Positions 1 through 64,000 of a DNA stretch of 64,000 nt are shown piece after piece. The first letter of the stretch is position 1; every line of letters starts with the position of its first letter. Source of the DNA: Macrostomum lignano (lineage: Eukaryota); contig NIVC01001104.1 of assembly GCA_002269645.1 (NCBI GenBank), forward strand, positions 248,001 to 312,000, in the 5' to 3' direction. Position numbers and translations under genes: made by a program. The notes under the pieces were generated by a model that saw only the letters and a list, made by a program, of their open reading frames with translations, searched no databases and was not told the origin of the DNA.

Positions 1-795
<795 letters not shown>

Positions 796-1107
796 ATGCG
801 TAGGCAGCTGTAATTACCTTTTCTCCCAACTGTTGTCATCTGTCTCGGAAAATTTAATCCCAAATAATCCGCAGCCGCCCGGAGACCCCTCCCCCGATTC
901 AGTTATGATCCAGCATACGTATGCGGCTGCACCTTTGCTGTCTCCCAGGTAAAAATGATGACATCTGCACCCCGCACTGCTCTCCCTCTCTTTCTCCGCT
1001 CGCTCATCTCGTATTTTCCATTACTACGCCAGAATTTTCAAGCCCCACAGAGACTGTGATTATGATGAGTTTTGCTACTCGAAAATAAGCCGCTCACCTG
1101 CTCGCTC

Positions 1108-1153
<46 letters not shown>

Positions 1154-1344
1154 ATTGCATTCCGGCAATGCGGCTCTGCCTTACTCCCGACTCCTGCCTC
1201 ACTGAGCCAAGGCAGTAACCTGTGACTCGTGCTTCTCGAGCCGAGCGGGATATGACAGACCCCATTGCTGGCTGAACTGAGGCAGATAGTGAGGCCATGA
1301 TAGGGGCTACATTCAATACTAGCTGGATACCTGTACGCCCGGAT

Positions 1345-1926
1345 TCCAGATACCTCCAAATACCCAGATACCCAGATACCCCAGATAGCCCGGATATCCC
1401 AGATACCCAGATACCCAGATACCCCAGATAGCCCGGATATCCCAGATACCCAGATACCCTATATACCCAGAAACTCCAGATACCCCAGATACCCAGATAC
1501 CCAGATACTCTAGATACCCAGATACCCAGATACTCCAGATACCCAGATACCCCAGATACCCCAGATACTCCAGATACCCCAGATACTCCAGATACCCCAG
1601 ATACACCAGATACCCCAGATACCCAGATACTCCAGATACACCAGATACCCCAGATACCCCAGATACCCCAGATACACCAGATACCCCAGATACCCCAGAT
1701 ACCCCAGATACACCAGATACCCAGATACCCCAGATACCCCAGATACCCCAGATACCCCAGATACCCAGATACCCAGATACCCCAGATACCCCAGATACCC
1801 AGATACTCCAGATACCCCAGATGCCCCAGATACCCCAGATACCCCAGATACCCCAGATACCCAGATACCCCAGATACCCCAGATACCCAGAAACTCCAGA
1901 TACCCCAGATACCCCAGATACCCCAG
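1345..1926. repeat. 8-9 bp minisatellite (CCCCAGATA)n
   Basis: Direct reading; it explains the GYL/GIW/VSG ORFs. Confidence 0.97.
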
Positions 1927-2208
1927 ACGCTCCATATGCCAGACGCCCTGGAACCCACACCAGTAGTTATGCATATTGCATGCGCAACTAAAAGTCCTCT
2001 CATATAAATCAATATTATCGTCAAACAAATTATCAAACCAGATGGTCAACCCTTCAGAACCCCAACTTGATTTTGTTTGCTTCCTCTCGAACTGAGAATT
2101 TTGGGATATTTTTCTCAATTTTAGAATGTGTGCTTATCTTTATCTGATTGCGAGCTGAATTCTCCATCTGCCTGAATGACCTGCGTTGACTCATCTTATC
2201 TCGATCAA

Positions 2209-3390
2209 TCTACTGTGTCTGTGGGTATCTCATCTCCCCCCATCTACTGTGTCTGTGGGTATCTCATCTCCCCCCATCTACTGTGTCTGTGGGTATCTCA
2301 TCTCCCCCCATCTACTGTGTCTGTGGGTATCTCATCTCCCTCCATCTACTGTGTCTGTGGGTATCTCATCTCCCCCCATCTACTGTGTCTGTGGGTATCT
2401 CATCTCCCCCCATCTACTGTGTCTGTGGGTATCTCATCTCGCCCCATCTACCGTGTCTGTGGGTATCTCATCTCCCCCTATCTACTGTGTCTGTGGGTAT
2501 CTCATCTCCCCCCATCTATTGTGTCTGTGGGTATCTCATCTCCCCCTATCTACTGTGTCTGTGGGTATCTCATCTCGCCCCATCTACCGTGTCTGTGGGT
2601 ATCTCATCTCCCCCTATCTACTGTGTCTGTGGGTATCTCATCTCCCCCCATCTATTGTGTCAGTGGGTATCTCATCTCCCCCCCCCATCTACTGTGTCTG
2701 TGGGTTTCTCAGTCTCAATTCACTGTGTCTCTGGATGAACAGGGATTCTGATTATTTCTTCTTACTGCGGCATCTCTTGAGCTGTTTTCTCTGGAATATG
2801 TCTTCGATTTTACCCACAGACCCATCTACTGTGTCTGTGGGTATCTCATCTCGCCCCATCTACTGTGTCTGTGGGTATCTCATCTCCCCTCATCTACTGT
2901 GTCTGTGGGTATCTCATCTCCCCCCATCTACTGTGTCTGTGGGTTTCTCATCTCCCCCTATCTACTGTGTCTGTGGGTATCTCATCTCCCCCCATCTACT
3001 GTGTCTGTGGGTTTCTCATCTCCCCCCATCTACCGTGTCTGTGGGTATCTCATCTCCCCCCATCTATTGCGTCTGTGAGTATCTCATCTCCCCCCATCTA
3101 TTGTGTCTGTGAGTATCTCATCTCCCCCCCCCATCTACTGTGTCTGTGGGTATCTCATCTCCCTCCATCTACTGTGTCTGTGGGTTTCTCATCTCCCCCC
3201 ATCTACCGTGTCTGTGGGTATCTCATCTCGCCCCATCTACTGTGTCTGTGGGTATCTCATCTCGCCCCATCTACTGTGTCTGTGGGTATCTCATCTCCCC
3301 TCATCTACTGTGTCTGTGGGTTTCTCATCTCCCCCTATCTACTGTGTCTGTGGGTATCTCATCTCCGCCCCCATCTACTGTGTCTGTGGG
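2209..3390. repeat. 34-bp minisatellite (TACTGTGTCTGTGGGTATCTCATCTCCCCCCATC) interrupted by a ~120-bp unique island
   Basis: About 30 units; the island at ~2705-2817 recurs at ~3382-3495. Confidence 0.95.
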
Positions 3391-4177
3391 TTTCTCAGTC
3401 TCAATTCACTGTGTCTCTGGATGAACAGGGATTCTGATTATTTCTTCTTACTGCGGCATCTCTTGAGCTGTTTTCTCTGAAATATGTCTTCGATTTTTTA
3501 TCCCCCTTCTCTTCTTGACTGCTTAACTGCATTCGCATGCTGTTTCTTTTGAGCTGAAATATTTTTTTCTAATTGTTTTGCTGCTACACGCAAATTAGCT
3601 GGACTCGATTTGACCCCAAATTTTCTTCCAGTCGAATTGTCCTCATTCTCGCATAATTTTGTCCCATTCTGCATCCGTGACCAGCCAAGTTGAATCCATA
3701 AATGTTGTACTGCAAAACGGTAGCAAAGTTGACCGTACTTAACTCAATTCACTTCAATGTACTTTCACCACAGAATTTTTTACTTTTTGTTTGTTCTTAT
3801 ATAGCTCGATGTACGAGTTTTGGGCGGCGTACACTTAAGGGGTTGGTTCCAAGGCTGTCACCGTCCGAGAAATAATAAATTCCGGACACAGTGTCCAAAA
3901 CCAAAGAACTGTCACTGTCCGAGACATTCCGGGCAGTGTCCGGAACCAAAAAACTTTCACTGTCCGAGAATTTCCGAGAACAATGTCCGGAACCAAATAT
4001 CTGTCACTGTCCGAGAAGTTCCCCACACAATGTCAGGAACTAAAACACGATAGAGCTATCCAAGAAATTTCGGACATTTTCTGAAACTATAAACGGTCAC
4101 TATCAGAGAAATTTCGGACACTGTCCGGATTTAACGAGACTTTCACTGTCTGGGACACTTCGGCCGACTGAAAGTCA

Positions 4178-5713
4178 TCAAAATTCGCTTTGCGCGGCCT
4201 CGGCCGGCCCGGCCAGACTGTCCGGCAGGGAGCCGACCCTGTCCAGCTGCAGTTCCAGCTCGGCAAAGCTGCTCGTCTCCGACTGTTCGGCCGACGGGAA
4301 GGCCAGCCGGCTGCCGCTGCAGTTCAACTCACGACTGCCGACGGCGCCACCTTCGCTGCCTTCGCCTTCGCCGCCGCCGCCAGCGCCGACAGAGTCTCTG
4401 TGAACGACAACAATGACTGCGTTGGCAGCATCGGAATCTTTGGAGGAGGCGCCGCAGGCTCGCGACTTGACGGAAGCTGAGGCGGCCGATGCAGCAACGG
4501 CGGCGGCGGCGGCGGCGGCGGCGGCACCTCGGGGCCTAACGCTGCCCAGGTTGCCGCCGGAGTCCGGCCGGCGCAGGTCGGGCAGCAGGCGCAGGCAGAT
4601 GGCCGGCTTCAGCGCCAGCGCCAGCACCAGACAGAGCGACTCGGCCAGCCAAAAGGCGGTCAGGTCGGCACGGCCCGGGCCGCCGTCGCCGGGCAGCCAT
4701 CGGCGGGCCAGGAGGCGGCCGGGTCCGCCCAGGCAGCTCGGCAGAGCGAGGCAGTGCGCCGCGGCCAGCCGGGCGGCCAGACGGAGCCGCTGTCCGGCTC
4801 TGGTAGAAGCGACAGCGGCCGAGGCCGAGGCCGGCAGGAAGGCCTCATCGGTGTTGGCGCCGCGTCGGCAGAGGCGGCGGCAGCAGCGCAGGCTGCGGAC
4901 CACGCAGACGAGCGGCAGCAGGCCGGTGAGTGCGGACAGGCCGAACAGGGCTCGGGCGATGCCGGGCTCCTCGGTGAGCATCACTGGCAGCTGGACTGCG
5001 GGCAGCCAGCCGGTCGCGCCGAAGGCCATGAGGCGGCATTCGAACAGCACCAGGTACCAGACGTTGGCCCCGAGGCTGAGCAGAGCAACAAAGCTGGGAT
5101 AGATGAAGACTCCGCAGGGCCCGGTGCCCAGAATTCTGTCGTAGTGCCGGGGCTTGGAGAACCAGGCCAGGCTGGCTATGAGCAGCAGGTCCATGGTGAG
5201 GCAGGACTGCAGCACGTATTCGCGGAAGCGGCAGAGCAGGGCTCGGCTGAGCGACTCCAGCAGGCGAGTCGGGTTGGCCAGTCGCAGCGGCCCCGGCGCA
5301 ACCAATGGGGCGATAAAATCTGAGCCGAGCAGGCAGAGCAGAAGCACAAAGTCGGAGGCGGCGTTCAAGCAGGCGGTGATGACGCCGATGTCGGATAGGC
5401 GGGCCTGTCCGGCGTGCACCAGCCGGAGCAGGTGGCCGTTCAGAGCCAGGCCGGCCAGCAGGGCCGTCAGGTGGAGGAGCGTGGAGACCAGAGCGGCGGG
5501 GGTGTCCAGCCAGTGGTCTGGGCGGGGGAAACCGCGGCACAGCGGCTCCCGCTGCTGCTCGGATGAGGTGAGCAAGGCCGGCTGCACCCACTCCAGTGCG
5601 GCAGAGTTGAAGTGGCAGAGCAGCTGGGGCGTGAGCAGAAGCCAATCAAGCTGGCCGGCTGCCGCAGACATACTGCCGCTGTTTGAGGATGAGTTTTCCG
5701 AGTAGCTCTGCAT
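4178..5713 (-). CDS. Intronless divergent class A (rhodopsin-like) GPCR-like protein, 511 aa
   Basis: Seven hydrophobic segments with degenerate class A hallmarks: TM1 LAGLALNG, TM2 LNAASDFVLL, Cys at the start of TM3 (LLCRF), TM5 LLPLVCVV, TM7 LKPAICL (NPxxY-like). Low-complexity Ala/Gly/Ser tail and GC-rich coding composition. No DRY motif, so the family is uncertain. Confidence 0.6.
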   Translation of the reverse strand: MQSYSENSSSNSGSMSAAAGQLDWLLLTPQLLCHFNSAALEWVQPALLTSSEQQREPLCRGFPRPDHWLDTPAALVSTLLHLTALLAGLALNGHLLRLVHAGQARLSDIGVITACLNAASDFVLLLCLLGSDFIAPLVAPGPLRLANPTRLLESLSRALLCRFREYVLQSCLTMDLLLIASLAWFSKPRHYDRILGTGPCGVFIYPSFVALLSLGANVWYLVLFECRLMAFGATGWLPAVQLPVMLTEEPGIARALFGLSALTGLLPLVCVVRSLRCCRRLCRRGANTDEAFLPASASAAVASTRAGQRLRLAARLAAAHCLALPSCLGGPGRLLARRWLPGDGGPGRADLTAFWLAESLCLVLALALKPAICLRLLPDLRRPDSGGNLGSVRPRGAAAAAAAAAVAASAASASVKSRACGASSKDSDAANAVIVVVHRDSVGAGGGGEGEGSEGGAVGSRELNCSGSRLAFPSAEQSETSSFAELELQLDRVGSLPDSLAGPAEAAQSEF

Positions 5714-6197
5714 CTTGGGTCAGGTTATTATCAGGCACTAAAGAAGGTTCGTGCTGGATTTGTTTGGATATTGTTTTACTATCAGAGGCTCTATATGCAT
5801 GTGATGAGGGATGAGCGATTGGAGCATAGCAACGCTGCAGCTAGCGGATTGGTCGGGTCGAATGGACTCGGGCTTCAGTTTTGCTTGACAAATCAGGCGG
5901 TGGATTTGCGATCTCCCTGTCACTTCTCTTCTTAAGATTCTGGAGTTTCAGATTTTCTGTGTCCATGTGTGCATGTACTTTGAAATACGATTGAGTACCT
6001 GCATTTACTTTCACAGTAGCAACTGTACCTGTATTCTTTAGCACAAAACATTTGGAAAGATGATGATCAAATTGTCTCTATTATTACGAGAAACAATTTT
6101 AATTTAAAAGTGTGTTTCTTTTAGACTTTCTTTTAATACTTTGTACTAGCTTAAAAGTATTGAATTTAATGTTGAGTATACTCATATGCACTCGTAC

Positions 6198-6353
6198 GCA
6201 GTGGCGTAGCCAGGGGGGTCCGTGAGGGGGCCTGGCCCTCCCACCGAAATTACCCCCTCCCCTCCGAAATTCCGGAGATAAATCCCCCCTACACCCCCTC
6301 CTCTGGGTGCTGAATAGCCCCCCCCACCGAAAAAATTCCTGGCTGCGCCACTT
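6198..6353. mobile_element. Short GC-rich MITE
   Basis: TIRs CAGTGGCGTAGCCAGG ... CCTGGCTGCGCCACT; flanked by the direct repeat CTCGTAC (6191-6197 and 6354-6360). Confidence 0.75.
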
Positions 6354-8350
6354 CTCGTACTCGTGTACATGTCCCATGCTTCTACATTCAAATTCACTTG
6401 AATGCAACCATATGTATTCAATAATCAATACAGGTACTTAATTGCGTACATGTACGTGTTTTAAATGGCATTTGTAAGTAATATATTTTGCTTTTGTCGT
6501 GCTATGTGAAAAAGCGAGCATGCAAAACGGAATGGCCTATCGAATTCTACTCGTATATGGCGAAACGTTTGAATTAACTTAAGAAAGCAAGCCATAAAAA
6601 CTCAATTGGTCATGCTGGAAACTATGAGCCAAAATAGAAGCAACGCGATTTGAGTTTTATTTGCAGAAAGAATAAAAACAGTCATCAATAAAGTAAATTT
6701 TAGGTCACAAATCAAAAGCATCAAAGTTTACAAAAGGTCAACTGTTAAAACAGATTTCGCTGCCGACACGTACATGCAGTTCAAAAAATCTGTTGCATGC
6801 AGCGCAGCTCCCAGTCAGCGCACTTATCAGCAATCATTGCTTGGCCAACGGCTTCAGGCGCCTCTCGCTCGAGTAACATGACTGCTTAAGTGTACGTCAA
6901 TCCCTCAGGATTTGTGTTGAAATTCTGTTCCGATGGTTCTCTCGGATTGCCGTACGCTATACTTGACTTAAAAACATGCCGGATTGTTTGAATGTTGACC
7001 GAATGCGGTAAATATTCATACATGTAGAAGAATTGGAAACTCTTAACAACACTGACACCCTTCATCGAGAGTCCACATTACAAGGCGGTGACCATAAGCT
7101 GTCGATCGCGTTCAGAAATTTGTAATATTCTTTTATTTTTAATATTATAATATTATATAGCTTAACTCGATTAACCGATAGAAAATGAAAGCGTCTTGTT
7201 GTCTCTGTCAAAAACTCACACCGTTTTTCTTCTATTCTGGCTCATCATTCCTTCCATATAGCACGACAAATCGAATTTTCTGTGGCTAATTGCCATCTCG
7301 AGTTAATTCAAACGCTTGGTGGCCATAGAACTCTAATGGGTCGTTCTGTTTAATTTGCATTCCCACTGTTCCACATAACACAACAAAAATAATATAGTAC
7401 ATTAGTCATCTTGTGTTTGGTATTTTTGATGAAATAAACTTAACGCATTCTATGTCTATTCTATGAACTTTTTATTACAACTTACTATTTATTAAAAAAC
7501 TAGGTTGATAAACTCGTACAATACTGTTAGATAAACACGAACATAACCTACTATAACAACCATTAATTTTAGTTTCAAAGTTTTATAACAAAGCCGATTA
7601 TAAGCAGAAGGGAATGCATTGTTTTTAATTATTATTTTGAAAGATCAATAACCTCAAGCTCTGAAAAGCTTTGGAAATTTGCTACATTGGATGCCTATTT
7701 CGATTTCTCCCAATCCATTCTTTTTTAATTCAAATGCACCTTGACTATCTGATATAAACGCAATTAGTATTAGTTAACTGGTTTCGGAACCAAACGGTTT
7801 CGCATTTTATTAATTTTTATTTTCTCCAATATAATGTTTTTTCCTTGCATTGCATTGCACGACTATCTTAAATGATGAGCTTCAAAATTAGATCAAAGTA
7901 GAGAAGAGAAGGAAAATAATATAATAAATTTGCTATAGCAAATGTAAGGGGTTAACTATGCAAATGCTTCTTCTAAAATCATTGTTGTTTAGTCTTTTTT
8001 CACTAGCAGTAAGAGTGAAAAATTTGGATTATCTTTCAAAAGAAGTATGGAGTAGGCTATAGGCAAACCTAATTCTAAAATGTGCATTTTTAATCAATTG
8101 TAGTTTGCAGGCTCATTCCAATAAAATTATAGCATTTTTAATTCTGATTGCTAATCTTATTTGCAATTTTTAATACAATGGATAAATGCAGTGAGTCCTT
8201 GCTTGCTAGCTACTACAAGTTAAATGAAAAAATTGTTTAATTTATTAAAGTATAATTTGAGGATTAAAACTAATTTATGCACAATTCTGAATTTAATTAA
8301 TTAGCATTATTATGCAAAAATGTTAATTATTATGCACTTGCAGCATTTAA

Positions 8351-9432
8351 ATGGCAAAGAAGTCATACGACCTGCTGTTCAAACTACTTCTGATTGGAGA
8401 CTCTGGTGTGGGCAAGACCTGCATTCTATTCAGCTATGTTGAGAACACTTTTCAGACGTCGTTCATTTCAACAATTGGAATTGATTTCAAGATAAAAACT
8501 ATCGAATTAGAGGGAAAGAAGATAAAACTTCAGGTGATTTTTAGCAGAATTTTTTGTGATTTCCTTTGCTAATTAGTTTTTTGGAATTTATTATGAAGCC
8601 TAATAAAGTAGTCAAACTTTGAAGCAGATTTTTTGAATTAAAAAATTGGCAGGCTTTTTGCTGGCGCCTTTGCTCTGATGCTGGTGCGCCTGGTTCTAAA
8701 GCCCCTGGTGCTAGAGCCCCTGGTGGTAAAGCCCCTGGTGGTAAAGCCCCTGGTGGTAAAGCCCCTGGTGGTAAAGCCCCTGGTGGTAAAGCCCATGGTT
8801 CTAAAGCCCCTGGTGCTAAAGCCCCTGGTGCTAAGCCCCTGGTGCTAAGCCCCTGGTGCTAAAGCCCCTGGTGCTAAAACACCTGGTGCTAAGCCCCTGG
8901 TGCTAAAGCCCCTGGTGCTAAAGTCCCTGGTACATTCTTTTGGTAAAAAAAAAAACAAATAAAAAACATCGCGTCCGTTTTGCGCCAGATCTGGGACACG
9001 GCTGGGCAGGAGAGATTTCACACCATCGTGTCAGCCTACTACCGCGGTGCAATGGGCATCATGCTAGTCTATGACGTGACCTCTCGGGCCAGCTTTGACA
9101 ACGTCGGCCGTTGGCTGGAGAACATCGAGAACTACGCCAGCGAATCTGTGGAGCGCGTGTTAGTTGGGAACAAATGCGACCTGAACGAGAAGCGGCAGGT
9201 CAGCGCACAGGAGGCAGAACGGCTGGCCAAATCGCGCGATATCCCTTTCTTCGAAACCTCGGCCAGAACAGGCGACGGAGTTGAGTCCGCCTTCCTGGCA
9301 CTCACTGAGATGGTGTTGCACAAGACTCCAGTTGGGCAGTTGAATTCGCCTCAGCACAATTCACCCTTGTCATTGAAGGACCGTGACGGAAGCTCCAGAC
9401 AGGGCGGGCTGTTGAAGGGCAAATGCTGCTGA
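8351..9432 (+). CDS. Rab10: Rab10-like (Rab8/10/13 group) small GTPase; exons 8351-8533 and 8989-9432
   Basis: [23 protein letters not shown] (G1), IGIDFKIKT, phase-0 intron CAG|GT...AG|ATC joining to [12 protein letters not shown] (G3), GNKCD (G4), ETSA (G5) and a C-terminal CC prenylation motif. Confidence 0.93.
8690..8930. repeat. 15-bp minisatellite (AAAGCCCCTGGTGS T-type) in the Rab intron
   Basis: About 15 units of aaagcccctggtggt/gct. Confidence 0.95.
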
Positions 9433-9494
9433 TTCTGTTGACGGAAATCTGTTTGACTTAATTTCAAAGTAACAAGTTATGTACATGTAATCAT

Positions 9495-9810
9495 CTCGTA
9501 AGGAGTGAGGTGGGTGGCTTTGACGGTAATGAGTGAGGTTGTTGTTTTCAGGATAGGGAGTGCGGTGGATGTTTGTAACGGAAGGGAGTGAGGTGGGTGT
9601 TTTGGGGTAAGGAGTGAGGGGGGTGTTTTTTGGGGTAGGGAGTGAGGTGAATGTTTAGACGGCAAAGAGTGAGGTGGGTGTTTTTGAGGATATGGAGTGA
9701 GGTGGGTGTTTTTGGGGATAGAGAGTGAGGTGGACGTCTTTGGGGGTAGGGAGTGATGTGGGTGTTTTGATGGAAGTGTTTTTGAGGGTACGGAGTGAGG
9801 TGGGTGACGG
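9495..9810. repeat. Degenerate ~30-bp repeat (GGAGTGAGGTGGGTGTTTTTG) downstream of the Rab stop
   Basis: Recurrent ggagtgaggtggg core. Confidence 0.8.
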
Positions 9811-10514
9811 TGTCAACAAATGAAATGCGAGTTACAGCCTACTAACAGCCAGCATGAAAACTATATTTGTATGGCAGGATAACTTGAATCTCAATGTTTC
9901 TCAATCTAATTGCTTTTCTCTAATCTTTAGTTACATTACAACTCATTTTTAGTATATAGGATTAAATAATTTTTATATTTTTGTTCATGCGCAATGCTTT
10001 CATACATTTTAAATCAAACTGCAGCTGTTGACTAAACACAAAATTGATCGGTTCTGATGTTTTTTTAATTTAGCTGGGTAGCACCTCTCAGTTTACTAAC
10101 ACCCATTTTATAGTGTTTTATGGTCTGTTAGCTTTTGTGGTTCGATTTTAATTGTCAAAAATATTCCAAACATTTTTTCTTGGCACTACTGCCGGTACGA
10201 ACTAAAGTAGTATTCTCAGAATATGAAGCCTTCCTGACTTCCTGTCTATTTTAATTCGTCTGTCCATTTATAATTCCGTTTGAAACTTTTTTGTGTTTTG
10301 CTATTGGCGCCAAAAAATGATGAAGCGACTTGTTAGGCTTTTTGAAACAATTTTAAACAGTTATTAAAGTATTCCGTTTGACGTATAATGATTAAAATAG
10401 ACATTTTTAATGTTATGTTGTTAATTAAAAATTTAATTTGCGCTTCCGAAAGGTGAATGATTTGCTTAATTCAGGCTTGGACTGTTGCTCATGTTCTTTA
10501 CATTTATGAGAAGA

Positions 10515-11055
10515 GGACAGTGGGTCACTGAGGCAGACACAATTAGAGACACAAGGAGAGAGTGGGTCACTGAGGCAGACACAATTAGAGACACAAGGAG
10601 AGAGTGGGTCACTGAGACAGAAGGAGAGAGTGGGTCACTGAGACACAAGGAGAGAGTGGGTCACTGAGACACAAGGAGAGAGTGGGTCACTGAGACACAA
10701 GGAGAGAGTGGGTCACTGAGACACAAGGAGAGAGTGGGTCACTGAGACACAAGGAGAGAGTGGGTCACTGAGACACAAGGAGAGAGTGGGTCACTGAGAC
10801 AGAAGGAGAGAGTGGGTCACTGAGACACAAGGAGAGAGTGGGTCACTGAGACAGAAGGAGAGAGTGGGTCACTGAGACAGAAGGAGAGAGTGGGTCACTG
10901 AGACAGAAGGAGAGAGTGGGTCACTGAGACACAAGGAGAGAGTGGGTCACTGAGACACAAGGAGAGAGTGGGTCACTGAGACACAAGGAGAGAGTGGGTC
11001 ACTGAGACACAAGGAGAGAGTGGGTCACTGAGACACAAAGAGAGAGTGGGTCACA
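10515..11055. repeat. 26-bp minisatellite (GAGAGAGTGGGTCACTGAGACACAAG)n
   Basis: About 19 units read directly. Confidence 0.97.
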
Positions 11056-11919
11056 TAACATCAAGGTGTTCGTTGACGCAGAAAAAGATTTAAAACTCAT
11101 TTAACTTGAAAGGAAGAAATTGAAAAAAAAGTTGTGTGGGAAATACTGCATTAACCAATATAAGTTTTGCATTTGAGTTGTCAAAGAGAGAAGACACGGC
11201 GGTGTCAGAAATGCGCGGCAGAGACAGGGGTCATGAGCTCACTCAAGCGTTGACACTTAGAGACGCCAAGGAATATTTCCAGTTGAGCAAATCACTGAGT
11301 TGCTTGTCTCCGTCAGCATGTTGCATTGATTGGAATTTCATCCAACCTTTAATTAGCGTCTCAACTGCCATATATGGTATTGAGCTGTGATGCAATTAGA
11401 AATTAGTCTTTAAATTGCGTACAATATCAACAGCAGCCCACTGTGCCATTGTTGTAAACCGCAAGATAAAAATATCATAAATTACAGTGTCAGCCACATT
11501 CATTGGAACTGCACACTGCACGTATGCAGAAATTGGGGTGGTGGGTGTCCCCCTATTGCGTAATCAATGCAGGACCAGCCCCAAACCCCCGGCCCAAGCG
11601 TAGACTCTGCATGATGTAACTGGTAGAGAGCTGCAGGTGAGAGGGGGAGACGTGTCTAGCTCAAAATATCTCTTAATTGCCAAGTAAACAACAGTAGATA
11701 TTTGAGCTCTGCAAAATTACTCGAGCCAAGCATCCTGAGACGAGACGTGTCGCCTCAATTTTTTTCTGAAGCTATATATAAATTGTTGAGTAAGCATTAT
11801 CCAATTATATGGCTAAGCTACTCTTTCCTGAGCCAGCCGAGTTATTGCTCAAAGCTAGTCGACCAAATCAGCTCTGCTGTTTCGCCGCATTCAAAGCCAG
11901 GAGACAGAATCCAGCAGCC

Positions 11920-14229
11920 ATGACTGACGACACTGAGGAGGAGTCTGTGCTGGTTTACCGGCCCCAGTCCATGCTGTTTCCATCGTCTCCAGATCTGTCC
12001 ATGACGTCATCTAGAACTTCGACATCATCACCGATATCGCTGACAGTTCGACAGGTGAACTCTGGCGAGTCTGCTGAAACCTGTCTGAGGTCCACGGTTG
12101 TGGAGGTCTTCCCGACAGCAGCTCAGTGCGTGACGAGCAGGTGGGTGACATTTGGAAATTGACTGGCTGTGCAGTGATTGATGCCGTGTGTGTGTGGCTC
12201 AGGTGTGCAGTGATTGATGCCATGTGTGTGTGTGTGGCTCAGGTGTGCAGTGATTGATGCCGTGTGTGTGTGTGGCTCAGGTGTGCAGTGATTGATGCCA
12301 TGTGTGTGTGTGGCTCAGGTGTGCATTGATTGATGCCATGTGTGTGTGTGGCTCAGGTGTGCAGTGATTGATGCCGTGTGTGTGTGTGGCTCAGGTGTGC
12401 AGTGATTGATGCCGTGTGTGTGTGTGGCTCAGGTGTGCAGTGATTGATGCTATGTGTGTGGCTCAGGTGTGCAGTGACTGATGCTGTGTGTGTGTGTGTG
12501 GCTCAGGTGTGCAGTGATTGATGCTGTGTGTGTGTGGCTCAGGTGTGCAGTGATTGATGCCGTGTGTGTGGTTCAGGTGTGCAGTGATTGATGCTGTGTG
12601 TGTGTGGCTCAGGTGTGCAGTGATTGATGCCGTGTGTGTGTGGCTCAGGTGTGCAGTGATTGCCGTGTGTGTGTGGCTCAGGTGTGCAGTGATTGATGCC
12701 GTGTGTGTGGCTCAGGTGTGCAGTGATTGATTCTGTGTGTGTGTGTGGCTCAGGTGTGCAGTGATTGCCGTGTGTGTGTGGCTCAGGTGTGCAGTGATTG
12801 ATGCCGTGTGTGTGGCTCAGGTGTGCAGTGATTGATGCCGTGTGTGTGGCTCAGGTGTGCAGCAATGACTGCTGTGCGGTCCTTACGCTGCCAACTTACT
12901 ACCCAGACAAGCCATCCACAATTGGCTCACCCAAGCAGGCACCATCTACCGCTAGCGACTTCATCACCGTCTCGTCTCTCAATCAACTCTCGTCTCTCGC
13001 TGCCCTCGCTAGTCGACTCTGTGCTTCGCTGGCGAACATCGTCGCCAGCCGGCAGTCCGGCCGGAACCTCTGAGGCAGTCGACGCCGGCAAGATGGCTCG
13101 ACGCCGGCAGCGCCGCCGGATGCACCAGTCAGATCGGCTGCAGCGTCGAACCTGGGACGGCAGCGGAGACACCAGCGTCTGTCCAATCAAGATGGTGGGC
13201 AGTCCGGAGGAGACCAGCAGTCAGGCGCGGAGCGACCCGGACGATACTGCGCACAACGGCTGCTTTAAGGACGATGCCATTCCTACAGTCGAGAGGTTCG
13301 ACGATCAATCGAACGTCCGAAGCGACGACGACTCCAACATAGTGGAAATCTACCTGGATAGCATCCTTGAGAACCTGCCGGACGAAGTCGACCCGCAAGT
13401 TCCCGCGGATTTCACAGGCAAAGAGGTCGCCGATGGCCCAAATACCGGCGAATGCGTCGATTTGGACGAGCTGCTGCTGCTGGCCGAGACCGCTGACGAC
13501 GCCGCTGACAAGGCGGATGCGACGGCCGGTTCCGATCTGGTCGAGATCGCTCGAGGCCAAGCTGCAGTCAGCGCCGAGGTTTCGGGCACTTCGACGACAA
13601 CTCCTCGGGAAACGTCGGGTGTCGACTGTCCCGACGGTCGGCGTCGGCTGAGCGCCACGGGCTCGGAGCCGGCGACCGACGAGTTCAGCTTCATCCGCGT
13701 CCGGGTTCTGCCGACGCCGACGCCGACAACCTTGCCAGCATCCGTGACCACGACGGCCACCATGCCGCGTCTGCGCCGAGCTGCCACCATGGCGGCGCCG
13801 GCAACGATGCTTGCAGCTCCGCAGAAGTTCTGGCCAGAAGCGGCCGGCGGCAGCAGTAGCACCAGCACTCGGCGCCGATTTCACAAGCGACGCCAGAGCT
13901 ATATTTTGAATCGCACGCACGAGCAGCGGAAGCCGGGTGACAAAAATCAGAATTCGGTGGTCCTGACCGGAGCCAGGCGCAGTCTCGGGACGCCTGTCGC
14001 TAAGCCGGAGCAGCCGTCGCTGCCGCAGCCTCCGCCGTCGTTAGCGGCTCGGTTGCCCTCGTCCGCGCCAGTCCGCGCCGTGATTTTTCACCCGCCATCG
14101 CAGGCTGGCAGAGCTGCCTACCTGGCGAACTACCTGGCCAGCAGCGGCCAGCCAGCCAGCCTCTGGTCCTCCGGCGAGCTGCTTGCGGAGGTCGCCAACA
14201 ACCGGTCAGAGTCAAAGTTGCCACGGTGA
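11920..14229 (+). CDS. Unknown largely disordered protein; exons 11920-12140 and 12855-14229; the same frame stays open past the TGA to 14736
   Basis: ccATG at 11920; donor AG|GTGGGT at 12141; acceptor ctcAG|G at 12854. The phase-2 join gives R-C-A-A-M in frame with the 465-aa ORF. GC-rich coding composition. Confidence 0.7.
12165..12862. repeat. ~31-37 bp intronic minisatellite containing the splice acceptor (GTGTGGCTCAG|GTGTGCAGTGATTGATGCC)
   Basis: About 20 units; the last unit runs into exon 2. Confidence 0.95.
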
Positions 14230-15339
14230 CAGCAGCGTCCGCGAATTCAGCAGGCTGCAAGACTGCTTCGCGACGGACTGTCCTTCCGCCGGTCCTCTCG
14301 ACGCTACTCGAAGTCGGGCGCCGGCGCCGCCGCCGCTACGGCCGATCCTGCTGACGTTCTCGTCGCCTGCGCCAAGCGCAACTACCTGCCGGTGGTGCTG
14401 CTGCCGGCCTGCGATCCGACCGACGATGCCTATCTGCGTCGGCTCCGCGAATCCCTGGCCGGCATGACGCCATCGCTTCCGACTGGCCTCGTTGTCGTGG
14501 TCGCCGGGCCGTCCGAAGCCGCTCACTGGGCCGCGGCAGCTGGAGCCGACACGCCGCTCCAGGTGCTGCGCGACGAGCTGGCGGCGACATCGGCGGCGGC
14601 TACAAACGACGACAATCGCCGGCATCAACGCTGCCAGCAGCAGCAGCAGCTGCCGCCGGGGCCCGGGTGCTGCCGACAAGTGCTGGCCGCCGCCCGCTGC
14701 GCCGGCGCCTTGGCAGCCCCGCACCGCCTGCTGTAAGCGACATGCACGCACTTGAGAGCGCTGAAGGCGTCGTTCTGCTTTAGTTGGCCCATAAATTTTT
14801 TAGAACCTTCAAAATTTCTTTCTTTTTTGATACACGTTTAAAATCGCGCGCTACGTTCGCCTTGCTCTACTGACTGTACTGGCAAGTCAGTAGTAATACG
14901 AGCGTATGCGCGCATGTGGCACAAATCGGCGTGGCAAGTGTCTCAGTTGCGGTTCGTTTGGTGGTGGGTGAATCGAAAAAATTTAAATTGTTTTAAACTG
15001 CAGTGTTTTAGCGGTCAACCCAATTGTCTGTGTACAAAAGATTTTATCATTTTTAGCCAGTTTTTACTCATAAAAGCTCCTTACAGGAGTAGTTGTTTCA
15101 TGCTCTGTTTTTAATTGCTTCTGTGGATCATATTCAGTGATATTGATGCGATAAGAAATTTACTTGTAATATGAACTTATAAATTTTCCTTTCCGCCTCT
15201 GACATTGCTTCATGTTGTGGCTTTATTAAAAGCCAAAAATAAACAACTAAAATTATTTCTAACTGTCATTTTTATTCTCATCACTGCTTTGGCTGGAAAA
15301 TTAATAGCTTTTTCTTCTTTTTGAGGGTTAACCGGGTGT

Positions 15340-16110
15340 GTGTACATTGGAATTGGGGTGAGTGTACATTGGAACTGGGGGTGAGTGTACATTGGAACTG
15401 GGGGTGAGTGTACATTGGAATTGGGGTGAGTGTGCATTGGAATTGGGGTGAGTGTGCATTGGAATTGGGGTGAGTGTGCATTGGAATTGGGGTGAGTGTG
15501 CATTGGAATTGGGGGTGAGTGTGCATTGGAATTGGGGTGAGTGTGCATTGGAATTGGGGTGAGTGTGCATTGGAATTGGGATGAGTGTGCATTGGAATTG
15601 GGATGAGTGTGCATTGGAATTGGGCTGAGTGTGCATTGGAATTGGGGTGAGTGTGCATTGGAATTGAGAGTGAGTGTGCATTGGAATTGCGGTTAGCGTG
15701 CATTGGAATTGAGGGTGAGTGTGCATTGGAACTTGGGCTGAGTGTGCATTGGAATTGGGGTGAGTGTGCATTGGAATTGGAGTAAGTGTGCATTGGAATT
15801 GGGGGTGAGTGTGCATTGGAATTGGGGTGAGTGTGCATTGGAATTGGGGTGAGTGTGCATTGGAATTGGGGTGAGTGTGCATTGGAATTGGAGTAAGTGT
15901 GCATTGGAATTGGGGGTGAGTGTGCATTGGAATTGGGGGTGAGTGTGCATTGGAATTGGGGTGAGTGTGCATTGGAATTGGAGTAAGTGTGCATTGGAAT
16001 TGGGGGTGAGTGTGCATTGGAATTGGGGTGAGTGTGCATTGGAATTGGAGTAAGTGTGCATTGGAATTGGGGTGAGTGTGCATTGGAATTGGGGTGAGTG
16101 TGCATTGGAA
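15340..16110. repeat. 22-23 bp minisatellite (GGAATTGGGGTGAGTGTGCATT)n
   Basis: About 34 units; it explains the MHTHPNSN ORFs. Confidence 0.97.
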
Positions 16111-16779
16111 TCAATTTGCACTTTTGCAGCACTACTTTCCCGTTGGCCTGTGCCAGCCTGTATTATCAATCCTTCTAAAAAAATAGATAAAATATTTTTA
16201 TTGAAGAGAGGATGGAAGTTCCCTTAATTAAACTCAACCGGCTCCATGCTGTACTTGGCCGTGCATGCAGTGTTTATGCCAAGGCTCGGGACTGGCTGCC
16301 TGAGATTTACAACAGCTGCCCGACCATTGTGCGCTTGTGTGCGCTTGTGTAATTATAAATGCTTTTGTGGGGTGGCGGGGGCGGCCACCCCTCACTGTCA
16401 CAGTGCATGCAGTGTGCGCAGATACGAACGCAGATAAGGCCGCGTGCACTGCAGTCTCCGGGGTATTCTGCGACTGATAAATGCAAACTCTCGTGTTTTT
16501 CAGCTCTACACGCTACTGGGCGCACCCCACCCCTAGAATAGAATAGCAGCTTGCTTGCTTCCTGAATCCTGCCAAGTTCTCTTCTGGCTAATAGCAGAGC
16601 AAGCATTTCTGCTTCAAGGATAAGATAGATTTTATATCGACTCAGCCTGAAGTTGCCAGCCGGATACTTCTGCTGCATTGATGAGGCAGAAGAGCGACTC
16701 GGAGGCAAGGTGGAAAGGTGAGAAATACCTTGGATATCCGATATCGGAGATCAATATTGATCGAGGGGTCGTCTTGATT

Positions 16780-17270
16780 CCTAAGCTGGCGCTATTTCAA
16801 ATCCTAAACTGGCGCCACTGCAAATTCTAATCTGGGGCCTTTTCAAATTCTAATCTGGGGCCTTTTCAAATTCTAATCTGGGGCCTTTTTAAATTCTAAT
16901 CTGGGGCCTTTTCAAATTCTAATCTGGGGCCTTTTCAAATTCTAATCTGGGGCCTTTTCAAATTCTAATCTGGGGCCTTTTCAAATTCTAATCTGGGGCC
17001 TTTTCAAATTCTAATCTGGGGCCTTTTCAAATTCTAATCTGGGGCCTTTTCAAATTCTAATCTGGCGCCATTTCAAATCCTAATCTGGCGCCTTTTCAAA
17101 TTCTAATCTGGCGTCTTTTCAAATCCTAATCTGGCGCCATCTCAAATCCTAAATTGGCGCCATCTCAAATCCTAAATTGGCGCCATTTCAAATCCGAAAT
17201 TGGCGCCATTTCAAATTCTAAACCGGCGCCTTTTCAAATCCTAAACTGGCGTCATTTTAAATCCTAAAAT
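16780..17270. repeat. 23-bp minisatellite (TTTCAAATTCTAATCTGGGGCCT)n with degenerate edges
   Basis: Perfect core ~16820-17060, grading into ggcgcc variants. Confidence 0.95.
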
Positions 17271-17649
17271 CTTGCCGAACTTCGCTATATTACAAATCCG
17301 AGGGAACTTGGCAGGTTATTTTGGTAGCATCTGTGCATATTCACGTTGGCGCGCAATGCTATTTTTGAATTGCTTTTTATCTCTGTCCTCTACACTGGAT
17401 CATGAAGCTCTCCACACAGAGCCTAGAGCTCTCGTTCTCTTCATCAAATTAAGGCTTTCGTGAAGCTTTAAAGGGCTCTAGCACCAGGAGCGCCAGCGAA
17501 AATCAAAATTTTTTGTCGAGTTGGAAAAATGAAACAACTAAGTTCTGCCCCGACTATATGGTAAAGAAACTCGCGATCTTATTCGTAATCTCTCCCACTC
17601 TTATCTTCTTAGCCTACACCGCCGCAGCCCCCACCACGGCACTTCCAGG

Positions 17650-20600
17650 ATGTCCGACAGAAAGGCCGCCGATGTCAAACTGCTGCTGCTGCAGCCCGCC
17701 GCCGCGGCTTACTCTGAGGACATTGCTGATCTAATTCTGACTCTGTACACCAGGCCTGCCACCGGCCAGGAGATGCGCGTCTACATTGTGGGTGAGCACT
17801 GTAGGGCATTCAAGTAGCTGGAACTGGGAGATTGGGGAGAATTAGAAAAGGGAGAGCAAGAACTGGGAGATTGGGGATAATTGGAAAGGGGAGAGCGGGA
17901 ACTGGGAGATTGGGGAGAATCAGAAAGGGGAAAGCGGGAACTGGGAGATTGGGGAGAATTAGAAAGGGGAGAGCGGGAACTGGGAGATTGGGGAGAATTA
18001 GAAAGGGGAGAGTGGGAACTGGGAGATTGGGGAGAATTAGAAAAGGGAGAGCAAGAACTGGGAGATTGGGGATAATTGGAAAGGGGAGAGCGGGAACTGG
18101 GAGATTGGGGAGAATCAGAAAGGGGAAAGCGGGAACTGGGAGATTGGGGAGAATTAGAAAGGGGAGAGCGGGAACTGGGAGATTGGGGAGAATTAGAAAG
18201 GGGAGAGCGGCAGCTGGAAGATTGGGAAAAAGGGGAGGGCGGTCTGGCAGGAAAGTTGAAAGATAGGATTAATAAACAAATATTTTGAAAAATCTGAAAT
18301 ATTTAAAAACAGCCGACAAAGCAGAGTGAAATATAGATAAAATTCATTCAGGAATATAAACACATCAATACTATTTGATGTCAGTTGTAAAGAATTTGTG
18401 CAGAAGTTATCGAGAATTTGTTGTGCAGTACATTTCTCCGCCCGTCTTACTTCAAGCTATTTTGGGAACAAGTCGGTCCCAGCCCGAGTATTTAGCTAGC
18501 AACATCACGGATGCCGCTCTTATCAGATGTAGCGTACGCTGCTATGAGCGTACTGAATCCCGGAGGCCTGAAAATTCATGAACATCGTAAAACCGTCTGC
18601 GTATTTTTATTCCTTGATATGCTAACCGCACACTTGGCAGCCAACGATTCGCGTTAAATAAACCATGTCAGCGCTGGACTGGCCTTGGGTTCTAAAAATA
18701 GTCACACAGAAAAAACACCATCCCGACAGATCATATTTACTCGTACGAAATACGAGGGGTGTCCCAGAAGTAGTGTCACTTTTGCTTCCTTCCACAAGTA
18801 TTAATGCGTGTTTAAAAAATCATGTCTTTAAAGTTAGCGGCTTATTTTAGCTTTCATGCCACGAGAGTCCGATTTTTATAAGTGCTTCCTGCTGTAAGCA
18901 GCATGCATTTATTCGCATACCCTTGGCCATAGAAATGCACATCGCATAGTGCTTCTATGCTCACTCAGAAGAAAGCCACAAGTAGAGCTGATCAAGCACT
19001 GAGTTGCCAGACAGCAGCTGCAAGATTAGTTCCAGTCATGGACCCTAACATTCACTCTACAGAAGGGCGAAGTCTTGGTCAGAAATGCCCTGAAATTCAC
19101 GAAAACCTGACCCGCATTGACGGTGCCGACTCCCGATGCCATCAGTCAACGAACAGTTTACAGGTGGATCGAACAGTTCGAGGCTGGCCGGCAGTGTGTT
19201 GCCAACTTATCCAAAAGTTAGGGTCCATGACTGGAACAAATCCTGCAGCTGCTGTCTCGCAACTCTGTGCTTAATCAGCTCTACTTGTGGCTTTCTTCTG
19301 AGTGAGCATAGAAGCACCATGCGGTGTGTATTTCTATGGCCAAGGGTATGCGAATAAATGCATGCTGGTTTTTTTTATTAGAGGCAGGGGGTTGTGTGCA
19401 CCCTGGCGCACTTTAAGCGACATAGGCACACAACTGGCGAGAGGCATTGCTGCCCATTCCGCCGACTCCCCTGAGCAGGCATACACGCGCGCGGATACGT
19501 ACGCAGGCACACACTCACACAGGAGTGTACAGCGGCCCTAACTTTATATTATCGTTAGGCATGTACACTTCACTGCGCCTTGGGGGGTTGGCTCTCAACG
19601 CCGTTAATTACACGAGCAGAGCCAAGCCAAGATTCCAATTCAGCCCGAAATTAATATGAATGCACTTGGAATCGAGCCTGGGTCACTGGCACACCAGAGC
19701 CTGCGCTAGACTGCTGGGCTACGGCCCCCCTTATGCATGCTGCTTACAGCAGGAAGCACTTATAAAAATCGGACTCTCGTGGCATGAAAGCTAAAAAAAG
19801 CCGCTAACTTTTAAGGCATGATTTTTTAAACATACATTAATACTTGTGGAAGGAAGCAAAAGTGACACTACTTCTGGGACACCCCTCGTAGTATAGGTTG
19901 TTTCCATGGCAACTCATTGGGGTTTCCATGGAAACTTCTCTTTTAAAATTAAAAACACAATTAATTATCGGCTAAAAAGTCATCTCCATGGCAACTCCGT
20001 TGCGTACTTCCCTTCTCAGGATGCCTCGTGCTGACCCTCACGGCCTCCGTGCTGCCTCAGTACACCCTGCTGGCCGACCGCCTCTCCACCCTGCCCTCGT
20101 CAACCTCGCCATCGACCTCGCCGTCATCGCTCAGCCTCGCCAAGGCGGGATTCGTCCACCTGGGACCGGGCGACGGCAGCCTCGTCTGCTTCCACTGCTG
20201 CGTCCGCGTCTCCCCGACAGCGTCGACGACGGAAGAGCTGCCGCCGCCGTCGTCGTCGTCATCAAGAGACACTTTTGTTGATCGCTTCGACGACATCGAG
20301 CTGACCGACCGCTGCGGTCTGGGAGCAGCTGGCAGCGATCACGATGACGAACCACTCCGGCGGCACCGTCGGGCGAGTCCAAACTGCTACTACGCCCGGC
20401 TCTGCGCCCTGGCCCGCGCCGTCTCCAGGAGCGGCGCTGGCGCCGGCGGCCTCGGAATTCGCCGCCTCGCCGAACGGCTGGACGCCATCGGCGACGCTAA
20501 ACGCTACGCGCGGGCGTTGCGGAAACTGCGCGGCTGCCTACTTGGCGGCTGCGGCCTCAGCCTGGCCGCCAGCTTCGGCTACAGCCCGCCTCACCTCGCC

Positions 20601-20765
20601 GCTTGGTTGACGCGCTATTTTATGCGCAACAACGGCGCCTGTCCGACTCGAGCAGGGGATATCATTGCGCTGGCGCACGAATCCGAGGCGCAGAGTTTGC
20701 TAGCGCCCGGCCTGCTGGACATTCTAGACATTGTTGGCCTGCTGCAGCTGCCGGAGCTGCTTTGA
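17650..20765 (+). CDS. BIR-domain (IAP-like) protein; exons 17650-17791 and 20020-20765
   Basis: Exon 1 MSDRKAADV...VYIV-G ends at donor GTGAGC (phase 1) and joins in frame at ctcAG|GA TGC. The BIR signature is YTLLADRLSTL...LAKAGFVHLGPGDGSLVCFHC...DDEPLRRHRRASPNC, with all four C,C,H,C zinc ligands. Confidence 0.8.
17820..18225. repeat. 39-bp purine-rich intronic minisatellite
   Basis: Unit gaactgggagattggggagaattagaaaggggagagcgg, about 10 copies. Confidence 0.95.
18751..19890. mobile_element. Mariner-derived foldback element with ~299-bp inverted arms and a transposase N-terminal remnant
   Basis: TA-CGAGGGGTGTCCCAGAAGT ... ACTTCTGGGACACCCCTCG-TA termini. Arms are 18751-19049 and 19217-19890 (excluding the SINE). 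The spacer encodes EIHENLTRIDGAD / AISQRTVYRWIEQFEAGR, resembling the mariner HTH (frameshifted). Confidence 0.85.
19368..19732 (-). mobile_element. tRNA-derived SINE, full length (~365 bp)
   Basis: 10-bp TSD ATGCATGCTG (19358-19367, 19733-19742). The minus-strand head GGGGCCGTAGCCCAGCAGT...CCAGGCTCGATTCC has A-box and B-box-like motifs, and the tail is A-rich. Other copies occur at ~42880 and ~63780. Confidence 0.85.
19900..19995. promoter_or_regulatory. Cluster of three RFX X-box-like palindromes
   Basis: GTTTCCATGGCAAC (19900-19913), GTTTCCATGGAAAC (19922-19935) and ATCTCCATGGCAAC (19982-19995) resemble the X-box consensus GTNRCC-N-RGYAAC. Confidence 0.4.
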
Positions 20766-20859
20766 TGCGCTTGACGGCAAAACAGTCAGGCTCTTGCTGT
20801 ATTGTGTTGCTATGCAAACCGTGGGGGAGAGCGGGATGTTCAATTGTTGATTAAAAAAC

Positions 20860-21770
20860 CTGACCCGCTCGACCCACCTGACCCGCTCGACCCACCTGAC
20901 CCGCTCGACCCACCTGACCCGCTCGACCCACCTGACCCGCTCGACCCACCTGACCCGCTCGACCCACCTGACCCGCTCGACCCACCTGACCCGCTCGACC
21001 CACCTGACCCGCTCGACCCACCTGACCCGCTCGACCCACCTGACCCGCTCGACCCACCTGACCCGCTCGACCCACCTGACCCGCTCGACCCACCTGACCC
21101 GCTCGACCCACCTGACCCGCTCGACCCACCTGACCCGCTCGACCCACCTGACCCGCTCGACCCACCTGACCCGCTCGACCCACCTGACCCGCTCGACCCA
21201 CCTGACCCGCTCGACCCACCTGACCCGCTCGACCCACCTGACCCGCTCGACCCACCTGACCCGCTCGACCCACCTGACCCGCTCGACCCACCTGACCCGC
21301 TCGACCCACCTGACCCGCTCGACCCACCTGACCCGCTCGACCCACCTGACCCGCTCGACCCACCTGACCCGCTCGACCCACCTGACCCGCTCGACCCACC
21401 TGACCCGTTCGGCGCACCTGGCCCACTCTAACCAGCTGACCCACTTGACCCACCTGACCCCCTTGACTTACCTGACCCATTTCACCCACTTCACCTGTAT
21501 CACTTGATTCACCTCGACACACCTGACCCACTCTACCCACCTGACCCACTCTACCCAACTGACCCACTCGACCCACCTGACCCCCTCGACTTACCTGACC
21601 CACTTGACCCACTTCACCTGAATCACTTGATTCACCTCGACCCACCTGACCCACTCGACCCATCTGACCCACTCTACCCGCCTGACCCCCTCGACCACCT
21701 GACCCACTTTACCTAACTGACCCAATGGAATCACTTAATTCACCTCGCCCACCTGATTGACCTTCCACAC
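20860..21770. repeat. 18-bp minisatellite (CCTGACCCGCTCGACCCA)n; perfect core ~20860-21405, degenerate tail
   Basis: About 30 identical units; it explains the DPPDPL ORF. Confidence 0.98.
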
Positions 21771-22199
21771 CGGACCCAGTGAGTCAAGGAACTGTTTGAA
21801 TAGCTCTCTCTGCCTCGTACGAACAGCGTATGAGGTGATTCTAATTTAGCCCGATACGAGCACCCTGGCAGAGAGCGTACGGTCGTGCCTGTACATATGT
21901 GTACACTCCAATGCAGATTATCTCTCTTAGGCGATCTAATGCGCCCATATTCTTTCAATATTATATTGCCGTACTAACTAGCAATTAGTGGCGCTTCCGC
22001 ATATTGTTGACGAACTCCCATCACTCCATGCCAACTAAGTTAATTTTCATTCATTCCAGTATAATAATATTTAGATGCCAAATTTTCATTAAAATGCATT
22101 GGACCATGCATGCAGTTGTAGTTATGTTTAAACATTGTCTTTATTGACTTACATATGCCTGCAATGCTGGGGATTCCGGAGCCAGAGTTTCAGCTGAAC

Positions 22200-24262
22200 T
22201 TGGTGCCATTCTGTAACTGGGTGCCATTCTCTAACTGGGCGTCATTCTCTAACTGGGTGCCATTCTGTAACTGGGCGTCATTCTCTAACTGGGCGTCATT
22301 CTCTAACTGGGCGCCATTCTTTAACTGGGTGCCATTCTGTAACTGAGTGCCATTCTCTAACTGGGCGCGATTCTCTAACTGGGCGCCATTCTCTAACTGG
22401 GCCCCATTCTCTAACTGGGCGCCATTCTCTAACTGGGCGCCATTCTCTAACTGGGCCCCATTCTCTAACTGGGCGCGATTCTCTAACTGGGCGCCATTCT
22501 TTAACTGGGTGCCATTCTGTAACTGAGTGCCATTCTCTAACTGGGCGCGATTCTCTAACTGGGCGCCATTCTCTAACTGGGCCCCATTCTCTAACTGGGC
22601 GCCATTCTCTAACTGGGCGCCATTCTCTAACTGGGTGCCATTCTGTAACTGAGTGCCATTCTCTAACTGGGCGCCATTCTCTAACTGGGCGCGATTCTCT
22701 AACTGGGCGCCATTCTTTAACTGGGTGCCATTCTGTAACTGGGCCCCATTCTCTAACTGGGCGCCATTCTCTAACTGGGTGCCATTCTCTAACTGGGTGC
22801 CATTCTGTAACTGAGTGCCATTCTCTAACTGGGCGCGATTCTCTAACTGGGCGCCATTCTCTAACTGGGCCCCATTCTCTAACTGGGCGCCATTCTCTAA
22901 CTGGGTGCCATTCTCTAACTGGGTGCCATTCTCTAACTGGGTGCCATTCTGTAACTGAGTGCCATTCTCTAACTGGGCGCGATTCTCTAACTGGGCGCCA
23001 TTCTCTAACTGGGCCCCATTCTCTAACTGGGCGCCATTCTCTAACTGGGCGCCATTCTCTAACTGGGTGCCATTCTGTAACTGAGTGCCATTCTCTAACT
23101 GGGCGCGATTCTCTAACTGGGCGCCATTATCTAACTGGGCGCCATTCTCTAACTGGGCGCCATTCTCTAACTGGGCGCCATCTCTAACCGGGTGCCATTC
23201 TGTAACTGAGTGCCATTCTCTAACTGGGCGCCATTCTCTAACTGGGCGCCATTCTCTAACTGGGCCCCATTCTCTAACTGGCTGCCATTCTCTGACCAGG
23301 CGCCATTCTCTGACTAAGCGCTATTATATGAATAGGCGCCATTCTCTGACTAGGCGCCATTCTCTGATTAGGCGCCATTCTCTGACTAGGCGCCATTCTC
23401 TAACTGGGTGCCATTCTCTAACTGGGTGCCATTCTCTAACTGTGTGCCATTATCTAACTGGGCGCCATTCTCTAACTGGGCCCCATTCTCTAACTGGGCG
23501 CCATTCTCTAACTGGGCGCCATTCTCTAACTGGGTGCCATTCTCTGACCAGGCGTCATTCTCTGACCAGGCGCCATTCTCTGACTGGGTGCCATTCTCTG
23601 ACTGGGTGCCATTCTCTGACAAGGCGTCATTCTCTGACCAGGCGCCATTCTCTGACTAAGCGTCATTCTCTAATTGGGCGCCATTCTCTAACTGGGCGCG
23701 ATTCTCTAACTGGGCGCCATTCTCTAACTGGGCGCCATTATCTAACTGGGTCCCATTCTCTAACTGGGCGCCATTCTCTAACTGGGCGCCATCTCTAACT
23801 GGGTGCCATTCTCTAACTGGGTGCCATTCTCTAACTGGGTGCCATTCTCTGACTAGGCGCCATTCTCTGACTAGGCGCTATTCTATGAATAGGCGCCATT
23901 CTCTGACTGTCCGCCATTCTCTGACTAGGCGCCATTCTCTAACTGGGTGCCATTCTCTGACTGTCCGCCATTCTCTGACTGTCCGCCATTCTCTGACTAG
24001 GCGCCATTCTCTAACTGGGTGCCATTCTCTGACTGTCCGCCATTCTCTGACTGTCCGCCATTCTCTGACTAGGCGCCATTCTCTAACTGGGTGCCATTCT
24101 CTGACTGTCCGCCATTCTCTGACTGTCCGCCATTCTCTGACTAGGCGCCATTCTCTAACTGGGTGCCATTCTCTGACTGTCCGCCATTCTCTGACTAGGC
24201 GTCATTCTCTGACTAGGCGCCATTCTATGACTAGGCGCCATTCTCTGACTAGGCGCCATTCT
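22200..24262. repeat. 18-bp minisatellite (CTGGGCGCCATTCTCTAA)n, ~2 kb
   Basis: More than 100 units; the variant subtype tctgactagg/tctgactgtcc dominates the right third. Confidence 0.98.
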
Positions 24263-24454
24263 GACTTAACCATGCGTAACGCTGTACCAAGGCTTGGAAT
24301 TGATCATTTAAAATTTTATTGAAACAGCCGCACTATCAAATACGAGCAAATGACATATCTTCTTAGCAGTTACAGCTCAGGATGAGTGACAGCTAGCAGT
24401 GACACGCGTAATTAATAGCGTGGGCGCCCAGAGCCCAGCCCTATCTAGGCTCTC

Positions 24455-24865
24455 AGTCACGCGTAGGGGCTTGACTATCTTGCACTCCAATAAACCCCTT
24501 CGAAGGACCTAAGATATGAAAAGTGGATTGAATGAAAGTACCTACGTACTTATGTGCAAATCTCATTAAATATACTGTCTGACCGTCTGTTGTGCAGCAG
24601 AGCGAGTGCACTGGAAAGTGCTTCTGTCATCCCAGCTAAAATCTCATGGCCTACTAAAGTAAAACTAGGGTCGAAAAACTCCAGCCCACAAAGCCTCTAT
24701 TCGGGCCTCTGGTCCTTTGAAACTTCACAACAGAAATCCGGCCCGCTCAAGGTTTGTGTCTCTTCTGTCTCTAATCTCCCCTCTCTTCTCTTTTCCCTCT
24801 TCTCTCTCCCCTCCTCTGACTGGCAACAATGCTCTAGGTTCTCAATCTGGCTTTTGAGGTAAAAA
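24455..24865 (+). repeat. Dispersed composite repeat (unclassified ~200-bp segment plus hAT-like MITE end); diverged copies at ~26357-26830 and ~29747-30240
   Basis: Shared ggctctcagtcacgcgtaggggcttgactat...ctactaaagtaaaa followed by (c)aggggtcgaaaaactcc..gccc, a Charlie/hAT-like terminus. Confidence 0.7.
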
Positions 24866-25300
24866 GTCTACCGACCCGTTATTCACCTGAATTTTGCTAG
24901 ATGGGAACTTTTCAGGTGTTTATCGCAAAATTCCCAATATTTATCTCCCCAGTTTTTGGGCTTCCAAATCTAGTTTTAATCACAGGTTCACCTAGAGTTG
25001 CACTTTTTCTATATAAACGGATTTTCTTAGTTGCTGCCTTCTTTGCATAGCCTTAGATGGGTTTTTACCATAGACTTGTACTGTATTTGAAAGTAGTGCT
25101 GAATTTCTACTTTCTTAAACATACGAGTATCTTTGCATCCCTGTTGTAACTCAATCTCAAAGCTTCTGCACCTTTTTACAAAACGTAAATTAGCATCCAT
25201 ACACTGGAGAGAGAGACAGTGCTGATACTGCACAATGCAGCAAGCGCTATAAGATTTGCGCATTGCTTTCAGGAAAGACAAACGTTGAAGATCAATTGTC

Positions 25301-25772
25301 ATGGGTCAGCTGTTCGCTAGGAGCAGCTGTAGAGCTGTGGCAAGCTTTCTGCTCGTGCTCACCCCAGCCGCCTCGGCCGCCTACTGCCTGGGCGATGAGG
25401 AGGTCAGTAAGCAGCTGGCCAGTTTGAAGCAGAGAATCTTGCAAAGATTGGAGCGAGTGTACAAAATTGACAATCCCGATCGGCACTGCAAAATTAACTG
25501 CGTCAGTCTCGGCTGGCTCAGTGAACAGCGCCAGTTCAGGCCGGTAGACTGCCTGCTGCTGATTGACTCCGGCTGCAGGCAGTCTGGCGGCTGCGCCACC
25601 GCCTGTCAGCAGGTGCTGGACTACCCGGCTGGCGACCTGGTGCTGCTGCTGACGGCCGGAGACAGCAGCGCTACCGTTGACCGGCTGAACGGCTATGGTC
25701 GGAGATTCGCCTGCGCAGATTATCAGGAGGCGACCGAGTGCGCTTGTCACGTGATCTACGAGAGACTGACAG
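25301..25772 (+). CDS. First coding exon of a putative secreted or membrane Cys-rich protein (partial; downstream exons not identified)
   Basis: An acceptor tttcAG lies ~30 nt upstream of the ATG. Signal-peptide-like VASFLLVLTPAASA, Cys-rich GC-rich ORF, and a strong donor ACAG|GTGAGT at 25773. Confidence 0.5.
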
Positions 25773-26170
25773 GTGAGTGCGCCTGTCACGTGATCTACGA
25801 GAGACTGACAGGTGAGTGCGCCTGTCACGTGATCTACGAGAGACTGACAGGTGAGTGCGCCTGTCACGTGATCTACGAGAGACTGACAGGTAAGTACGCC
25901 TGTCACGTGATCTAAGAGAGACTGACAGGGGAGTTCGCTGGTCACGTGATCTACGAGAGACTGACAGGTGAGTGCGCCTGTCACGTGATCTACGAGAGAC
26001 TGACAGGTAAGTACGCCTGTCACGTGATCTAAGAGAGACTGACAGGGGAGTTCGCTGGTCACGTGATCTACGAGAGACTGACAGGTGAGTACGCTTGTCA
26101 CGTGATCTACGAGAGACTGACAGGTGAGTTCGCTGGTCACGTGATCTATGAGAGACTGACAGGCGAGTAT
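25737..26170. repeat. 39-bp minisatellite containing the splice donor (GACAG|GTGAGTGCGCCTGTCACGTGATCTACGAGAGACT)
   Basis: About 11 units; two more copies lie in the duplicated block at 29464-29550. Confidence 0.95.
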
Positions 26171-27033
26171 GCGAGCCATACGGACAAGGGCACTGGCGCC
26201 AATTGAGCAGATTTGTGCGCATCGTACCAAACATTTGCCTCTTCTTTTGAACTTCTCAATTGGCAAAGAAGCGACTTGACTTCCTTGACTCAGCTGCGGG
26301 GGGCTTCGGGCATCCGGATACAGCGGGGAGGCGTCAGCTGTGCGCTTAGAGCCCGGCCTTACAGGCTCTCAGTCACGCGTAGGGGCTTGACTATATTTTC
26401 TACTCCAGTAACCCCTTCGAAAAAAACCTAAGATATGAAAACTCGATCGAATGAAAGTACCTAAGAGTATGTAATTGCGCTATTATGCGCTAATCTCATT
26501 AATTATACTGTCGGTTGTGCAGCAGAGCGAGTGCACTGAAAAGTGCTTCTGTCATCCCAGCTGAAATCTCATAGCCTACTAAAGTAAAACAGGGGTCGAA
26601 AAACTCCGGCCCGCAAAGCCTCTCTATTCGGGCCTCGGGTCCTTTGAAACTTCACAACAGCAATCCGGCCCGCTCAAAGTTTGTGTCTCTTCTCAGCTCT
26701 CTCTCTCTCTCACTCTCTCTCTCTCTCTCTCTCTCACACACACTCTCTCTCTCTCTCTCTCTCTCTCTTCTATCACGTCTGTCCTCTCCTCTCCTCTCCT
26801 CTCCTCTCCTCTTGTCTCCAATTTCATCGCTCCTCTCATTTCCTCTCTTCTTTTTTGGGAAATCCGGAGTTCTCGCGCGGAGAGATCCGGTGGTGCCGGT
26901 GTCCGCAGCGCGGTCCCCCTCCGGAGAGTCCAGAAGGTGGATTGTCGCTCGCCCAGTAGCCCTTAGGTAGCGGACAAGCTAGCAGAGATTCTCGGGCCTG
27001 AAAAGGTTGGAGAGGTCCGGTTTGGGTCGAGGC
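26078..27033. repeat. Left copy of a ~960-bp direct duplication flanking the LINE
   Basis: Nearly identical to 29464-30424; differs in homopolymer/microsatellite lengths and at least one substitution (agctagcag vs agctggcag). Confidence 0.93.
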
Positions 27034-29463
27034 TTGACTTGACTTAGCTGCAGGGCTGTCCCGGAGGGGACACAGCGGGAAGGCGCGGGCGCCCATTCCG
27101 CTAGTCCCTGAACGGCCGACGCGTCGCTATGGACGGAGGGTTGGCGCCGCCCAGGGAGGTCCCCCAGTGTCGCCAGCAGCTATGGTGCTCTCTGGAAAGG
27201 AGAGTTCAGCCCTGCGGGTGGCCCGAAGGTAGCGCATGAGCTGATTAAAGTTTTCGGGTTTGCACGCTTCAGTAATAGATGTGTGTGGCCCGAGGTAAGT
27301 GAGTCTGGCCCGCGTGAAGGCGGGACAGATGCTGACGAAATGCTCAGCGGTTTCGTCACCTGAGTTGCAGAAACTACAGGTGGCGTTGGTGGCGTTGCCC
27401 TGCAGGTACTGGTGCCTGGAGAAGCAGCCGTGACCAGAGAGGGTCATGGTGGCAGCCCGGATGTCTCTGCGCGAGAGGCGCAAGAGGAGCTTCCGGAGCT
27501 GGTGAGAGGGCTGAGGGACAGCGCCTCTGGATTGCCTGCAGTTCGTGCGGTTCGCCCAAGTCGAGCGGTGCTGAGTCCTGATCCACGCTTTGATGCGCGA
27601 GTCGATGACACAGCCAGGGATCGGGACAAGAGGTTCGGGGCCGAGAGAGGAGCCGGAGGCACCAACTTTTGCAAGGGTGTCAGCCAACTCATTTCCTCGG
27701 ATCCCCACATGCCCCGGAACCCACTTAAGGGTAATTTTGTTGGCGGAACCCAACACATTGAGGAGTTTGATACAGTCAAGGACTGTAGCAGAGTTGGTGC
27801 TGCAGCCACTGATGGCGTGCAAGGCAGCTTGGCTGTCCGAATGGAAAATGATGTTCTTACCAGTAACGCCAGTGGCGAGAAGCTCTGCAGTGCAGGAGCT
27901 GATGGCCAGAACTTCATTTTGGAAAACACTGGAGTTGACCCCAGTGTATTGAGCGTGGGTAGCGATGACCCTCCCGTTCAGAAAGATTCCAACACCAAAG
28001 CCGGTGTTGGCTGACTGCTTAGAACCGTCGGTGTAGCAATGAAGCTCACCAGGGTTCCAATGGTCATTGATGTTATCGCGCGAGTCGATAGCTACGGAGT
28101 AGCGCTGTCTCAGGTTGAGCGTTGAGGCAATGCCATCGGTGAAGACGCGATTGGCCTGACACTCGTTGAGAAAGTTGAGGCACAGATCGCTATGCGGGAC
28201 AAGGTTCCGCTTAGCAGGTGCTCTCATGTAAATGAATTTGACGCCGGCATCAATTAGACGCCGCGTCGTTCTAGCCGCCTCACCCCTGATGAAGAGGTCA
28301 AGAGGCGGAAGATTAAGAAAGGCCCCCATGCCAGCAAAGGGCGTGGACCTGGTGGCGTTGCAGATGAGCCTACACGCTCTGCCTTGGATCGTGTTGAGCA
28401 GGTCTGCATGGCTTTTGACCTGGGTAGCGCTAACCCAGACAACAGAGGCGTACGTAATGGCAGGTCTAACTACGGAAGTATAGATCCACCAAAGCCGCTT
28501 TGGGATAGACCCCAAGAAGTGCCAAGTGCTCGTCGGAGCTGGGCCAGGATGGCTGAGGCACGCTTAGCTTTTGCTTTCACGTGGAAGGACCAGTTGAGCC
28601 GGTGGTCAAGTGTGACCCCGAGACATCTGGTCTGGTGCGCGAAGGCAATATCTCTGCCGTAGAGCTGCAGAGGACGTATGTTCCAGCGTAGTCTGCTGGT
28701 AAACATAATGGCAACGGTTTTGGGCTCAGAGAGTTCCAAACCATTGTCATTGGCCCAGGATTCTGCTTTGCGGATAAAGCTCTGCATCAGATCCCTGAGC
28801 GTGCTGGGAGACGGTCCTGCCACAATGGCCGTGACGTCATCAGCATACCCGACTTTGAAGACGGGGTCAGGTCGGGAGTCACTCAGAAGAGCGTCCATGA
28901 CCAGGTTCCAGAGCGTCGGGGTGAGGACTCCGCCTTGGGGTCCACCCTTACAGACTCTGGTGGAGGCAGTTTGCCCAAGAAGTTGGGCAGTGACCGTACG
29001 GTTGGAGATCATGTACATGATCCACCGTATGAGGGTAGCATGAGCTTTGCGATTTTGAAGGGCCCTCTGAAACGCTTCAAAGATAACGTTGTCGAAGGCG
29101 CCAACAATGTCAAGAAAGAGAGCCAGGGCGTAACCGTCACCCAGTACCGCCCGTTCAATCTTTTCGACAATCGCATGCAGGGCGCTGTCAGTCGACCTCC
29201 CGGTACGGAAGGCGTGCTGATTATTGCTGAGGGGCATCGCTGTCAGCTCGCAGGAGAGCAGCCGCCAGAGAATAAGCCTCTCAGTGAGCTTAAGCATTGC
29301 TGACGTTAAGCTAATTGGCCGGAAGGCCTTGACGCTTTGGTAGTCACCCTTCCCAGGTTTGGGAATAAAGACTACTCGAGCTTCAGTCCAGCTTTTGGGA
29401 ACGTATCCCAGCTGGATAGAGGCCCGCATAAGATTGCGGGTGAGTCTCAGGAAGGTGAGTACG
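27034..29463 (-). mobile_element. 5'-truncated non-LTR retrotransposon (RT + RNase H + CCHC; LOA/Lian-like, I/R1 group)
   Basis: RT: FIPKPGK...FRPISLTS, QHAFR, FLDIVGAFD, GGPQGGVLTPTLW, YADD, RCLGVTLD. RNase H: YTDGS, SVFQNEVLAI, SDSQAAL, WVPGHVGIRGNELAD. Also CSFC...TAEHFVSIC and a (TCAAG)n 3' tail at 27034. A 1-nt deletion at ~28500-28505 splits ORF2. Confidence 0.92.
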
Positions 29464-30099
29464 CTGACAGGTGAGTACGCTTGTCACGTGATCTACGAGA
29501 GACTGACAGGTGAGTTCGCTGGTCACGTGATCTATGAGAGACTGACAGGCGAGTATGCGAGCCATACGGACAAGGGCACTGGCGCCAATTGAGCAGATTT
29601 GTGCGCATCGTACCAAACATTTGCCTCTTCTTTTGAACTTCTCAATTGGCAAAGAAGCGACTTGACTTCCTTGACTCAGCTGCGGGGGCTTCGGGCATCC
29701 GGATACAGCGGGGAGGCGTCAGCTGTGCGCTTAGAGCCCGGCCTTACAGGCTCTCAGTCACGCGTAGGGGCTTGACTATATTTTCTACTCCAGTAACCCC
29801 TTCGAAAAAAACCTAAGATATGAAAACTCGATCGAATGAAAGTACCTAAGAGTATGTAATTGCGCTATTATGCGCTAATCTCATTAATTATACTGTCGGT
29901 TGTGCAGCAGAGCGAGTGCACTGAAAAGTGCTTCTGTCATCCCAGCTGAAATCTCATAGCCTACTAAAGTAAAACAGGGGTCGAAAAACTCCGGCCCGCA
30001 AAGCCTCTCTATTCGGGCCTCGGGTCCTTTGAAACTTCACAACAGCAATCCGGCCCGCTCAAAGTTTGTGTCTCTTCTCAGCTCTCTCTCTCTCTCTCA

Positions 30100-30134
<35 letters not shown>

Positions 30135-30424
30135 TCTCTCTCTCTCTCTCTCTCTCTCTTCTATCACGTCTGTCCTCTCCTCTCCTCTCCTCTCCTCTCC
30201 TCTTGTCTCCAATTTCATCGCTCCTCTCATTTCCTCTCTTCTTTTTTGGGAAATCCGGAGTTCTCGCGCGGAGAGATCCGGTGGTGCCGGTGTCCGCAGC
30301 GCGGTCCCCCTCCGGAGAGTCCAGAAGGTGGATTGTCGCTCGCCCAGTAGCCCTTAGGTAGCGGACAAGCTGGCAGAGATTCTCGGGCCTGAAAAGGTTG
30401 GAGAGGTCCGGTTTGGGTCGAGGC
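29464..30424. repeat. Right copy of the ~960-bp direct duplication
   Basis: See 26078-27033. It continues into the rest of the interrupted older LINE fragment. Confidence 0.93.
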
Positions 30425-30655
30425 AGGTGAGCCTGTCCTGAGTAAAGGCGGGGCATTCACAGATGAAGTGCTCCGCATTCTCGACACCGGAGAGGCAGAA
30501 AGTACATTCGTTGCTACAGATTTTTTCCCTGGAGGTGACGATGCCTGGCAAAACAGCCATGACCCGAGAAGGCCATGGTCACCGCCATGATGTCCCTGCG
30601 GTTGAGTCCAAGCCCTGCGGAGGGCGGGGAAAGGACAGGGGAGCTGTCCTCGAAT
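30245..30655 (-). pseudogene. Degraded ORF2 C-terminal fragment of a related LINE
   Basis: Frameshifted translation [59 protein letters not shown] parallels the 27127 ORF (LSRRDIRAATMTLSGHGCFSRH..PENFNQLMRYLRATRR). Confidence 0.8.
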
Positions 30656-31389
30656 AAAACAAATGTTTAATTCATTTGCAATGCCAGAAGCCCAGAAGGT
30701 GAGATATTGGGAATTTTGCGAAATTTGCAACGTCCTATTTTTCGTGTCCATGGGCCCGATAACGAAACTCTTAACCTCACATCCTCGTTGCTGCTTTTAA
30801 AAACATCCGGCCCTAAAAATATATTGAATTTCAGCCATGCCAATCCGCATTTGCGTTAGCTCTTGACCCCTGCGCCACATTTCAGACATCAGCTTGTTGA
30901 TTGCCAATCTACGAGGCGTTCCTTGAGGTCCCTGGGGCAGATTCTTTACAAACCGGATGTTAGACAGACAGACAGACGGACGGACAAAACACTGTTATTC
31001 TTTTAGCTTTGACTCATTTTGTTTATGAGCAAGTGTCAATTATTTCTCCGTAATTATTTACCATCTATAGACACCTGTACCCTCACAGCATGAGCTTTAT
31101 TAAACAACTCACAATAGCACAATAGCATCTGTTTTGAATTACACTGTAAATAGTTGTATACGCTAGCATTCAGGATGCTGCTTCAAAAACTCTCGTAGTT
31201 GTTTTTCAAGATTAAAAATAAATAAACAGCAGCGTACGCAACTGAACTGTGTGCACACAGTGTGCTAATTTATTTCTCGAGAGCAATACTAACTGACAAA
31301 AAATAACTCCTAACTGCATGCTTCCAGCTCATTTCTAAGATACTCCAGTGTAGCGTTCATGGACATAAAACTCCTTTTCCCGATCCAAG

Positions 31390-34102
31390 CACGGGCGCGT
31401 CGCCACCGGGGGACAGGGGGACATGTCCCGCACCCGGTAAAAGCTTTGGGGGTGACATGCCAATGCTTTGTCCACCCCACCCCACCTTGTGACCCGTTGT
31501 GGGGATCAAAAAGTTTTCTTCAGGGCGCCAAAATATAGCGCCTTCAATGCCAAAATAAGTGCCTGCGGCGCCAAAATGTGCCTGCGGCGCTAAAATGAGT
31601 GCCTGCGGCGCCAAAATGTGCCTGCGGCGCTAAAATGAGTGCCTTCGGCGCTAAAATGAGTGCCTGCGGCGCCAAAATGTGCCTGCGGCGCTAAAATGAG
31701 TGCTTTCGGCGCTAAAATGAGTGCCTTCGGCGCTAAAATGAGTGCCTTCGGCGCCAAAATGAGTGCCTGCGGCGCCAAAATGAGTGCCTTCGGCGCCAAA
31801 ATGAGTGCCTGGGGCGCCAAAATGAGTGCCTGCGGCGCTAAAATGTGACTGCGGCGCTAAAATGAGTGCCTTCGACGCCAAAATGAGTGCCTGCGGCGCC
31901 AAAATGTGCCTGCGGCGCTAAATGAGTGCCTGCGGCGCCAAAATGTGCCTGCGGCGCTAAAATGAGTGCCTTCGACGCCAAAACAAGTGCCTGCGGCGCC
32001 AAAATGTGCCTGCGGCGCTAAAATGAGTGCCTGGGGCGCCAAAATGTGCCTGCGGCGCTAAAATGAGTGCCTTCGACGCCAAAACAAGTGCCTGCGGCGC
32101 CAAAATGTGCCTGCGGCGCTAAAATGAGTGCCTGCGGCGCTAAAATGAGTGCCTGGGGCGCCAAAATGAGTGCCTGCGGCGCTAAAATGAGTGCCTTCGA
32201 CGCCAAAATGAGTGCCTGCGGCGCCAAAATGTGCCTGCGGCGCTAAAATGAGTGCCTTCGACGCCAAAACAAGTGCCTGCGGCGCCAAAATGTGCCTGCG
32301 GCGCTAAAATGAGTGCCTGGGGCGCCAAAATGTGCCTGCGGCGCTAAAATGAGTGCCTTCGACGCCAAAACAAGTGCCTGCGGCGCCAAAATGTGCCTGC
32401 GGCGCTAAAATGAGTGCCTTCGACGCCAAAACAAGTGCCTGCGGCGCCAAAATTTAGCGTAGCAGGCCTCGATAAAATGAGTGCCTTCGACGCCAAAATG
32501 AGTGCCTGCGGCGCCAAAATGTGCCTGCGGCGCTAAAATGAGTGCCTGCGGCGCTAAAATGAGTGCCTGGGGCGCTAAAATGAGTGCCTGCGGCGCTAAA
32601 ATGAGTACCTTCGACGCCAAAATGAGTGCCTGTGGCGCTAAAATGAGTGCCTGGGGCGCCAAAATGAGTGCCTGCGGCGCCAAAATGAGTGCCCGCGGCG
32701 CTAAAATGAGTGCCTTCGACGCCAAAATGAGTGCCTGCGGCGCCAAAATGTGCCTGCGGCGCTAAAATGAGTGCCTTCGACGCCAAAATGAGTGCCTGCG
32801 GCGCCAAAATGTGCCTGCGGCGCTAAAATGAGTGCCTTCGACGCCAAAATGAGTGCCTGCGGCGCCAAAATGTGCCTGCGGCGCTAAATTGAGTGCCTGC
32901 GGCGCCAAAATGTGCCTGCGGCGCTAAAATGAGTGCCTGCGGCGCCAAAATTTAGCGTAGCAGGCCTCCATAAAATGAGTGCCTGCGGCGTCAAAATGTG
33001 CCTGGGGCGCCAAAATGAGTGCCTGCGGCGCTAAAATGAGTGCCTTCGACGCTAAAATGAGTGCCTGCGACGCCAAAATGAGTGCCTGCGGCGCTAAAAT
33101 GAGTGCCTGCGGCGCTAAAATGAGTACCTGGGGCGCTAAAATGAGTGCCTGGGGCGCCAAAATGAGTGCCTGCGGTGCCAAAATGTCCCTGCAGCGCTAA
33201 AATGAGTGCTTGCGGCGCTAAAATGTGCCCGTGGCGCCAAAATGTGCCTTCGGCGCTAAAATGAGTGCCTGGGGCGCCAAAATGAGTACCTGCGGCGCTA
33301 AAATGAGTGCCTGGGGCGCCAAAATGAGTGCCTGCGGCGCCAAAATGAGTGCCTGCGGCGCTAAAATGAGTGCCTTCGACGCCAAAATGAGTGCCTGCGG
33401 CGCCAAAATGTGCCTGCGGCGCTAAAATGAGTGCCTGCGGCGCCAAAATGTGCCTGCGGCGCCAAAATGTCCCTGCAGCGCTAAAATGAGTGCCTGCGGC
33501 GCTAAAATGTGCCCGTGGCGCCAAAATGTGCCTTCGGCGCTAAAATGAGTGCCTGGGGCGCCAAAATGAGTACCTGCGGCGCTAAAATGAGTGCCTGGGG
33601 CGCCAAAATGAGTGCCTGCGGCGCTAAAATGAGTGCCTGGGGCGCCAAAATGAGTGCCTGCGGCGCTAAAATGAGTACCTGGGGCGCTAAAATGAGTGCC
33701 TGGGGCGCCAAAATGAGTGCCTGCGGTGCCAAAATGTCCCTGCAGCGCTAAAATGAGTGCCTGCGGCGCTAAAATGTGCCCGTGGCGCCAAAATGTGCCT
33801 TCGGCGCTAAAATGAGTGCCTGGGGCGCCAAAATGAGTACCTGCGGCGCTAAAATGAGTGCCTGGGGCGCCAAAATGAGTGCCTGCGGCGCTAAAATGAG
33901 TGCCTGGGGCGCCAAAATGAGTGCCTGCGGCGCTAAAATGAGTACCTGCGGCGCTAAAATGAGTGCCTTCGGCGCTAAAATGAGCGCTGACAATACGATT
34001 CTCAAAATAATGGAAATGTAAGAATTTAGTCATGTACATGCACATGTTGAACTCTTGGCTTTGTCCCCCCCCCCCACCATGTAATCCATGGCGACGCCCC
34101 TG
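31390..34102. mobile_element. MITE-like DNA element with an expanded internal 19/21-bp satellite
   Basis: Imperfect TIR CACGGGCGCGTCGCCA / TGGCGACGCCCCTG and a 6-bp TSD TCCAAG (31384-31389, 34103-34108). Internal array (GCGCTAAAATGAGTGCCTGCG)n spans ~31560-33985. Confidence 0.85.
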
Positions 34103-34229
34103 TCCAAGCATATTTAAAAACAACTTAAAAAACCTTCAGATCTACCTGCATATGAAGGCCTTCAAATATTAATACTTCTTCCATAGACGCGAGAGAGTTA
34201 CATCCTGATACAAGCGATCTAATATACAG

Positions 34230-34931
34230 TGTTGGGCTGCGCCCTTCCAGTGTGTATGTACTCGTACTTTTGTTTTCAGTTTTCATGCCACCCCGCCCCG
34301 TCCCCCGTCTCGCGCCCGGGCCAGGGTTTGTGAGAGGCGTAAGTCTCAACCCTGGCCTAGCCCTTTGCACCCAGTCCCCGGCCCAATCTCTGTCCAATCT
34401 GGGTGCCCCCCCCCCTCCCTCGTTGCCCGCCTCACCCTGGGGCTGCTCGTATTGGCTGGCTGGCTGATAAGCCGGCTGGGCCCCAGGGTTTGGCTCGCCG
34501 TCTCCATTCTGCCCCACCCCTCCCCCTTTTTTGTGTATTATTTAAATGCTAGCCCTGAGCGGGCTGCGCTCCACGTTTGCTCTCTATTGGTGTCCGCTTC
34601 GTTCTTACTGTTTTTGCGTTCATCGGCGTACCTCTGCCTTCGCGTGCCAATAACTGCTTCGGGCCAATAAACGCTTCGTGATTAACTCGATATATCAAGA
34701 GGAGGTGAGCTCGAGCTTTCGTTCTTCTGGGTTGCCGCGTGGGGCCGGGATCTGCAGGGACCTGGGAACGGTGAACTCTCGCCGATCCCAGGGTGTTCGG
34801 CCAGGCGAACTCTCGCCGAACCGAGCGAGACAGGGTAGGAATAGCCGGGGTGAGGGCTGGGACAGGGGTGTCTCAGGCGGGGAGGGCCCGAACCTTGACC
34901 CGTCCAGCGGCCATTAGGCCGAGACACAACA
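34230..34931 (+). repeat. 5' LTR (702 bp)
   Basis: TGTTG..CAACA termini, TATA-like TATTTAAA at ~34538 and AATAAA at 34666-34671. Confidence 0.97.
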
Positions 34932-34933
34932 AG

Positions 34934-34951
34934 TGGTGCCGTGACCAGGAT
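34934..34951 (+). other. Primer-binding site, tRNA-His type
   Basis: TGGTGCCGTGACCAGGAT lies 2 nt after the LTR and is complementary to the 3' end of eukaryotic tRNA-His (..GUCACGGCACCA). Confidence 0.85.
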
Positions 34952-35055
34952 CAGCGGTCCTCTCCCCTGCTGTCCTGCCGTGTGTTTAGGGTTGTGTGTG
35001 TTGCCTAGTTTATTTGTGTGTTGTTTGCTTCGGTTGTCTCTGTGCTTTTGTAGCC

Positions 35056-36036
35056 ATGGCCAATTTAGACGATCTGATTGACGCCCTGACGGCGCGTCTG
35101 CAAAACGAACTTAATGTGGCACAGCGGGTGCCGAGGCCAAATAAGTACGTGCCCACACAGGACTTTGCCCTTTGGATGCAACAATTCACAGGGTATTGTG
35201 AGGCGGCTCATATTCTAGGGGATCAGCGCAAGCAGGCGCTGCTCAGTCTGCTTGACTTTAATACTGCTTTTAAGGCTGTTGCGAATCTTGAGTTGGCCGA
35301 TGATTTGCCGTATGATGAGTTTGTTGAGCAGCTAGAAGCTAGGTTTGATGAGAATAGGACTGCTCAAGATTACAAGACCGAGTTCCAGAGTAGGAATCAG
35401 AAAGATGGCGAGCCCATTGAAGAATATGCAGACGTGCTCAAGGAGCTTATGAGAAAATCGTACCCAATGCTGCCAGCGGCCCAGCGAGAAGAGTTGGTGA
35501 AAGACAGGTTTTTGAAGGGGATTCGGGTGCCAGCCCGGGTGCTGGAGAGCGTGCTGCTGCAAGCGCCAGAGACGCTCCAGGACGCTATTAGGCGGGTGCG
35601 TCAAGTGAGGGCATCGTTGGCTCTGATGGAGCCCGAGGGCAAGCGAGCTGTGCACATGGTGGGGGGTCAGGCCGCAGCGGCTGGCAACAGCCAGGAGTCC
35701 AGGGCAGCCGCCGAGATAGCAACTCTGAAAGCGGAAGTGGCTCAGCTAAAAGCAAGTGCTGCAGCGCCCACTGCGCCGATGGCGACAGCAAGGTCTGAGC
35801 AGCCAAAAGTGAGCTTGCAGCATCGAGCCCCTGAGCAGAGTCAGCAGCAGAGGCAGTGTGGTCGGTGCCTGCAGACAGGGCATACTACGGCTCGGTGCCG
35901 TAATGCAGTGGTCTGCCGGGAGTGTGGCCAGTCAGGGCACATGCGCAACCGCTGCTATCGTCGGTGGGACCAGTCGGGTTCGGGAAACGGATTGGGGGCT
36001 CGGCCGGGGCACCCGTCCGGGCCCCAGCGTCAGTGA
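35056..36036 (+). CDS. gag: Gag (retrotransposon capsid plus two CCHC zinc knuckles)
   Basis: gccATGg start; knuckles CGRCLQTGHTTARC and CRECGQSGHMRNRC. Confidence 0.9.
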   Translation: MANLDDLIDALTARLQNELNVAQRVPRPNKYVPTQDFALWMQQFTGYCEAAHILGDQRKQALLSLLDFNTAFKAVANLELADDLPYDEFVEQLEARFDENRTAQDYKTEFQSRNQKDGEPIEEYADVLKELMRKSYPMLPAAQREELVKDRFLKGIRVPARVLESVLLQAPETLQDAIRRVRQVRASLALMEPEGKRAVHMVGGQAAAAGNSQESRAAAEIATLKAEVAQLKASAAAPTAPMATARSEQPKVSLQHRAPEQSQQQRQCGRCLQTGHTTARCRNAVVCRECGQSGHMRNRCYRRWDQSGSGNGLGARPGHPSGPQRQ

Positions 36037-39000
36037 ATCCGGGTGCATCGGGGGCCGCGGCCTTGTCCCAGAGTGTGCTGAGTCGGCAGGGACTGGGCTA
36101 TGTGGATGCACAGTTTAGGTTTGGGCCCCCGATTGCATGTCTGCTTGACAGCGGGGCCACCGTGTCGTTGTTAAGCAACCGTTTCCTGAAGTCTAAAAAG
36201 CCGACATTGACTTATTGCCGAATTTGCCGAATTTTTCCGTTTTCGCTGCCAATGGGGAACCGATTGCTGTACATGGAATGGTGACGATGAAGTTTTCTGT
36301 TGGGGACACCGAGTTTTTGCACGAGTTCGCTGTGGTCGAGGAACTGGCTGTGGCATGTATTCTGGGCACTGACTTTTTCGTGAGACACGGGATGGCGATT
36401 GACTTTGCTAGGAATTGCTTGCAGACTGCATCCTGTGTGTATCCGTTTCGCTTATCAGCAGATAAGCCGCGTCTTTGCCGTCTGGTGCTGAGTCAGCCTG
36501 AGCAGTTCAATGCAGGTCAAGAGAAGGTGGTGCACGTCAGGTTGCAGAGAAGGGTTCCCTCTGGGGTTCAGTTCCTAGGCATTGTGGAGTCTGAGAGGAG
36601 AGTGAGTAACGAGCAGATGGTGGCCAGATCGGTACAGATGCCTGACGGGGACGGTCGCTTGGCTGTCAGGGTGTTGAACACGTCAGGATGCAGTCTGTCA
36701 TTAAGGAAGGGAAGCCGAATTGGTTGGTTCTCCCCAGTGGCGGCCCAGCAGCCAGCTGGGTGGCAGGTGAACTCGGTGGAGAGTGTCCGAGACGACTGGA
36801 ACCCCCTCAGCGATGTCAAGGAGTGGGGAGGATGTGGCCTGACGGGCGATGAGAAGCACGAGTTTGAGCGCCTGATGGCTCGGAATCGTGATGTCTTTGC
36901 CAGGGATAGCTCGGAGTTGGGACAGTCACACTTGATGGCGCATGAGATTGACACCGGCAACGCCAAGCCAGTAAGTCAGCCCGCGCGTAGGATTCCACCG
37001 CGCTGGAAGGAGGAAATTGATAAGCAGGTTGATGAGTTGTTGCAGCAGGATCGCATCTATCCCTGCTACTCTCCGTGGGCGAGCCCGATCGTGCCGGTTA
37101 AAAAGGCCGACGGTAGCTTGAGGTTGTGTCTAGACTATCGGCGCCTTAACGAGGTCACAGTGCCAGATCCTTACCCACCGCCGCGGATGGACGAGACGCT
37201 TGATGCGCTAGGAGGGAACTGTGTTTTCTCGACGATGGATCTGGCCTCCGGCTATCATCAGTGCCCGATTGAGCCGAAGGACCAGTTGAAAACGGCGTTC
37301 GTGGTACCCAACAGGGGTCAGTTCGCCTGGAAGTGCATGAGTTTTGGCTTGCGCAATGCTCCCGCTACGTTCGCCAGGCTAATGTCTATGGCCCTGTCTG
37401 AGGTTAACTGGAAGGAGTGCCTGGTGTACTTTGACGATATAGTCGTGTTCGCCAAGTCGGTGGGTCAGCATCTCGAGCGATTGAAGCATGTTTTCCAGTG
37501 CCTGAGGGATGCCAATGTCAAGCTGAAGCCCGCCAAGTGTGTGTTCCTCGCAGAGCGGGTGAAGTTTCTGGGCCACATCGTCTCTCAGGAGGGGATCGCA
37601 ACGGACCCGAGCAAGTGCGAGGAGATCCAGAATTGGCCGAGGCCATGTAGCGCCAAGAAGGTGCAGGCATTCCTGGGTACGTGCGCCTACTATCAGTCAT
37701 TTATCCCGCAGTTTTCGGAGATTGCAGCGCCGCTGTATAGGTTAACCGCAGACGGAGTGAAGTTTGAGTGGGGTAGTGAAGAGGAGAGTTCGTTTTGCAG
37801 GCTGAAAGACGCTTTGTGTTCACCGAATGTGATGGCATTCCCGGATTTTTCGCCTGGTGCCGGGGAGTTCATCCTCGACACGGACGCCAGTTCGCGCGTC
37901 GGGCTGGGAGCCGTCCTGTCACAGCGTCAAGCAGATGGCCGTGAGAAGGTGATCGCTTACGGGTCTAGGATGATTCATGCGGCGGAGAAAAATTATTGCA
38001 CCACCAGGTTAGAGTTGCTTGCCGTCGTGCACTTCGTCAAAAAGTATAGGTACTATTTGTTAGGTAGAAAGTTCACTGTTCGTTCAGACCACAAAGCTTT
38101 GCAGTGGCTAGCCAGTCTGAAGGACGTAGAGGGTCAGTGCGCAAGGTGGCTTGAGTCGCTCCAGAACTTCGACTTTGAGATCATTCACAGGCCAGGCAAG
38201 GAGCACGGCAACGCTGATTCGCTGTCTCGCAAGTACCGAAAACACGCTGGCCATGAGAGCTGCCCTAGCTGCCAGTTTAGCGAGAATGTGCCAGTAGTGA
38301 ACGCGGTGTTTGGCAGTGGGCTGTCTTCGAAGGAAGTCCAGCAGGCGCAAGTGGCCGAGAAGAAGCTTGCAGCTGTCCGCTCCTATGCCCTGGACCCGGG
38401 TTCGAACCCCAGTGCGCCTAGAGTGATGTCGTGGGAGGAGCGTGTGCTGTGGGCACAACGGCAGCTGATAAGAGTAGAGTCTGATCTGTTGTATTTTCAG
38501 AGTCCCGGGAGTGGGTGCCAGAAAAAGATCTTGCTGCCGCCGGCTTTGCTGCCGAAAGTGCTCAGTGAGCTTCATGATGGGGTTGCAGGAGGGCACCTTG
38601 GGGTTAGGAAGACACAAGAGAAAGTGAAGGCGAGATACTGGTGGCCGGGGCTGAGTCGTTCCGTGGAAGAGTATTGCCGGAGCTGTGTCCACTGTGCGAA
38701 GGCGAAGCCTGGGCGCAGCAACCGGGCGCCTTTGCAGCCAATCTGCTCGGAAGGAGCTTTCCAGAGGATCATGAGTGACATTGTCGGGCCGTTGCCCAAG
38801 TCCAGAGGTGGCAATCGATTCGTGCTGACAATCCAGGATTCTTTTACTAAGTGGCCGGTGGCGGTGCCCTTGTCGAATCAGCGAGCCCCGACGGTGGCGC
38901 GAGCGATTTTTGATCACTGGATTGCGCACTTTGGTTGTCCTGAATTTCTAGTCACCGATAAGGGCACCAATTTTGAGTCGGCTTTGATGAAGCAGTTGTG

Positions 39001-39919
39001 TCGGTTGCTTGCCGTTAAGAAATGCAGAACGTCCTCCTATCACCCGATGGCTGATGGTCAGGCTGAGAGTTTCAATAAGACGTTGAAGTCAATGATCAAG
39101 TGCAGGATGAGTGAGTCGGTGGGCGAAGGAGACTGGGAGGATCTGATCCACCCGTCTCTCATGGCGTACCGTAGCAGCGTTCACAGAGGCACGGGGTACA
39201 CCCCGTACTACATGCTGTACGCCAGGGAGATGCGGCTTCCAGTGGACATTGGAACCTTGCCTGAGTCCATTCCTGCCAGTGCTCCGGCGTATGTTCAGTC
39301 ATTAGGTAATAGTCTGGCTGAGGCTCATTCGCAGGTGCGGACCAACCTGCAGCAGTACCAGAGGAAACAGAAAGTGCTGTACGACTCAAGGGTGCGAGGC
39401 CCGGCCATAGAAGTTGGGGATGCCGTCCTAGAATACTCGCCTGCGCTGCAGGCAGGGGAGGCAGCCAAGTTCCATTGCAATTGGAAGGGGCCGGCGAAGG
39501 TGTTAGAGAAGATATCCGATTTGAATTACCGGGTAAAGCACGCCAATAGGGGAAAGAGCAAAATAGTGCATTATAATAATTTGCGAAAAGTACCCGAGCG
39601 GCCTGAGCAGTTCAGGTTGATGAATAGGCATACGGCAGTGCAGCGCCGGTCGGCGCATCCGCCTGAGCCGGCAGGGTGCAGACAGGAGCCCGCGGGGCCG
39701 GCGACTAAAGAGCCGGAACTTGAGGAGGAGGAGGAGTTTTACTCGTATGTGGTGCCACCAGTTGCCGTTGGGCCTCGGCATGGGATAGTAGGGCCGGGAA
39801 CGCCAGTTGCGCCATGCGCACCGGTGGCTCCAGCGGCGCCAGCCGTGTCTCCGCGCAGACTGCGCGAGCGTCGGGGTGTGCCCCCAGCGTATTACGGGAA
39901 TCCGGTATTGTATCGTTAA
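35982..39919 (+). CDS. pol: Pol (aspartic protease, RT, RNase H, integrase) in the -1 frame to gag; extra 1-nt deletion at ~36195-36199
   Basis: PR LLDSGATVSLL; RT WASPIVPVKK, LCLDYRRLN, YFDD; RH LDTDAS, SDHKAL, NADSLSR; IN H-X6-H..C-X2-C, SDIVGP / TDKGTNF / AESFNKTL and WKGP. Confidence 0.95.
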
Positions 39920-40256
39920 TTCGCAGTGGGCTCACAAGGCGGTCGTCATAAATTGATTTTTAATATGCACTTGTATTAATGCCTCCACGCTGTTGTCTAT
40001 GGTAGAAAGCCTAAAATAACCTAAAATGAAAAAAATGATACAACCCCAAAGCACAAAAAAATCATAAAATGGAACGCATGGAAAGCACGTAAAAAACATT
40101 AAATGTATTAAAATTACAAAGTATGCTAGGCAAGAAGCGTTCTCAATCGTATTGTAAAATAAACATGTCATAGGATGGGTCAGGTCAGGGTCACAGTTGC
40201 TAGTCCGCAAGGCATAGGTAGTGATTGGGTTTAAATGTCATCATTGCAGGAGGACC

Positions 40257-41933
40257 ATGTCGTCGCCAACGACACCGACTGATTTGTATGGCGTGTTAGG
40301 CGTGGGTCGGACTGCTAACTCTGCGGAGATTGAGGCAGCGTGTAGTCGTCTGTACTCAAAGCGGCCCCGCGTCTGTCCTGCCGAGGTAGAGTCTCCGGAG
40401 TCTCAGCGAGACGTGATGGCGATGTGCGTTTTATCTGACCCAGTGTTTCGGGAAGTATACGATCGGGTTGGAGAGGCAGCGTGTCAAGGGGTGTTAAAGT
40501 ACGCCTACTTTTTCAATCCTCCCCCTGACGTTGAGTTGCCCGAGCAGGTCAGGTTAGCTTTGGCTAGTCTTAAGGGAAGCGCCGCAGGGGAAGCTCCAGT
40601 TCACGCGGAGATCCCAGCCGAGTTATTGGCTCCGGCTGCGCTTGCTGAGTGTAGGCGGCTGAGGGGTGCGCTGCTGGCGCGGTTGAGGGCTGGGGATAGT
40701 GAAGGAGCTTGCCTGGTGGTTCAGGAGGTGGCGAGGTTTCTTGATGGGGCTGGTGTGAGTGTGCCTGAGCAGTTGTCTAGATTCTTAGCAGTGTCTGTGT
40801 CGTTTCTGTGCAATCAGTATGGGCGGAAGAGAGGTTCTGGTGGTGGCTCCGGGAGGTGTCGGAGGGTCCCGCCTTCGGTGCTGCAGGCGGCGTTTGAGTG
40901 CGTGTTGTTGGCTGTGCGGGGTTTTGAGCTGTGTGAGTTGGGGGGTCCCTTGTTGGGGAGGCTCCGGGGTCTGTCTCTCTTAGTGGATCCTGGCCTCGCG
41001 CGGCGCCCGGAGGAGGGGAGTGACGGGCCGCACCTTTCGCAGACTCCGCTGACGGCCCAGCGCGACTTGGCGACCGAAGAGTTAACGGGTGTCGACCCCG
41101 AGCAAGTACGACCGGCCGACACGGTCCAGGAGGTCTCCCCCCGTGACGACCCGAATCAGCGCAAGGTCAGCTCGGCTAAGCGTCTCGTCGATGCAAAGGC
41201 ATACCTAACGAGGCTGGGCCGGTCGATTCAGCCCGAGGACCTTCGTGGCGTGCGTCGATGTCTAGCGGCTGTAAACTCGCCGTACTGCCTGCGTCTAGAA
41301 TGTCCCGTTGTCCGACCACTGCTGCAAGACCGACGGATCGTGTTCGCCCTGGGCCTGAAGGCCAGTGCTGCACCGTGGTGGCCATCGCTGCGAGACGATG
41401 TACGACGATTTCTAGCGGGTAGCTGGCCGCGTGTCGTGGCGGTCGGCGAAGTCGAGCTCAATTGGGACGCTGAGAGGTCGCAGCGCCAGGACCAGTTAAC
41501 GGCGGCGATGGAGCAGTTCTTGCTTGCCAAGGAGTTCGGCCTGCCGGTTTTGTTCCGAGTTGAAGGCGGCGAACCTGCCTGGGCGGTCGCCCTAGGATTC
41601 CTCCGGCAGCCGGAGTTTCAAGCGATGAGCGTCATGCTGGCCGAGGACCTGGACTTGCCGGAGGCCGTCGAGGCCGCGCTGGTGAGCAAGTGCCACGGGG
41701 TCTTCTTCGAGGTGTCCGCTCGGTGCCGAGGATCCCCGCGAGCGGTCCAACGGGCTAAGCGTCTCCCGCGGCAGCGCCTGCTAGTGACATCGGCCGCACC
41801 GTTTGGTGGAGACCCCAAGGACCCGACAGCCATCAAGTTCGTGCCGGAAGCCCTAGCGGACAGTGAATGTGATCGCAGGTACTGGACTCGACTGTTTGCG
41901 ACCAACTGTAGTAGATTTTTTGGCCGATTGTAG
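40257..41933 (+). CDS. Retrotransposon ORF3, 558 aa: HPD-less J-domain-like N-terminus plus degenerate TatD-like barrel
   Basis: J-like: DLYGVLGV..ANSAEIEAA..AMCVLSDPVFREVYDRVGE. TatD-like motif series: LVDAKAYL, VFALGLKA, VVAVGEVELNW, QFLLAKEFGLPVLF, LPRQRLLVTSAAP, NCSRFF. Confidence 0.75.
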   Translation: MSSPTTPTDLYGVLGVGRTANSAEIEAACSRLYSKRPRVCPAEVESPESQRDVMAMCVLSDPVFREVYDRVGEAACQGVLKYAYFFNPPPDVELPEQVRLALASLKGSAAGEAPVHAEIPAELLAPAALAECRRLRGALLARLRAGDSEGACLVVQEVARFLDGAGVSVPEQLSRFLAVSVSFLCNQYGRKRGSGGGSGRCRRVPPSVLQAAFECVLLAVRGFELCELGGPLLGRLRGLSLLVDPGLARRPEEGSDGPHLSQTPLTAQRDLATEELTGVDPEQVRPADTVQEVSPRDDPNQRKVSSAKRLVDAKAYLTRLGRSIQPEDLRGVRRCLAAVNSPYCLRLECPVVRPLLQDRRIVFALGLKASAAPWWPSLRDDVRRFLAGSWPRVVAVGEVELNWDAERSQRQDQLTAAMEQFLLAKEFGLPVLFRVEGGEPAWAVALGFLRQPEFQAMSVMLAEDLDLPEAVEAALVSKCHGVFFEVSARCRGSPRAVQRAKRLPRQRLLVTSAAPFGGDPKDPTAIKFVPEALADSECDRRYWTRLFATNCSRFFGRL

Positions 41934-42160
41934 AGTAGAATTGCGTTCTTAAGCCCGTTTTCAATTTTTGCGTACGCAATAGTTTGTGTCCCGTTTTCAT
42001 TTTTTCGTTTTTGTTTTTTGTAATGCCGGCGATATCCACGCGTCGCGTCAAAGTTTTTCTGTTATTTTTCGGCCGTCGTTTTTGAATAAACTTTTTTTCA
42101 GACTTGCTTGTTCATGCGTTGCTTTTTGCTTGACATCCCCTTTCTCCTCTTCTTTTTCTT

Positions 42161-42172
42161 GGAGGGGGAGGA
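42161..42172 (+). other. Polypurine tract
   Basis: GGAGGGGGAGGA immediately precedes the 3' LTR. Confidence 0.9.
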
Positions 42173-42872
42173 TGTTGGGCTGCGCCCTTCCAGTGTGTAT
42201 GTACTCGTACTTTTGTTTTCAGTTTTCATGCCACCCCGCCCCGTCCCCCGTCTCGCGCCCGGGCCAGGGTTTGTGAGAGGCGTAAGTCTCAACCCTGGCC
42301 TAGCCCTTTGCACCCAGCCCCGGCCCAATCTCTGTCCAATCTGGGTGCCCCCCCCCTCCCTCGTTGCCCGCCTCACCCTGGGGCTGCTCGTATTGGCTGG
42401 CTGGCTGATAAGCCGGCTGGGCCCCAGGGTTTGGCTCGCCGTCTCCATTCTGCCCCACCCCTCCCCCTTTTTTGTGTATTATTTAAATGCTAGCCCTGAG
42501 CGGGCTGCGCTCCACGTTTGCTCTCTATTGGTGTCCGCTTCGTTCTTACTGTTTTTGCGTTCATCGGCGTACCTCTGCCTTCGCGTGCCAATAACTGCTT
42601 CGGGCCAATAAACGCTTCGTGATTAACTCGATATATCAAGAGGAGGTGAGCTCGAGCTTTCGTTCTTCTGGGTTGCCGCGTGGGGCCGGGATCTGCAGGG
42701 ACCTGGGAACGGTGAACTCTCGCCGATCCCAGGGTGTTCGGCCAGGCGAACTCTCGCCGAACCGAGCGAGACAGGGTAGGAATAGCCGGGGTGAGGGCTG
42801 GGACAGGGGTGTCTCAGGCGGGGAGGGCCCGAACCTTGACCCGTCCAGCGGCCATTAGGCCGAGACACAACA
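42173..42872 (+). repeat. 3' LTR (700 bp)
   Basis: Differs from the 5' LTR only by a few single-base indels (for example cagtcccc vs cagcccc, and C/T-run lengths). Confidence 0.97.
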
Positions 42873-42879
42873 ACAGCGA

Positions 42880-43090
42880 TCCCTTTTTAGTTAGATTAGT
42901 TAGGGGCAGAGGGCCGTGTGCGCCCTGGGGCATTTTATAAGCGACACTGTCATACAACTAGCAAGAGGCATTACTGCCCAGGCGCGTGGATACGTACGCA
43001 GTCTCAGGAGTGTACAGCGGCCCTAACTTTATTTATCGTTAGGCATGTACACGTACACTTTACTGTGCCTTGGGGGTTGGGTTTCGGTCT
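42880..43090 (-). mobile_element. Truncated, internally deleted copy of the tRNA-SINE family
   Basis: Matches 19380-19590 (gaggcatt.ctgccc, caggagtgtacagcggccctaacttt, ggcatgtacac). Confidence 0.75.
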
Positions 43091-43722
43091 ATGGTTTAAG
43101 TTTGGGTTCAACCATAAAGAATCGCCTTGTCAAACATAAAAAACTCATGTTATGAAGCTTAGATATCAAGGTTCATAATAGATAGGGGTGAATTGCTGGA
43201 ATTCTTTCGCTCAGAGAGAACTCATGAAGTGTCAAGGCTCATTGGGAGAATCGCTGAGATGGGCTGAGCTCATAGGAGATACTCAAATGCTTTAAACCAA
43301 AGCTCATAGTGGATAGGATATCTTAGTCTAGATAACTGGCTTTCAAAAAGGAATGCTTTTTGGCTTTAAATACCATTATCCTTAAGAGATTACAACAGTA
43401 ACTATACAAGGTCAAAACCTACATGTAGTTTATTCAAAAATATTTGCCTAGTCTACGTCAAAAACTCTGGTGCTAGCAGCGTTCAATCCAGATTCTAATT
43501 CTAAAAAAATGCCATGTCTTAATATCCAGACACTCGGCCTTGAACTCGATGATTTTGAGCACGTTCTCATCCACGCGTTTTGTTGACCTGGAAAAAACTC
43601 TGACGATATTTCTCCGTGTGTTTATCAAATTAAAATGCAGAACTGAAACCCGCGTGAATTTCTCTTGGAATTCTCTGATCTGGATTCTCGAAAATGAGCG
43701 CAGAGAAAAATCAATCAATTAA

Positions 43723-46700
43723 TCAGACTGTGCCGGCGTTCACGCTGACGGGACTCTCCGACATGGAGTGCGGCGGAGTCGACGGCAGGAACTGCCGGCC
43801 CGGGCACATCCGGCGGAAGGCCTCGTCGGCGCAGCGCACACTGCCGTCGAAGTCAACGTCGGAGTCAGCGCCAGACACCAGGTGGACATTGTCGGGCAGG
43901 CCCGGCTGTCGGTGACGAATCGACTCGCTGTAGTCCTTCACGGTGAAGAAGGCGGACAGCAGCGCGTGCGGCCGGCTGGTGTCGTCCTCGTCGGTGGCGA
44001 ACAGCGCCGAGGTCAGGCCGAGGAACGCCTGCCGAGGACTCGAGCTGGCGTCCCCTGGCGACAGCGGCAGGGTGATGTGCACCACCCAGGTGTCTGGCGG
44101 GCAAGCCTTCGTAGTGGTCGGCAGTTCGATCACCCGAGCCAGATTTCGGTAGCCGTCGATTCTGTGAACGAAATGCGTGACGCAGGCGCCTCGGTTCGCT
44201 TCCGCATCGGTTGGTTCAACGATCTCCGCGCGCAACGGAGCATCCGTGACGAAGACAGCGCGGGCCACGTGGCGCACTTTGTGGGCCTCTAGCCAATGCG
44301 CCGGGGCGTAGCGCGCGTTCAAAACCAATTGACGGGCGCTGACTCGTTCGCGCGCCCCGCCGCTTAAAGTGACGCCGGTGACGCGGCCGTCCTCGATATT
44401 AACCGACTCGACTCCGCGCCGGAGCACGAAGGTGGCGCCCCAGACGGCAGAGTGACGGCAGAAAACCTCGGCGATTTCGTTGCTACCGTAGTGGACCCAG
44501 GCCAGGGGCCCAGCCGCGACTCGGACTCGTCCGGCAGCGAGCTCAGGTAGCGCTGGATTCGACGAACACCTTCGAATGCGTCTTCGTCGGGCTGGCACAT
44601 AGCGTAGGACTCGATAACTAGAGACTTGGCCAGCGGACTGGTGACGCCAGACAGTTCGAGCAGCTCGTCCAGCGTCTTCGGCAACTGGCGCTCGTCAGCC
44701 GCGGCACCGGGAAAGAGCGGCAGCTGCTGGTCCGGCAGCGAGGCCGGCCAGCTTCTGCACTGCTGCAAAAAGCTGGCCAAGGAGATTCTCTCGCTCTCGG
44801 ACAGTCTCGGCCAGGACTCGATGCCGGCAGGTTCTACTGGTAGGCTGATTAACCGGCCGCTCTGCCTCATGTGCAGGCACCGGCCGACTCGTTGAATGTC
44901 CGAATAGAAGCCCAGGCCGGTGCGGTGCAGCAGGTTCATGAGGCCGCTGCGGGCGAACGTCAGCCTAGGCGAGATGTCCAAGTTGAAGCGGCGGTTCTGA
45001 TTCACCAGCTGCTGCAGACTGACTCGAGACGGCCGGTCGCCTCGAATGTCCGGACGAGCCTGCTCCTGAGGGAGTCCGATCGGTTTACAAACCGGATGTA
45101 AAATTATCTTTGTCCGCTGAATATGCGAGAAAGTCTCTGACATGCATTTTAAACAACACTGGAACTCAATTCATTTGTGTCAGAACTCAGTCAGAAACAA
45201 ATATTTTGGCGCCCCGGACACTTCTTTCAAAGCTCACTGACACTTGCATCATGGCCACAGCTGACACTCACAATACAAAACAGTTTAAAAATCTTTGACT
45301 TTATTCTTTGCCAGAAGTCCCAAAACAGTAAACTGCCTGACTATCCAAGCTAGAGGGGTCGCCATCACAAGCTCGAAAAATCACATCGTCGAAAACTGAT
45401 TTAGTAGCCACCATCACAAGCTCGAAAAGTCATAAGCTCGAAAAATCACATCGTCGAAAAGTTTAGCAAACATCATCACAAGCTCGAAAAGACACAAGCT
45501 CTAAGCCTAACCCCAAGGCACTAACCCTAAGGCACCAGTACCCTAGCCTAACCCTGAACCATAACCCTAAGGCACTAACCCCGACCCCAACCCTAAACTT
45601 AACCCTAAACCCTAACCCTAAGGCACAAGGTCTAACCCTAACCCTATTCGAGCTTGTGATGGTGGTTGCTAACCTTTTCGACGATATGATTTTTCGAGCT
45701 TATGACTTTTCGAGCTTGTGATGGTAGATGCTTTTCGACGATGTGATTTTTCGAGCTTGTGATGGTAGATGCTTTTCGACGATGTGATTTTTCGAGCTTG
45801 TGATGGGCCCCCCATTTCAACCCCCCCCCCTCTCAGAGTCGTAGCTTCCGCCTTTGAAAAAGCATTGGGCTGAAGCTTTCTATCTTTATGAATAGTATGT
45901 AAAAAGCCAGTTGGCGTCACACACGTTGAACTTGTAAAAGCCAAGGGTCGAAATATTTTTTTGTATCTCGAGGGGCTGATAAGGAATCTAGCTCATGACC
46001 GCGGGCCAGGTGAGATATAGGAAAAAAAGAACAGGGAATTGAGGAGAGAAAAGAGATCAGGAAAGAGGAGATAAGGAGAGATGAAATGAAATGACATATA
46101 GCAGAGAAAGGAAAAGGAGAGAAGAGAGCTGAGAAGAGACACAAACCTCGAGCGGCCCGGATGCTATTGTGAAGTTTCAAAGGACCCGAAGGCCTGAGTT
46201 TGCGGACCCCTGGATTTAAACCCGGATGTAAACAACTGAAGTTTGTCCTGTCCCGGGTGTGAGCAACAAAATTTGTTTAGCTATAGGATGTAATTTTTTT
46301 CCTTCTTTTTTATAAAAATAGAAGGTACAAAAAATGTATCTCGTAGTAGGCTAACAAACTGTTTCTTTCAGCTAACAACAAGGACACAATAGAACACCTT
46401 TGAAGTGGCATGATATCATGAAATTTCAGAATATATACACGTAAACAGATAACCAAGCATTGAACAAACACACAGGTGAGCAAATTTTGATGATAGTGAC
46501 GAGTTAGAACAGGGGTCGGCCCTCAGAGAGAGAACAGAACATATGCAGCCCTCAGAAGCCTCTCTATTCCGGCCCTCGCGTCCTTTGAAACTTTACAATG
46601 GCAATGGCAAATCTCTATCAAGGTTTGTCTCTTCTCAGCTCTCTTGCTTCCTCTCTCCTCTCTCCGATCTCCTCTCTCCCCTCTCTCATCTTCTCTCATC

Positions 46701-47225
46701 TCCCCTCTCTCCCTTCTCCTTTTTACTGGCCTGCAGCCATGAGCTGGATTTCTCTATCTGATCCAAATTGCTACTGTTAGAAATTCAAATTGCTACTAAT
46801 AGTACAGTTTCGCGGTTTCTAAGTTAAAGCGTGAAACTTGCCGAAAAACTCACCCGTTGCAGCAGATTCTCCCTATTGACCTCCATTTCCTCCTGCAGCC
46901 GCGGCGCCCAGAACCAGTCCCTGTTGGCCACGCTGGCATCGGCCGTTGGCAGTCGAACTGTGGACACGGCGCCCGTCCTGTCGGATGCGGTGGTCACTGG
47001 CGCAGGCTGCTGCGGCTCCTCGGGCGCCGGCCTCGACAGCCACAGGACGAATTCAGTGAGAGATTTTGTTGCCCAAACGTCACCATAGTAACCGTTGGCG
47101 TCCAGATGAAGCACGCTGCTGCGAGCCCTGCCGAGAGCGGATGATAGCATAGCCTCCGTGATGCCGGTGCCCACCACGATGACATCGTAAGAGTCCAACA
47201 GCCGGTCCATCGAGGGCCTAAGCAT
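43723..47225 (-). CDS. CHM: Rab escort protein (REP/CHM-like, GDI superfamily); exons 47225-46854 and 45116-43723 with a 1-nt frameshift at ~44530
   Basis: YDVIVVGTGITEAMLSSALGRARSSVLHLDANGYYG, RRFNLDISPRL, YGSNEIAEVFCRHSAVWGATFVL and FRRMCPGRQFLP. The phase-0 GT-AG intron is consistent. The insert after GYYG favours REP over GDI. Confidence 0.85.
45353..45813. mobile_element. Foldback/MITE-like element with subterminal repeats and a telomere-like (CCCTAA) core
   Basis: Inverted arms built from CCATCACAAGCTCGAAAAATCACATCGTCGAAAA (left) and its reverse complement (right); degenerate ccctaa repeats at ~45505-45645. Confidence 0.7.
45942..46212 (-). mobile_element. hAT(Charlie)-like MITE; partial same-family copy at ~46510-46770 (+)
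   Basis: Termini CAGGGGTCCGCAAACT / CAAGGGTCGAAA; the internal gtcctttgaaacttcacaa..gtttgtgtctcttctcagctctc is shared with the 24665, 26591 and 29976 copies. No clear TSD. Confidence 0.65.
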
Positions 47226-48068
47226 TCGTAGTTAATTTATGTTTATGCAGTAATTAGGCTAAGATGGTGATTTTTATAGCATTGAATTAGGGCTGCCGGA
47301 TCTTGGGTCTTTTCTTTAAAATGATAAGCGCAATTGTATTTTGCCTTTGCCTTAGCCTTAGCTTGTAACAGGATTAGCCATAGATAACTGTTGTAAGCCA
47401 TTGTGCACTTTTAGTTGCTTCGCAGTCAAGCACGTGGAAAAGAAATCTTGCGAAAAAGAAATCTGCCAAGAAAAAAGAAATGGAAAGTTATACATGCGAG
47501 AGTCGGATCCGGATAAGTGAGTTCAGTTTTGTTCTCTGTAGAGAACCCGAATAAATTCCTGATGATATTGTATTCAGCTTTGTCGAACAATTACATGTAA
47601 CAGTCTCAGTGTTCATTCTGAATTTTTATGAATTCTTGCTAATGGCTTTGATCCAGTCTTTCTGGTCGCTGTCTTCATTTAACTTTTTTAATTCAGACAT
47701 TCATCGTTTTGTATCTCGAGTTTTGGTAACAAAAGCGAGTCCATCCATAATATTAATGTTTGGTGTACATCCAGCGAAATCCAAGTAATCAAGATCAAAA
47801 AGAACATCTGACAAGAGAAAATGACTATTTATAAGCAACCGTTGAGAAATCTGATGCTTGATTTTGTAGCCTGTACAATCTTAGTCTTAGTAGCGCAACC
47901 AGAAATCCAGAAATTTGTTGGGGGCGGATTGGGGGGTCGATAGGGCGGGCATATACATACTTAGGCATGCACTTAGGCATTTATACTTACCCCATGGTTG
48001 TGCCCCTGCAATTAGTCTCGTCTTTATTTTCTCCCGCGTCTGCTTTACTGATTCAGTTCACATATAGC

Positions 48069-48385
48069 CAAGGGCGTCGCCATGGATGGTAGGGGGAACA
48101 AAGCCAAGAATTCAACATGTACATGTGTACATGACTAAATTTTGGCACTCCTTTTGGCGCCGCAGGCACTCATTTTAGGGCTGAAAGCACTCATTTTAGC
48201 ACCGCAGGCATTTCTTTTAGCGCCGCAGGCACTCATTTTAGCGCCGAAGGCGCTATATTTTGGCACCCTAAAGAAAAATTATTGATTACCAAAGCGACTC
48301 ACAAGGTGGGGGTGGGGGACAAAGCATTGGCATGTTCCCCCAGAGCTTTTACTGGGGGGACATGTCCCCCTGTCCGCCCCCCCCA
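48069..48385 (-). mobile_element. Short, inverted copy of the 31390-34102 MITE family with only ~4-5 satellite units
   Basis: CAAGGGCGTCGCCATGGAT end; gcactcattttagcgccgcag units; both unique subterminal segments match in reverse complement. Confidence 0.8.
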
Positions 48386-49774
48386 GTGAGTTTTTTATGC
48401 GATCAGTCACTAATATTTATAGAAAAAATGTTTCATTCATCCCTACCAACGTTGATAGTTTAAAAACTGTATTATGGTATAAAAGCCATGTATGTATATA
48501 GAGCTAAAGTATCTGTCAAAGTTCCGGATGCATTGTTATTTCTCATGATACAAATTGCTTATTGACCGCGCGATAATTTAAAAGATATTACACGATAATG
48601 GGAAATTTTCTGTGACGTCACGTGCGTGCCCACTGCACTCTGTTGCTTATGTTACTAATATATATGTAATATGTTAGGCCTAGTAAGCTATTTAGTAATT
48701 TTATTAACATTAGCTATCAAGGTTGTGCAGGCGATGGTTGTCGAAAGTTCTATACTATACTTCTAAAATAAAAAACTTGTGTACTTTGCCTAACATATAG
48801 TATATCATATATGCTCATACTTTACTTAGTGTAGTATACTAGCTATATTTTTCTAATTTTCCCATGTTTTAAAAGAGTATATCAAGGTTTGCCACTTTGC
48901 TGGGCGTTTTTTAAATACAGCTAATGCATTTTGCTCTTTGAAATTTTTATTTGCTTTATTTCTGCTTTATATATTCTGCCATTTATCAAATGATCATCAT
49001 GGTCATAGCTCTAACACTAACAAGGACCTTGGGTTTGGGCCTACTGTAATTTGTTTTTACTGTATCTATCACTAGTAAAGTAAAGTAAACTTAACTATTG
49101 GCACTGTTAGCCATCAATCCTAGTTATTATTGTTATATACATTTTATTTATATAATATCGGTGAATAATACCAGTGAAAATTATTTGGGAATTGTCAAGT
49201 TCTGTTTGTTAAATTACTTTGACTCTAGAAAAGTACTGTACAAACTATTTTAAGTACAAATAACTAATTGCTAGCTATGTTGACATGTAATTAAATAATA
49301 GTTTAAAATTATTTTAGCCTTGCAAGTTGCAATTGATATTAGATTAACATGAAAGACAAAATGATTATGCCTTGTCTCTTAAATCCTTGGTTTTTAGTGT
49401 TTAAAAATTACAATAAAAAATTAAGTCCAGATTTGGGTCTAAAATACTAAATTACAGTTATGAAATTCAATTAAAGACTAGGCCCTAACATTTATCTATT
49501 AATAATATTTTACTGTCTTGCAATGATTTAATTGCATTTAATTATGCAATTATGCATTGGATTTGTGATTGTTAGTTCTCTGCTATGATTGGTCTTTTGA
49601 CAAGGTAACCTTAGAAATGCCTTTAATAATTATAATATTTATTATTTTAATTTTGAACTATATTAATAATCCAATGTTTATATTTTTTCTATTGATTTGA
49701 CATTTTATCTGAACTAATATGTTCATTTAGTGTAAAAATGAAACTATTTTATTTATTTGTTTTACTAATTTCAG

Positions 49775-52700
49775 AATTCAAGAATAATTCTTAATTATAA
49801 ACTGAAGGGAAATTTCTTCAGTCCATTCAAAAGCTTACCTGCACTTGGTCCAAATAGAACTCATATTTTATGTATGCATACTGTCTGCAAAGATGTTGAG
49901 CAGCGGACAAAATTTATTGTGAGATACTTTGTTAATCTATTTAGTTAGTTCTATCTATAATCTTTAAAAACTAGCTATGAGATTTAGTATAAGATTTGCT
50001 AGCTGTGAAATTTGACAGCTGTGAGATTTGCTAGCTGTGAGATTTGCCAGCTGTGAGATATGCCAGCTGTGAGATTTGCCAGCTGTAAAATATGCCAGCT
50101 GTGAGATATGCCAGCTGTGAGATTTTCCAGCTGTGAGATTTGCCAGCTGTGAGATTTTCCAGTTGTGAGATTTTCCAGTTGTGAGATTTGCCAGCTGTGA
50201 GATTTTCCAGTTGTAAAATATGCCAGCTGTGAGATATGCCAGCTGTGAGATTTTCCAGCTGTGAGATTTGCCAGCTGTGAGATTTTCCAGCTGTGAGATT
50301 TGCCAGCTGTGAGATTTTCCAGTTGTGAGATTTGCCAGCTGTGAGATTTGCCAGCTGTGAGATTTGCCAGCTGTGAGATTTTCCAGTTGTGAGATTTGCC
50401 AGAGCCCCTGTGAGATTTGCTAGCTGTGAGATTTGCCAGCTGTGAGATATGCCAGCTGTGAGATTTGCTGTGAGATTTGACAGCTGTGAGATTTGCTAGC
50501 TGTGAGATTTGCTAGCTGTGAAATTTGCTAGCTGTGAGATTTGACAGCTGTGAGATTTGCCAGCTGTGAGATTTTCCAGTTGTGAGATTTGCCAGAGCCC
50601 CTGTGAGATTTGCCAGCTGTGAGATTTGCCAGCTGTGAGATTTTCCAGTTGTGAGATTTGCCAGAGCCCCTGTGAGATTTGCCAGCTGTGAGATTTGCCA
50701 GCTGTGAGATTTTCCAGTTGTGAGATTTGCCAGAGCCCCTGTGAGATTTGCTAGCTGTGAGATTTGCCAGCTGTGAGATATGCCAGCTGTGAGATTTGCT
50801 GTGAGATTTGACAGCTGTGAGATTTGCTAGCTGTGAGATTTGCTAGCTGTGAAATTTGCTAGCTGTGAGATTTGACAGCTGTGAGATTTGCCAGCTGTGA
50901 GATATGCCAGCTGTGAGATATGCCAGCTGTGAGATTCGCTGTGAGATTTGACAGCTGTGAGATTTGCCAGCTGTGAGATTTTCCAGTTGTGAGATTTGCC
51001 AGAGCCCCTGTGAGATTTGCCAGCTGTGAGATTTGCCAGCTGTGAGATTTGCCAGCTGTGAGATATGCCAGCTGTGAGATTTGACAGCTGTGAGATATGC
51101 CAGCTGTGAGATATGCCAGCTGTGAGATATGCCAGCTGTGAGATTCGCTGTGAGATTTGACAGCTGTGAGATTTGCCAGCTGTGAGATTTTCCAGTTGTG
51201 AGATTTGCCAGAGCCCCTATGAGATTTGCCAGCTGTGAGATTTGCTTCCTATTCTCGTTCTCAGGCTGGCCTTGAAGGCAACATTGGCAGCGGAAAAACT
51301 TCACTTGTGGCCGAGTTAAAACGCCGTATTAACAATAGTTCGTTGGAACCATTAAAATTCGTTGACGAACCGGTGGAAAAGTGGACTGACTTCAATGGCA
51401 TTAATCTGCTGCAGCTGATGTACAGCGACCCGATTCGTTGGTCAAATTTATTTCAAGCCTACGTTATGCTCACTATGGTTGATGGGCATCGCCAGGCCGA
51501 CCTAGTGAGCGAAGGACCATGTCTGATAGAGAGAACACTTCATTCGTGTGCTCAAATATTTGTGAAGAGTCTGCATCAGAGGTGAAAATTTAAATAAACC
51601 AGCTACTTGAATTCAGCAATAAGAATCCTCATCTGTGTCAGCTATAATAATCCCCATCTCATACTAATCCCCATCTCATAAGAATCCCCATCTCATAGGA
51701 ATCCCCATCTCATAGGAATCCACATCTCATAGGAATCCGCATCTCATAGGAGTCCGCATCTCATAGGAGTCCGCATCTCATAGGAGTCCGCATCCAATGC
51801 TTCCAATTCATATTCGCCATTCCATCGAATTCAGGGGCCAATTGGAGAGCTGCGACTATGAAATTCTGTGTCAGTGGTACAAATCGTTTATTGAGAATCA
51901 GCTCTACCATCTGGATCTGATTAGTGAGTTGCCTGCGTTCGAAAGGTAGTAGTGAGAGGGATCAAAGGATTGTAGAGAAAGGGAACAAAGTGTAGGGACA
52001 GGAATCAAATGGTTGTAGGGAGAGGGATCGAAGGGTTGTTGGGAGAGGGATCGAAGGTTTGTAGGGAGAGGGATCGAAGGTTTGTAGGGAGAGGGATCGA
52101 AGGGTTGTAGGGAGAGGGCTCGAAGGGGTTGTAGGGAGAGGGCTCGAAGGGGTTGTAGGGAGAGGGATCGAAGGGTTGTAGGGAGAGGGATCGAAGGGTT
52201 GTAGGGAGAGGGATCGAAGGGTTGTAGGGAGAGGGCTTGAAGGGGTTGTAGGGAGAGGGATCGAAGGTTTGTAGGGAGAGGGATCGAAGGTTTGTAGGGA
52301 GAGGGATCGAAGGGGTTGTAAGGAGAGGGATCGAAGGGTTGTAGGGAGAGGGCTCGAAGGGGTTGTAGGGAGAGGGATCGAAGGGTTGTAGGGAGAGGGC
52401 TCGAAGGGGTTGTAGGGAGAGGGATCGAAGGGGTTGTAGGGAGAGGGATCGAAGTGGTGTTAGCCAGGAATTTGTGGATGACGATTTTGGAGGCCATTCC
52501 ACTCGGCAAAGTGTGATATTGGTCGTAGCAAATCGAATTCGCTGGATCTCACTAACCAACGCGTATTTTGCGTTGCCCGCCGCAGTTTACCTGAGAGCCA
52601 GTCCGTCTGTTTGCCTTGAACGGGTTCGCCGGCGCGATAGAAACGAGGAGAGAGGCATCAGCCTTGTGAGTTCTCTATTTGTCCTGCTTGATTAACCTGA

Positions 52701-55700
52701 AGAGTAATTTGTTTTTTTATGTTTCTACTTGTCAGTAGTCTAATTAGAATTTTAATTCCCGTTAAATGTATTTGCATATTTTTTTAAATTGTCATTTTTG
52801 CAGCCAATTTGTATCGGAAATAATTGATGTTGTGCCCTGTGCGAGCTAATCACACACCAATTAGAATAGATGAATATTCCCCATTATCCAGATTAATTAT
52901 TAATTAGTCCTCAATTAGACTGATGGATCGCGATCCGATGGGTGGAATAAGCGGTGGCCTTAATTTTTTGCAAGTCTGCTTTGTATTTTTCTAACCAAAA
53001 ACTCGCATTTATGCGGCTGTGCGATCCGCGTGATTTATTTGTTTTTTTATATACTAATTTCATGCTAATTCTGAGAGGGGGCAAAGACGCCGGATAAATA
53101 GGCAACCAAGGCAGCTGATCCTCTGAGCAGTTGGAAAGTAGCAATCAAAGCAGTAATGCCCGAATTTTTGTTCTCTGAAAGGCTCCTATTGTGTTTCTTT
53201 CTTAATCGCTAATCTCTGTGTTCTACCGCAAAGTTGTCTCGTTGAAATCTTGTACTAAAAGAGAAGGAGCATGTTATAAGTTAAGAGGATTACGCCAAAA
53301 TATCGGTCGCCGCTGAACATGGTTGCAGCAATAAAGTGGAATTATTTGTTAGCAAACAGAAGTAACCTGAGACTTCCAAAAGCGGTCTGATATGACCATA
53401 GAAATAGGTAGTCAGAACAGTAAACAAACTACACTTGTGCATAACAGAGCAGAAGACAGGGTCACCTGAAGGGAGGAACTGAAGAAAAAGCAGAAGACAG
53501 AAGGAACTGAAGAAAAAGCAGAAAATGGGAGGAACTGAAGAAAAAGCAGAAGACAGAAGGAACTGAAGAAAAGGCAGAAAATGGGAGGAACTGAAGAAAA
53601 AGCAGAAAGCGGGAGCAACTGATGACAGAGAAGCAGAAAACGGGAAGAACTGAAGAAAAAGCAGATGGGAGGAGAAACTAAGAGAAAAGCAGAAGGCAGG
53701 AGGAACTGAAGGAAAAGCAGAAGACGGGGGGAACTGAAGGAAAAGCAGAAGACGGGAGGAACTGAAAGAAAAGCAGAAGACGGAAAAAGAAGACGGGAAA
53801 GAAGACGGCTGCTAAGGGAAAAGCAGAAGACGGGAAGAAACTGAAGGAAAAACAGAAGACGGGAAGAAACTGAAGGAAAAGCAGAAGACGGGAAGAAACT
53901 GAAGGAAAAGCAGAAGACGGGGGGAACTGAAGGAAAAGCAGAAGACGGGAGGAACTGAAAGAAAAGCAGAAGACGGAAAAAGAAGACGGGAAAGAAGACG
54001 GCTGCTAAGGGAAAAGCAGAAGACGGGAAGAAACTGAAGGAAAAACAGAAGACGGGAAGAAACTGAAGGAAAAGCAGAAGACGGGAAGAAACTGAAGGAA
54101 AAGCAGAAGACGGGGGGAACTGAAGGAAAATCAGAAGACGGGGGGAACTGAAAGAAAATCAGAAGACGGGGGGAACTGAAGAAAAATCAGAAGACGGGGG
54201 GAACTGAAGGAAAAGCAGAAGACGGGGGGAACTGAAGGAAAATCAGAAGACGGGGGGAACTGAAGGAAAATCAGAAGACGGGGGGAACTAAGGAAAAAGC
54301 AGACGACGGGAGGAACTAAGGGAAAAGCAGAAGACGGGAGGAACTAAGAAAAAAGCAGAAGACGGGAGGAACTAAGGGAAAAGCAGAAGACGGGAGGAAC
54401 TAAGAAAAAAGCAGAAGACGGGAGGAACTAAGGGAAAAGCAGAAGACGGGAGGAACTAAGGGAAAAGCAGAAGACGAGAGGAACTAAGGGAAAATTAGAA
54501 GACGGGAGGAACTAAGGGAAAAGCAGAAGACGGGGGGAACTAAGGGAAAAGCAGAAGACGAGAGGAACTAAGGGAAAAGCAGACGACGGGAGGAACTAAG
54601 GAAAAAGCAGAAGACGGGAGGAACTAAGGGAAAAGCAGACGACGGGAGGAACTAAGGAAAAAGCAGAAGACGGGAGGAACTGAAAGAAAAGCAGAAGACG
54701 GAAAAAGAAGACGGGAAAGAAGACGGCTGCTAAGGGAAAAGCAGAAGACGGGAAGAAACTGAAGGGAAAGCAGAAGACGGGGAACTGAAGGAAAATCAGA
54801 AGACAAGAGGAACTAAGGGAAAAGCAGACGACGGGGGGAACTAAGGGAAAAGCAGAAGACGGGAGGAACTAAGGGAAAAGCAGAAGACGGGAGGAACTAA
54901 GGGAAAAGCAGAAGACGAGAGGAACTAAGGGAAAAGCAGAAGACGAGAGGAACTAAGGGAAAAGCAGAAGACGAGAGGAACTAAGGGAAAAGCAGAAGAC
55001 GGGAGGAACTAAGGGAAAAGCAGAAGACGGGAGGAACTAAGGGAAAAGCAGAAGACGAGAGGAACTAAGGGAAAAGCAGAAGACGAGAGGAACTAAGGGA
55101 AAAGCAGACGACGGGAGGAACTAAGGGAAAAGCAGAAGACGAGAGGAACTAAGGGAAAAGCAGAAGACGGGAGGAACTAAGGGAAAAGCAGAAGACGGGA
55201 AGAAACTGAAGGAAAAGCAGAAGACGGGGGGAACTGAAGGAAAAGCAGAAGACGGGAGGAACTGAAAGAAAAGCAGAAGACGGAAAAAGAAGACGGGAAA
55301 GAAGACGGCTGCTAAGGGAAAAGCAGAAGACGGGAAGAAACTGAAGGAAAAACAGAAGACGGGAAGAAACTGAAGGAAAAGCAGAAGACGGGAAGAAACT
55401 GAAGGAAAAGCAGAAGACGGGGGGAACTGAAGGAAAATCAGAAGACGGGGGGAACTGAAAGAAAATCAGAAGACGGGGGGAACTGAAGGAAAATCAGAAG
55501 ACGGGGGGAACTGAAGGAAAAGCAGAAGACGGGGGGAACTGAAGGAAAATCAGAAGACGGGGGGAACTGAAGGAAAATCAGAAGACGGGGGGAACTAAGG
55601 AAAAAGCAGACGACGGGAGGAACTAAGAAAAAAGCAGAAGACGGGAGGAACTAAGGGAAAAGCAGAAGACGGGAGGAACTAAGAAAAAAGCAGAAGACGG

Positions 55701-57186
55701 GAGGAACTAAGGGAAAAGCAGAAGACGGGAGGAACTAAGGGAAAAGCAGAAGACGAGAGGAACTAAGGGAAAATTAGAAGACGGGAGGAACTAAGGGAAA
55801 AGCAGACGACGGGGGGAACTAAGGGAAAAGCAGAAGACGAGAGGAACTAAGGGAAAAGCAGACGACGGGAGGAACTAAGGAAAAAGCAGAAGACGGGAGG
55901 AACTAAGGGAAAAGCAGACGACGGGAGGAACTAAGGAAAAAGCAGAAGACGGGAGGAACTGAAAGAAAAGCAGAAGACGGAAAAAGAAGACGGGAAAGAA
56001 GACGGCTGCTAAGGGAAAAGCAGAAGACGGGAAGAAACTGAAGGGAAAGCAGAAGACGGGGAACTGAAGGAAAATCAGAAGACAAGAGGAACTAAGGGAA
56101 AAGCAGACGACGGGGGGAACTAAGGGAAAAGCAGAAGACGGGAGGAACTAAGGGAAAAGCAGAAGACGGGAGGAACTAAGGGAAAAGCAGAAGACGAGAG
56201 GAACTAAGGGAAAAGCAGAAGACGAGAGGAACTAAGGGAAAAGCAGAAGACGAGAGGAACTAAGGGAAAAGCAGAAGACGGGAGGAACTAAGGGAAAAGC
56301 AGAAGACGGGAGGAACTAAGGGAAAAGCAGAAGACGAGAGGAACTAAGGGAAAAGCAGAAGACGAGAGGAACTAAGGGAAAAGCAGACGACGGGAGGAAC
56401 TAAGGAAAAAGCAGAAGACGAGAGGAACTAAGGGAAAAGCAGAAGACGGGAGGAACTAAGGGAAAAGCAGAAGACGGGAGGAACTAAGGGAAAAGCAGAA
56501 GACGGGAGGAACTAAGGGAAAAGCAGAAGACGGGAAGAAACTGAAGGAAAAGCAGAAGACGAGAGGAACTAAGGGAAAAGCAGAAGACGGGAGGAACTAA
56601 GGGAAAAGCAGAAGACGGGAAGAAACTGAAGGAAAAGCAGACGACGGGAGGAACTAAGGGAAAAGCAGACGACGGGAGGAACTAAGGAAAAGCAGACGAC
56701 GGGAGGAACTAAGGGAAAAGCAGACGACGGGAGGAACTAAGGAAAAGCAGACGACGGGAGGAACTAAGGAAAAAGCAGAAGACGGAAAAAGAAGACGGGA
56801 AAGAAGACGGCTGCTAAGGGAAAAGCAGAAGACGGGAGGAACTGAAGTAAAAGCAGAAAGCGGGAGCAACTGAAGGAAAAGCAGAAGACGGGAGAAACTG
56901 AATGAAAGGCTGGTAGACATTAGGTCGTCAATAACAACAAAAAGTACAACCAAAATGAAGCAGCCTCCCCAATGGACCTTAGCTAATTTTATTTCACTTG
57001 GGCCAGGAGCTGCTAGCCGGAATGCACGAACTGCACGAGAGCTGGCTGGCCAGTGCCGACTCTCGACCGCCAATCGGGGCCGATCGCGTGGTCGTTCTCG
57101 ACGCGGAATGCTCTCCTGAGCAGCTGAACGAGCAGTGGGATCGGCTGGTTGTCCCGTTGCTGCCGAGTAGAAAAGTCGCTGAATAG
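49775..57186 (+). CDS. Deoxynucleoside kinase (dNK/TK2-like); exons 49775-49918, 51265-51581, 51835-51923, 52586-52665, 57007-57186; start either 48671-48682 (MLGL) or a trans-spliced leader
   Basis: P-loop LEGNIGSGKT, EPVEKW, RWSNLFQAY, IERTLHS, DLIIYLRASPSVCLERVRRRDRNEE and LHESWL. All junction phases are compatible GT-AG. Confidence 0.88.
49995..51245. repeat. 16-bp intronic minisatellite (GCTGTGAGATTTGCCA)n
   Basis: About 75 units, with a periodic agcccc variant. Confidence 0.97.
51650..51795. repeat. 17-bp intronic minisatellite (ATAGGAATCCCCATCTC)n
   Basis: About 8 units. Confidence 0.9.
51955..52455. repeat. 23-24 bp intronic minisatellite (GTTGTAGGGAGAGGGATCGAAGG)n
   Basis: About 21 units. 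Confidence 0.95.
53445..56900. repeat. ~28-bp purine-rich intronic satellite (AAGCAGAAGACGGGAGGAACTAAGGGAA)n with higher-order duplication
   Basis: 3.4 kb. Identical variant blocks are offset by 1279 bp (the ORFs at 54624 and 55903 are identical). Confidence 0.97.
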
Positions 57187-57324
57187 CGCAGCAGCTAGCG
57201 TGTGTGACGCTGCCCTGGTGATCTGTATGAAATTGCGGCTTGTTTTGTGTATTATAGATTACTATTTTCATGTTATACCTCTAGCGAAGCGGGTAGCCAA
57301 CACGTCATCACAAATTAATGATTA

Positions 57325-58280
57325 CCTGGGCTGCCCTCCCAGATCTTCAGTTGCTGGGCCAGCCTCCCAGATCCTCAGTTGCTGGGCCAGCCTCCCAGAT
57401 CCTTAGTTGCTGGGCCAGCCTCCCAGATCCTCAGTTGCTGGGCCAGCCTCCCAGATCCTCAGTTGCTGGGCCAGCCTCCCAGATCCTCAGCTGCTGATCC
57501 AGCCTCCCAGATCCTCAGTTGCTGGGCCAGCCTCCCGGATCCTCAGTTGCTGGGCCAGCCTCCCAGATCCTCAGTTGCTGGGCCAACCTCCCGGATCCTC
57601 AGTTGCTGGGCCAGCCTCCCAGATCCTCAGTTGCTGGGCCAACCTCCCAGATCCTCAGTTGCTGGGCCAGCCTCCCAGATCCTCAGTTGCTGGGCCAGCC
57701 TCCCAGATCCTCAGTTTCTGGGCCAGCCTCCCAGAGTGTCAGTTGCTGTGCCAGCCTCCCAGATCCTCAGTTTCTGGGCCAGCCTCCCAGAGTGTCAGTT
57801 GCTGTGCCAGCCTCCCAGATCCTCAGTTGCTGGGCCAGCCTCCCAGATCCTCAGTTGCTGGGCCAGCCTCCCGGATCCTCAGTTTCTGGGCCAGCCTCCC
57901 AGAGTGTCAGTTGCTGTGCCAGCCTCCCAGATCCTCAGTTTCTGGGCCAGCCTCCCAGAGTGTCAGTTGCTGTGCCAGCCTCCCAGATCCTCAGTTTCTG
58001 GGCCAGCCTCCCAGAGTGTCAGTTGCTGTGCCAGCCTCCCAGATCCTCAGTTTCTGGGCCAGCCTCCCAGAGTGTCAGTTGCTGTGCCAGCCTCCCAGAT
58101 CCTCAGTTTCTGGGCCAGCCTCCCAGAGTGTCAGTTGCTGTGCCAACCTCCCAGATCCTCAGTTGCTGGGCCAGCCTCCCAGATCCTCAGTTTCTGGGCC
58201 AGCCTCCCAGATCCTCAGTTTCTGGGCCAGCCTCCCAGAGTGTCAGTTGCTGTGCCAGCCTCCCAGTTCCTCAATTTCTG
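57325..58280. repeat. 28-bp minisatellite (TTGCTGGGCCAGCCTCCCAGATCCTCAG)n evolving into a 56-bp dimer
   Basis: The right half alternates tttctggg..agagtgtcag and ttgctgtg..agatcctcag units. Confidence 0.96.
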
Positions 58281-58609
58281 GGTCACCCGGGTAAAAAAGC
58301 TAATAAAAAGGTACTCAGCTATTTGCCTGAGAAAACATTTTTAATCAGTGTTTCGATGCAATATTAGGCTCTTTTATGTTGAAGCCAGGTATTTTTCATG
58401 TACTTATTCACAACTGTGTGTAGTGTATTTTTGCACCACATAATTTTAGCTATCAAGCATCACTCTATCGGCACTTGTACTTTTGAATCGAGCTTCACTG
58501 CTGTGGTCCCAGCTGTCTCAGTTGTCCGTTTTTTTTTCTGACTATTATAGCCTCTGTACTACTTAATTTTTTTCGGCCGTGTTGATGTAGATAAATACTA
58601 CAGTATATC

Positions 58610-59085
58610 TTGATGCTGTGGTGTTTATCCTGATGCTGTAGTGTTTATCCTGATGCTGTAGTGTTTATCCTGATGCTGTAGTGTTTATCCTGATGCTGTA
58701 GTGTTTATCCTGATGCTGTAGTGTTTATCCTGATGCTGTAGTGTTTATCCTGATGCTGTAGTGTTTATCCTGATGCTGTAGTGTTTATCCTGATGCTGTA
58801 GTGTTTATCCTGATGCTGTAGTGTTTATCCTGATGCTGTAGTGTTTATCCTGATGCTGTAGTGTTTATCCTGATGCTGTAGTGTTTATCCTGATGCTGTA
58901 GTGTTTATCCTGATGCTGTAGTGTTTATCCTGATGCTGTAGTGTTTATCCTGATGCTGTAGTGTTTATCCTGATGCTGTAGTGTTTATCCTGATGCTGTA
59001 GTGTTTATCCTGATGCTGTAGTGTTTATCCTGATGCTGTAGTGTTTATCCTGATGCTGTAGTGTTTATCCTGCTGCTGTAGTGTG
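58610..59085. repeat. Perfect 20-bp minisatellite (GTGTTTATCCTGATGCTGTA)n
   Basis: About 23 copies. Confidence 0.98.
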
Positions 59086-59382
59086 TATTTGCAGTCTTCA
59101 TTGCTGCAAAATGCTGAAAAGAAGAAATTCGACTTATTTAAAGATGCTTAATTCGCACTGCAATATTACTTATATTTGGAACCTGTCAGGTACATGTGCG
59201 TTGCCATGGCGTTGAATAATATTTTTTCTGACATCCTGTTTGGACCAATAGAGCTGATGATAATTATTATTATTATGCGGGATTTTTAATTCATAATTAT
59301 TGTGAATTTAAGTTGCCTTGTTTTGTTTTTTGTCGTTGCGAAATTAATTCTTGATAATTGAGAAGCCACCTTCTGATTCACC

Positions 59383-59660
59383 ACTTCCCATTCCCCACTC
59401 CCCATCCCCTCTCCCCATTCCCCACTCCCCATTCCCCACTCCCCATTCCCTCTCCCCATTCCCTCTCCCCATTCCCACACTCCCCATTCCCCTCTCCCCA
59501 TTCCCCACTCCCCATTCCCCTCTCCCCATTCCCCACTCCCCATTCCCTCTCCCATTCCCCACTCCCCATTCCCTCTCCCCATTCCCCACTCCCATTCCCC
59601 TCTCCCCATTCCCCACGGGGTTCCCCATCCCCTCTCCCGATTCCCACTCTTATTCCCCAC
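59383..59660. repeat. C-rich simple repeat (CCCCATT/CCCCACT/CCCTCT)
   Basis: Direct reading; G-tract-rich on the minus strand. Confidence 0.93.
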
Positions 59661-60373
59661 TAATATCCAAAACTAGATGGCATACGGCAAAGTACACCCA
59701 GTTGTTTATAAAACAGTTTAGACCAAAGCTTAGTTTAAAAAAGCAATTAGCATTTTAATTTGTCAATTCTAGTTGGCAAAGCATCGATTTGGTGGAAAAT
59801 TTTTCGGATATCAGGCTTTCTGATCAGGAAATTTAATGCGAAACCTTCTCTCCTTCTTTCGATTTCTTTCTTTGCTGGAAAAGACTCTTTCTTGGTTTTC
59901 CGCGCGGCGGTCGAATTGAATTTGAGAAGTCAATTCGGGACTGGACAAGAGTCAGGAGCATATTGTGCCTGACAGATGTAGCTGTTTGGTTTATCTTCGG
60001 AAACCAACAGTTTATGGCGCTAGCAAAATTGTCCAGAGTTAATCTAAGGAATTGTTCTTTAACGGGTGATGCTGGCTAAATGAATTCTGAGGCCTACGGG
60101 AAGTTCTAGTGTGGGTTCTCATCCCCGCCTTAGCACGCAGTTGCCCTACTCTCTTCTTGCAGCCTGTTGTAAATAGATAAGCGATGCAGATCTGCTCAAA
60201 TAGACTCGCCAGATGTCATGACTTGGTGCTTTTTTACAAGACACGAAATATTTCCCCCCTAGTGCAGTTTTGTATCGCGTCTGGGAATGTCTTTCACCGT
60301 TTCTGGTTACACAGGTTCTGTCTTGCTGCTTCAGTGAGTTTCCTGCTTCTCTTTATGATGCACTGCCTGCACG

Positions 60374-60590
60374 GTGAGTGAGTGAGTGAGTGAGTGAGTG
60401 AGTGAGTGAGTGAGTGAGTGAGTGAGTGAGTGTGAGTGTGTGAGTGAGTGAGTGAGTGAGTGAGTGAGTGAGTGAGTGAATGAGTGGGCAAGTGAGTGAG
60501 TGAATGAGTGAATGAGTGGGCAAGTGAGTGAGTGAGTGAGTGAATGAATGATTGAGTAAGTGAGTGAATGAGTGGGCAAGTAAGTGACAG
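60374..60590. repeat. (GAGT)n microsatellite
   Basis: Direct reading. Confidence 0.96.
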
Positions 60591-61169
60591 GGGATAGCAT
60601 GGATTGCTTGTGACAGTGTCCCAATTATCTAGCAAAAGTACATGTAGGTGATTGTCAGAGTAATTGCTAAACGCACTGAATGGCTAGCATTTTAAAGCAT
60701 ATGTCAAACAGAAACACCGCAAAATAATGATTATAAGTGCCGCATTTCTTAATTCTGTTTGACAGCCAGTATTTTGCATTGCCGCGACTTCTGCAGCCGC
60801 AAATAATTGGCGCTCGAGTCGGCCTTGGTAAAAAAAGCATTTGCAAGAAGAGGACAGTTTCTAGGACTGATGGGGTTGGAAAACATTTGGCCTGTTTTGG
60901 GAGATTTCTCCTGGGAAGAGTTTTTTCCTCGCGCTCTTGTGCGGGATAGGGTTGTTCTAGAAAGAAACGGATGAATAGATTGACAGGGGGTTAAACGGGC
61001 TTTTACGTTATCGCAGCTATTATAAAAGTTGCTCTGTGTTTTGTTGTATGCTTTTACATGCGCTCAAGCTCTGATAGCGCCTTAAGCAACCATTCTTGCT
61101 AATATTGGAAGCGCTCTATGGCGTCCATAGCAACGATCCGGACAACGGCAAAAGTCCTCAATAGAACAC

Positions 61170-61555
61170 TAGCGACTTTTTAGCTACTGTAGAAGTCCCA
61201 ACTTTCTGTGACTCCATGAAAGCTCTCGATAGCGTCCCTAGCAACCATTCTGACAACCATGGAAGGTGATAGCGTCCCTAGCAACCATTCTGACAACCAT
61301 AGCAGCCCTCAATAGCGTCCTTAGCAACCATTCTGACAACCATGGAAGTTGATAGCGTCCCTAGCAACGATTCTAACAACCATAGCACCCCTAGCAACCA
61401 TTCTGACAACCATAGCAGCCCTCAATAGCGTCCTTAGCAACCATTCTGACAACCATGGAAGTTGATAGCGTCCATAGGAACGATTCTAACAACCATAGAA
61501 GCCCTAGCAACCATTCTGACATCCATAGAAGCCCTCAATAGCGTTCTTAGCAACC
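61170..61555. repeat. Degenerate repeat (GATAGCGTCCCTAGCAACCATTCTGACAACCAT)
   Basis: Recurrent tagcaaccattctgacaaccat core, about 8 times. Confidence 0.85.
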
Positions 61556-61869
61556 TTCGAAGCCCTTGTCTGATTATCTGTGCTTCTACCTTACATTCTT
61601 GTCTTCTGTAAGAAGCGTACGATTAGCCTTCGCAGAGTAACAAACAGCCTTTGGGATAGGTACTGCCCAAGCGCTGCAGGCTAATTTATCACTCTCTCAG
61701 CTTACTCTGTTTGCCATTATCCAAAGATGCGGAAAAGATAACAGACTGTTGTGGTGGAGAAACCGGTTGGCGCTGACTGACCATAATTTATCGCATAGCA
61801 GTCACACCGCACTGCGCCAATTGTATTCACACTGTGCCACTGGCTGTAGCGCTGATGCACACAGCGCAG

Positions 61870-62345
61870 TTTGGGTTTCAAGGAATTTGAATTTCGGGGA
61901 TAATTGAAATTTTAGGCAAGTTGGAATTTCAGTCAGTTGGGATTTCAGGGAGTTTGAATTTCAGGAATAATTTGGATTTCAAGAAAAATGGGGATTTCTG
62001 GGATAATTAGGACTTCTGGGATAACTGGGATTTCAGGAACAATTAGGATTTATGGGATAATTTGGGTTTCAGGGATTTTGAACTTCCAGGAACAATTGGG
62101 ATATCAGGAATAGTTGTGATTTCAGGAAAAATTGGGATTTCTGGGAGAATTTGGATTTCAGTAAGAATTGGGATTTCAGGAAAAATTAACATTTCAAGGA
62201 TAATTGGGATTTCAGAGATAATTGGGATTTCAGGGATAGTTGGGATTTTAGAGATAATTGGAATTTCAGGGACAACTGGGATTTTAGGGATAATTTGAAT
62301 TTTAGGGCAATTGGGATTTCAGCTAATGGGGACGTCAGGGAATTA
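61870..62345. repeat. Degenerate 18-bp repeat (ATAATTGGGATTTCAGG-type)
   Basis: Recurrent ttgggatttcagg. Confidence 0.8.
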
Positions 62346-62734
62346 AGATGTCAGGCTTTGGGACTAAAGAAGCACTTTGTCGAAATTCCAATATAATGCA
62401 TAATATAACAGCATAATGCTTCTAGTTAAGTTTTAAGCGCCAATATGCTTCCCTTTCTATCTAATTCATCAGATCAGTTCATCGTTAGGGTATGCGCTTT
62501 GTTTATCTCATTTAACAGCCCCGATGCGCTGTTGCCATAGCGACTGCAGATTAATGTAAGCAACCTGTCATCAGCTGGTCCGTTCCCAGTCCAAACCTTT
62601 TTTGGCAAACTGCAAAAAACAAAGAAAGAAGTGGTTTATATCTGTGTGTATGCAAAATGATTAAATAAACCTGGTTGCGCTCACTGGTTAATTGCACTTT
62701 CATTGATGCAGATGCAGTTACACCTGAGCATTAC

Positions 62735-63670
62735 TGAGTCCCAGTGTCTGTCTCTATGTCTGTCCCTGTGTCTGTCTCAGTGTCTGTTTTCATGCCTGTC
62801 CCAGTGTCTTTCCCAGTGTCTGTCCCAGTGTCTATCTCAGTGTCTGTCCCAGTTTCTGTCTTCGTGTCTGTCCCTGTGTCTGTCTTAGTGTCTGTTTTCA
62901 TGCCTGTCCCCAGTGTCTCCCGGTGTCTGTCCCAGTGTCTATCTCAGTGTCTGTCCCAGTTTCTGTCTTCGTGTCTGTCTCAGTTTCTGTCTTCGTGTCT
63001 GTCCCTGTGTCTGTCCCTGTGTCTGTCTCAGTGTAGCTGTTTTCATTCCTGTCCCAGTGTCTTTCCCGGTTTCTGTCCCAGTGTCTGTCTCAGTGTCTGT
63101 CCCAGTGTCTGTCCCAGTGTCTGCCTCAGTGTCTGTCTCAGTGTCTGTCCCAGTGTCTGCCTCAGTGTCTGTCCCAGTGTCTGTCCCAGTGTCTGCCTCA
63201 GTGTCTGTCCCAGTGTCTGTCCCAGTGTCTGTCTCAGTGTCTGTCCCTGTGTCTGTCTCAGTGTCTGTCCCTGTGTCTGTCTCAGTGTCTGTCTCTGTGT
63301 CTGTCTCAGTGTCTGTCCCTGTGTCTGTCTCAGTGTCTGTCCCTGTGTCTGTCTCAGTGTCTGTCCCTGTGTCTGTCTCAGTGTCTGTCTCTGTGTCTGT
63401 CTCAGTGTCTGTCTCAGTGTATGTGTCTGTGTCTGTCTCATTGTCTGTCCCTGTGTCTGTCTCAGTGTCTGTCTCTGTGTCTGTCCCTGTGTCTGTCTCA
63501 GTGTCTGTCTCAGTGTCTGTCCCTGTGTCTGTCTCAGTGTCTGTCCCTGTGTCTGTCTCAGTGTCTGTCTCAGTGTCTGTCCCTGTGTCTGTCTCAGTGT
63601 CTGTCTCTGTGTCTGTCTCAGTGTCTGTCTCAGTGTATGTGTCTGTGTCTGTCTCATTGTCTGTCTCAGT
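62735..63670. repeat. 12-bp minisatellite (GTGTCTGTCTCA / GTGTCTGTCCCA)
   Basis: It explains the VSVSV/DTETDT ORFs. Confidence 0.96.
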
Positions 63671-63779
63671 GTCTCCGTGTGTCGCTGTGTCCTCCATCCC
63701 AGCTCTTTGTCCTGTTCTTTGTGGGGCGGCAGTGGATGCTAATGCTAGTTACATTCTAGATTTCATGAGTTTGCGACAT

Positions 63780-64000
63780 TGTCACAACCGGCGAGAGGCA
63801 TTACTGCCCCTCGCCGATTCCCCTGAGCAGGCACACAAGCGCGCAAATACGTACGCAGTCTTACGCACAGGCACACACTCACACAGGAGTGTACATATGC
63901 AGCACCCCGAACTTTATTTATGTAATAAGTAATAGGCATGTACACTTCACTGTGCCTTAAGTCCTCAAGGCCGTTAATTGCACGAGCAGAGCCAAGCCAA
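63780..64000 (-). mobile_element. Copy of the tRNA-SINE family, running off the window end
   Basis: Matches 19430-19630 (ggcgagaggcatt..cccctgagcaggca..gcagagccaagccaa). Confidence 0.8.

Follow-up and report, generated by a model that had tools for sequence, protein, structure and literature searches.

A young Ty3/Gypsy element carrying a third open reading frame

The window, meaning the whole 64,000-nucleotide stretch of Macrostomum lignano DNA analysed here, contains a complete Ty3/Gypsy-type element in which paired LTRs, primer-binding site, polypurine tract and target-site duplication are all present (Table 1). Pfam searches recover gag followed by the PR-RT-RH-INT order, with a frameshift near 36194 in the protease region of this copy's pol that was absent from the original prediction; open pol frames in other copies of the family span 1338-1341 aa. 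The primer-binding site is one that we take to be tRNA-His-like. The two LTRs are 99.7% identical, with 0 substitutions and 2 gaps, and a 4-bp target duplication (ACAG) flanks the element. The element is young, as had been predicted, and the intact 558-aa sense frame described between the pol stop and the polypurine tract is confirmed at full length. We refer to this frame as ORF3, to the window's Gypsy family as lineage A and to related M. lignano lineages by further letters.

Table 1. Features of the window's ORF3-bearing Gypsy element (window positions).
Feature	Position	Strand	Remark
5' target-site duplication ACAG	34226..34229		
5' LTR (TG...CA)	34230..34931	+	without canonical heat-shock element
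Primer-binding site	34934..34951	+	18-mer core also in lineages B, C, G
gag, 326 aa	35056..36036	+	zinc knuckles
pol (PR-RT-RH-INT)	36037..39919	+	start approximate; stop 39919
Predicted 3' splice acceptor (YAG)	40240..40249	+	7 nt 5' of ORF3 ATG
ORF3, 558 aa	40257..41933	+	
J-domain and conserved PP-x-G helical extension	40281..40583	+	
RPR in place of HPD	40362-40370	+	inside J-domain
H domain, 5-helix bundle	40632..40991	+	common to all ORF3 lineages
Mildly acidic linker	40992..41180	+	low model confidence; without the SIM-like motif seen at this point in B, C
TatD-fold barrel	41181..41930	+	Glu of GE near 41448 is the only ligand kept
Polypurine tract	42161..42172	+	
3' LTR	42173..42872	+	
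3' target-site duplication ACAG	42873..42876		

ORF3 occupies the position of env, and an env-bearing errantivirus-type element was considered. This candidate was rejected, as ORF3 has neither signal-peptide or transmembrane hydropathy nor a fusion-protein fold. In agreement with the original prediction, no 19-residue window of the protein exceeds a mean hydropathy of 1.49, and its folds are J, helical bundle and TatD.

Other features of the window include a host gene of the Rab escort protein/GDI family at 43726-47225 on the minus strand (Pfam GDI and RAE1_2_domI_C), the end of which lies ~0.9 kb from the 3' LTR. A second retroelement remnant at 27130-29483 (minus strand) encodes RT plus an RNase H of cellular type (PF00075) and is probably non-LTR. 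Exon-like frames encode a Ras-family GTPase (8947-9429, plus strand) and a BIR-domain protein (19965-20762, plus strand), and an array of an 18-nt unit, with ~110 copies, occupies about 22050-24300.

The TatD half of ORF3 returned 39 matches when used as a genome query. Inspection of 19 lineage A loci reveals full-length ORF3 in 10, with 1-12 indel bases in the other 9, and all 11 copies taken with wide flanks are Gypsy elements.

ORF3 combines a J-domain, a helical bundle and a TatD-fold barrel

The AlphaFold model of the window's ORF3 has a mean pLDDT of 62.7. Both domains that the original prediction had recognized by eye hold up in profile and structure searches. At the N-terminus, residues 9-69 match Pfam DnaJ at E 9e-5 and 22.9 bits, just below the cut-off of 27.8, and sister-family copies score 48-65 bits, above it. 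Sequence comparison with the PDB places J-domains first and TatDs as weak matches, and Foldseek recovers a J fold from the window model at rank 32 (a DNAJB13 chain). RPR replaces HPD, as had been read from the window, and does so in 19/19 lineage A copies, where basic helix II is also altered; HPD and basic helix II form the Hsp70-binding face of the J-domain (PMC11720896).

The C-terminal barrel matches TatD at E 8e-6 and 25.9 bits, just below the Pfam cut-off of 27 that sister-family barrels exceed (32-37 bits). The best TatD match in Foldseek has E 9e-6, and the top 15 among the matches listed are all TatD-type. Alignment with bacterial TatDs bears out the ligand losses listed in the original prediction and leaves the GE glutamate as the only one of six metal ligands kept; a further His (HC/HS motif) and the Glu of ETD are lost besides. 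Most ligands are also gone from the barrels of lineages B and C, which keep this Glu and the first His, and the two-metal ligand set of TatD enzymes (HxH or GxN, Glu, His, His, Asp) is found in none of A, B or C. A DAHAF motif in B and C suggests an HxH-class origin of the barrel, which also resembles the TATDN2 type and may derive from it. The closest TatD matches are bacterial, at about 28-33% identity, and rank above partial host TATDN1/3-like exons. With 37 K/R against 29 D/E the window barrel is net basic, whereas the two bacterial TatDs compared are acidic. The barrel thus shares fold and motif order with TatD nucleases (TATDN1/2/3, YcfH, YjjV; PMC10085689, PMC10711561) and differs from them in its ligand depletion and in being fused behind two other domains within a retroelement. 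Changing the Glu equivalent to that of ETD abolishes the activity of TATDN2 and E. coli TatD (PMC10711561). Since this residue is gone together with five other ligands, the window barrel is probably inactive as a nuclease.

A third, conserved domain had been overlooked. Residues 126-245 align with the helical domain of the other ORF3 lineages and are modelled as five helices (pLDDT 88.9); we call this the H domain. An H-domain profile run against 1.84 billion proteins returned 9 matches, namely one unrelated repeat protein and 8 ORF3-type proteins (2 M. lignano gene models and 6 Logan/JGI records). No match was found in the ESM Atlas or Pfam; the best PDB sequence match (E 0.035) was to designed proteins, and Foldseek gave no match at E<=0.001. 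The best fold comparison (Z 8.7, rmsd 2.9, 81 aligned) is at background level for helical bundles. These matchless searches of ESM Atlas, Pfam, PDB and folds do not amount to a new fold.

The whole of ORF3, compared with 5.8 billion proteins, had no homologue among 8000 scored candidates, and the 'longer' TatD search yielded one match, a chimeric M. lignano gene model containing this ORF3. No match came from a metagenome scan with the outside homologue P0012 or from a viral scan for the context of the outside homologues; a second metagenome scan brought up 80 generic J-domain loci, of which 0/80 had an H or RT/INT match. In public databases, ORF3 proteins go by no other names than 'hypothetical' or 'J domain-containing' and are treated as host models. 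A host DnaJ protein encoded in the genome matches an M. lignano record exactly.

ORF3, an old accessory gene in a single Gypsy clade

Lineages B and C carry ORF3s about 38-42% identical to that of the window, with RTs 65-69% identical. Wherever flanking sequence survives, their copies are found in Gypsy elements, with C471 and C513 (both B) lacking an adjoining co-oriented pol, and none of the B or C copies fetched is unbroken and full length. The J half of lineage B, used as a genome query, returned 148 matches, many of them in same-score blocks. Among these loci are another five Gypsy lineages, each in several copies (D, E, F, G, K), with RTs 55-58% identical to the window and LTR pairs of 98-99.8% identity. 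Behind pol, each encodes an ORF3 of 283-344 aa with an HPD J-domain, an acidic linker and a C-terminal H domain. A J-domain, an acidic linker and an H domain are the architecture common to all ORF3 lineages, and TatD, absent from these five of the seven deep lineages, is confined to A/B/C. Every copy checked that had sufficient flank lies in a Gypsy element or beside element remnants.

Both HPD and basic helix II are intact in B and C and in the five lineages D, E, F, G and K. Counting B/C as one, HPD is kept in each of the six deep lineages other than A, which alone has lost it; it is also intact in the 4 outside proteins with a J-domain. In a J-domain tree, 14 element-type J-domains fall on one side and 8 host J-proteins on the other (SH-aLRT 91, not starred). 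The window's J-domain is placed next to B/C on a branch of length 2.74, against a median of 0.42. Judged from this tree, HPD was lost late, on the very long branch that leads to the window's family. A chromodomain is present in the linker of lineage E and in the outside protein P0013 (Pfam 48-49 bits); read by eye against what we take to be the HP1 positions, that of lineage E has 2/3 cage aromatics.

The RT-RNase H tree of 26 rows places 21 rows, including all ORF3 lineages, in one branch (99/99), with A, N, B and C grouped together inside it (99/97); a quick integrase tree gives both branches too. Behind the integrase of 5 outgroup elements no J, H or TatD match was found. ORF3 is a clade-wide accessory gene, and an old one. 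With midpoint rooting as its only basis, the simplest order of events would be a single capture of J and H, followed by gain of TatD in A/B/C, gain of a chromodomain in E and loss of HPD in A. The ORF3 clade uses three different primer-binding sites, presumably His-, Lys- and Asn-like. Together with PMC12801592, these types suggest a probable place in the Gmr1/Osvaldo cluster of M. lignano Ty3/Mdg4 families. In one lineage-E element (L132, G000:C255:251650-257850), several long ORFs interrupt the sequence after the integrase; by eye, these look like a Polinton/adintovirus-type DNA polymerase region.

In two young sister lineages, ORF3 has gone entirely or for the most part. Lineage N, which is sister to A, has an RT 82% identical to that of A, a 1323-aa pol frame and LTRs 98.9% identical over 443 nt, and its post-pol region, shared by three more copies, gives no significant ORF3 match (best E 0.058). 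A B/C-type lineage with LTRs 99.6-99.9% alike keeps an intact pol and lacks J, H and part of TatD. Because both combine intact pol and near-identical LTRs with loss of all or most of ORF3, ORF3 is an accessory gene that is not needed in cis.

Some details of these two lineages may be recorded separately. The ~1.3 kb post-pol region of lineage N (L122, G000:C23; L135-L137) holds, in the ORF3 slot, a GC-rich, Met-poor frame of 207-247 codons, with short, non-significant strings reminiscent of TatD motifs and of the H-domain end. The ORF3-deleted lineage (L044/L046/L048; C2475, C222, C150) groups with C in RT-RNase H and with B in integrase; it is possibly a recombinant, or off-frame residues in the B row may distort its placement.

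ORF3 is under purifying selection

dN/dS was derived from Nei-Gojobori counts on natural stretches with a codon filter that favours alignable columns, and dS is near saturation in between-lineage (deep) pairs; on this scale, ORF3 ranges overall from 0.07 to 0.34. Comparison of the window's ORF3 with two subfamilies gives 0.32 and 0.27 (Fisher p 5e-5 and 5e-6), where pol gives 0.08 and 0.11. Between B and C the values are 0.08 for J, 0.07 for H and 0.12-0.13 for TatD. Lineage F yields 0.08 (J) and 0.18 (H), K 0.20, D 0.18, E 0.22 and G 0.34, the last not counted as lower than that of its own pol (0.47).

Distinct changes in the window's family were also subjected to a permutation test that keeps substitution types (5000 draws). 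Synonymous changes account for 46 of 87, against 27.1 expected, a number reached in 0/5000 draws. By domain, the excess is seen for J (9/15 synonymous, P 0.006), H (13/20, P 0.0008) and the linker (P 0.016); for TatD alone, 11/24 are synonymous versus 7.9 expected, which is not significant (P 0.12). Judged by these substitution patterns, ORF3 is under purifying selection, the HPD-less family included.

The view of ORF3 as a selected accessory or counter-defence protein is therefore upheld as to selection; its counter-defence part stays a proposal. Frames are kept across lineages, which is not the pattern of a one-off passenger capture. A neutral passenger, captured once and open merely through the family's youth, would account for the indels in 9/19 copies, the broken B and C copies and the loss of ORF3 from two lineages. 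It would not account for a synonymous excess in every lineage comparison or for frames kept at RT identities of only 55-58%; the dN/dS values already largely refute it, and we regard it as extremely improbable.

Clues to expression and to the linker

All lineages checked have a YAG within 0-16 nt 5' of the ORF3 start, and in 4/6 lineages its distance from the ATG is 0-1 nt, versus a background of 7% (P 4e-4); in lineages B/C it overlaps the J frame without an ATG at that point. This placement suggests a spliced message, and ORF3 may, like env, be expressed from a sub-genomic RNA produced by splicing. In four runs presumed to be RNA, contigs extend over gag, pol and ORF3 and contain no joint at the predicted acceptor, which leaves splicing neither supported nor discounted.

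A SIM-like motif, in which a hydrophobic run is followed by S/D/E, is present in the linkers of B, C, D, F, K, P0008, P0009 and P0010, with an ISDD form in four linker peptides; the pattern was defined after the motifs were seen, and its per-protein shuffle chance is 4-19%. The window's family, E, G, P0011, P0012 and P0013 lack it, and strings of this kind turn up in 3/8 pol frames. We take the motif to resemble viral and cellular SUMO-interacting motifs, and its hydrophobic-ISDD/E form may bind SUMO. The predicted complex of host SUMO with a lineage-K linker peptide scored 0.30 against a mark of 0.34, which speaks neither for nor against binding. As a separate observation, the genome contains at least 7 identical intronless SUMO-like gene matches (L139-L141; C1551, C1565, others), some as opposite-strand pairs on one contig.

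Some M. lignano Ty3/Mdg4 families, of the same species and superfamily as the ORF3 clade, exploit the heat-shock response via heat-shock elements (PMC12801592). In contrast, a canonical three-unit element is found in 0/12 LTRs of the ORF3 clade, and a heat-shock link as the reason for the J-domain was rejected.

Relation to known systems

Capture of non-env ORF3s has already been described (PMC5408684, PMC6338049). LTR retrotransposons of bdelloid rotifers carry ORF3s with a DEDDy exonuclease or GDSL esterase, and the M. lignano ORF3 resembles these in placing captured host-like domains in the env slot, with family-specific gain and absence (PMC5408684). It differs in that bdelloid catalytic residues are intact or nearly so (PMC5408684), whereas the M. 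lignano nuclease fold is ligand-depleted, and in that its core is a chaperone co-factor joined to an H domain without known relatives. Polyomavirus large and small T antigens use an HPD J-domain to bind Hsc70 and to stimulate it, and likewise represent a parasite-encoded HPD J-domain joined to other modules (PMC11720896). In contrast to ORF3, T antigen belongs to a DNA virus and has demonstrated Hsc70 activity; activity of ORF3 would be by analogy, the sequence link does not extend beyond the J-domain, and the window's family is without HPD. The chromodomain and the orchid AlkB m6A demethylase (PMC9289625) of Gypsy elements are comparable as host-derived, clade-fixed modules proposed to counter host control. 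The domains themselves differ, and the lineage E chromodomain sits inside ORF3 and not on the integrase.

None of the terms Hsp40, J-domain, chaperone, ORF3, TatD and chromodomain occurs in the available text of PMC12801592, with DnaJ present only in gene annotations of its accessible supplements. Term searches of the accessible text of DARTS (PMC8775202) and of an errantivirus survey (PMC13524379) returned no DnaJ. The original prediction had allowed that the architecture might already be described; no TatD- or DnaJ-bearing retrotransposon was found in the literature searched. ORF3 is a real and selected accessory gene family that is apparently undescribed.

Proposed function and alternatives

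We tentatively propose that ORF3 is an adaptor that recruits Hsp70 and directs it at silencing or chromatin machinery of the host, a reading that could well be correct while falling a little short of probable. The J-domain would call in host Hsp70, and the H domain together with a variable docking module would pick the target, for which such a complex of the host is the most likely candidate. This reading is favoured by the SIM-like and chromodomain docking modules and by the T antigen precedent for a J-domain joined to a docking module. On the strength of their intact HPD motifs, ORF3 proteins of the sister lineages may stimulate Hsp70. The mechanism is not directly applicable to the window protein, because HPD and SIM are both missing. 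Lineage A is derived, having lost both HPD and the SUMO-binding-like motifs. That J and H remain under selection suggests that some binding role persists, which would be Hsp70-independent and use the H domain with J as a scaffold; the basic, probably nuclease-dead barrel may add a further binding surface.

A different use for the same parts would be a private co-chaperone, in which the H domain binds Gag/Pol and J brings Hsp70 for RT folding or for particle assembly or opening. The common architecture, HPD conservation and selection fit this idea equally, and an H domain found only in ORF3-type proteins is what an element-specific partner would lead one to expect. Hepadnaviral RT requires Hsp40/Hsc70, which provides a parallel. 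Several points count against it: lineage N and the deleted B/C-type lineage do without ORF3 while keeping pol intact and LTRs near-identical, host nuclear partners are indicated by the chromodomain and the SIM-like motifs, and the window's family has spread recently without HPD. We consider the private co-chaperone unlikely, if a serious contender, and favour the adaptor over it.

The original prediction had proposed that an HPD-less J-domain and a dead barrel act as a chaperone decoy or as a shield for cDNA/RNP. RPR is fixed in 19/19 copies with J still under purifying selection, the barrel is basic, and TatD, with most ligands already gone, still shows conservation between B and C (dN/dS 0.12), all of which would suit such a role. 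A pure Hsp70 decoy is nevertheless unlikely, since the Hsp70-binding face (HPD, basic helix II) is the very part that changed. Two inactive domains kept as a decoy do not describe the gene at large, given that HPD is intact in six other deep lineages, TatD is restricted to one subclade and TatD alone is not significantly constrained in family A. In addition, the isolated nuclease domain of human TATDN2 did not bind R-loops (PMC10711561). We judge the decoy or shield improbable. Less probable still, and very unlikely in our estimate, is a barrel with residual nuclease activity on reverse-transcription intermediates, after the manner of the bdelloid DEDDy exonuclease ORF3. A, B and C all retain the Glu common to the two metals, B/C additionally the first His, and human TATDN1 retains much activity after a single change at Asp222, His149, His174 or Glu220 (PMC10085689). 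In family A, however, 5/6 ligands and the ETD Glu are lost jointly, an equivalent Glu change being lethal to activity as noted above, and 5/7 deep lineages lack TatD.

A more specific form of the adaptor reading would make ORF3 a SUMO- or chromatin-targeted J-protein and the first known transposon-borne Hsp70 co-chaperone, turning Hsp70 against SUMO-dependent silencing complexes. Its docking module (SIM, chromodomain or dead TatD barrel) would be swapped on a new helical domain, with the window's family having become chaperone-independent. We hold this fuller version to be doubtful at present.

Implications

Some M. lignano gene models annotated 'J domain-containing protein' are element-borne, and the ORF3 clade defines a new helical domain. 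Animal transposon-encoded counter-defence proteins are rarely known. The clade offers natural variants in which HPD is intact or lost, a SIM, chromodomain or TatD is added, or ORF3 is deleted. Together with transgenics and RNAi in M. lignano, these variants make the steering of host chaperones by an animal retrotransposon directly testable.
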